Source: Blastocystis sp. Blastoise
Lineage: Eukaryota > Protista > Bigyra: Opalinata
Assembly (NCBI GenBank): GCA_039096225.1
Contig: JBBPEB010000015.1
Coordinates: 372,001-436,000 of the forward strand
Direction: 5' to 3'
Length of the DNA stretch: 64,000 bases
Below, piece by piece: positions 1 to 64,000 of the stretch. A program made the translations under genes and the position numbers. The stretch's first letter is position 1. Each line of letters starts with the position of its first letter. The notes under the pieces were generated by a model. That model worked only from the letters and a program-made list of their open reading frames with translations, was not told the DNA's origin and ran no database searches.

Positions 1-564
1 TAAATTATGTTTCTATCAAGCCATTATCATATAAGATGAATCAGTTTATGAACAATTTAATCTCAAACAATATAAAACAAGGACAATTTTCCACATTTTT
101 CAATTCAAATTCATAACTTTTTTTCTTCTTCTCTTTATATTGTTTATTTTTATTTTCTTATTTTTCTAACTTATATCACTTAGAATACGTCTTGTCTATT
201 TATCATAACTCAATAAATATTTGTTATTTACTTCTCTTTAAGTTCTGTTTTCTTTTGTTTCTGATTAATAGTCAAAGGACGCACTGTCTCAAGTTTCTCA
301 TAAACACAAATGTTTTACTAAATAACCATGATTCTCATTATACTTGCCTGTATAATTTATAAATAATCAGTCTAATCTTGTGAGAACAAAAATTTTCATT
401 GATGAAAACACAAAAATACTTGATTAATCATTGGTCTATTTTAATACTGTCATTTTCTGAGGAGTGTCGTCATTTCTTATTGTTTACGTGAAGAGAAGAA
501 AGTTTCACAATTTTGAAACAATTTACATTGTTTATAATTTAATTCATGAATCCATGCTGTAATC

Positions 565-2502
565 ATGGATCAAAGAGTATATACACAAACATCCGAGGAA
601 TTACTTCCTGTACAGATTATTTGTAGTTATATATTTCATATATTGTACTTAATATCTGGGATCTTCTTAGGATTGTTTTCTATGACATTTCTCGACGCTG
701 CTTATTTTTTGATATCTTGTATTGTAGTGATCATCATTAGCTATGAAGTCTTAACTTTAGTACTTGGCTTATTTATTGAAGAGATTAATACAACAATTAG
801 GTATTTTTGCTTTTATTTTATTTATTCTTAAAATTTAACATAATTATAAATACTTATAATTCTTCTGTTTCATCTATTGAGATAGTTTTCTTATCATGAT
901 ATATATATTATATAGTATTTCTTTTTTATTGAGTATTGTACTTGGTGTGATCAATGGCTTTATTTCTTTTTATAAATATTTATATGGAACATTTTGGCTA
1001 GGTGTATCGAATGGATTCTTTTTAGCATGGGTGTTAAATGACTTTATATTTAGTTATTTCATACAAAATTATATTCTTACTGCATTGTATATTATTCTAT
1101 TCAATCGATTTTTATTTATTTTTATTATTTTTATCAACTATTATTAAGTTTTCATTCTCTATTTTCTTCAGTTTCATTGTTCTTTGTTCATCTGCGTGTA
1201 TATTTCTCCAATTTCTCAACTCTGAAATTATTAAACTAACAATGTTTTCGGTTTTTGGAACATTTCTCACAGTCATGTAAATATGAGATTATAGATATAT
1301 GTTTTTTAATTATTTTTAATTACTTTTTGAATCTATTCTCTATTAGTTAGTTATATCACATATTTCTTTATACTTAATATATAAATAGGTCTCTTGGTTT
1401 CTTCTTTGGTCATTGTCGTATGATCTTCATCTTTACACCGATTTCAGATCATTCATTTACCCTCTATGTATATATATATATATATTTATGTTTATATATA
1501 TACTGAATGTTATTTTTATATGTTTTTATTCATATTTACTTGAATTCTTTTTCTTATTACATATTTAATAGTTTTAATTTGTATTCATTATTCTCTATAC
1601 ATTCGGATATATTTGCTTATTTTTTATTCTCCTTATTCTTTCTATTTACCTTCATCGTTATATCTATCGTCATAACAGAATTCGAAGAAAGTATATTTAT
1701 ATATCAATTATATTCATTTATATATATATTAATTATAGTCATCATTATATATATAATTATATATTAATAATTTTATATATATTAATCATATTCATCATTA
1801 TATATATATTAATCATATTCTTCATTAAATTCCTATAATTTATGAATAACTATTTACATATATATATATAGCCATTCTACATTAGAATACCTGGCGCCTT
1901 CTTCGTCACGTTCTCAATTATCTAGTTTCTCTTTTGGTCATTTTTCATTTCGTACACATTTACCTTCATTATTTCCTTATTTTGCAGGTATTCAACATAT
2001 TGAGCTTCAAGAATGTGATTCTCGTGGAAATATCTTCAGTTTAAATCATTCTCCATTTTATATTGATAGTAGTATTTTTGATAGTGATGAAGAAGATAGT
2101 AATGGTCCATATCGACCTGTAGAACCTGGATTATTAGGTTTATATCGAAAGAAACAAGAAGTTCAACAAGAAGAATCCTCTGTAACTATTAATATCCCGC
2201 GGTTATCAAGTAATAATAGTGTGGCTAGTACATCTACAACAACAACTACTACTGCTACTAGTTATATATCTGCGAATCAACCTCTTAAAATAGGTCATCA
2301 CCCTATGGGAAGTACAAGCAGTCTTCCTCCTCATTCAAAACCTTCTCTTGTTTCTGTTCTTTCTCCTCCTCATTCCATTCCTAACCCCTTAACTATTGAT
2401 ACATATAATACTATAGGATCGGATAAATGTCCTACAACTACTTCTAATGGAAGAAAACGATATAAATCTTTATTTGAACAAGAAGTCCTATCAGATAATT
2501 AA
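565..2502 (+). CDS. Multi-exon polytopic membrane protein (possibly TM7S3/TMEM198, DUF4203-like) with Ser/Thr/Pro-rich C-terminal tail
   Basis: Hydrophobic exons (YLISGIFLGLFSM, SIVLGVINGF, MFSVFGTFLTVM|SLGFFFGH) separated by AT-rich introns; long last exon 1872-2502. Some junctions uncertain; family call is a pattern impression. Confidence 0.5.
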
Positions 2503-3127
2503 AAGAATATATGTATTATCACAGATTATTCTTTCTTTGTCGATTTTATATTATCATCATTTATTGATTTATATATATTATGTTATATATGTATCCTGTA
2601 TATATGAGCTATACAATATATACATATTTTCTTCATAATTATAATTATTATACATGAACTATATTTTCCTTCTATTAATTAATATCACTTGTAACTACTG
2701 CGCACTGTTGATCACTTTTTCATGATTTCACTCTTTCTGTTTTCTTTTCAATATTTTTATGAAAATTTTCTTTTTTGTTTCTTTCCTATTTTTTTTATAT
2801 GTAATCTTTCTTTTCCACTTTTTTTATGTGTTATTTTAGGTCTTCTCTTTGTCTTTTTTTATATTTTTCTTAAGGTCCTTTTGTCTTAACGCTTTTGCAT
2901 ATATTTTTTCATTTTGTCTTTCTTGTTTGTTTTTTTGTTTTTTGGAATTAAATACTTTGTTTATTTTACAACAATATTTTCAATTGTATTTAGATAGAAC
3001 TGTAACACTAAGGAGAAAATAATATGAAGAAATTAAAATATAAACTAGAGTAGATACTGTCCACAACATTTGAAGAAGTAAAATTAATGTAAGAACTAAT
3101 ATATACTAATCCACAAATGAAAGTTAA

Positions 3128-4662
3128 CACTCCTTTCAAAAACCCAAGAATTTTCAAAAACCCAAGAATTTCTAAAAAAATCGTTGTTTTTGACTGAAAA
3201 ATGGCTTGTTTTCAATGCTTTATTTTGTTATGCATAATCTTATATTAATTGTAAACTCATTTAAATAATCATAGATATCTATATGACTCTATATGAAATG
3301 CTATTTTTACATTACTTCCCTTAATTAGATATATGACCTATTTTTTGAGCACAATATCTGACCTCATAATTATGTATATAGCATCTTTCACATATCGAGT
3401 GTATTGTATTAAAATATAAAGTATATTTTATTCACTTGGAAGAATAGAAAAAACTTGAAGATTTACTTGTTTTGTTTTTTTCATAAAAATTAAATTTTCA
3501 AAAAGAATATGATTAATATATAAAAGATGATATGTGACAAAATAAGAAAACAATATTTTTAATGTTATTTATTGAATAATTGTTGAATGAGAAGAGTTTG
3601 TTTTTTTATCTTTTTTTAACTTTTTTATACTTATAATTTAATTTCATTAGTTTATGTTAAATTGACAATAAATACTATTGTAGGATTATTTAAAAAATAT
3701 ATTTTAAAGATTCAATTAAGAAACAATAGGGTCAGTTTTGTTAATTTAGCTTTCAACAATTTTTTTTTTATCAAGATATTTCTTATTACACATTTGCTGT
3801 GTCTATACAGTTATGCACCTTCTTTCCCTTTTTCCTGTATATTTTCTAATTCTCAAATATTAAACAAACAGAATCTAAACTCGTTTCTAAAGATACCCAA
3901 AATTTGCCAATATATGCCTCCTTAAATCTTTTAAAAGAGTTACTCATTGTTTAGTTTCGTACAAATAAATATAAAATAATTCGCTAATTCGCTTTTGCTT
4001 TTCAATATTCTTGTTTAACCAATTGTTAAGTGTTGTCGAACAAATCGGCTAATAATCAGCTTTTGTATTTATAGACTAGACGAGATATTATATATTATTT
4101 TACTACTCTTAATACTCTATTTATCTATGTTATTCCTAAATTATATATTTTAATTCTTTTCAAGATATATTTATGTAAAATTCATTCCGATTCTCGTTTG
4201 TTTCATCTTATTATCATAGAATAAAAACATTCTACTTTATATGTAGCATAGAAACATTGTTGAGAATCCATAAAAGCTATTTTTAAATAATGGTCACTAA
4301 AGTAAAGACACTTAAACCACACATTTGGTTTATACTAAAAAATAGCTATTTATTTTGTAAACTCAAACCTTAATCCATAATAAAAATAATTACAACACAC
4401 TACCTGTTATAATGAATGATATGTTATGTCAATAGTCTATGACGAAATTTCATCATATTTTCAACAAAATGTTGAACAGCACTGTATATAAACGATATCT
4501 TTTTCATAAAACTTGTAGTAAGTATCAAAGTAGATTATATGCATTTATTATGCCATAAAAACGTAAATAGCAATAAATAAAGTCATTAATAAACTTAAAA
4601 AAAAGGGTGTTTTTCGCGAAATTCTTGGGTTTTTGAAAATTCTTGGGTTTTTGAAAGGAGTG
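3128..4662. mobile_element. Non-autonomous TIR DNA transposon, 1535 bp, CACT...AGTG ends, TAA target-site duplication
   Basis: Perfect 45-bp inverted repeats at 3128-3172 and 4618-4662 (CACTCCTTTCAAAAACCCAAGAATTTTCAAAAACCCAAGAATTTC); TAA on both flanks (3125-3127, 4663-4665); no recognisable transposase inside. Confidence 0.85.
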
Positions 4663-4965
4663 TAAAATAATTAGAGCAAAACAAATAATAAATAGAATTA
4701 ATTTTATTAAATAAAGAAAGAATTAGTATATTCATGATATGAAAAGAAGGAAACAATGTATAAGGATAGAAAAGTGAAAAAGGAAAATGAAAAAAAAAAT
4801 AAAGCAAATAGATATAAATACGATGATAATGTTACAATAAAAAAAAGATAGAGTTGAAAAATATAATTATTTCTTCTAAGGAAATATATAGGAATAAAAT
4901 AATATTATGGTGAGAAAATCGAATAGAAAACGGAAAGAGATAGCAATTATAGATATAAAAAGTTT

Positions 4966-5704
4966 TTAATTCAATTTATAAAGTCTGTCAATAGCATCTT
5001 TACCTTTAAATGAACGGAAATAGGGCTATATATATTATATTATTATTTATAAATATTACATTAAATATATTAATAACTTTAATAGTATAATAAATAATAT
5101 ATAAATATAATATGAATATAAAAATGGATAACATACATGTTGTAGAGCTCGAAGAGGAGTATATTCGACTTCTCGTTCTGTTTGAAGCAATAAATGAAGT
5201 AGATGAAGACGAGATACGTCACGTAATAATGCTTTATTCCCATATATATTCAACGACTCGAGACGCTTCTATAGAAATAATTATATATAGAATATATAAA
5301 GCATATATATAAAGTATAGAATATAAAATATTTAAAAAAAGTTTTAAAAAGTTGAACAGATAATTATATATATATATATATATATATGTACAGAGAATAT
5401 TTTATCCATGCATTTTCTGGCACTTCTATCACTAGTTTCATAAACACACATTTCGCGGTATATAAGCCGCCTACATTCAAGATTAAGATCCTCATCCGTC
5501 TATAGAAATAATAATAATTACTATTATTATATATATATAGAATATAATATTTAAACATCATTCTATAGAAATAGTAGTTAGTATATATATATATATAACT
5601 ATATATATATATACAATTAAACGATTATTCTTCTTAATCATAATTATTTGTCGTGGTGAACAGGAATAAAGATCTCGATGACCTAACATCATCTAAAGAA
5701 AATT

Positions 5705-5746
<42 letters not shown>

Positions 5747-5785
5747 TTCCATCATTAAAACACCTACACTCCACATATCATATTG

Positions 5786-5849
<64 letters not shown>

Positions 5850-7337
5850 TATACATAAGTATATTCATAATCTTTTCCATGTTCAATAACTCCTGGAGGT
5901 GCGTAAACCGCGGTTATCTCGTCATTTGATGGAGCTTTATAAGGATATAAATAAGGAGTTGAATTTGTATATAAAGCACTACCCCAATCAATCTATATAT
6001 AAATATATAATTTATGTTAATACAAATAAGTGATTAAGAATAATAATAATAATAATAAGAATAAGAATAATAATAATAATAAATAATATATACCAAAGTG
6101 ATTTTGAATATATCTTTATCTTTAGATATACATATATTTTCTGGTTTAATATCTCTATGAATAACCTTATGATTCTGTATATAATTTAATATATGAAATA
6201 ATTGGTAAAAGATCGACTTGAAAATAAAATCAGACTCCTGTAAAGCATACCAAAAAGATGAGGGTTGTATAATTCCATTACTATTCTTATAAATAGAATT
6301 ATAAAGTGATTCTCCCTCATATTTGTATATTAACCACGGGATATAGAGAAGATGATCTGGTCTTAATGTACTATAATATATATAGTTATAAAGTATGATA
6401 TATATATAGATATACTGATAATTAATATTAATGCCAACTTGTTCGATATAACATTGTTGTAGTCTATATATAAAATATATAACATATATAACATATATAA
6501 TATATACCTTGTTATTCCTGGATAATTTAAATATAATCCAAAGAACAATTCTCGTCGAGCAGTAATTAACTTATCTATACCTTTTTCCTATATATTAATA
6601 TACATATACATAAACTTTTATAAACAGAATACAAAATTATTATAAATAATAAAAACATGAAAATGAAATAATATATAAATATAGTATATATATACAACAG
6701 AGATTCTCTTAAGAACATAATAGTCTTTATCTTCATTATTTGTTGATTGACCTAACCAGACATGACCAAATTTCCCTCCTGCAAAAGCATCTTCAGAAAT
6801 ATTGAAAATATTTGTTGATATATCACAATGATTACGTAAATCTTCTATTATTTCATCTATATATATAATTATTATTATACATATATATAATATAAATATG
6901 AATAATTAAGGTAATTATTGAAAAACATACCGAAGGCATCATTATCATATCGAACAAACACAAGATCGCAATTATGAGTTCTCTATAGAAATAAATAAAT
7001 ATAATTCATAAATTCATAGATTATATACATTTGCTCCTACTACAATAGCTTGAGACCCTCTTAAATTTGAAGGAGATTCATCTTCCAGCTCATCTTCATC
7101 ATCATGAAGATTATTAGCAGAACCTGTAGACAAAGATAATGCTAATGAATCATCATCAATCTTTCGAATTAATCTGTATCTATCTTCACTTCCAATAGAT
7201 ACTCCCCTTAGATCTGAGGAAAGAGGACGAATTAAAATTTCTTGACTAGATTGAAGTGCAACTTCCTTTGAATCTTCAGCTGAACAGAAAAGAATGAGTT
7301 GAAGAATCAAAAACAACCAAAGGAATGTCTTCTTCAT
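4966..7337 (-). CDS. Protein kinase with N-terminal signal peptide (about 11 exons)
   Basis: Spliced translation: MKKTFLWLFLILQLILFCSA..., FAGGKFGHVW, YVLKR, RRE, HRDIKPEN, IDWGSA, YAPPG, DMWSVG, ALQHPYF. Confidence 0.85.
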
Positions 7338-7550
7338 CCTTGATAGAATCCATTCATGTATAAAACACATTCTTTTAAACAAAGAATAAATAAAAAAAGA
7401 AGAATCTACACAGTCCCACAGATCTTCTCTCTATACACAGTTATTTTTCGATATTTTCATTCAGAGTTGGACTGGCTTCTACACGCCGTTATTTACCCAA
7501 TAAGAATCCCACCATTTTTCTATAAACAAGAGAATCTATCAATTCTAACT

Positions 7551-7561
7551 AGATCACCCTA
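7551..7561 (+). promoter_or_regulatory. AGATCACCCTA motif upstream of RPS12
   Basis: Identical 11-mer at a similar distance upstream of RPL27. Confidence 0.55.
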
Positions 7562-7790
7562 AATTCCCACGAAAATATTTTTCAATGTTTTTTTGACGCT
7601 AAAGAATTTGGTTCGACCAATACTATTGGCTAAAAAGCTGTTTACCAATAGAATACTATAAAAAAAGAAAAACCAATAAACAATAGAGAAATATATAATT
7701 ATCATGGAAACAATCACTAAACAGAATTTTTATATTTTTTGCCATAAAAAGTTATATTTATATAATACTCTCTAAGGACACCATAATAAA

Positions 7791-8243
7791 ATGGCTGAGG
7801 AAGTTGCTAATACTACTCCTGTTACTGAACCCGTTGCTGAACCCGCTGCTGTTGCCGCCCCCGTCGAAGAACCTCTTGATACCATGAGTGCTCTTAAGAT
7901 CGTTCTTAAGAACGCTATGTTCCATGATGGTCTCCAACGTGGTCTCCGTGTAGCTGTCAAGGCTCTTGATAGAAAGGCTGCTCGTCTCTGTTGTTTAGCT
8001 GATGACTGTGATGAAGCTGCTTACAAGAGACTCGTTCAAGCTCTCTGTAAGGATAACAGTATCCCTCTCATTCAAGTTCCCGAAAGCAAGACTCTCGGTG
8101 AATGGTGCGGTCTCTGCAAGATCGATGCTGAAGGTAATGCCAGAAAGGTTGCTAAGTGCTCTTGCTGTGTTATTACTAACTTCGGTGAAGATTGTGCTGC
8201 TCTCGGTGTTGTTCTTAACTACATCAAAGAACACAGCAACTAA
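7791..8243 (+). CDS. RPS12: 40S ribosomal protein S12 (eS12), intronless
   Basis: HDGLQRGLR, LCCLADDCDE, LGEWCGLCKIDAEGNARKV motifs; biased codon usage. Confidence 0.97.
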   Translation: MAEEVANTTPVTEPVAEPAAVAAPVEEPLDTMSALKIVLKNAMFHDGLQRGLRVAVKALDRKAARLCCLADDCDEAAYKRLVQALCKDNSIPLIQVPESKTLGEWCGLCKIDAEGNARKVAKCSCCVITNFGEDCAALGVVLNYIKEHSN

Positions 8244-8467
8244 ATTCATTGTAATTTGTTGAGATAGTTCAAAAATTTGTTTTGTTTTATTTTTTTTTTA
8301 TCAGTGTTAATTTCATTTTAATGCTAAACAACTTATTAAAAGCAGATTAATACAAAAATCATTATAGAATAGGTGTAAAAAAGAAAGAAAAATATTAAAA
8401 TAACTGATTCTTTCTGAAAAAACTTGTAAATACTTTTTTTTTGTTAAAAGAATAAAGCTGAGTAATA

Positions 8468-11400
8468 ATGAGTAAAAAAACTAAAGAGAAGATGAAAGAA
8501 AGGAAAGCTGAAGCAAAAGAACAAAAAAAACAAGAAGAAAAGAAACAAGTCAATAACATTAATGAGAAGAAAGAATCAAATAGCAAGGGGAATAGAAGAA
8601 AACAAGTAGAAGAGGAAGTGAAACCAAAGACATATAAGAAACATTCATATGAAGATACAAGTTCTGAGAATTGGAGTGTTCCAGAGAGATTACCTATTGA
8701 TGAAAGATTAGTCATTGGTATATATTTTATTTCTCTTCATATTTATATATATATGTATATTTCTAGGTTTGAATAATATGGGTAACACATGTTTTTTCGA
8801 TTCTCTTGTTCAAAATATAAATAACCTTGATTTAATGCATATCTATTACGATGATATTAATCCTCAATTATATGATCCAACATCTGTTACTATTGGTATC
8901 AATTCCTTTTTAAGACAAATGTTGAAATCAGATAGTATGATAATAATTTATATATATATATATATATTAATATTGTATTTAATTGTTTTTTTTTTTGTTA
9001 ATGTAGAAAGTCCCTTTTCTCCAAGACAATTATTTAGTTCAATTGCTAAGAAGAGTCCTCGTTTCCGTGGTTTCCATCAACAAGATGCTAATGTATATTT
9101 TTATGTCTATATATATAATAAAAGTAATTATTTATTTATTTCTTAGGAATTATTTACTTGTTTGATTGATTTATTAGATGAAGAAGCCAAGGAAGCTCTT
9201 AATATCGATAAGAAAACTACAATTCTTAATAGAGAAGGCATGTTTTTTTATTTATTATTATTATTATCAATATATTTTTTTATTATATTCACCACATAAC
9301 ATATAATGGCTTCAATTATTATATATATATATATATATAGAACGTACTCCTATTGAAAAAATCTTTGCAGGAGTGACGCAGTCAATTGTTATTTGTCAAA
9401 ATTGTTATAATCCTGTATGTTCTATTCAATACTCTATATTTATTACATTTTTATATTAGTATAATATCCTATTCTATGTTTTTTATCATGTTAATCATAA
9501 ATATGTTATTTTAATTATTATTTATTGTCTTCCTAATTATATAGTCAATTACTCATGTACCTACATTTGCATTAACCTTAACACTTCCTTCTCATGAACA
9601 ATATATGAGACAAGAAAATGAAAGTTTAAAAGCAAGAATGAATCGAATGATGAATATATGTAAAACAAAAATGAGAAATTCAAATCCTTTTAAATCAAAG
9701 AAAGATCAAGAGAACAAAGAGAATAATAACGAGAAAATAGAGAGTACTGAAGAGAAAGAAGAAGAAAAAACAATAGTTCCAGGATTGAAACCTTTAAAAG
9801 AAAGACAGGATATAAGGAAGAAAGCAATCTACCTTGTGAATAAAATGAATGATACATATCAAAAGAATAAAGGAAATCCTACAGATAGGAATACATTACA
9901 GAAGTTAAAAATGGCTTTAGATTATATTCGTGATGTAGCTATTGTTGATGAAGAGAAGAAGAAGAAACAGTATATTGTTGAAATAATTGAATGGAAAGAA
10001 GGCTATACTCAAGATATAGAAGAGAAAGAAGAAATAAAACCACAAATATCATCAGAGTCTTCTGTTAGCAGTGATGTTAATTCTATAAATAGTAATATAA
10101 ATGAAACTACTGTTTCTTCTGCAAACTCTGATAGTAATAATAGTAATAATACTGAAGATAATGCTAAGAGTATTAATAATATTAATGATATAAATAATAA
10201 TATTTCTACTGTCACAAGTTCTAATACTATAAATTCGACTATAACTACTACTACTACTACTACAACTTCAAAAGATATTCAATCAGATAGTTCTACCAAT
10301 ATTCTTAATAATGATACATTATTGGATGATTCACTTCAATCAAACAAGATATATTCTTGTGAACCTGAAGACACTTCGTCACCTAGTCCAGTATTACATG
10401 AAGAAAGAGAAATTCATATAGAAGAAGAATTGAAACCTTCTAGTTGTCTAGAAGACAAGAAAGAACAAATAAACGAAGATTCTAATGATAATAAAGATAT
10501 TAATGATAATAAAAATATTAATGATAATCAAGATATTAATGATAATAAAGACATTAATGATAATCAAGATAATCAACTTACAAAGGATACTAAAGCTACT
10601 GATAATAGTGATATTCCTGAAGATTCATCTATCTCAATAGAAGATAATAAAGACATAATTCAGTCCGTTTCTTCACAAGAAGAGAATAATGATATTCTTG
10701 AAGAACAAAAAATTGATGAACAAATAAAAACAGAGGAAAAAGAAGAAGAAGAGAAAGAAGAAGAAGAGAAAACTTCTTTATATGCTAATACTGATTCTAT
10801 GGATATAAAAATAAGTAAAAGAGATCAGATATATAAGGATTGTCATTTCCATGAGGCTGATCAAACTATTAATAGTGACGCAACACTCCATGAAGCTTTA
10901 CAGAAATATTTCTCAACAGAAACATTACTCACTGAAAATGGTATATAGTATTTTTAATTATTATTTTTTTATTATTCATTATTTAATATATATATATAAT
11001 TTATAGGAGTTGAATATATATGTTCTAAATGTTCAAATAAGAAAGTCAATAGAGATATATGGAAGAGAGCTACTATCGAATCATTACCAAATGTTCTTGT
11101 TATTCACTTCAAAGTATATATATATTTATATAAATATATTATTATAATAATGTATCGTCAATATATATTATATGAATATTTTTGTAGCGTTTTTACCAGA
11201 CATCTCGTGGATCTTATACTAAAAACACTGATTTTGTTAATTTCCCCATTTGTTTAGAAATGAAAGATTTTTGCATGGCATGTATGCATTAATTATATTA
11301 TTATATTTATTATATTTATTATATTTATTATATATATTATTTATTATATTTATTATTTATTATATATATTATATTGATTATATTGATTATATTTATTATA

Positions 11401-11757
11401 TTTATTATATTATCTTTCTCATAGCATTACAGAATGAAGACACATGGTACACTCTTTCAGGTGTAGTGAATCATTCGGGAAGTTTAAGTGGAGGGCATTA
11501 CACTTGTTATATTAAAGGAAGAGATGAACAGTATATATATACTATATATATTAATATTTTTTATACTCTTTTTTTTTTTTTTTTTACTATATAATTCATT
11601 TATTATGATTATTTTATCATATTTAATCTTTATATTTTATAGATGGTATTATATAAGTGATTCTTATGCTGCTCCTGCTACGGAAAAACAAGTTTTAAGT
11701 TCAGAAGCTTATATGCTCTTTTATGTAAGAAATACTCAAACGAACTTTGATAATTAA
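8468..11757 (+). CDS. Ubiquitin carboxyl-terminal hydrolase, USP16/USP45-like (10 exons, no N-terminal ZnF-UBP seen)
   Basis: Cys box GLNNMGNTCFF, RFRGFHQQDANEL, LVIHFKRF, His box GVVNHSGSLSGGHYTCY, WYYISDS, EAYMLFY; large acidic/Asn-rich insertion. Confidence 0.9.
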
Positions 11758-12180
11758 TTACTTTCACTTTATACTTCTACAGATACAATCAAAATAGTTA
11801 TCAGAGTTTGCTATCATGAATAAAAACACTCATTTATTATTATTCATATGCATTTTCTTTTTGTATTTCTTTGTTTTCTCATTTCGTTTCTTTTTCTGTT
11901 TTCTCTGTGAAGTATAAGTTGATATTATTGTTACTTTGTTCTATAATTAAACTAATTTTTTTTTTCTATTTTTCTATTTCGATATCTATTTTATCCAAAA
12001 TTACTGTCTTGTGATATAGAGCTCTCAAAAAATAAAAACATGTTTTCTTTAAGAATAAAATTAAAAAAAAAGAAAAATACGAATAGAATTTTCCCATTTT
12101 TTGTCAGTTAAGTTTGAGAGCAAATGAAGTGAATAAAAATTCTTTATTGTTTTTTATTATTCTTTTTAGTTATTCTAACA

Positions 12181-15100
12181 ATGAGTCAGTTTTCTGGAAA
12201 GGTTCTCCTTGGGGACTTGAATGATTTCATTAATCCATCATTAGAATGTACAAATCCAATCTTTACTGAAGAAAAAGAGGTGACTTCTGGATCGAAAATC
12301 TCACTTTCTTTCGATTTAGATGATCCTTTCTCAAATGACGTTAAGCCAGATATTATTAAAACAACTGTTAAAAAAGTAGCTACTGTATCTCTAAATGATT
12401 GTCTAGCTTGCAGTGGTTGTGTTACTTCTGCTGAAACTATTTTAATTCAACAACACAATGTCGACGAATTCATCAATATATTAAAGAATAAAGATGATAG
12501 AACTATTGTGATATGCTTATCTCTTCAAGCAGCAGCCAATCTTGCCGAATACTATCATTTGTCTCTTCAGAAATGTCAACGTCTTTTATTCTCTATCTTT
12601 AAAGTATGTTAATGTTTATATTTTGGCTTTAAAAGAATATATCAATTTAGTTTTTAATTAATAACTTTTCTTTTATAGAGATTTGGTGTTGATTACATTT
12701 TAGATTCTTCTTGTGGTGATGAGGTGTCCATGATTGAAGTATATATCTATATAATTACTTGTTAGAAACAATAGATTTAATTAAAAAGACTATTATCTGA
12801 TAATATAGATATTATTGTTTATATTTCTATTTATGAACCTATATATAGACTATTAAGGAATATGAATATCGAAACAAATCATCTCAACCATCAAGATTAC
12901 CGTGGGAAAAAGATCATCCCTCAATAGCTATTAATAGCTCCATGACAATGTAGTTAGTTTATTTATTTATATGTTTATTTATTTATTTTATATGTTTATT
13001 TATTTATATGTTTATTTATTTATTATTTATATTTATTTATTATTTTATTATTTTGTTTACTAATTATATGTTTATTTATTTTCTGTTATGACTATTCTAT
13101 TCTATGATGAACTATTCTATACTATTATTTCCTTTCCATTCTATTCTATAAACTATTCTATACTCTTCCATAGGTACCCCCCTGAGTCTATTCCTTTATC
13201 TTCCCTCTCATCTTTGTCTCCAGTTACTCATGCTTCTCTTATAAAGGATTATATTCAAAAGGGATATATACACAATACTAAGGATTATATTCCTTCTCCT
13301 CTTCTTCCTATGATCACTTCAGCATGTCCTGCGTATATATATATATATATAGTCTTTATTCTATTATATTCTATTGACTCTTGATATAATACATAAAACA
13401 ATAATATATATATATATATATATATAGAATTATATGTTATGGAGAAAAGACGTATCCTGAATTGTTACCTTATTTATCGACTGTAAAATCTCCTCAACAA
13501 GTATATATATATATATATATATATACATCTCTCTATTTCTTCATTATTATAATTTATATTTTTTAGCCAACATTATATACATATATAGATATTATGTACA
13601 TTCCTCAGAGATTATTTTTCGAATATAAATAATGTTTCGGATAATAAGCAGACTCCTATCAATTCTTCCTCTCTTTATATCACATCTATTGTCTCTTGTT
13701 ATGATAAGAAACTCGAAGCAAATAGAGGTGATTTCCGTGGGGATGATGGTGATCGTGAATTGAATTGTGTTCTTACAAGTGCTGAAATAGTAGAAGTATT
13801 AGAAAAGTTACAAGTAGATATACATAACGAAAATGAAATTCAATGTACTAACAAGTATCAATTTCTATTTATTATTTTTATTATTTATTCTAATTTTCTT
13901 CCTTAAAGTATTGTTCATACTTTTTATCTCTTTTCAACTATATCTATATATTGATAGTTTATAATTACTATATCTTTTAGTTTTGAGTATGTTATGACCC
14001 ATGATTATTTCTCTCAATCTACCTCTCTTTCTCTTCCTCCTTCTCTTGGTATTCCGAATCATCTTCAAGAATCTGGAAAGTATATAATGGCATTTATATA
14101 TATTATATTCATATTTATTCTCTATATATATGCATATTTATATCTATTTTTTTTTTTTTTAATTTTTATGCATTTTTATAAGTTTGTATTACTCTTACTA
14201 TACTAATTATAGTTATTTGAATGCATTAATTTCTCATATATATTCCCATTCTCCCGTCCCTTTACAAATCAAGTATAATCATAATCATAATCATAATCAT
14301 AATCATAATCATAATCATAATATTTATAATCATAATCATATATTCATAATCATAATTCATATATGCATAATCATAATCATATATTCATATTCATAATCAT
14401 ATATTCATAATATTTATAATCATATAATCATAATTCATATAGATGGAAACCTGGAAAGAATCCAGATTTTACGGAAATTCAACTTTATGTATATAACATT
14501 CTATGTTTTGATTATATATTCTATTAATTCTTAGAATGGTGATGAATGTGTTTTTAGAGGTTGTTATGTATATGGATATCGAAATCTTCAAAATATTATT
14601 ATGAAAATAAAAGTATTTTTTTGTAATAATTGATTTTTAATAATATTATATACTTTATGAATCTATATAAAAATATACTTTTATATACTATTTATATATT
14701 ATATATTATTCGTATAGAGAAATAATTGTCCATATGATTTTATCGAACTTATGGCTTGTCCCAAGTATATATATATATATATATATATTCTTTCTTATTA
14801 TCTTTATATTCTTTATTTTATTTTATTATACTATTATAGAGGTTGTTTAAATGGAGGTGGCCAAAAGAAAGAAGGAGATTTACTTATAGTTGAAAATATA
14901 CAAGTAAAATTCCACGAACAATCTTATATGAGTAATAATGATACTTATTTACCTTTAGAGAACCCCAGAACAAATATTATTTATCAGTATATCTATATAC
15001 ATTTTATATTAATATTATATTAATAATATTTCAAAAATATTTCAAAAATATTTCAATAACATTTCAATTATTATATTCTCCTTTATTTTTAGGACTTCTG

Positions 15101-15259
15101 CAAATCAACATACAGATCAACCCAATCCTTTTCACACACGTTACCATATATCCTTTCTAATTTACTAATATTATATCATCTATGAGATCAATTCTTATAT
15201 ATATTTTCCTTAATAGTCACGTTGTTGTCACTTCAGAACATAACTCTCTTAATTGGTAA
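12181..15259 (+). CDS. NAR1: Cytosolic Fe-S cluster assembly factor NAR1/NARFL (iron-only hydrogenase-like)
   Basis: DLNDFINPSLEC, VSLNDCLACSGCVTSAE, TSACP, KSPQQ, CYDKKLEA, YGYRNLQN, ELMACPKGCLNGGGQ, HTRYH...NW. Confidence 0.95.
15148..15220 (+). other. U12-type AT-AC intron in NAR1
   Basis: 5' ATATCCTT, branch TTCCTTAAT just upstream of 3' CAC; removal joins HTRYH|VVVTSEHNSLNW*. Confidence 0.9.
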
Positions 15260-15738
15260 TGAAATCTTCTTTATATTCTTATTTAATATATTTTATGGGT
15301 TTTATATGTGTATTCTGTCAATTTAAATATATTTTTAGGGCACGTATACTTAATAAAACAATTTGTTTTGTATTTTGTATTTGTAAAATAACATAAGTCA
15401 ATAAATTTGTTTTTTATCGTACAAGAATACGCTAAATTATCGTAAACAAATATGAAAATAAACCTCAAACAACTCTTAAATATAATTTTTTTAAATATAT
15501 ACCATTCTTTTCATTTTAAAAGCATATTCAGCAATAACTGATCCTCATAATTACATAAACATCGTGTAACCTATAAACTAATACAATGCAATGATTATTT
15601 ATGAGCTTTAATCTTTAGATAATTTTGGAAACAATTCCATGAAAAAATACTTTTTCTTATGAGAAAAATCAAAATAATTATATGGAATAATAGTGATCAA
15701 AATATTTATGAGAAATATAGCTAATTAATCCTAAAAGA

Positions 15739-15749
15739 AGATCACCCTA
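15739..15749 (+). promoter_or_regulatory. AGATCACCCTA motif upstream of RPL27
   Basis: Identical 11-mer at a similar distance upstream of RPS12. Confidence 0.55.
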
Positions 15750-15969
15750 CTTGAACAATTGTCGACTTAGGAATGAATGGCTGGGAATACCCTCGGTAAT
15801 ATATGGTTTTAGCAATATTCCTAAGTCGAGGGTAGACTCTTGCTTTTTTCATTTATAACCTCAAAATAATAGAAGACTTGCTTCTAAATATATTCCATTC
15901 CTGACTTTATTGTTGTAATCGATCATAGTATGTGTTCTTCTAATTTAATTTTATTATATACGTAATTTA

Positions 15970-16407
15970 ATGGCTAAGTTTTTAAAAGCTGGTAAAGTTG
16001 TTGTTGTCTTATCCGGTAGATTTGCTGGTAAGAAGGCCGTCATTGTCAAGGTCAATGAACAAGGTACTAAGACCCACAAGTACCCTCAAGCCGTTGTTGT
16101 TGGTATTGAACGTTATCCTAGAAGAGTCTACAAAGCTATGTCTCAAAAGACCATCAGCAAGCGTTCTTCCATTAAACCTTTCATTAAGTCTATCAACCTT
16201 GCTCACGTCATGCCTACTCGTTACAATTATGATTTAAACCTTAAGGATATCATCCCCGAAAATGGTGTTGTTGCCCCCAGCAAGAAGGCCGCCACCAAGA
16301 AGGCTATTCGTCAAGTCCTCAAGGCTAAATATCTTAATCAAACTAACATTAAGAGTGAAAAGAGCAGAATTGGTGCTGCTTATTTCTTCAAGAAGCTCCG
16401 TTTCTAA
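15970..16407 (+). CDS. RPL27: 60S ribosomal protein L27 (eL27), intronless
   Basis: MAKFLKAGKVVVVLSGRFAGKKAVIV, GIERYP, HVMPTRY, FFKKLRF. Confidence 0.97.
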   Translation: MAKFLKAGKVVVVLSGRFAGKKAVIVKVNEQGTKTHKYPQAVVVGIERYPRRVYKAMSQKTISKRSSIKPFIKSINLAHVMPTRYNYDLNLKDIIPENGVVAPSKKAATKKAIRQVLKAKYLNQTNIKSEKSRIGAAYFFKKLRF

Positions 16408-16580
16408 GCAATTTTAATGATATTTGTCAGGGATCGTTTATATTCACATTGTTTGTTTCTATTTATGTTTCTTATATCTTTATATAATAAACAGTCAATT
16501 AACAAAACTAGGCGAGCTATTTATTATTTTATTCTTAGAATGATACATATACATTTTTATTTTTTTATTTTATATCCTTT

Positions 16581-17266
16581 TCAGAGCATTTGTTTAGGGG
16601 TATATTTTTCACTATTTTGTATCGTTTCATCGGCACCTTTACTGACGAGATAATCATATATTTCTGTTTGTTGATCCATAGCAGCATAATGTAAAGGAGT
16701 ATTACCCATTTCATCACAATCATCAATAGATGCACCTTTATCAACAAGTAATTGAATTGTTTTTAAATTTCCATACGAACATGCTCTCATTAATGGTGTT
16801 ATACCATAATCTCCCTTGATATTAATATTTTTCATATTATCACATAATAATTCTGCTAACTTATAATTTCCTTTAATGTAATGAAGAAGACATTTATTGT
16901 TTTCATCTACAATATTTGGGTTTGCACCAGCTTCTATTAATGTAACTGCATTTTCATATTTTCCACAACTTATAGCACAAAATAAGGGACTCCATCCCAT
17001 CTATAAAATAAATTTAGTAAACATTATAAAAACAAAATGACAGATAATGAACATATTACTTCATCTAATGCATCAATTTCAATTCCTTTCTGACTTATAA
17101 GATAACTTACAAGTTCATTATTGTTTGAAGATGCAGCCCAATGTAATCCTGTACGTTTATCTTCATCACGACTATTAATGTAGAAATGATTATCTTCTAT
17201 TTCATGAATGACTCTATCCGAATTACCATTCATACAAGCTTCAAAAAATGAGTTTTCAAATTCCAT
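16581..17266 (-). CDS. Ankyrin-repeat protein, gankyrin/PSMD10-like (2 exons)
   Basis: RTGLHWAAS, GWSPLFCA, GITPLMRA, GNTPLHYAA repeats; one GT-AG intron before 17000. Confidence 0.8.
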
Positions 17267-17442
17267 ACTTTATAGATATAAGAGAAAAAGATATAAAAAA
17301 GAATTTATTAGTATTTATTAATAAAATATCAATAAACCAAAAGGAAGTGAAGAAAAATTGTAGAACAATTTTTTAAAAAAGAAATAGACTTTCTAAAGAA
17401 AACAAAAAAAATTCAAGTTTGTTTATCATTTATCAAATAGAA

Positions 17443-18038
17443 ATGAAAGGGAATAAGAAGAATAAGAAACAGAATAAGAAACCGATGGATAAGAAGAGTT
17501 CTGTGGAACAGAAGAAAGCTACACAACAAGTGAAGCCTAAACAAATTGTTCCTGAGAATGAGTCTGATTCTGAATCTAGTAGTGGTGATGAAGAATATGC
17601 TATTCGTTATGATAAAACAATTAAAGAAAATAAAGAATTACTTGATGAAATTGATTCTGAGTCTTCTATTGAAGAGACTAATGATATTGAATTTGTCTTT
17701 ACTGATCCAAAGGAAGATGACTTTAAGGCTGTAAGAACATTTATTCAATCAGGTCTTCTTAGTGGAAGTGGGAAAGACATTGATTTTTCTCCTCTTTCTG
17801 ATTATATCTGTGATCAACCAGAAGTCGGTTGTATGGTTAAAGTAGCAGATGAAGAAGATGTATATGGATTTATGACTATTCTTAATGCTTGTGATATTAA
17901 GGTATTTCTTATTCATTCTGTTTCTATATATGTTCTTGAAATATTTTATATTTTTTTTTTAGATTTTATACGGTACATATATTATATATATATGTTCTTG
18001 AAATATTTGTTAATTTTTTTTAGATTTTATTCGTTACA

Positions 18039-18078
<40 letters not shown>

Positions 18079-18401
18079 TTGAAATATTTTTTAATTTTTT
18101 TTAGATTTTATTCGTTACATATATTATATATATATGTTCTTGAAATATTTTTTTAATTCTTATATAGGATAAGTGTTTCAAGCCTATATATAATATATTA
18201 AAGAATAATTGCCCTGATTCAAATAAGACTCAATTCAATCAGTTGATGTCTGATAAAACTACAGGTATATTAATAAATGAACGTATGATCAATTTCCCTC
18301 CTCAATTAATACCCAATATGTTCTCTTCTATTCATGAAGATATCAAATGGGCCACAACAGATAAAGTATAAGCATTATTATTAAGACTCTATGGCTTTAT
18401 T

Positions 18402-18438
<37 letters not shown>

Positions 18439-19010
18439 GATATATTTTTACACTATAAAACATATAATTCGTATATATATATTGATTAGAATAGTATATG
18501 TTATTTGTATTTGCTTCCTATTTATATATTTTCGTTTATTAAAAGCTATATTCATAGGATGTTCAAAATAAGGAATTATTTAAGTTTAAGACAATTATTG
18601 TGATTAGTCCTTGTTACAAACCAGCCAATGAGAAGAAAAATAAGAAACAGAAGAATCAGACTGAAAATCAAAAGACTCTTTTCAGTCACTTTGAAGATGA
18701 AGCCATTCAAAATGTAAACATATACTTATTACTTATTATTATTGATTACTTTATAAACGTTTTTATGATCTATATTGTTATATTTATACTTGTTAATTAT
18801 TATAAATATATGTTTAATATATAATAATATTCTGAATATTTATATATGAATCTCTATCTATAGCATGCTATAATGAATTTTTCATTTGGAGTGAAACAAA
18901 TGGTTGATTCTAATTTATCAGAATCAATTCCTCAATCCAGAAAAGTAATGGCTTTTAATTTATCAGATATGGATACTATCATTCAAGAAATCACAGCTAT
19001 GCTTATATAA
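17443..19010 (+). CDS. BCCIP: BCCIP/Bcp1 ribosome biogenesis factor (4 exons)
   Basis: FVFTDPKEDDF, VGCMVK, DVYGFMTILN, GILINERMINFPPQL, HFEDE. Confidence 0.9.
17929..18155. repeat. Imperfect intronic tandem repeat (3-4 copies of TTCTTGAAATATTT...TTAGATTTTATTCGTTACATAT)
   Basis: Visible repeated units in BCCIP intron 1. Confidence 0.75.
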
Positions 19011-19233
19011 TCTTCTTTAATGCTTTATATATATCTAATACAATTTATACAGAATCTTTGTTTTCCTCTTTATTTACTTTGTTTTCTAATTTGTTGTAAT
19101 TCTCATTTTTATTGTTTATTTCTCTTGTAAATACTTTTGTTGAAATCATAATGCAAATAGAAAATAATATTTAATATATATTTTTTTAAATATACATAAA
19201 AAACAAAGAAAAAAAAAACAAAAATTTAAAAGA

Positions 19234-20801
19234 ATGAAACGAGCGAATAGTCTAGAAGAAGAATCTCAGTATGTGTTTTTACAAGTCTAATGACTATCAG
19301 AAGATCAACTAATATTATTTATACGTTAACAAAAACACATTATATTGCTGATGTGGATTTCATTTAATTTATTTCATTTCATTTTAGAAGAATCCGCCGT
19401 AGCAGTATTGAGAGTTATGATAGTCAAGTATCTGTAAGCGATATTGATGATGATGACTATTCATTGCCTATTCTAGCCTTCAAAGATGAAATTCTAAAGA
19501 CTGTTACACAAAATAAGGTAATAAACGCATACTGTTTATTGTATCTACATGTTTTAGGTCACAATTATTGTTGGTGAAACTGGTTCAGGTAAATCAACTC
19601 AGATTCCTCAATTTCTTATGAATGCAGGGTTATTGAAGGATAGATGTGTTGCTGTGAGTCAACCACGTCGAGTAGCTGCGATTACTCTTGCTCGTCGTGT
19701 CGCTGAAGAAATCAATACTGAATGTGGAAAAGAAGTTGGGTATACTATCCGGTATGACTTCAATTCTTAATTATATAAAAAATTATCTCTAGATTTGATG
19801 ATAACACATGTTCTTCGACACAAATCAAGTATATTACTGATGGCTGCTTAATGCGAGAATGTCTTTCGGATAAACAACTTGAAAAGTATATGAATATTTT
19901 CTACTACTCTTTATATCGATTATCTTTAAAGAATAAGAGCAATATATATATATTTCAAGGAGTTTTTAGTAGTCTCTGTTTTTCTATATCTTTTCTAATT
20001 ATATCCAATTTATTTTTTAATATTTTATCCAATTTATTTTCTTATAATATCCACTTTATTTTCTAAAAAAATTTTCTCTAGAATCTTTATATCTATAGAT
20101 ATTCTTATATTATGATTGATGAAGCTCATGAACGTTCAATACATACAGATATACTTCTTGGTCTTTTAAAGTCCACTATTCTCTCTAGAGACGATGTTCA
20201 CGTTATTATTACTTCCGCTACACTTAATATACAACAATTCGCAGATTTCTACCAGAGTTCCGCGGTTATTCAAGTTCCTGGACGTGTATTTCCTGTAGAT
20301 ATTTTTCACAATAAGAATATTATGACAAGTATATATATATATTAAAATTATATTATTTAATATGTTTGTCTATTTATATATATATAGATGATATCAATCT
20401 AACTATTGAAAAAGGAGTTGAAGTTGTTGAAAAAATACATATTCAAGAACAACCAGGTCATGTTTTATTTTTCCTTCCTGGCCAATCAGATATTGAGATG
20501 GCTTATGGAATGATTTCTGATTGGTACAATGAACAACGACGTAAACACACAAAAAGTATTTATATATGAATATAGTCCTGCAATTATATATATGGTTGTC
20601 TATTCTCTATATATATAGTGATGAAAATGGATTTATTCCAATTATATGGTGCTCTTCCAAGTAATAAACAGAAAGAAGTATATATATATATTATTTTATA
20701 TATATATTTATTATAATATATTTTATATATGTTTTTAATATATAAATATTTTGAATTATGATTTCAATATATAAATGTATTTATTATTATAAAATTATTA
20801 T

Positions 20802-20833
<32 letters not shown>

Positions 20834-21542
20834 GATCTTTAGTCCATCTCCTGATGATACGCGTAAGATTGTACTCTGTACAAATATTTGTGAGACGTCT
20901 ATTACTATTAATGCTGTGCGATATGTCGTGGACAGTGGGTTTAAGAAGGAGAAGGTATATAATGCAAAGGAAGGAATAGAAAAACTAGTCTATACACGTA
21001 TTAGTAAGGTATATATTAATATATATAATGAACTCTTTATATTGTTAATGTATTGTGTATTTTCAAAGTATTTATTTGCTTTTTATATAAAATTATATAT
21101 TGTTATTTATATATAATATAATATAATATAATATAATATAATATAATTTAATAATATATATATATATATATATTTAAGGTGAATGCGGAACAACGTGCAG
21201 GTCGTGCGGGTCGTACTTGCGCGGGAAAGTGTTATCGTATATATAGTACTCAAATAGTAGATATGATGGAAGAACGAGATGTTCCTGAAATACAAAGAGA
21301 TAATCTTATTAATACTGTCCTCTATCTTAAGGTATATTTATATATAAATTATTATGATGATCACTATTATTATTATTATTGAATTAGTGTTATTTTAAGA
21401 ATAAATTGATTCTTTTATGAATATCAATATTTTTCATAATTTATATATAGGTTCTAAATATCGATGATATTTTAAATTTCCCATTTTTAGATCCCCCAGA
21501 ACCCTCTTTCATGAAACTAGCTCTAAAACAACTTTATATGCT

Positions 21543-21614
<72 letters not shown>

Positions 21615-22979
21615 TTATATTTATAGAGTGTATCGATATTCACGGAAAAATCACAGAATTAGGTCGAAAAGTATCCTCTCTTCCTCTTGACCCTACTCTT
21701 GCTAGGTCCTTGTTGATTTCCCATGATTATGATTGTATTGATGAATGTATAAAGATAGCTGCTATGCTATCTGTAGAAAACATATATTATTCTGTGTCAA
21801 ACAATGAAATCCGAACTATGAAAGGTCTTGAAACAAGGCAAACTCAAATAAAATCAATGAATTACCGTGGGGATCAAATCACTTTATTAAACGTGTATTT
21901 TATTATTTTATTATTTTGTTTTTCATTTTTGTTTTTATCATTAATTATATATATATAATTCTTAGTTTCAATAATTATATGAAGAATGGAAGAAGTAGAG
22001 AATGGTGTGAAGAGAATTATGTTCATCAACGAGCTTTAGAGCAAACATATAATATCTATAAACAAATCAAAGAAATCATGCAAACCGTATATATATTACA
22101 TATTATAAATATATTTTCTTATTTATTATTCAATGATTATTAATATCATTATATTTATATATTCTAAAATATTATATTATAATAATTAATACATATTAAT
22201 AACATTATATTTATATATTCTAAAATAGTATATTATAATAATTAATAAATATTAATAACATTATATATATAGACGGATATAAGCATTCAACCTTCTTCTC
22301 TTCCTCTCAATACATTATATGATAATATAAGTACTGCTCTTTGTAAAGGATATATGTTTAATATAGGGAAACGTCTTATGAATGGGATGTATCGAACTGT
22401 AGTAGATCTTCATGAAGGAGGAGGAACTAGGTATATTCTCAAAACATTTCTCTATTATATATTCTTTTAAATTACATTTATTTCATTTATATAATTTCAT
22501 TTTTTTCTTCTTGAATTTTATATTTATGTATTTAGAATTGGATTATTACATCCATCATCCGCATTATCTTTCTTAGGACAAACACCTGAATATATTGTCT
22601 TTAATGAAATCGTTCAAACATCAAAATTGTTTTTCAGAAACTGTATAGAAGTCAATGAAAATACAGTTATTGATGTCTGTAAGAAAATCCAAGAAATACG
22701 AGACACTGTTTTTGACCCAGATGATAACAAGGACTTTATTTTAGATCCAAAAGATATAGTTACAACTGAGATTCCTGTAGAAATGCCAGAAAAAAAAATT
22801 GAACCCATTGTTAATAAATCTTCTGTAACTCAAGATATGTTTTTTATAATTAAAGATATTCATATTTAATTGAAAATCACACATTTTATTACTTAGATAT
22901 GTTGAATGCTGCTCGTGAGAGATATCTCAAGAAGAAGATGGAGGAAGAAGCAAAAAAAAAACAAAAAAAAAGAAAATAA
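19234..22979 (+). CDS. DHX40: DEAH-box RNA helicase, DHX40-like (about 14 exons)
   Basis: GETGSGKSTQ, SQPRRVAA, TDGCLMRE, DEAHERS, TSATL, TNICETSIT, QRAGRAGR, LHPSS; C-terminal AARERYLKKK resembles the DHX40 tail. Confidence 0.8.
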
Positions 22980-23345
22980 ATATGCATCTTCAAATAAATA
23001 ACGAATTCTCATTTTTATTCTTATCATTTATTAACTTGTTATTGTTATATAAAATAAAAACGGATTTTGTTTGTTTTCATTTGTCATGATTGACGCGTTT
23101 ACTGTCATGGAGAAGAGGGAAAAGAGGAATGGGTAATTTTTAAAAATCTTCGCTCTATAGGTTCTCCAAAAGAGCGTCATTTCTATGACATAGCCCTATG
23201 ACATTTCGAGAAAATTGGTTCATCCAATCAGATATTGGGCAACAATTCTCAACAAAGAGCCAAATGATGAGTTCTTTGGTTTCTAGGAGTTTTATTGAGA
23301 TATCGCTTTTTTCCATATTTTTCTTATCATATCTAGAACAAAACC

Positions 23346-25714
23346 ATGATGCTGGTATATATTTGTTGTTCGTAATTTATTAATTCACTCTTATAGAAAT
23401 GTGCAAGCGCTGTTAAGGTTGTTCCTCAAGTATTTTAGTCCTATTCTTCCTATGTTCTTAATTAATTCACTTTTTCTTCTAGTTTGCTAAGGGAATGGCA
23501 ACCAAGCCTTTTGTATATCAAGATATCTTTGACCACGCTTTCCCTGATACAACCAAATATCGTAAGATTACTGGTGATTATGTATCTACTATCAACGTTG
23601 ATGGTAAAAAGATTCTTAAGATTGCTCCTGAAGGTTTAACGTATGCTTTTATTATTTTTTTATTATTTATATACTTGTTTTTATTTTTTATTATTTTTAT
23701 TATTTATTATTTTTTATTATTATTTATTTTTTTATTGTTTTTATTATTTGTTATTTATTATTTATTATTATTATTATTTATTATTATTTATTATTTATTA
23801 TTTATTATTTATTATTATTTATTATTATTTGCTATTATTTTTTATTATTTATTATTATTTATTATTATTTATTATTATTTATTATTATTTATTATTATTT
23901 ATTATTATTTATTATTATTTATTATTTTAACTATTTGCTATTTTATTTGTATGCAGAATCTATTTCATCTAATTATTTCATTTATATATATATACTTTAA
24001 TGTCTCAAACTGGTATGAGTGAAATTGCTCATTACTTAAGATCTTCTCATTTACAATTCCTTGCTAATATTCTTGAAGATCCTGAAGCTTCTGATAACGA
24101 TAAATTTGTTGCTACTAATCTTTTAAAGAACTCTGTTGTTGCTGCTGAAAAGAAACTTCCTACTTGTCAAGTATATATATACCTATTTTATATATTCATT
24201 AATATTATTAAAGTTATTGATATTATTAAAGTTATTGATATTTATAAAAGAAATAGATTAGTTTTATATGAATAGTGACTATTTATATATATATATATAT
24301 AGGATACTGGTACTGCCATTATTATGGGTAAGAAGGGTCAATATGTTTGGACTGATGAACAAGATGCTTGCCATCTCTCCAGAGGTGTTTACATGTTTCT
24401 ATTCTATATATATATTAAATATGACAATTATATATATTATTTCTTATATATCTATATTGTATCCTATTGTAATAATCTAATTCTTTATTTGTTTCTGTTT
24501 ACAATGCTTATACTCAATTAAATTTAAGATATTCTCAGAATGCTCCTCTTGATATGTATAAAGAAGTAAACACAGGTACTAATCTCCCTGCTCAAATTGA
24601 TTTATTCTCTATTCCTGGAAATGAATATAAATTCTTCTTTATGGCTAAGGGTGGCGGTAGTGCTAATAAGACTTATTTATTCCAAGAAACTAAAGCTTTA
24701 TTAAATCCTACTACTCTTCTTTCTTTCCTTGATAAGAAGATTAAGACCTTAGGTACTGCTGCTTGTCCTCCTTATCATTTAGCTATCTGTATTGGAGGTA
24801 CTTCTGCTGAAACTTGTCTTAAGACTGTTAAACTTGCTTCTGCTAGATATCTTGATGATATGTATACTTCAGGTAATGAATTTGGTCGTGGTTTCCGTGA
24901 TCTTGAATTAGAACAAACTGTTTTAGATATGACTCGTAAAATGGGTATTGGTGCTCAATTTGGTGGTAAGTATTTCTGTCATGATGTACGTGTCATCCGT
25001 TTACCTCGTCATGGTGCTTCTTGCCCTGTAGCTATTGGTGTTTCTTGCTCTGCTGATAGACAATGTGTTGGTAAGATAAATGAAGAAGGTATTTTCGTAG
25101 AAGAATTAGAACATAATCCTTCTAAGTTCGCTACTGGTATTAAACCTGATGATGAATCTAAAGTTGTTAAAGTAGATTTAAATCAACCTATGGATCAACT
25201 TCTTAAGATCTTTACTAAATATCCTGTTAAGACTCGTTTCAGTCTCAATGGTACTATTATTGTAGCTAGAGATATTGCTCATGCTAAGATTAAGGAACGT
25301 CTTGATAATGGTGAAGATGTACCTCAATATCTTAAGGATCATATAGTCTATTATGCTGGTCCTGCTAAGACTCCTGAAGGTTATGCTAGTGGTTCTTTTG
25401 GTCCTACTACTGCTGGAAGAATGGATCCTTATGTTGATTTATTCCAAGCTCATAGAGGTTCTATGATTTCTCTTGCTAAGGGTAATCGTTCTCAACAAGT
25501 TACTGATGCTTGTAAGAAACATGGTGGTTTCTATTTAGGCTCTATTGGTGGTCCCGCTGCTATTCTTGCTAAGGAATCCATTAAGAAGGTCGAATGTCTT
25601 GAATATCCTGAATTAGGTATGGAAGCTGTTTGGAAGATTCAAGTTGAAAACTTCCCTGCTGTTATGCTTGTTGATGATAAGGGTAATGATTTCTTCAAAG
25701 GACTCTTAAACTAA
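23346..25714 (+). CDS. Class I (Fe-S) fumarate hydratase with short N-terminal organellar presequence (6 exons)
   Basis: [54 protein letters not shown]; [20 protein letters not shown] leader from two mini-exons (23346-23354, 23397-23429). Confidence 0.95.
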
Positions 25715-26003
25715 AGAGTATTATTATTCTATAATACATCGAAACAACTTTTTTTATCAATGTATAAACAACGATGATTATTTTTTTACATTTTTCTTAT
25801 ATCTTGTTCTATAAGGATATAAAATATTATGATATTTTTTATAATTCTTATTCCACTTGTATTATATTTCTTAGATCCATTATTTAGTTAATTCATGTTT
25901 TGTTCTAATTATTAAAAACAAAATAATCAATTTATTGATGAAACCACTAGATATTTGATAAACAAATAATAAAAAACACATATAAATAACAATAGATTTT
26001 ATT

Positions 26004-29477
<3,474 letters not shown>

Positions 29478-30012
29478 GACTTCTTGTAGAGCTAAATATT
29501 AAAAAAATAAAAATGAACATCATTATATATTTTTTATTATACATAATTATAAGATTTACAAATTGTACTGAAGAATCTATATATTATAAATCAGTATTTC
29601 ACCTGAATTTATTCAAATAAAGCAACAAAAAACAATTTCCTTTTTCTTTTTCTCTTTTTAGACACATTCAGTATATATCTGATTAATTGACGATTCATAT
29701 TTTTACTCATAATTATTTTCTTGGGAAAATAATTCTGTTTTTTTCAACAACTTTTCTATTATTTCAGTCGACAATAATGAGTTCAGCTTATTTTAAGTCA
29801 GAAATACACAAAAATGTCTGTTAAGGATCATAACTCACACATTCTATTTGTTAAATCTAATGAGAAACCCAATCAAATAAACAATAATAGAGTTGAATAC
29901 TGAAAGTTTCTACAGATTCAAAAACCCTAAAGACAGTATATTGTCAGATACTTATCTTTAACACCATTTTGTTTATATATTGTAGACTGTATATTATTAT
30001 TCTGTGTTCACA

Positions 30013-31896
30013 ATGAGTGAAGAACACACAAAAACTGTTATCTCAAAAGAAACCCAACAACCAAATAAAGATGGAAAGAAAAAGAAAAATAAAAAAGCAA
30101 AGAAGGATGAAAAGAATAAAGTAATCCAAGACAACAAAATTTCAAGTTCGACAAATCCTACACAAAATGAGGAGTTAAAGAAAGTAAATCAAAAGAATGA
30201 TGATCTGGTGCATACTAAGTCTAAATCTATGAGTAAGAAAGTGAAGAAAGATGTGGATAACAATTCTACAAAAGAGTCTAAGTCCTCTTTCAAGAAGTCT
30301 CCTAAAGCATCACTTGTGAAGACTCCAAAGAAATCAAAAGAGTTAATAGTACCAGTTATTAAGAAATGTGAAGATCCTTTAGAAGCAAAAATAAATGAGA
30401 ATACTAGTATCAATGATATAGGTGTGTCTTCTGATAAGTCTAAGAACTGTACATCTGATTATTCAATACAAAAACCTGGTCACAAAAAAGAAAAGGAAAA
30501 TATGATTAATAATAATGATAAACATATTAATGAAAACGTTGATTCTTCGAATGATTCTATTTCTGAATTTGTATTGAATGAAAAACAAGATATTGTATAT
30601 ATATATATATATATATTCTTTTTAATTTTCTCACAAATTCTATTATATATTTATATTACTATTATACTATATACGTTCTTTAATAAATAAAAGACAAATA
30701 TTATTGTATTAGTTTACTATAAACTTAAATATTTATTAGTTGAATTCTTCAAAAGTATCTCCAGTTGTTTTATCTGTTCATTCTGATATTATAAATACAT
30801 ATTCACCATCTATTTCTCCATCACTTCAATCACGTTCATTATCTCCAAGTTTATCACCACGAAAAAAGATATTATATACAACAGATATGTTATTAAATCC
30901 AAGTTTATTTGTTTCTTCTCAACCCCAAATTATTCAAGAACAAACTACTATGGTACTTGATAAAAGTATAGATTCAAATGTACATATTACAGAGAGTACT
31001 TCTATATATAATACACGAAAGAAGTTACCTTCTGTTCACAACAATCAGGACGACATTCAATATGTCAAATTATCCATTCCAGAACTTCCGGATTTTGTTC
31101 CTTTTCCTGATTCATCAGAAATTAATAGTGTAAACACTTTGAATAATGAGAATAATACCAATAACTATATATATACAAAAACTCAATATATGAATTCAAT
31201 TTCTGATGTAAAACGAGCTTATCAAGAAATGATGTCTGTATATATTTATTATTATTATATATTTAGTATTATTAGTATTTTATTGTTATAACTTATATAT
31301 ATATATGTTTTGTTACTTATAGTATTATTACTTAGATTATTATAACTATATATTTAAATACTTATATATATTTCTATTTCTAGGCTATATATGAATATAA
31401 TAAATGTATTGATTCCTTTTATCAAAATAAATCTCATATCTTTTCATCTGATTCTCCTAATATTCATTATTCACAATCTCTCTCTCCTATGTCTTTTCAA
31501 TATGAAGAAACTCCTCTTTCTCCTTCTTCTACTGCACGTCGTACAAGATCTATATCTGTAGACAATATTATTAAACAAAAAGCATCTTCAATTACACATG
31601 ATATTTCTACTACTAATGATCATCAAGATACTACAACTACTTCTATTTTAAACAATCAAAACTATTCAAAAGAACAAGAATCATCGTCCGATGTTGATAC
31701 TATTCCAGATACAACCATATCAATCTCTTCTACTAACGGAGATAGTTCAAAGAAAACAAAACGAAAGAATAATGAAAATTTCAAATCCAAAAAGAATCAA
31801 AATTATATTCTTGGTTCTCTCTATAATCCACCTCCACCATCAAAAATTCCTATTCCCACTATGATTAAAACTATTTTACAAAAAGATATTCACTAA
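30013..31896 (+). CDS. Hypothetical low-complexity Lys/Ser-rich protein (3 exons)
   Basis: Three long ORFs joined in frame by two GT-AG introns; no recognisable domain. Confidence 0.7.
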
Positions 31897-32176
31897 AATA
31901 AAATATTGCTCATAATTGATAATACTTACCCTATTAGTTTTCTTCATAGTCAAAAATAATTGTTTATAAATATAAAAAAGTGTTTTTTAATTATTATTAT
32001 TAAAGAAATCATTAATTTTAAAAACAAAACAACAGTATTGTCATGCAAAAAAAATATTACATATAACAATTATAAAAGATAACAGAGTATTTATAAATAT
32101 ATTGACTGAACTATTTAGTATAGATAGTGTTTAAAAAAAACTTATAAGCCAATGCAAAAAAAAATCAAATGTTTAT

Positions 32177-35100
32177 TTAAACTTTAACAGTCTTAGTAGC
32201 AGCACTGTCACCCTTCTTACTAGCAGATCTAGCTTTAGAAGAGATCTTCTTATCAAGATTAGCATGTCCCTTATTCTTACGTGATTTAGTTCTATTAAGA
32301 ATACAAAGAACAACAACACCAAGAATAATAACAGCTAAAATACCAATAATAATCCAAGCATAAATAGGAAGACCAGGTTTTTCAGTAGAAGCAATATATA
32401 CTTCAGTAGATATAGAACCAGCAACGTTAGTACAAGTAATAACAAAAGTTTGAGATTCGAAGATATTTGAAGCTTTACCATAAATTCTAGCAGTCTTAGT
32501 ATCAAGATTAACTCCACTAGGTAAAGTAGCATCAGCAGAACAAGTATATTCAGCAGCAGAAACTTGAGCTTCATAAGAGAAATCATATCCTTTATAAATA
32601 TTCATCATCTTAGTACTATAACGAATTCTTTGAGGAGTCATAACAGAACAATGAGATTCTTCAGGACCTCTTACACCATTAGTACATTTAGCTTGTATTC
32701 TACCTTGATAATAAGCAGCACAATTCTTATAAGCAAAATCACCTTCTAAAGCACCACCCCATCCTTTAGTTACATCAGGTTGACAAGCACCACTAATTCT
32801 CTTAGCATATAAACCAAATTCAGCTAATTGAGAACCTTGACCAGTAGTACCAACGTCACATACAGTACCTTCAGAAGAAGTAGAAGTAGAAATAGCTCTA
32901 TTATTACAACCAGTAACCTTCATTCTATAAGAATTATAGACTTTATTATTAAAGAAATTGAAAGTAGCACTTTGTTTATATTCAGTAAATTGTTTATCAG
33001 TAACAATACTTAAAGTAGACCAATTGATACTATCATTAGAACCTTGAATTTCCCAATCAGAAGGATGTCTAGTATTACATTTAGGACCAGTAACAATAGT
33101 ATATGAAGAAATATATTCTCTTCTATCATTATTAAAAGTCCAAGTAGGAGTAGCACCAACACATCTACCTTCAGTAGAAACATATACAGAACCTAATACA
33201 TTATCAAAAGCATTAGCAATAGGATTAGAAGCAGCACCAGCTTCATCAGCTGGAAGATCAGAAGAAGCAACACCATCAATAACTCTATAACTATTATCAA
33301 CAGCAACTAATAAACTAGCATCAAATATAATAGTATTAGTAGTAGCTTTTTCATTTCTATGAACTTCAATAGCTAAAACATTATTACCATTAATCATATT
33401 ACCAAAAGAAATAGACATAGCAGAACCAACAAAAGAAGCTTCACTCTTTTCACTTAAAGCATAAGTATTATAGTTAATAGCACCAGTACCCATATTGAAT
33501 CTATATTGTTCTTGACCATTTATATAAACAACGATACCATGTCTTGTCTTAACATTAAAAGAAGCAGCAGCATAATTATCAAGAGAATCTATAGTAAAGG
33601 TTCTTCTGAAATATTGAGTAGTACCAACAGGAGTTTCAATAATATTATTAGGTAAAGCTTGTTTCCAGGCACTATCGACAAAAGTATTAGTATTCCAATT
33701 AGAAGCAGGAGCAGAACCAGCATTATAATATTTCCATTCAGAAGTAACAGGAGGAATAACAAAACCAATAGCAACAGGGAAAGACTTTTCAGATTCACCA
33801 CTACCAAGAGAACCACGAATAACTTCAGTATTATCTTCTAAAAGAATCTTAAAGTAACCAACATCCCAACCATCATTAGCACTATCAGTAACCTTTAAAG
33901 TATATACATCAGCATCTTCACAGAATGGGAAGTAATTATCTTGATTATTTGAAAAACCTTTTCTATAAATCATTTGAGTATTAGCTTTATTAAATAAATA
34001 GAATCCTTGTTCACCACCATATTGACCAGAATGAATTAAAACAGTAAAAAGAATCTTAGGAGCTTGACATAAATTAACAGAAAGATTAATACTAACAGCT
34101 TGTTGTTGTCCTTTCGGATCAATAGCACGAATAGTATAACGAGAAGAAGGAATAACAACATTAGGAGTACCACGAATAGAACCAGTAGATGTATCGATTT
34201 CTAAAGGAAGAGAAAGTGGAGGATTAATACCAAATTGACCCCATAAAGGACTACTAGGAGTAACTTCAGGGAAAGGAATACCTACATAAGCAGTGAAAGT
34301 ACTAGAAGAGAAAGAAAGTGGAGGAACTACAAGATTTACAAGATTAACTGATTGTAAAGTTAATTCAACTAAAGCAAATTTATAAGGATCAGCAGAAGGA
34401 ACAGCAGGTTCAGTAAATAAGAATTTATATTGATTCCAAACTTCAGCATTTTCAGGTAAATAGAAACATCTTTCTACTTTTCTATCAGAGAAATAAGCGT
34501 TAGTAACATTACCTAATAATGTCCAAGTCAAACCAGCATTATTACTACCATAAACAGCCCAATCAGAAGGATCATAAGCATAGTTAAGAGATGAAGAAGT
34601 TAAACAATATTTATTAACAAATTCAGCTCTATCAGCAGGATAAGAGAAGATAACAGTAGAAGAACCAAGAGCAGGAGGAGTAGAAGTCCAATTAGAAGTA
34701 TCTTTAAGATCTACAAGATAAGCTAAAGAAGAACTACTACTATAAGCATCAGGATCAGTAGCAACAATATCCCAGTTTCTACCAAAATAGTTTTCTCTTA
34801 CAAGTTTAACAGTAGCATCAAATAAAACAGTTGTAGGATTATTACCAGCTAAGTTGACAATACCAATAGCAATAACATTACTACCAGTTTGTAACATAGA
34901 AGAAGAAGCACCAATATTTTTATAAGTAGAAGTAGCATCACCTCCAGTAGCAGTAGTACCAGAAGTAATTTCACTAGAAGGAAGATTCTTTGAATAAATA
35001 GCAAAGCCATTAAGATAAATAGCATAACCAGCTCTAGCTTTAACTCTAATTTCTACAGAACTATAATCAGTAGTAGAAGCTACATTAAAAGAATGTCTAA

Positions 35101-37241
35101 AAAGCCATATAGTAGAAGTAGTAGCAGGAAGACTTGCCATAGGGAAAGTATTAAATCCAGCAGGAGCACTAATAGCACTATTCCATTGATTAGGAACAGT
35201 TCCTTGAATATAACTCCAAGCAGCAGATTTAGGAGGAACAGCATAACCGAGATCATAAGTAAATACATTTTGCTTATTTTTAATATTATAAATAGTACTA
35301 TGAACATAATAAGATCCATCAAAATCAAAATATTCAATTCTTAATTTAGCATCAGTAGTCCAACCATCACCAAAACTATCTAGAAGACTAACAGTAATAA
35401 CTTGAGTAGGAAGACAAAGAACATCAGTTCTATCAACATTATTAGTTAAAGCAGGAGAAGTAAATAAGACAGCACCAGAAGCAGAAGTAACTTTATAAGA
35501 TTCTTCTGTAGCCCAAGATTTATTGACTTTATATAAACGAATTTGAGCATGAGAGGGTTGAGCACATGTTTGTAAGGTTAAAGTAATAGTAGCAGTATCA
35601 ACTTGAGTAGTACCAAATTTAGTAGCACTTACAGTATGAGTTGTAGTGCCACCAACAGTTGAAATACCAGTAATAGCACCAGTAGCAGCACTAATAGTAA
35701 GACCAGCAGGTAATGCAGGAGTGACAGAATAATTAATATAACCATTAGAAGCAGGTAGTAAACTAACAGTATCAATATTAGCAAATCCAGTGAAACTAGT
35801 AGATTCATATTGTAATCCAGTAACAGCAGAATCATAAGTACAAATAAACATTTCAAAAAGACCAATAGCAAGTTTACCAACAATAGTACTTTCAGTAATT
35901 TCTAATTTAAAGGATTTATAAGGTTTATCTGAAGAACGAAGAGAGAAAGTCTTGACTTCCTTAACAGCACTGAAAAGAACATTTTCTTTAGCATCTAAGA
36001 AATCCCAAGTGTTACCATTATCATTAGAACCATATACTTTCCAAGCTTTAGGATAGCCATAAGAAGAAGAAGAAGGAGCAGTTATAGCATAAGAGTTAAC
36101 ATATTCAGAATGTCCATTATAAGTATAAGTAAAGGTAGCAGCATTTGCTGTAGTAATATAATAATAACTACTTGAAGAACCATCAAATACTTTAGTATAA
36201 TCATAACTACTACTTGCTCCAACAGGAGTACCAGCAGCAACACCATCATCAAATCTATTTCCAGAACATTGGCCATTAATAGTAGAACCATATAAAACAG
36301 CACCAAAATCGAAAACATCGGCTCCACCAGTAACTCCAGAAGCTTGATGAATTTCAACAGCAATAGTATAAGATCCTGATTGAGGTAACAAAAACTTATA
36401 GAAAGAAATTCTCTTAGAAGTAATAGTGGTATCGGTAGCAGAAATAGCAGTAGTTTGACCAGTTAAAGTACCAGAAGGTAATTTATTTCTATAAACTTCA
36501 GTTCCTTGTACATAGACAGCAGCACCTTCACCAGTCTTAAGAGAAAGCATGATGACACCAAAAGAATTACGAGAAGCAATATTAGCAGTATAACGGTAAT
36601 AACGAGTAGTAGCAGTAAAAGCAGGCATAGTAGCAGAAGCATGAGTAGACCAAGAATTATCAGAGAAAGTAGGAGCAGCCCAACCAGAACCAGATTGAGC
36701 AATATCAGAGTATTTCCAAGTACTACCAGGAGCAATATGAAGTTCAGCTAAAAAAAAAAGATCATACATAGAATTAAGAAAATATCTACAATTAATAGTA
36801 AAGAAACAAATATATACTATTAAATGTCTTGGTATCTAATTTATAAAGAGTACCAGAAGTATATTTAAGACCACCCTTAAATAATTCAAGACCATTAATA
36901 GTGACTGCAACATAAGCATCAGGCGCAGCAGAGCTACCCCAACCATCACCAAAACTATCAATCATCTCCATAGTATGTAAACCATTTTGAGAACAAATAT
37001 TCCAAGTCTTTACAGAATTACCATCTGTCGAAATACCTTTATATTCCAAGAGTTTAGTACCAGTAGTAGTATCACCTCTCCAGAGTATAATTGTTTCTTC
37101 ACTAGCAAAAGAAGTATACTTTCTCGTTACAACGAGTTCAATTTCTCCAGTTTCACAAGCAAAACCTAAAGATAGTTACTAAAATAAATATATAACCATA
37201 CTGAGAGCAAGAAGGCAAATAAATAACAATAAATTCTTCAT
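32177..37241 (-). CDS. Large type-I membrane/surface protein with repeated galactose-binding/F5-8-like and putative Ig-like domains (3 exons, about 1650 aa)
   Basis: Signal peptide MKNLLLFICLLALSFAC; three DSxxDGW motifs; three PxxWxxxGSN modules; LPAGLTISAATGAITG-type Ig motifs; C-terminal TM (WIIIGILAVIILGVVVLCIL) plus basic tail; introns 37166-37201 and one ending at 36748. Confidence 0.85.
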
Positions 37242-38630
37242 TTGTGAATATCTAAAACGAAAAATAAATATGTGAAAGGATTCACTTTTTCTTATGAAAT
37301 CTTTTCTCCAAAAAATAGAGATGTTAGGAGTTCCCTATAAAGAAGCTTATCATCTTCAGAGATTGACGAACACTTCGCCAAAAAAACGTCGTAATTAATT
37401 ATGGGAAACTTCTAAAAAATATGATCTTTTTAGTTAGAGAATCACATTTAGCCAATCAGAATCTTGACTGCGGCATTACCGACCGCTACCTACCCATGGC
37501 ATTACTCGACATGACAAACGTAATCGTCACTTTTCCCAATAGGAAAAAAAAGAATAATCAATGATTGCTACAGATTTGTCTTGATAATTATGGATAATCT
37601 GAGCAACTTCGTTTCTATGGTATTTGATTTCTATTTGATAATCTGGCTACGATCTTTTCTCCATAATGACACAGTCTCCCTCATTCTCTAAGATTGATTT
37701 TGCTATCTTTTGTCATCATAGAGAAGCAGAGACAAAAAGAAGTTTTGAGAATGTAGTTAAAGTGCTGTTTGGAGAATGGTGAATGAGACAGCATTCTCTA
37801 ATTTGTAGGAAAATATTTTTTTGCTCATTATCATAAGAAGAAGGTATTGCTAGCATTTCAAGAGTTATACACTTTAGGAATCAAACCAGAGATGACTCAT
37901 AATTTTAAATTGAGTGAGAAAATAACGGAATACAACTCGATGAGACATCTTGAAATGGTCTTTCTTTTTGTCTCATTTCATATTTTATTTTTCTGAGATC
38001 TAATGAAATGGTTATTTAACAAAAAACAAGAATGATTCATTTTTATTCTTGTATTTATTTTTTTCATTTTTGGCTTTGAAAAAATTATGTTGATGAATAA
38101 GCACTGTTTTTTTCGTGAGAGATATATGACTAGATCTAATTAAGAAACAAAAACTTTATTTTTATGAAAGTCGGTTGTTTGAATTGTCAATGATTTATCT
38201 AAAAAGTTATGACTCATGATATGTTTATATACCTATATGTATTATGAATTTTGATAATTCATTATAATGATTATCTTGTTGACGCAAACAACCACCATAA
38301 ACATAAATGCTAAAAACAAATTTAATTTAGCTAAATGTTATCGATGATTTTATGATAAAAGAAGTAGTCCTCAATGCTTGCTAATCGAGATTATGTTTAA
38401 TACAAAAAATGAAAACGATTATCAGTGACCAATTACTCTTTTTCACAAGAATATACGTTCAAATATTTAATTAAATTTGAATATTTCTATTTAAGAGCGA
38501 ATGAAATCATATGAATCAGGAATATGAAACAGATATAAAAAAAAACATTTTTCTAAAAAAGAAAGAATGAGAATGATTTATAGATTGAAGAAAGAAGATA
38601 ATATATTTGAATTTTTTGTTTCATTTCTTT

Positions 38631-39542
38631 TTAATCTAATTTAACCATTTTAACAATTTTGTTTGCAGCAAATCCAAAACCAGGGATAACAGTGACAAAG
38701 CTAATATTAAAATAATCATAATAGTACATAAATATTTAATAATAATAATAAGTAATTATTTATATACCTATGGAAGAATCTATTCACAAATTCTTCTTGA
38801 GGATCCATGAGTGACATGTCAGAATTCTTTTCATTCTTGGCATAAAGAGTAGATATTTGATAGCAGAGGCAAGTACCAGATAATAAAGTCAACGAGTTGC
38901 ATACAATAATAACAGCAATAAAGCCGATACATTTAGAAGAAGTTATAGATGGATCAGGTGGAGAGAAATAGGTAACTAAGAAAGAAATAAAGTCACAAAT
39001 ACAGGCTACGAAAGAAATAGAGGTTCCAATAGTCCAGGGAGTTAACTATATATCATAGAGTTACATACTATTATCAAAAAAAACACATTATTTAGATAAA
39101 GTGAAAAGAATATATAATCCAATAAATATATATATACACGATTATGAAAAAACCCTCCATAAGCCAAAGCCAGAGCCAAAATTCGTATGAAGCAAGCAAA
39201 AGTCAAAAGCTCTAAAAGAATACATAATGAGAAAAAGTAATATAGAATAACATAGTTTATAAATAAATATATTATAAATAATCGTAACAAAATATTTACT
39301 TGTAATAAAAGTATGTTCTAAGTTAGCATTAATCTAATTAAACTTATAAAGAGTACTAAAAATAAAATTACTGTTGGATAACTGGTATCAATAGAAAAAG
39401 TATGTTCCTTAACTATTTGAATACCTATACTTGTCATATATATGACAAGGAAGAGTATTTTTCTTGTAAGAGAAGGAGCCAAGATGTTTTCAACTTTGTC
39501 CAATGTATGATATTTATCTTCAGATTTTCCTTCAGAACTCAT
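38631..39542 (-). CDS. Hypothetical small multi-pass membrane protein (about 5 exons including an 18-nt micro-exon)
   Basis: Spliced frame MSSEGKSEDK...YPT|NILLLQ|LLTFACF...HNR|LTPWTIG...FH S FVTVIPGFG...LD*. Confidence 0.6.
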
Positions 39543-39985
39543 TATAAAAACTATTATCAATATATATGAAAAATTTAAAAAAAAAAGTGATTTGTTCACT
39601 AAATTGATTTTTTGTAAGGAAGTCAGTCAAAATAATAAATTAATAGTGAATATTATATTTTTAAATAGTAATTCACTTAATAATTTATATATATGATAGA
39701 TAGAAACTTTTTTCTATATATATAATAATAGAAATCATCTGAGTACTAAAACAAAGTTAATATCTTTTTTAATAAAATAATGAAATTATATTTTTAGAAA
39801 ATATAAATTATACACATAAGAAAAAGCAAATTAAGAGTGTATTATAAAAAGAGAGAAAAGAAAAAATAGAAAAAAAAATTAAAGAATAAGTATGAAATCT
39901 GAAATAAACTCTGAATGATAAATAATGAAATAATTGAATCCCTTAGTAAAGATTCAGGATTGTATAGTTCAAAGCGATGAGTGTT

Positions 39986-41541
39986 TTAAATATATTTCTG
40001 TTTTAATTCTGCAAAACGCTGAGTAGCTTCATATAATGTCCTAAATATTTGTATATAATTTTAAATTGTTATAATACATATATGTAGTAGAAATAAGTAT
40101 TTACTAGTATTTTAATAATTGACCTACTGATAATAAATATATATATATACCAGGTTAATGCAGAAGACATGGCTTTCTTTGATATTCTCATAAAAGACCC
40201 ATTAAAAATACCTCTTATTCCATCTTCTTTAAAGATTTCATAGCTTGTTTGCCAAATTGATTTATATGTTTTATTTATAGAATCTATATATGTATATATA
40301 TCTCAAATGAAATTAATATATATATAACATATAGGAAATATATAAAAATGAATAGAAATAATAATAATAAAAATCATAATAAAAATAAATAATATTCATA
40401 AACTAATTAAAATACAAATATACTTTGTAGTTGATGTCTTGTTTTAATAACATCAAAAGGATGTGTCACTGTTGATGCAAATGCTCCAGATATTATTCCT
40501 GCAGTTAAAGGAATGAGAGAAATAGGAATCGTGCAAATATCTATATAGAATAGAGGATATTAGATACTAATCCATATGTCCATTACTAGTTCAATAAATA
40601 AATAATAGCCTTAAAAAGATCTTATATAAACAATTCTATACTATCTGAGAAAGAATGGACTTTTGGCTTTATATAATGATAAGCCATTAGATATAAACCC
40701 GAAGCAGGAGCATCTCTTAACACTGTTGCCCATAAACCACTATATAACCCTTTAATGCCTTCTTGTCTAGCTGTAGTCATAAGAGCATCACAAAACCCCT
40801 TATATTTATAATTAGACCACTCCATTCTATAGAGAAATAGTAATATATTTTATACTTTGATTATATAAAAAAATTCTGTTTATTATATATAATATACTCA
40901 ATAAAACGACTTTATTAATAAATATAATATTATAAGTATACCTCGTCTTTGTAACCGTTACAGGAAGTAGTGCCACACTCACTAGTGAACGAGCACAAAA
41001 ACCTGCGCATAATGATGTCAGCGAGGAATGCTTGTTATGTTTTCCTTCTGTTTCATTCCCAAGGATAATATTTAGTAATGTAAAATAGAGTCCAATACCG
41101 ATACTTGAACGAACTAAACTTGCTGTCTATAGAAAATGAATAAAAATAATAAATAAATAATCGTAATTCATACAGTTCCATCCCATAGACCACGAATTCC
41201 TCTTTCTTTGTATACTTGCTTGAAAGCTTCACGACTACTGATTCGATGAAGCTCACGTTGAGTAACATCTTTGGCAATCAACGTAGCTTTGAATCCACCT
41301 TGTTGTCTGGTTTTTATTACATCAAATGGCTGAAGAATAATAGCTATGAATTATATAATCTTGATGAGAAAATATTGAAATACCTGTAACACATCCCGAG
41401 GAAGAAGCAGAAAAAAAATTATAAATTCGTTTTACAACTATTCAATATGATTGTTAAGATAAATATAATTATAGCATAACAAAATAAAATAAAATTAAAA
41501 ATACTCGAAGTGCTATCTTTATTTTTTTGTTTATTTTGCAT
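39986..41541 (-). CDS. SLC25A38: Mitochondrial carrier, SLC25A38/Hem25-like glycine transporter
   Basis: Three carrier motifs QPFDVIKTR, PVTVTKTR, HPFDVIKTR; RDAPASGLY; KKAMSSALTWTLYE. Confidence 0.85.
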
Positions 41542-41855
41542 TTTCAATATATTCTAACAATAAACGATATGAAACTTATTGAATATATTTATCTTCGATA
41601 CCAATAAATGAACAAAAATAATTCATTATCATCTTTATCTTGAAAAAAATGTTCTATTGTAATTCTATTGAATGAACATATTCTCAACCAATAGAATACC
41701 AAATAAGTTCGATCGTTCATCCATTAATTCTCTGACTAAGTTCTCCTTTTTTCAACATTATTGCTGAAATACAATTTAAGTGATTCTTGTCGCAACTGAA
41801 ACAGCATATAAAAAAGAATTTCATCGTTTTGATATCAATACACGAATTAATACTT

Positions 41856-42410
41856 ATGAAAAAGGTCAATATTGTTCGTCAAATAACGGAGTTCCCCATA
41901 TTCAGTGATCATATAAAATTTATTGATATTGGAGCGAATCTTACAGATCCAGTATTTAGAGGAATATACAGGTCTGAACAAAAACATCCTGATGATTTTA
42001 AATTAATGTTGGATCGATCAAAGAGTTGTGGTATCGATAAAATGATTATTACTGGTATTTATATATTATATATCATGCTTTTAAATGAATATTTTTTCTA
42101 TATTACTCATCTTTAGCTGGTAATTATGAAGAAGCTGTTATTGCCTTAGATTTATGTAGGAAATATGATGATTTATATTGTACAATAGGTATATATATTT
42201 ATTTAATTGTTCTAAATACTTTAATTTATGTATATACTGATATTCACTAGGAGTTCATCCTACACGTGCTTCAGAAGTTCCAGTCGACCAAATAGATGAT
42301 TATTTTTCTAAAATAACAAATCTTGCAAAAGAAGGTATTAAAGAAGGAAAAGTATGTCAGTTAAAAACTTTTATAATTATAAAAAAAGTCATCTTTCAGT
42401 ATTATCAATT

Positions 42411-42444
<34 letters not shown>

Positions 42445-43259
42445 TAGTAGCATATGGAGAATTTGGATTAGATTATGATCGTCTTCATTTTAGTGATCGA
42501 CTAACCCAAATTCATATTTTTCGAAAGCAGTTAGAAGTAGCTCAGTCTTTGCAACTCCCACTCTTTCTTCATTGTAGAAATACAGGTCAAGAATTTATAA
42601 GTATGATTTTTTGATGTTATTAGTTTTCTTTTTCTTTTATTTAGTTTTAAATATTTATCTTTTATTAATTTTATTCGTTTTTTTTTTTATTATTTAATTT
42701 GATTCGTTTTTAATTTAATTTCACTTATTTTTTTATTTAATATAGTTTCACTTTTTTTTATTATTTGATTTGTACACTATTCTATTTATTTGTTATTGTT
42801 GTTACATTAATTATTTTAATTTCTTATACGATTATAATAATGTATTACTCATAATCTTATAAATATCCTTAAAGAGAATATATATACTCCTCTTCAAGGT
42901 TGTGTTCATTCTTTCACAGGTATGTTATACTATACATATTTCTCTATTTCTTGTTCTCTTCTATATTTATATTTATATTTATATTTATATTTATATTTAT
43001 ATTTATATTTATATTTATATTTATATTTATTTAGATTCACTTGATGAAGCTCTTGAGCTTATCAATATGGGTCTTTACATAGGTATTTCATATATCTACC
43101 AGAAGATAGTATATATTATTCACTAATATATATGTATAGGATTTAATGGCTGTTCCATGAAAACTGAAGATAATTTGAATGTGATTCGATCGATTCCCGT
43201 TAATAGCATTATGATTGAAACAGGTAAAATAAATATAGATTATGAATCATCACCTTTTG

Positions 43260-43345
<86 letters not shown>

Positions 43346-43347
43346 CA

Positions 43348-43405
<58 letters not shown>

Positions 43406-43422
43406 CATATTATTATTATACA

Positions 43423-43479
<57 letters not shown>

Positions 43480-43480
43480 C

Positions 43481-43522
<42 letters not shown>

Positions 43523-43912
43523 GCTTTATTTTTCATTTTCTAATTCATTTTGCTAAATCTTCATAGATTGTCCATATTGTGAGATTCGTTCAACACACGC
43601 TGGATTCAATTATGTAAAGACACAATTTCCACAAAAGAAATCTGATAAATATATAGAGGGAACCATGGTTAAAGGACGAAATGAACCTTGTGGAATTCGG
43701 TATATATATATATTAAATAATTTATCTATTAATATATAATTGTCAACTCTTATATATTTATTATTACTATCATACTAGAATTCTAAGATTATTTTAATTA
43801 TATGATATTTAGACCTGTATTTGAAGTGATATGTGCTTTAAAAGGAGGGAATCCTCAAGAAATTGGTGACATAATATATAATAATACATTAAAGGTGTAT
43901 TTTCCGGAATGA
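41856..43912 (+). CDS. TATDN1: TatD DNase (9 exons)
   Basis: DIGANLTDPVFRG, TIGVHPT, GEFGLDYDR, PLFLHCRN, VHSFT, GFNGCSMKT, ETDCPYC, RNEP. Confidence 0.93.
43262..43522. repeat. Intronic (ATT)n microsatellite
   Basis: Direct observation in a TatD intron. Confidence 0.95.
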
Positions 43913-44032
43913 TTGTCATAAATGTATATTTCTTATTCTTGATAGATTTCATGAACTTTCTTCATTTTATAAATATAAACCATCTAAACAAAACACATAT
44001 AAAAGAAATATTATCCAATTTTATTTGTTCGA

Positions 44033-45465
44033 TCACTTTTAAATTCAAATTTGTTTTCTTTTAAAGCAGAAAATAAACTATATATAAGTAGTAATCTTAT
44101 TACTATATCACATACCTTTCACATTGCGAAACGGACAACTGAAAAGATTTTACATTCTATATATGATACTTTATAATTATGGATAGTATCATACTACTAG
44201 ATTCATAGAATTTAAAATTGAAATTAAGCATTGGGGATCTCCTTTTATATACTCTTGATTCCAACTATATTTATGAGTTAAATTGGATTTCACATTACGA
44301 TTCTTTCTTAAAAAAAGAATTCTCAAGAAATCATTGAATTCCAATAGGAAATTATATAGTTTTTGTTTTTTATCTTCTATATTATAATACTCAATAATGG
44401 TTATATATATAACTATATATCATAAACATACTATTCCCCAAGAATTGTGTGTCCCATCGAATAGGTTCCAATTTTAAGACTGATGAAGTTACCTATATAT
44501 ATACATAATTAATAATTATTACACATAAAATACTCATTATATATATATATATATAAACAACTATTATTACACATAAAATACTCATTATACATACATGAAG
44601 ACTTTAAACAGATAAATAGATAATATATAAACTACTAATTATTACACATAAAATACTCATTATATATATATGAAGACTATAAACAGATAAATACTATATA
44701 TATACTTCTGGAGGAGGCATAAATGCAGAAGGAGGGACATCAAAGAGAAGTTGAGGTTTATATAGATATTGTGTTAATATACTTAATCGTCGATATATAG
44801 AATCATTCTCCCTATATATATATATTATTCAAAGTAAAACTATAATATGTAGAATAAACTATATTTCTAAATACAAATAAGCTTAAGGATTATATATTCA
44901 ACTATTATTAACATACGAAGCACAAATCTTCTGAGCAAATTCCTTTTGAACAAGAAGTGTATTTCCTTTCAAGAACCAAAAAGATGGATCTAATATGAAC
45001 TTGTATAATAATGAAGAAGAAATATAATAAGGAATATTAGACACACAACATGTAGGAGAGTACTCACATTTCCAATCTAATATATCTGCATTAATAACAT
45101 GAAGTGAACCAGATTCCAAGTATTTAGAAAAACGATTCCCTAATGGTGTTATCATTTGCTTGTCTTTCTCAATACATATCTAAATTATTTTATATTTGAT
45201 TAAAATACTTTATTCATTAGATAATCATATATACAACTGATTTAGAAGTTGATAATAGAATAGACGTCAAATTACCAGTTCCTGGTCCTATTTCTAGTAC
45301 TACATCATTTTTCGTTATGTCACATGAATCATGGATTTTATGAAGAACCGATTTATCAATTAAAAGATGCTGACCATAACTCTTCTTCAGATGTACATAA
45401 CGTCTGAATGTAGTTATTGGAGAAAATAGTCCTGTATTATTATAATTCACAAATGCTTTAAACAT
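44033..45465 (-). CDS. rRNA adenine dimethyltransferase KsgA/Dim1 family, probably organellar (7 exons)
   Basis: YGQHLL, VLEIGPGTGNLT, IEKD, SNIPYYISS, VQKEFA, FMPPPEVTS; N-terminus resembles a mitochondrial presequence. Confidence 0.88.
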
Positions 45466-45856
45466 AATATTTGCTTCTAGATATAACGATAGTAGTTAAA
45501 CATTAGGTTATATATTAGCCAATAACGAAATACTAAAAACTAGATACTTTTGAAATGAATGGTCTAGCTATATTATAATTAAAACTATTATAAATCCCTT
45601 GTTTGTGTAAGATATGGTAATACCAATGTAAAAAATATTGTAATTATACAATATATAATTATTAATTATTAAATAAATAAAAAAAATAAATTCTTGAACA
45701 TAAAAATCAAATGTCTATGTAAGAAACACTCTATTGATCATTAAAAAAATTTATAAAATTGTTTTTTGTATTTTGACATAAAACAACAATATATATAAAG
45801 CACACAAAACGATATAAATAAAAATAAAAATAACCACACAATTACATGCATTTCTT

Positions 45857-46374
45857 TTATATATTATTGGGCTCAATAGGAGTTTCTGAAATTTGCTTAT
45901 CAACAATCTCATCATTATGATCTACAGTGTCTTTATTTGAATCACTTTTGCCAGTTAACTTTTTCTTCATGCTACGACGAGTTTTCTTTTTGGCTTCAAC
46001 AGGTTTTTTTGGTTCATCTTGCTTTTTCGATTTGACTGAAAGTGGATTAGGTCCTTTAGGTCCTTTTTTCTTCTTTGGTTTTTCTTCGTATCTTGGTTAA
46101 GAAATTGTTTTTAATAATGACAATATTTATAGAATAAAATAATATATAAAAGAATGTAATAAAAGAAAAAACATAATGTATTGTAAAAAGATATTTCTTG
46201 TTTTGGTTCCTCTTCTTTATCTAAACCAAGAGCTTTTCTTTCAATAGGAGATATCGACATTCGTTGATCAAATTTCTATATAAAATAATCGAGATATACA
46301 CAAATTTTTTAAACTACTACAAGAATAACATAATTTATAATTGAAAAAAGTTATTATAAATAAACATGTAATAC

Positions 46375-46409
<35 letters not shown>

Positions 46410-47094
46410 CATGTTTGCAGTAACTCTTTGAACTATCGGAAACACTTTCCAATACTAATACGCTACGGTTAAATAAGATAACAGGTACTCCTGGAATAGT
46501 ATGAAGAATGTCTCTTAGTGCAGAAAATTCAGATGCAAATACAAACTTGGTTTTCTTTGGTTGATGCATATCTATATAATTATGTATAGAAACAATTATA
46601 AATAAGAACAAAAGAATAGAAATAAATAATGAAATAAAAAAATAAAAAATTATATTATTAATTGATATAAGGTAACTAAATACGATGTGCAATATCACAG
46701 AAACATTTTAAAGATGATAAATGATCTTCATGACCACATTCAACTTGAGCCAAGCCACATGCAAATTCATAAGCTCTTTCTGCTTTCTTCCCTTTCTGTT
46801 TCAAACGTTCAACAACACATGGAGTCACACAAACATTGGCACTAGGGTCCTATATATTTAGAGAATATAGGAAAAATTCTGATACAATAAAAAATAGTTA
46901 AGCTAATATGAATAAATTATATATACACATATAAAATTAGGTAATAGACGATCAACAGCAGTTGGTAAGTTCAATTCAATAGCTTTCATAATGAAAGATT
47001 CATCTAATAATATATTATATGGAGACTCAAAATGAAAATTAATTTCATAGAATTGCAATATTTTTCTGATCTTTTTGTTTCTAGTGATTCTCAT
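45857..47094 (-). CDS. UTP23: rRNA-processing protein UTP23 (PIN domain)
   Basis: MRITRNKK, NFHFESPYNILLD, VTPCVV, IPGVPVI, KKKGPKGPNPLSVK. Confidence 0.9.
46088..46194 (-). other. U12-type AT-AC intron in UTP23
   Basis: 5' ATATCTTT, branch TTTCTTAAC 8 nt before the end, 3' TAC; joins EPKQE|EEKPKKKKGP in frame. Confidence 0.9.
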
Positions 47095-47442
47095 TGCAAT
47101 AATAAATACTCAAGATAGTGACTTTTTATGTTATTATTGAACTAGAGTTAAAATAAAGTAATAACCATAAAATGTGTTGTTCTAATTCAGTTTATACTGA
47201 CTTGAGTTGATTTTTGCTTTTGATTTATATATTTTTTTAAGTCATTTTCATTGTAAAACTTATTTTATTTTTCAGTCGTTTATTTGTGGTTTTATGTGAT
47301 TTTCTTAAAACCAAGTAATCATTTGTGAATAACCATGGTATTGGATTTTTTGTTTATAAAGTAATTCAAGTCGTTTATTCAGAAGATTTTTCATTCATTG
47401 AAAGTATTTGTATTGAAAAATATATTTTATATGTATAGGAAG

Positions 47443-48766
47443 ATGGTTAGTATTGAGGAAGTGAAACAACTCTTAAACGATTTGAAAACATCTAATAATG
47501 ATGTTCGAAATACAGCTGAAAATAAATACAAGATGTTATTGGATACAAACATCATAGAAGTAAATTAGAATCATTGATTTATATGAATTTTATTATTATA
47601 GTTTATCGATGTTTTAGTTCAAATCATAGTAGAACAAACACCATTATCCTTCTTTGCTGCTATATTACTCCATAAAATATTTGATAGCAAAACTCTTTTG
47701 GAAACTGATGCTATGAAAATAAAAGTTTTTGAAGGTAATTATTTCTATTTATATATCACTAAGACTATAGTTGTTATGTTTTTCATTACAAATTTATTGA
47801 ATTTCAAAGATTTAACAATTCGTGATCATGTAATTGATATTATTTGCCAGGCCGTTACTACTTATGAAAATCCTTTGAATGAAATTACAAACTTTATTCT
47901 TTCTTGTCTTGATTCTAAAGATACTGTCATTTTATCATTTGTTATCACTTTCTTTAAACGCTTACCTCCTTGTCAATTTGAAGTATTCTTTTTCTATATA
48001 TATATGTATTGAATATTATATATACTCTATTTTATATAGTCCTTACAAAATCATGGAAAATCCATTATCAAAAGTATAGTTGATCTATTAAAGCAAAATA
48101 ACCGTGATTATCAATATATCGGTATTCAAGTATGTTTTAATAATTCTTTTTTTGTTTTTCGATTTTTAAAATTTTTATATTCGTATTATATATATGTATA
48201 TATATATATGTATATATATATATAGTGTTTATCGGAATTAATTGCTCAGGATTGGGAGATAGATATCGAAGTAGCTGATGTATTTATGGGAGATTGTCTT
48301 CAAGTATATATATATATATTGATTATTAATATCGATTATAGTTAGTATTAGAAGTATTATTACTAGTTATATTTAATTTTATATATATATTTTAGATATT
48401 AATATCGATTATATATATAAATATATATAGATTATTAGTACTTATGATGTATCCTGGACCATTCAAATACCTACTCTTGTTTCATCTATTTCTAAAGTAT
48501 ATATATCAATATATGTTAAATATAATCGAATAATTGAATTGTTATTATTATATAACTATATTTGATCTTAATTTGTTAATTTTTTTTCTCATTCTTATAT
48601 GCTATTTTATATATATATTTTGATATCTTTTATTATATATATATATGTATTCTATAGGTAATAAATCATAGTGAACCTCTTCAGGATTATTTCTTACCCA
48701 ACGCTACTACTATTTATTCTCCTGTACTCAATTTATTAAGAAGAGAAGATCTCGAAGAACTGTATA

Positions 48767-48805
<39 letters not shown>

Positions 48806-49087
48806 TATTATTATATATATTATTATTATATATATTATTATTATATATATTATTATTATATATATTATTATTATATTTATTAATAATATCATTTATGTAT
48901 ATAATAATATCATTCATTTCTCTGTCTATCTCTTATTTCCTTCTATAGTGATTGTAGTGCAGCTATGGACTGCATTCTTTCACTTCTCACTCAATTCGCT
49001 GACAATCTTATCTCAAAAGATACTGATATCTACCAATTATTTGATGCCATTGGTAATGTGTTTCAACGATTCTATTATCAAGAAGGA

Positions 49088-49153
<66 letters not shown>

Positions 49154-50417
49154 GATTCGAAATGAAGATATTTATGATTATTTGAATAATCCTATATATA
49201 AAAGTGCTCAATATATTTTTACTTATATCACAGAATATGAACATGATAATTATAATGTTGTATATATATATATATAATATTTAAGCTTGTTTAATATTAT
49301 AGATATATACTATCAAGTTTATTTTATTAGAAATAATATATATAGTATTATATATATGAGTATATATATTACTCTATTTTTATATAGTATGATGCTTATT
49401 TGAATTATATTCAGAAATTATTTGCAGATACAAGTTATTTGAAGAACTGGATTGGCTTAGAAATGCTTAAGATATGTATACATATATATATAGAACGATA
49501 TAATATCAGTATTGATGCAGTATTTATGTTTACACTTCGATCTATTACTAGTCCTTGTCCTCTTCTTCGATATACTGTATATATATGTACTATTTATTAT
49601 TATTATTTTTTAATCTGTTTTTGTTTTGGTTTCTATGATATTTTTATTTATTTATATATCTTATCTCAATAAATTATATATATATATATATGTTATAGAG
49701 TATTCATATTTTAACTGAATTTGTTTCGTCATTCCCTACTCATATCTCTGGATATTTCAAGCAAGTATATATATATTTATATATATTATTATTATTATAT
49801 AGTATTGTACTATTTATTATTATATAGTACTTATTATATATAATAATAATTTCTCTTTCTAAATATATATATATATATATAAATACTACATATAGATTGT
49901 TGAAGCTCTCTTGGCTTCTTTAGAAATCCCTGAGAACTCGACTTTCCCCGTGATTATGATTGCTATTTGTCGTTGTCTTCAGTTATTACTTGTTGCTAAT
50001 GAGGATGATTCCACGACCGAAGAAGAAGAAACGGTTATGAGTATGTATATAGAGAGATATATGGTCATTCTTGGAGATCTTCTACTTACTTCTTCTCTTA
50101 AAGTATATATATATATGTTTAATACACTTATGGAATTCTATTCTTTACATATGATATCTGCTTTTATTTAATAATTTTTATTTGTGTTCTTTCTTTTTTA
50201 GTAATAATTTCATCTCTATTAAATAATATAACTATTTTCACTATTTTTCTTATATATATATATTACTATTCTATATACCTCCCTCCTGTCCTCTAGGTAC
50301 AAGAGAGTATTATGCTAGTGATTGTCATGTTCTGTCAATTATATCCCCCTATGATGGCTGCCTATTACTCCAATCTCAGTAATATCACCTCACAACTCCT
50401 TAATACATCCGCTCCTC

Positions 50418-50465
<48 letters not shown>

Positions 50466-50643
50466 CTTAGTCTATAATCAATACATAGTTTATAAAATAC
50501 TTTATATTATATTATTATATTATTTATACTATTATCTTTTATTTTTTTATAATTATATATCTGTTTTATTTACTTTTTTTATATATTCTATCTAATATAT
50601 ATAAATATATCTTTATTATCCCTCTTTGTATATATAATTATTA

Positions 50644-50678
<35 letters not shown>

Positions 50679-51570
50679 ATCTTGAAGATTTGAAAGGACT
50701 CTGTTTGGAGGCTGTAGCTAGTTTGGGAAAAGAAATTGATCAAGTATATTCATCTCTATTTCCCGCCATTTCTATATCTATTTCCCGCCATTTCTATAGA
50801 ATGAATTTACAAAGGAAGCAACAGATATACTTAATTATATAGTTAATTCTAATTCTAATTATATCGTATATATATGCTTATTATAAGTATTTACTATTTG
50901 CTATTTATTGTATCCTATCTCCCTCCAGAACCCTCATTATGCCCGTTGTATTGTCGCTATTGCTCAAACTCTTCCTCAATTATTCACACCGTATCTCCCT
51001 GCGGTTATTAATCCTATTATTGAAGGATGCAAAATTGAAAACTATATTAAAACAGATAACAGTCTTTCCAAGTTAATTCATGATTCCCACGGGGATGATG
51101 ATCATTGCCATTGTAATCATGATCATTCTCATGGGGATGAAGATGAATGCCACTCTGACTGCGAATGTGAATGTATATATATAATATATATATAATATAT
51201 AATATATATATAATATATATATAGGTAATAATGCCAATTATATTCCAATTTCTCAAGGGGGACAAGGAGATAAATCGTATATATATATATATACATCTTT
51301 ATATTATATTGAGTTTTCTCTATAATATGATAATATATAATATCACTAACTATTCTTATTCAATATATGTATATATATTCTTCTTAGTGTGTGTACATCG
51401 TCTCTTCAAGATATATCTGAATATATATACGTTCTTAAATCGATGCTTGAGGAATTGTCTCCATCCGTTTATGTATATATTAAAACAATTATGGAAATGA
51501 TTGTGTCTCAATTAGAATATCAACATATACCTGTATAATATATATCATATATATCATATGTATCATATGT

Positions 51571-51619
<49 letters not shown>

Positions 51620-53651
51620 CTTATAGATGATTGAACAAGCCCGTTTAGATCTGTTAAATACCGTTATAAAGGTATTCCTTGAAGATGGAATATATTCTTA
51701 TATTTCCAAAGAAGATTCAACTCTCTATATATCTATTACTTTTAAATATCTTGTTGATAATATTAATCAACAAGATATGTCTCTTTCTCGTTCTATTCAT
51801 ATATCTCTCTATACTTATATTAACGTATTTAAACAGACGGAATACTATTCCATCATCTCTACAGAAATGGCTCATGATTTAATTATGTTTATTATGTCTC
51901 ATACCACAGATCTCATGGAGCGAAAACACATGGAAGATATGAATAATATACGTATATATATAAGTTTATTCTTCAACATTATCATTATTACAATAATGTA
52001 GAGTTTTGTTTCTACTTTTATTATTATATTCTAATAAATGAAATATTTTATTTAATCATAGTTGATTATTATTTTATATTGATATTTATGAATATGTATT
52101 TTTGTTTTTTTATCACTCATATATTTATGTGTGCTCATTTTATATATATCTATTTTGAGCTGTTATATATATATATAAACCTTTTATTGATCTTTATTAC
52201 TGTATACAGACAGATATTGAAGATGACACGGAAGGATATAGCTTAGAAGATGATGTCACTCTTACTGGTAATGGAATCATTCGTATATATATATATATAT
52301 TTGAAATACGTTATTTGTATAGATATATTAGTTTATATCTTATATCATATTATATTATATTATATAGTATTATATAGTATTATATAATATAATATTATAT
52401 TATATTATATTATATTATATTATATTATATTATATTATATATATATGTATACTTCCTATTTTATTGTTGTTCTTCTATAGATGCCCTTATTGATCATTTC
52501 CATGTGTCTCTTACTCCTTTCTTCTCTTCTTCCTATATAGATATATGCTTTAAACTTATTTCTATTAACGATCCTCTCTATGTCTCGTTTGCCATGACTA
52601 TTATCAACGATATTCTCACTTACTCAGCTATTTCTATTGCTAATTATATGGATCAAATTGTAGATACAATCGTTAATGTATATTTTTATATATTATATTC
52701 ATTACATATCTTATCTACTATTAATTATATATATATCTCAAATAATCACATATTGTTATAATTATTTTTTTCTTTATATATATATATATATATAGCATAT
52801 TAATTCTACATATCCTCCTCTTCGTGCTGCTGCTGTTTATTGCCCTAAATTATTATCCATAAACCTTACTCAACAATTCCAGCCTTATGCTGAAAATGTC
52901 TTAGAACTGCTTACTGAATCTCTTCAAGATGAGGTACATACTAATAATATTAATAATTATATAATAATAATTATTATATATAATAATAATAATAATTATA
53001 TATATAATAGTAATAATAATATTATGTATATAATATAATAATAATAATGAGTATTACTATTATGAAATACTATATTCCCTATAACTATATATATAAAGGT
53101 ATTTTCCGATAGTTTATTTACTTGGTCTAATGAGAATGCTGTTAGTTCTATTATTGCTTTACTTGTTCATTATCCGACTCTATTTGATCCTAATTTTGAA
53201 GCTATCTTTAAGATTATTGTTCCTATATTTCCTTTTGAACAAGATGAAGATGAAGCTAGATATGTATATTCTCAATTATTAATCTGGGCATTACAAGATA
53301 AAAAGGAATTTATTGAAAGTAATTATGAAGGTGTTTTCTTAATTCTTAATGCTATTGGATTAGTTTTAGGTATATATATATATTATATTATTCTTGTTGA
53401 TTTCAATATTAAATTCATTATATATATAACTTTTAGAATACTTTTTTTTAGTGTTTTGAATATTATATTAAATATATTTATATATAGATAATAATAATAT
53501 ATGTACACCAGATATGAGAAAACAGTTTGCTGCTTTAGTAGATCAATGGAAACATAGTATTCCTACTAAAGAGATGGATAAATTATGGTCTAGAGTTGTT
53601 GATGAAGTTAAAATGAAAATTGAGCAGTTATGTGCTTCATTTAATTCATAA
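47443..53651 (+). CDS. Importin-beta family HEAT-repeat protein, importin-5/4-like (about 20 exons)
   Basis: SNNDVRNTAE N-terminus, LKGLCLEAVASLG, LRAAAVY, NENAVSS, FPFEQDEDEA; continuous frame through GT-AG introns. Confidence 0.7.
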
Positions 53652-54263
53652 ATTTACTATTTAAAACAAAATACTTTTATTAATTATTTCATATCTGCAT
53701 AATGCAGTAACTTCATTATTTTTATATATAGTTTTGTGTTTTTAATATTTTTTATGTTCAATTGATTATTTTTCATTATTGCTTGTTTCGTTATTGATTC
53801 CAAGTAGTAATCAAAAATCTATATTCTATAATTCTCAAGTACTATAAAATCAATCTATTTATTCTAATATAAATAAATAGTATTGTATGAAAACACTTTT
53901 ATTAAACATCAAAATAGAAATACTTCTCTAGAATTCTTCTCTATGACTCACTACCCCTTGAAAGATTTCTTCAATGAAATAACGGGAATTCTGTGTTTTT
54001 TGGGATTGTTTTATCTGAGGTGAAGTTATTGATTGGAAAGAGTGACCATCATGTGAAACATTAAATACAAAACACAAGGTTTTAGTGGCTAATTTTGTGT
54101 TGTAAGCCAATAGAATATGAATTCTCTAGGAGAGGAAATTGTTTAGTCCAATCATATTTGACTTCATAATCCTGCCTCATCTTGTGTTTTGTTAACTCCC
54201 ATTTGATTGTCATAAATTATTTATTTGTCTTTTTATCAATTCTAGTCAATATATTGTGAAGAA

Positions 54264-56329
54264 ATGACTGAAACTCAAAAGAAAGGAAAGAAGTGTGTCT
54301 ACAATACTTGTGATGCTGTTACGTTTATTGTGGTCTGTTGTAGTCTTATTATGAGTATTGTATGTACTCTTAACACAAATAAGACTTGGATTAATAAAAC
54401 ACTTTGGGCTTATTCTATTCCTTTAAGAGATAGTCGTTGGAGTGTTGCTGCTGGAAAGGTTGTTTCTGTTGATCGTGATAGTACTATTAGTGTAGGTGGT
54501 GGTTTCTCTATGTATAGAGATATGAAACTTCCCACTAAGGAACTTTACTCTAATGTTAAGGCATGTGGTTTATCTGATTTTGTTGGTGTTGCTGTTTTCA
54601 ATGGAGGTCTTAAGGCTAGTTCTTATGATTTTGAAGATTATGTTCATGATGGAGATCGTTTTGATCTTCCTTTAACTAAAGAAGAAAAACTTCGTACTAT
54701 TGATGAAGTTGTTTGTCTTGATCGTTCTCATGTACTTGTTGTTGGTGGTGGTGAAATTCTTCCTGTCACTGTCAATTATACCTTTGTTGATCATAGTCTT
54801 AAATTCAAGATTACTGCTGGTATATATTTTTTGTTTATTATGATGTTTTTTTGTTTATTATATATTGATTTTTATTTTATATTGATTTTTATTATATATT
54901 TATTATATCTATTATTAATAATATCTATAGGACAAGTATTCCAATTTGCTGCTGGATATGATTCTTATCCTCATATTGATACCATGGGTAAAGATAGTTT
55001 CTGTGTTACTTTTGAAGGTAAGAGTGATGATGATTCTCTTTATACTTTTGTTGGTACTCTTACTGGAGATGCTGAAACTGCTTCTGTTGGTAATCCTTCT
55101 ATTGTTAAATACTCTGAAAAATATTCTTATCATAAGATTACTGGTATATATATTAAAATTATATTATATATATAATAATATTATTATGATGATTTACTAT
55201 AAAATACTAATATATTCTATTTATATAGGTTTAAGACATGATGATTTTGTTGTAGTTGCTGCTGGTAAACAAGTTTTCCATAATCATACTCATGAAGCTA
55301 TTATGGCTCGTTATATTCACTATAATAGAGAAGCTGGTACTTTATCTATGGGTAATTGGACTACTGTTCCTCATGCTTCTACTACTACTTTCTTTGCTGT
55401 TGATAATCTTGATGAATCTCATATGATTATTGTTTATTATAATGAATTTGGTAATGATGGTATGATTGCTCAATTGATGTCTTTCGATCCTTCTTCTTCC
55501 TCTTTAACTTTCGGTGGTAATCTTGTTCTTAGACCTTCTCAAGGTGTTACTAATCTTGAAAGACTCAAGATGAAGATCCTTTCTCCTTCTAGATTTGGTG
55601 TTTTCTATGATGATATTGCTACTGTAAATAGTCAAAGTTTATCTGTTGTTCAAGCTATTATGAGCGATAGTGGTGAATTAAGACTTGTTGGTTCTCCTAT
55701 TCTTATTGTTGAAGCTAGAAGACAAGTATATATAATACATATTTAACCATTTCTATTCATTTCTTTTATTAAAGAGATATAATTATTATAAAAGTATTAT
55801 TATTCTATAAATATAATTATTATTCTATATATAGCCTTGGCAATTTGTTTATTATGATATTGCTATGCTTAATTTTGAACGTTTCGTTTTAATTGAATCT
55901 TACAGTACTGGACGTGTATGTTTATTTATTCTATATATGTATAATAATTAATGATTATTTTCTATTTTTCTATTTTATTATATACTATTTATATAATTAA
56001 CTATTATTTAGGATACTTATGCTTCTGTTTCTCTTGGTGTTCAAAAGTACATGCCTATTGGTATTACTTCTGAAAGTTTCTTTGGAGGCGCTAAAGTTAA
56101 TTTCGGTGGTCTTTATTATGCTCCTGATGGTGTCACTTTCACTCCTGGTCATGCTTATTATACTGATTCTCGTGGTAACTTAATTAGAGGTGAACCTTTT
56201 GGTTGGAATAATCCTGATATGGAAAATTCTCGTTATATTGTTGATAGAAAGAATAACGTTGTTCTCTCCACTAACAATCTTATTGGTTATGCTGTTGCCA
56301 CTAACGTTTTAATGATTAAGACTATTTAA
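54264..56329 (+). CDS. Uncharacterised N-terminally anchored beta-rich protein, paralogue A (5 exons)
   Basis: N-terminal TM (VTFIVVCCSLIMSIVC), beta-rich body, C-terminal TFTPGHAYYTDSRGNL...IGYAVATNVLMI; highly similar to the downstream gene. Confidence 0.8.
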
Positions 56330-56993
56330 AGGGTTTATTTTTTCATTTCTTTAGCTTTTAAAGAATGATTTTTAAAATACTTCTTTGTTCGAAACTAGTT
56401 TTGTTGTTTCCTTAATACATTACATATTCAACAAACAATAATATCATGTTTATATAATAGATATTATTAATACTAAACATTGCTTTTATTTGAAATTTGA
56501 AATGAAAATGCTGTTTTTCATAATTATATTATAAGTAAATATTATTATAATAGTTAACAACAATTTTTACATCTTAAAAAATATAAAATTAGTAGAAAAC
56601 ACTTAAAATAAATTCAATCACTCAGTAAATTAGGGGATTTCTTAGTTTTCTGATTGCTTATTTTTAAATAGTATGTTACAAGTATTCAAATTGAATTGCT
56701 GTAAATTGTTTTTAATACACGTCTTATCACTTTCATTGTTTTTATTTGAGAAAACAATATCTGAGTATCATATGAATGAAACTGTCTCCACATAAGCTCC
56801 AAATTGGATTCTTATTCACAATTATCCAATAGATTTCTGTTTTTTTTTACGTCGCTAGGAGTCACTCCAATAAAACACAACTTGTGTTTTTTCTAAACAA
56901 CACAACAATAAGTGTTTAGATTTGATGATACAAATAATATACAATTTATTGTTATTTATTTTTATCTATATTTATTTTTATCTATAATAAACG

Positions 56994-59969
56994 ATGGGAA
57001 AGACTAAGTGTGTTTATAATGCTTGCGATGCTACAACATTCATTGTAGTTTGTTGCACTCTTATTATGAGTATCATTTGTACTTTAAATACAAATAAAGT
57101 ATATTATATTATTTTTTTATTATGATTACAATAATCCTATGAAATAGACTTGGATCAATAAAACTCTTTGGTCTTATAGTATTCCTTTAAGAGATACTCA
57201 CTGGAGTGTTGATGCTGGTACCATTGTTTCTGTTAATTTTGATAGTACAATTACTGTTGGTGGAGGTTTAACTGTTTATAAGGATCTTAGATTGAAGACT
57301 ACTGATCTTATGATGAACGTTAGAACTTGTGGCTTATCTGATATGATTTATCTTGCTGCTTACAGAGGTGGACTTAAAGCTTTATCTATTGATTTTGAAG
57401 AATACAGCCATGATGATTATGAAGTATTTTTATCTCATTTATGTGAATAAATGTATCGATTTGTGTTTTGATATATAGATTGAATTACCTTTGACTAAGG
57501 ATGAAAAGATTCGTGATATTGATGATATTATTTGTCTTGATAGATATCATGCCGTTATTATTGGTGGAGGTGAGCTTCTTCCTCTTACTGTAAACTATAC
57601 TTTTGTTGATCATTCCATTAAATTCACAATTCAAACTGGTATTTTATATGTTTATAATATAATTTATTGTTATATATAAATATAATTTATTGTTATATAT
57701 AAACATAATTTATTGTTATATATAAATATAATTTATTGTTATATATAAATATAATTTATTGTTATATATAAACATAATTTATTGTTATATATAAATATAA
57801 TTTATTGTTATATATAAATATATAAGAAATTATATACTTGATGATGTAAAAAATAATAATTGTATTTATTTTTTATAGGACAAGTATTCCAATTTGCTGC
57901 TGGGTATGATGCTTATCCTCATTCTGATACTATGGGTTCAGAAAAGAGTATTTGTGTTACATTTGAGGGTGATAGTAACGATGATTCTCTTTATACTTTT
58001 GTTGCTACATTAAGTGGAGAAGGAGCTAGTGCCACTTTTGGTAGTCCCACTATTATGAAATACTCTGAAAAGTATTCTTATCATCAAATTACTGGTATGT
58101 TTTTGCTTATATAATATATGTAATATATATATATATAATATATATAATATATATAAAAAATATATAATATATATAAAAAATATATAAAATATATATATAA
58201 TATATATAATATATATAATATATATAATATATATAATATATATAATATATATAATATATATAATATATATAAAATATATAATATACTATATAATATACTA
58301 TATAATAGACTATATAATATACTATATAATATACTATATAATATACTATATAATATACTATATAATATACTATATAATATACTATATAATAGACTATATA
58401 ATAGACTATATAATAGACTATATAATAGACTATATAATAGACTATATAATAGACTATATAATAGACTATATAATATATATATATATATACTATATATAAT
58501 ATATAATATACTATATATATATAGGTTTAAGAGGTGATCGTTTTGTTGTTGTTGCTGCTGGTGCTTTAGTATTCCATAATCATACTCAAGAAGCTATTCG
58601 TTGTCGTCTCATTCAATATAATAAAAATACTGGTACTATGACCTTAGGTAATTGGACTAATGTTCCTGATGCTTCTACTGTCACCTATTTTGCCGTTGAT
58701 AAGTATATTATTCTTAATAATTCTTTTTATTATATTTCATGTGTTATAATATATATATTACTATAAATAAAATTATTAATTCAATATCTATGAATGTCAT
58801 ATTCAATAAACAATATATATATAGTTTTGATGATGATGATATAGTTCTTGTTTACTTTAATGAACATGGTACTGAGGGTATGATTGCTCAAAAGATTGAA
58901 TATAGTCCTTCTACTGAAAGTCTTTCATTTGGTGCTAACTTTGTATTAAAAGCTATTTCTGGTGAAAATAGTTTAGAAAGATTGAAGATGAAGATGTTAT
59001 CTCCTACTAGATTTGGTGTTTTCTATGATGATATTGCTACAGAAAATTCTCAAGGTTTATCTTTTATTCAAGGTATTATGACTGATGATGGTGAAATTGA
59101 AGCATGTGGCGGAGAAATGACTATTGTTGAAGCTAGAAGAGAAGTATATATTATTTATATATTATTTATATATTATTTATATATTATTTATATATTATTT
59201 ATATATTATTTATATATTATTTATATATTATTTATATATTATTTATATATTATTTATATATTATTTATATATTATTTATATATTATTTATATATTATTTA
59301 TATATTATTTATATATTATTTATATATTATTTATATATTTTTCTTCTTAAACATACATTATATTTTTTTTTATAATATAAAATAATATTATTTATAATAT
59401 CTATTTTTATCATTTTATTCTTCTCTTTTTTTTTACTATATTATATCTCAACTCTAGCCATGGAAGTTTGTCTATTATGATATTGCTATGCTTAGTATGG
59501 AACGTTTTGTCTTTGTTGAATCTTATGGTACCTCTCGTGTATATATATTATATTATATTATTTATATGCTATATTATTATTTATATAATATAATATGATT
59601 TATATATTATTAGTTATATAATATAATATGATTTATTTATTATATAAATAGTCTAATTATGCTTCTGTTTCTCTTGGTGTTCAGAAATTCTTACCTATTG
59701 GTATTACTTCTGAAAGTTTCTTTGGAGGTGCTAAAGTTAATTTCGGTGGTCTTTATTATGCTCCTGATGGTGTCACTTTCACTCCTGGTTATTCTTATTT
59801 CACTGATTCTCGTGGTAGATTTATCAGAGGTGAACCTGTTGGTTGGAATCATCAAGATGAAGATGAAAGCTATTATATCAATAGTCGTGAAGATAACATT
59901 ATTGTTTCCAGTAGCAATCTTATTGGTTATGCTGTCGCTACTAATATTCTTATGATTCAAACTGCCTAA
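56994..59969 (+). CDS. Uncharacterised N-terminally anchored beta-rich protein, paralogue B (8 exons)
   Basis: Collinear with paralogue A (GQVFQFAAGYD, KYSEKYSYH, RFGVFYDDIAT, PIGITSESFFGGAKVNFGGLYYAPDG). Confidence 0.8.
58120..58520. repeat. Intronic minisatellite (TATAATAT/GACTA 12-mers plus TA-rich units)
   Basis: Direct observation. Confidence 0.9.
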
Positions 59970-60160
59970 ACAAATAGAAAATATTATAACTTTTATATTT
60001 CTATGATGTTGTTTTGTTTTAATGTATCAATTATATAAAAATATACATAAAAATGCTTTTATTTTCAAAACATTTAGTTTAAAATATACATATTTTTATT
60101 TAAAAAATATATATAAGTCATTTTTATTAGTATTTATTCTGTGAAATTATTTAACAAAAA

Positions 60161-60242
60161 TGCACGCTGCGGGGTTTGAACCCGCGCATGAAAACATACC
60201 AGCGCCTAAAGCTGGCCCCTTAGACCACTCGGGCAAACGTGC
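60161..60242 (-). tRNA. tRNA-Leu (anticodon UAG)
   Basis: GCACGTT/AGCGTGC acceptor stem, CCGAGTGGTCTAAGG D-arm, CCAGC-TTTAGGC-GCTGG anticodon arm, long variable arm, GGTTCAAACC T-arm, discriminator A. Confidence 0.95.
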
Positions 60243-60393
60243 TATATCGATTTGCTTTGTTCTCAGCTATTTAAAGAAGAACATTTGCTAATTATGGATG
60301 TTTGTGTTTATTTTTTTATATACCCTAGAAAATTCCAGATAATCGTTAAACTGTGGATAAAATTTTTATAAGAATATTTTGTTGATATAAGGT

Positions 60394-61035
60394 ATGTCTG
60401 GAACGAAACGAAGAACAAATTATAGAAAATCAGTTACAAAAAGTGTAATGGATGATTATCCTTTACCTGAGGAAGATGAAGTTGTCGCTCGTATTAATCA
60501 TTCTCGTGGAGGAAACATATTTGAAGTTTTATGCCAAAACAATGAAGTATCTCTTGCTTTGTTGCCAACAAAATTTAAAAAACTCATTTGGATGAAAAGA
60601 GGTGATTTTGTGATTTTATCACAGGCAGCAGGAGATATTCAAATTGCTAATGGAAAGAGTAATGGAGTTCGTTATTTAATTCAACATATTTTAAAGGAAG
60701 ATCAAATAAAATATATCAAAAAGGAAGGAAAATGGTATATATTCATATTTATTAAGTTTTGTTTTTAATTATTGTTTATATATATATATTTATATATATT
60801 TATCTATGTTTTTTTTTTATTAATTTTATGAATGTATAGGCCAGAAAATTGGCCAGCTCCTGAGGTTTCTTCTAGTTTATCTGTGAATGAAGAGAATAAT
60901 AAAAAAGAAAAAGTTGATGAAATAAAAGAAGATAAGGAGAGTATGGATGAAGATGATGAATATAACGATGATTCTGATGATTTTGCAGATATGGGTGAAA
61001 ATACAAATGTTCGACAAAGAACTTATTCTGAATAA
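60394..61035 (+). CDS. EIF1AD: eIF1A-domain RNA-binding protein (2 exons)
   Basis: SRGGNIFEV, LPTKFKKLIWMKRGDFV, IKKEGKW|PE, acidic tail. Confidence 0.9.
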
Positions 61036-61443
61036 TATAGATATATATATTTACTAATTATATTGTTATTAATAATCCTTTTTATGTATTGTCTTATGTC
61101 TTATTTTGTTTTTTTCTTTTTAAAGAATCTGTAACTTATTTTGGGGTATTTCTTTCTTTTTTTTTGTTATTTTTCAACTATGTTTTTATGTTAAAATATT
61201 TTTGTTTTGTTAGTCAATTATTTTTATGTATATATTGTTTATTTTAAAGATTCATATTCTGAAATGAAGTGTTCAATAATTTATATGATAATATGAGAAA
61301 AATGAATATGAAAAGGTACTATCATATTTACAAACAAACAAAAAATGTAGTTCACAAAGTGAGAAATTAAAAAAAAATAATAATTGTATATATTGGTATT
61401 TATAAAGATGATTTGAAAGGATAAAAAAAGCGACCAAAATAAA

Positions 61444-61514
61444 TTAAAGTTTAATAGCATACACAGTTACTATAACAAATACATTTCCGTTATCATAAGT
61501 AACAGTACAGGTAC

Positions 61515-61580
<66 letters not shown>

Positions 61581-62095
61581 GAGATATACTATTTATGAAT
61601 GATCATAAATAAAGAATAACTATAATATTATTGAGATAATATAACATGATATAATATAACATTATATACCATCATTCTTATTATCCCAGAATGAAGATGA
61701 ACCAACATACATTCCAGCATCTTTCTTTTGGAATATACATACATGAGCTATAAAAAATAAAATTATGTATAGAGTCAATAGAAGAGGATAAAGTTAAAAA
61801 AAAAAGAACTAGAAAAATGAAAATAGTTAAGAAATTATAAGTTTCTTTAAAATGTGATTCACAAAAAAGAAAAAAGAAAAAAATTAACAAATATATATAT
61901 ATATATATCAACAAATAAAATACTAATTAATTTAAATTCACATAATGCTTCTCTTAAAATAGTTTGAACTTGAGAACATATTGTATCAGACCATGTTTTA
62001 GTATCCATTTGTTTATATTCACTAGAACCAACAACGTCAGAGATAATTTGTCTAATTTTAGGTTGAAGAGCAGGAGAAGCTTCACTGAAAGACAT
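61444..62095 (-). CDS. Dynein light chain, Tctex-1 family (3 exons)
   Basis: WSDTICSQV, FKLITHVCIFQKKDAG, FWDNKNDG, VIVTVYAI. Confidence 0.88.
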
Positions 62096-63563
62096 TTTAA
62101 AGACTTTAATACAAATCACAAGAGATATAAGTAAAAAAAGAATTGTTTTTTTGATAAAATATTATTTTTTGGAGATTCTTCTTACTAAGAGGTATTTTTG
62201 AGATTCTCTCCTGGTTATTTACATTATTTAATAATATCATCATAATTGTTCTATTTTATTGTCATATAGTATATAGTTGCTTATATACTGATGAAGCAGT
62301 CATCTATGATATAATGAGCCTAATTTAGTATGGTATCAATATTATTTTATGTGAGTTGAGGTGTTCAATTCTTTATTAAATATGTTTTTTTAACTGCTTC
62401 TTGTATAACATGGTAAATAAGAGAATAGCAGATAATTTCTATTGTTCATAAGTAACAATTTGGGAGACGATTTTTATAAATTCTTGCGACCTATACTATA
62501 AAACTCATTATAAATTTATAAAAACAGTCTTCTAACAACTCTATAAGGATTATATATTTATAAATTGATAATTAAATACAATATATCACTTGTTCATTAT
62601 TTTCATACATTTTTAACGAGTAAATAGTTATCTAAGTCTTAGAGTCATTCTGAATTTGATGAAAACAAGGATATTAAATGAAATAAACTAAGTATCTTCA
62701 TTGAATACTGACTTATTAGATTCTTTTTTGATTTCTTCATATTCTACTCTAATTATTATTTCAATAGAAATAGTCACACATTCTGAGTATTCTAAATTAA
62801 TTTTCTGTTATGGAGAATAACTTATGTTTAAAATTTAATATTTTTAACCACCGTTTATAATAAATTATGAACCTATTTTTATTTTAAATTATGATATGTT
62901 CGGTGTTACATCAATAAATTTAGTCAATACTTACTTTGTCATGAAATCATTCACTAATTAATGTCAAAATAATTATATAAGAACATTATAATTATGAATA
63001 TCTATTTATCACATTTTATACAAATCAAAATACATACGTAATTGTTTAAATTGTATCGCATTAAACCCAGCAATTGAGTAGATATGGTGTACAATGTATT
63101 ATTTTCTTCATATTTTGTGCTCTACGTCAGTTACTTGATATAAATATTGTAGAAAAGAAGAAAAAGATAAAACGAATATGTAGAATAGAGAGGATTTATA
63201 AATTATATCTCTGTTTTAAGTAATTCTATTCTCTTTTAGGTAAATCATTAAGATGTGGAAATATTTCTTTATGATAAAAATAAGAAATGTTAATGATTGT
63301 ACACGCTTCTCTTTTCCAGAATTCTTTCTAGTTCTCCTGTTTCTCCATATCAGTGTCTCTTTATTTCCTATGATTATTTGAGATTTTGTTTTTGTTTCAT
63401 TTTCTCCAATAATTACTCTACTTCTCTTAACAGGAACCAATAATTTATTCATTATAAATAAAAATGGAAGAAGCAACCAATCTCAATTTTTTTATTTATA
63501 AGGTGTGTTCTATAGACTACAGGTAATTCTTGTATGACTCCTCTTCTGATTAATCTATAAATT

Positions 63564-64000
63564 ATGATGAAGATAAAAGGAACACATACACAGAAACCGA
63601 AAGAAATTGATATTTCAAAAGAAAAGTCTAAATGTTTATTATACCCACCTTCAAATGAGATATGCTACTATTGTCATTCATATCCAACTATTGTAGATCA
63701 AATGGAGTATCTGATTATCCAACTAATTCTTGTTTATTGATAATTATTTAGATGTAAGAACATGGATCCTTTTGTCTATGAAGCTCTTATTGAAAAGGGA
63801 TGGATAAGAAGTGGTAATATCTTCTATAAGTCAACTCCATGTCAACTTTGTCCAGAATTTTCAATTATTATCGATCCATTTTTATGGAGTCCTCGAAAAA
63901 GAGTTCATAAAGCTCTCAAACGTTTTTCAAAACCAATAAAACTAAGTCAAGAGTTGATTTCTTCTCTTCAAGAACCATCAATACCAAATTACTTAAAAGA
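63564..64000 (+). CDS. ATE1: Arginyl-tRNA--protein transferase, 5' part (truncated by window end)
   Basis: CYYC, YEALIEKGWIRSGNIFYK, CQLCPEFSI, KALKRF across one GT-AG intron. Confidence 0.75.

Follow-up and report, generated by a model that had tools for sequence, protein, structure and literature searches.

The stretch of DNA analysed here (the window, 64 000 nt, 23 % GC) corresponds to positions 372001–436000 of contig C4 in the 33.3 Mb, 34-contig genome sequence of Blastocystis sp. Blastoise, a tortoise isolate. It contains a complete fumarate hydratase gene, whose product is 100 % identical to a 558 aa NCBI protein deposited as a 'hypothetical protein' (P0001, WA158_000987). Scoring identified this protein as a class I fumarate hydratase, and the Fumerase and Fumerase_C domains are both located on the large exon (24503–25711). 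An exact protein-to-genome splice mapper was written for this analysis and reproduced the deposited protein as six exons (Table 1).

Table 1. Features of the fumarate hydratase gene and of other introns with unusual ends (window coordinates unless a contig is given; a slash marks a splice position)
Feature	Position	Strand	Description
Whole fumarate hydratase gene	23346..25714	+	6 exons, 5 introns: GT-AG, GT-AG, GT-AC, GT-AG, AT-AC
Intron 1	23355-23396	+	GT-AG
Intron 2	23430-23482	+	GT-AG
Intron 3	23641-23995	+	355 nt, GT-AC; intact GTATGC 5' site, last base C
Intron 4	24171-24302	+	GT-AG
Exon 5, class I fumarate hydratase	24303..24392	+	From splice map and comparison with relative's cDNA
Upstream copy of 8 bp repeat TGTTTACA	24386..24393	+	Ancestral splice position after third base (24388)
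Intron 5, AT-AC register	24393..24502	+	110 nt, phase 0, between Tyr and Asn codons; from exact splice map of P0001
CTAAT branch-site-like motif	24477..24481	+	Second A (24480) 22 nt before last intron base
Polypyrimidine tract	24482..24500	+	Last 20 nt before AC are 85 % pyrimidine
Downstream copy of 8 bp repeat TGTTTACA	24496..24503	+	From sequence
Exon 6 including stop codon	24503..25714	+	One 1.2 kb exon; nearest relative has eight further introns there
DHX40-like gene, last intron	22835-22896		AT-AG at relative's GT-AG position; 9 bp repeat AG/ATATGTT
NECAP-like gene, intron	C4:334430-334526		97 nt, no GT; 6 nt repeat AG/AGAA; absent from relative

The genome contains one class I fumarase locus. 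Three FumaraseC_C loci were considered as additional fumarases but score as aspartate ammonia-lyases, and no intron-less copy of the exon 5–exon 6 junction (24392/24503) was present anywhere in the genome; a second or processed fumarase copy was rejected on these grounds. A reading made earlier from the sequence of the window only (the sequence-only reading) had raised the possibility that another intact fumarase exists and that this copy is a pseudogene; the genome-wide search found no such gene. Apart from the splice sites of introns 3 and 5, the fumarase gene carries no lesion. The exon 6 ORF had no match as an exact product in public assemblies, and a protein word search returned no proteins from the other two tortoise isolates.

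Intron 5 begins with ATGTTTCT and ends with GTTTAC, has a GC content of 15 % and contains no AG. The deposited protein is recovered exactly by joining exons 24303–24392 and 24503–25711, that is, by removing 110 nt. Removal joins ...LSRGVY in frame to conserved downstream residues, as had been proposed from the sequence, and reading through leads to a stop codon. The 8 bp direct repeat previously described at the two junctions was also found. Its length is exactly 8 bp, with different flanking bases at the two copies (G and C before, T and A after), and it therefore creates nine equivalent cut registers (TG-TC, GT-CT, TT-TG, TT-GT, TA-TT, AC-TT, CA-TA, AT-AC and TG-CA). Among randomly chosen positions of this window separated by 110 nt, 0.6 % of pairs have a junction repeat of at least 8 nt, and the share falls to 0.07 % with the donor placed in coding sequence. 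Canonical introns of the window had junction repeats of 0–6 nt with a mean of 1.5 (15 measured of 18 catalogued). The sequence-only reading requires one correction. Two in-frame canonical GT-AG pairs exist, GTTTCT...TTTAAG and GTTTAC...CTCAG; their use would cost the protein 8 or 14 conserved residues, and the deposited model employs neither.

The fold predicted for intron 5 had a minimum free energy of -12.8 kcal/mol, against a mean of -14.3 for shuffled sequences (z=0.54), and no structure joined its ends. A structured or self-splicing RNA was rejected, as the fold is no better than the shuffles and the only Rfam match in the window is one tRNA. When intron 5 and its flanks were compared with the whole 33 Mb genome, only TA-rich low-complexity partial matches were obtained, none of which reached the ends. 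An origin as a mobile element, introner or MITE was rejected on the absence of a repeat family and of terminal inverted repeats, and on the presence of a canonical intron at this site in relatives.

AT-AC minor introns have been published for human Blastocystis subtypes, in which the minor introns are rich in AT-AC and mostly in phase 0 (PMC10639083; PMC5608401). The 5' site of intron 5, ATGTTTCTA, matched the U12 consensus RTATCCTTT at four of nine positions. A textbook U12 intron located elsewhere in the window (15148–15220; ATATCCTTT ... TTCCTTAAT) has a 9/9 match at the 5' site and a branch box 7 nt from its end. The best match in intron 5 to the U12 branch box TTCCTTRAY was 7/9 (TTCTTTATT, 14 nt from the end), but this carries no weight because it is equalled in seven of 15 canonical introns. 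The absence of a U12 consensus, as first noted, was thus upheld at both the 5' site and the branch box. The genome does contain minor spliceosomal snRNAs, with U11 (62.9 bits) and U6atac (63.8 bits) above the cut-off and a U12 candidate (46.8 bits) below the cut-off but with an intact branch-binding box, GUAAGGAA. With the 5' site of intron 5, U11 and U6atac form wobble pairs and no others.

Signals at the 3' end were compared among 15 canonical and three odd introns. In most canonical introns a branch-like motif lies 20–24 nt from the end, in intron 3 the distance is 23 nt, and a comparable motif is present in intron 5 (Table 1). The pyrimidine tract of intron 5 is the strongest of the 19 introns scored, the 18 canonical introns having 45–75 % pyrimidine. 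Intron 5 hence carries both a U2-type branch-site-like motif and the pyrimidine tract of the AT-AC introns spliced by the major spliceosome (AT-AC II). The 5' site is weak in every register. U1 snRNA has a standard 5' end in this genome and pairs poorly with the AT-AC register site, which carries G at +3, a position occupied by A in 17 of 18 canonical introns. Positions +3 to +8 scored 1.3 bits in this register (canonical introns, -3.1 to 5.8, median 4.4), equivalent to the 92nd percentile of random sites, and the AC-TT register scored slightly higher at 2.6 bits. The local U2 5' consensus is GTAT[A/G/T]T, and the weight matrix is weak and cannot settle the register because local introns begin with TA repeats. 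Among the nine registers, AT-AC alone has an end pair known in U2-type splicing, in which A-C end pairs are functional (PMC1557818), and it is probably the register used.

The fumarase gene was mapped in subtypes ST1, ST3, ST4 and ST7 and in the closest relative (88 % amino acid identity), which is represented by a cDNA-like contig (L004) and genomic contigs (L017–L021). The gene of the closest relative has 13 introns of 30–34 nt, 12 GT-AG and one GC-AG, and all five fumarase introns of the window occupy positions shared with it. At the intron 5 site the relative has a canonical GT-AG intron, AGAGGTGT/GTATGT...CTCTAG/CTAC, and ST3 and ST4 have GT-AG introns of 28–30 nt at the same phase 2 position, while ST1 and ST7 have no intron there. 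The intron had been proposed for comparison among related species, and the new result of that comparison is that an ordinary GT-AG orthologue lies inside the repeat in the closest relative, ST3 and ST4. The ancestral position falls within the 8 bp of the window as TGT/TTACA. Read in the ancestral register, the 5' end of intron 5 duplicates the opening TTACA of exon 6, and its 3' end duplicates the closing TGT of exon 5. Because the GT-AG intron of these three genomes sits at the repeat position, intron 5 is, on comparative grounds, an old major-type intron that has lost its GT and AG and not a fresh insertion; the proposal that it was insertion-derived, which also finds no repeat family, was not sustained. 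All eight introns that follow this site in the relative are absent from the window. At the site of intron 3, GT-AG introns with G as the last base are present in ST1, ST3, ST4, ST7 and the closest relative.

Further introns were mapped by synteny with a genomic contig of the closest relative (L020), comprising 13 in a DHX40-like gene, whose junctions were read pair by pair, three in a MAD-like gene and four in a NECAP-like gene located elsewhere on contig C4. Codon-usage and Pfam scans of the other window genes found no conserved multi-exon gene usable for junction mapping. Non-canonical introns accounted for four of the 25 mapped, a small sample. Fumarase intron 3 has a 2 nt repeat that permits three registers only (GT-AC, CG-TA and AC-AT). 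Beyond the 25 mapped introns, the two RPL17 paralogues of this genome have a GT-AC intron in copy B (GTATGT...TATAC) and a CT-AC intron in copy A (CTATGT...TATAC). The AC site is the only one that keeps the conserved PYLSHPAHIE motif of RPL17, and in the copy B intron a long pyrimidine tract comes after a CTAAC branch-like motif. Without exception, an odd first base is identical to the base that opens the following exon (the copied stretches are 5, 7, 2 and 4 nt long), and an odd last base to the one that closes the preceding exon (2, 2 and 3 nt). The canonical introns have no more than the usual AG/G echo. The deposited model backs the two fumarase junctions and the other odd introns rest on conservation. 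The occurrence of several introns with such end copies suggests that splice-site rules are relaxed in the tortoise Blastocystis lineage. Intron 5 had been put forward as the strongest case for a distinct intron class. Such a grouping stands in so far as intron 5 joins the other odd-ended, major-like introns of this genome (GT-AC, CT-AC, AT-AG), rather than a group with a demonstrable machinery of its own.

We infer from the deposited model and from conservation that intron 5 is removed from the RNA. To our knowledge, BRAKER-type predictors, which use canonical sites, are not expected to emit GT-AC introns. In the same annotation, the RPL17 model (P0241) uses cryptic GT-AG sites and loses conserved residues and a whole exon. 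The tortoise-genome pipeline retained junctions covered by three or more RNA-seq reads, with a preference for 'strictly RNA-seq supported introns' (PMC10690189). Given this RNA-supported pipeline, a GT-AC intron that predictors would not supply and the fallback to cryptic GT-AG sites in RPL17, the fumarase junctions are most likely transcript-derived. Across 60 codons around the intron 5 junction, 56 of 60 amino acids but only 136 of 180 nucleotides are identical to the cDNA-like sequence of the relative. This difference indicates that both flanks of the junction are under purifying selection.

The leading reading, held with moderate confidence, is that intron 5 is an AT-AC intron of the single class I fumarase gene spliced by the major (U2-type) spliceosome, and this half of the original suggestion has survived. 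The ancestor would have been an ordinary short GT-AG major-type intron placed after GGTGT within a Val codon. In the AT-rich lineage leading to this genome, the intron would have grown to 110 nt and lost both of its G-containing terminal dinucleotides, until its start came to repeat the start of exon 6 and its end the end of exon 5. Because the intron ends repeat bases of the opposite exons, the 8 bp repeat and the ambiguity of register would follow. The U2-type spliceosome would now use the AT-AC register, cutting 4 nt further downstream than in the ancestor. It would probably be guided by the CTAAT branch motif, by the very strong pyrimidine tract and by the combination of a first A with a last C, which is known to replace G–G. 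This would require that the spliceosome of the lineage tolerates C at the last position and a base other than G at the first. The far-exon copies may have arisen by a 4 nt slide that left the mRNA unchanged, or by pairing of spliced RNA or cDNA across the intron with conversion of the end bases, as an aborted intron loss. The conversion option fits the adjoining blocks of lost introns at intron 5 and in DHX40 but not fumarase intron 3. Several points weigh against this scheme, among them the weak 5' site and its poor pairing with U1. A 4 nt slide of both sites by single point mutations needs a frameshifted intermediate, and it leaves the extra 3 nt of the repeat (TGT) unexplained. The minor spliceosome, moreover, is present (U11, U6atac and the U12 candidate) and tolerant of odd ends.

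That last point bears on the strongest competitor, an unlikely one, in which intron 5 is a degenerate or hybrid U12-type AT-AC intron, the product of a U2-to-U12 switch or of decay from a U12 intron, and is cut by U11, U12 and U6atac. Its AT-AC ends and phase 0 are those of most Blastocystis minor introns (PMC10639083, PMC5608401), and varied end dinucleotides are tolerated by minor splicing (PMC1557818). U11, U6atac and a U12 candidate are in the genome, the branch-binding box of the last being intact; pairing of U12 with TTCTTTAT, located 14–15 nt before the 3' end, is feasible with a single G-U wobble, and C-to-T changes at +5 and +6 would retain wobble pairs with U11. However, the 5' site of intron 5 matches at four of nine positions against nine of nine in the U12 intron of the same window, seven of 15 canonical U2 introns have an equally good branch-like match, a strong pyrimidine tract is characteristic of U2 introns and the orthologous introns of three relatives are plain U2 introns of 28–34 nt with GT-AG ends. 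It is less probable again that the assembled copy is unspliced, a null allele or very young pseudogene, and that the joined RNA came from another allele, either lacking the 110 nt or having GT-AG ends, or from template switching by reverse transcriptase. Direct repeats at apparent non-canonical junctions are a classic sign of template switching, and intron 5 has such a repeat of 8 bp; the gene has two splice-site lesions (introns 3 and 5), and the deposited annotation is not always true to the transcript, as in RPL17. Yet the 2 nt repeat of intron 3 is too short for template switching, and the gene, present once and without another fumarase in the genome, is otherwise free of lesions. With four of 25 introns non-canonical, a haplotype with splice sites inactivated at this rate would be dead across the whole genome. 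Both of the old RPL17 paralogues, whose introns have otherwise diverged, retain the AC end, and copying of the far exon at intron ends is not expected from random decay.

As regards origin, a recent insertion into an intron-less junction, either of filler DNA at a staggered break or of a small transposon with an 8 bp target-site duplication, is improbable. The flanking repeat does resemble such a duplication, the eight introns just downstream have been lost, so that this junction might have been cleared first too, and the NECAP-like odd intron, with its 6 nt repeat, has no counterpart in the relative. But the repeat straddles the exact GT-AG intron position of the relative, ST3 and ST4, a coincidence of about 5–7 % by rough estimate, all five introns of the gene are at shared positions, terminal inverted repeats are absent and the genome holds no other copy of the 110 nt. 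The least probable of the alternatives, and a very doubtful one, is a non-spliceosomal or repeat-guided excision of the type proposed for euglenids, with border repeats defining the cut. All of the non-canonical introns mapped have odd ends that repeat the opposite exon, and the non-canonical introns of Amoebophrya carry direct repeats of 3–5 nt (PMC7789003). The absence of a secondary structure joining the ends sets intron 5 apart from the euglenid and Amoebophrya introns; the branch and pyrimidine signals of intron 5 are those of an ordinary major-type intron, repeats at GT-AC introns can be as short as 2 nt, and no candidate machinery is known.

Among described systems, the nearest precedent is the U2-type AT-AC intron (AT-AC II), as in human SCN4A and SCN5A (Wu and Krainer 1997; Sheth et al. 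2006, PMC1557818). Intron 5 shares with these the AT-AC ends, the lack of a U12 5' site and branch box, the pyrimidine tract, the replacement of G–G by A–C and a derivation from, or occurrence alongside, GT-AG introns. AT-AC II examples match the U2 5' consensus except at +1, whereas intron 5 is weak, with G at +3 and poor U1 pairing, and unlike them it is shifted 4 nt from the ancestral site within an 8 bp repeat. They make up approximately 0.003–0.008 % of introns, compared with four of the 25 mapped here for odd-ended introns. The U12-type introns of Blastocystis (Gentekaki et al. 2017, PMC5608401; Larue and Roy 2023, PMC10639083) are likewise AT-AC and phase 0, belong to the same genus and have their minor snRNAs in this genome, but intron 5 has neither their ATATCCTT 5' site nor a TCCTTAAY box near the 3' end, and its orthologues are U2-type GT-AG introns.

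Variable non-GT-AG borders, short direct repeats and an ambiguous cut are also features of the nonconventional introns of euglenids (PMC3935182, PMC4770533, PMC12621601). Those introns fold to pair their ends, which intron 5 does not (z=0.54), and unlike them intron 5 keeps branch-like and pyrimidine signals and has a clear canonical ancestor. Amoebophrya similarly has many non-canonical introns with direct repeats of a few nucleotides over the borders (Farhat et al. 2021, PMC7789003). The Amoebophrya introns have inverted repeats of 8–20 nt and form repeat families in a genome without U1, whereas intron 5 lacks inverted repeats and belongs to no family, and the genome analysed here retains a U1 with a standard 5' end. 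In Daphnia, introns flanked by short direct repeats have reportedly arisen from double-strand-break repair (Li et al. 2009). A short direct repeat at both borders, read there as a repair footprint, is common to intron 5, but the Daphnia introns are new GT-AG introns at new positions and intron 5 is at an old position with GT and AG lost. Full-text literature searches found no description of such odd-ended introns in Blastocystis. The tortoise-genome paper reports longer introns, and in term searches of its text 'AT-AC' did not occur and splicing was mentioned once (Lind et al., PMC10690189).

A broader proposal is more tentative and on balance unlikely to hold in full. Tortoise-clade Blastocystis may possess a sizeable class of major-type introns that lack one or both terminal Gs (AT-AG, GT-AC, CT-AC, AT-AC and others) and amount to about one in six of the introns sampled, the ends having been copied from the far exon by a templated event in which paired spliced RNA or cDNA converts the bases at the base of the intron loop, an aborted reverse transcription-mediated intron loss, and the major spliceosome may no longer insist on GU...AG. 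Few features of eukaryotic genes are as constant as the GU-AG rule. If the proposal is true, and about one intron in six breaks this rule, a culturable protist would provide a natural system for investigating which spliceosome contacts are dispensable and how introns slide, decay and get lost. The canonical orthologues in close relatives and the RPL17 pair (GT-AC versus CT-AC) are built-in comparisons for such work. Copying of the far exon beside blocks of lost introns could make the debated cDNA-mediated route of intron loss directly testable. In practical terms, gene models of this clade err where predictors allow canonical sites only, as exemplified by the RPL17 model.

Among the available relatives, the one nearest to the tortoise strain at the fumarase locus is a Blastocystis lineage represented by sequences L004 and L017–L021, taken from ENA (ERZ13405077 and ERZ11466806) and Logan (SRR18693169 and SRR35032007). 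Its genomic GC content is 46 %, its introns are 30–34 nt long, and its synteny with the tortoise strain spans DHX40, fumarase and MAD. Both intron positions of the fumarase presequence mini-exons are common to the two lineages. At the site of fumarase intron 3, this relative and subtypes ST1, ST3, ST4 and ST7 all have a GT-AG intron. The Blastoise intron retains an intact 5′ site (GTATGC) and has C as its final base; exon 3, like intron 3, is terminated by AC.

Two further unusual introns were associated with short direct repeats. In the DHX40-like gene, the final intron occupies exactly the position of a GTACGT...GAGTAG intron in the nearest relative, and its initial 7 nt (ATATGTT) are identical to those of the following exon, giving a 9-bp repeat. 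In the NECAP/DUF1681-like gene, a 97-nt intron lacks any GT close to the 5′ end and is associated with a 6-nt repeat, AG|AGAA. Since this site carries no intron in the nearest relative, the Blastoise intron is either lineage-specific or was lost in that relative.

Blastoise has two RPL17 paralogues. For the conserved junction GRIGP|YLSHPAHIE to be kept, one of them needs a CT-AC intron and the other a GT-AC intron. Copy A has its last intron within a 6-nt CTGAAC repeat, whereas in copy B both GT and AG are on offer. The deposited RPL17 model (P0241) is built on cryptic GT-AG sites; YLS is missing from it, as is the final coding exon.

Coordinates of introns, exons and genes; G000 is the Blastoise genome, C2–C32 its contigs and L027–L031 its loci
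Feature	Position	Strand	Description
U12 AT-AC intron, textbook	window 15148-15220		ATATCCTTT ... TTCCTTAAT, then 7 nt to AC end
DHX40-like gene, last intron	window 22835-22896		AT-AG ends
Fumarase presequence	window 23346-23482		two mini-exons, 9 + 33 nt
Fumarase intron 3	window 23641-23995		GT-AC ends
NECAP/DUF1681-like intron (L031)	G000:C4:334430-334526	-	97 nt
RPL17 paralogue L027	G000:C29:1058862-1062248	-	
RPL17 paralogue L028	G000:C32:537798-541169	+	
Aspartate ammonia-lyase-scoring genes (L029, L030)	G000:C16:664636, C16:668860, C2:934458		

The branch-to-end distance of the U12 intron is unusually short. All three genes scoring as bacterial-type aspartate ammonia-lyase are intron-less and encode 510–529 aa; two of them are 4 kb from each other, on opposite strands.

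Introns of the nearest relative were repeatedly missing from Blastoise. Fumarase exon 6 (window 24503-25711) lacks eight consecutive introns of the relative's gene (genomic contigs L019/L020), DHX40 in the window lacks 6 of 19, including the two directly upstream of its last intron, and NECAP lacks one of four. The Blastoise lineage is one of heavy intron loss.
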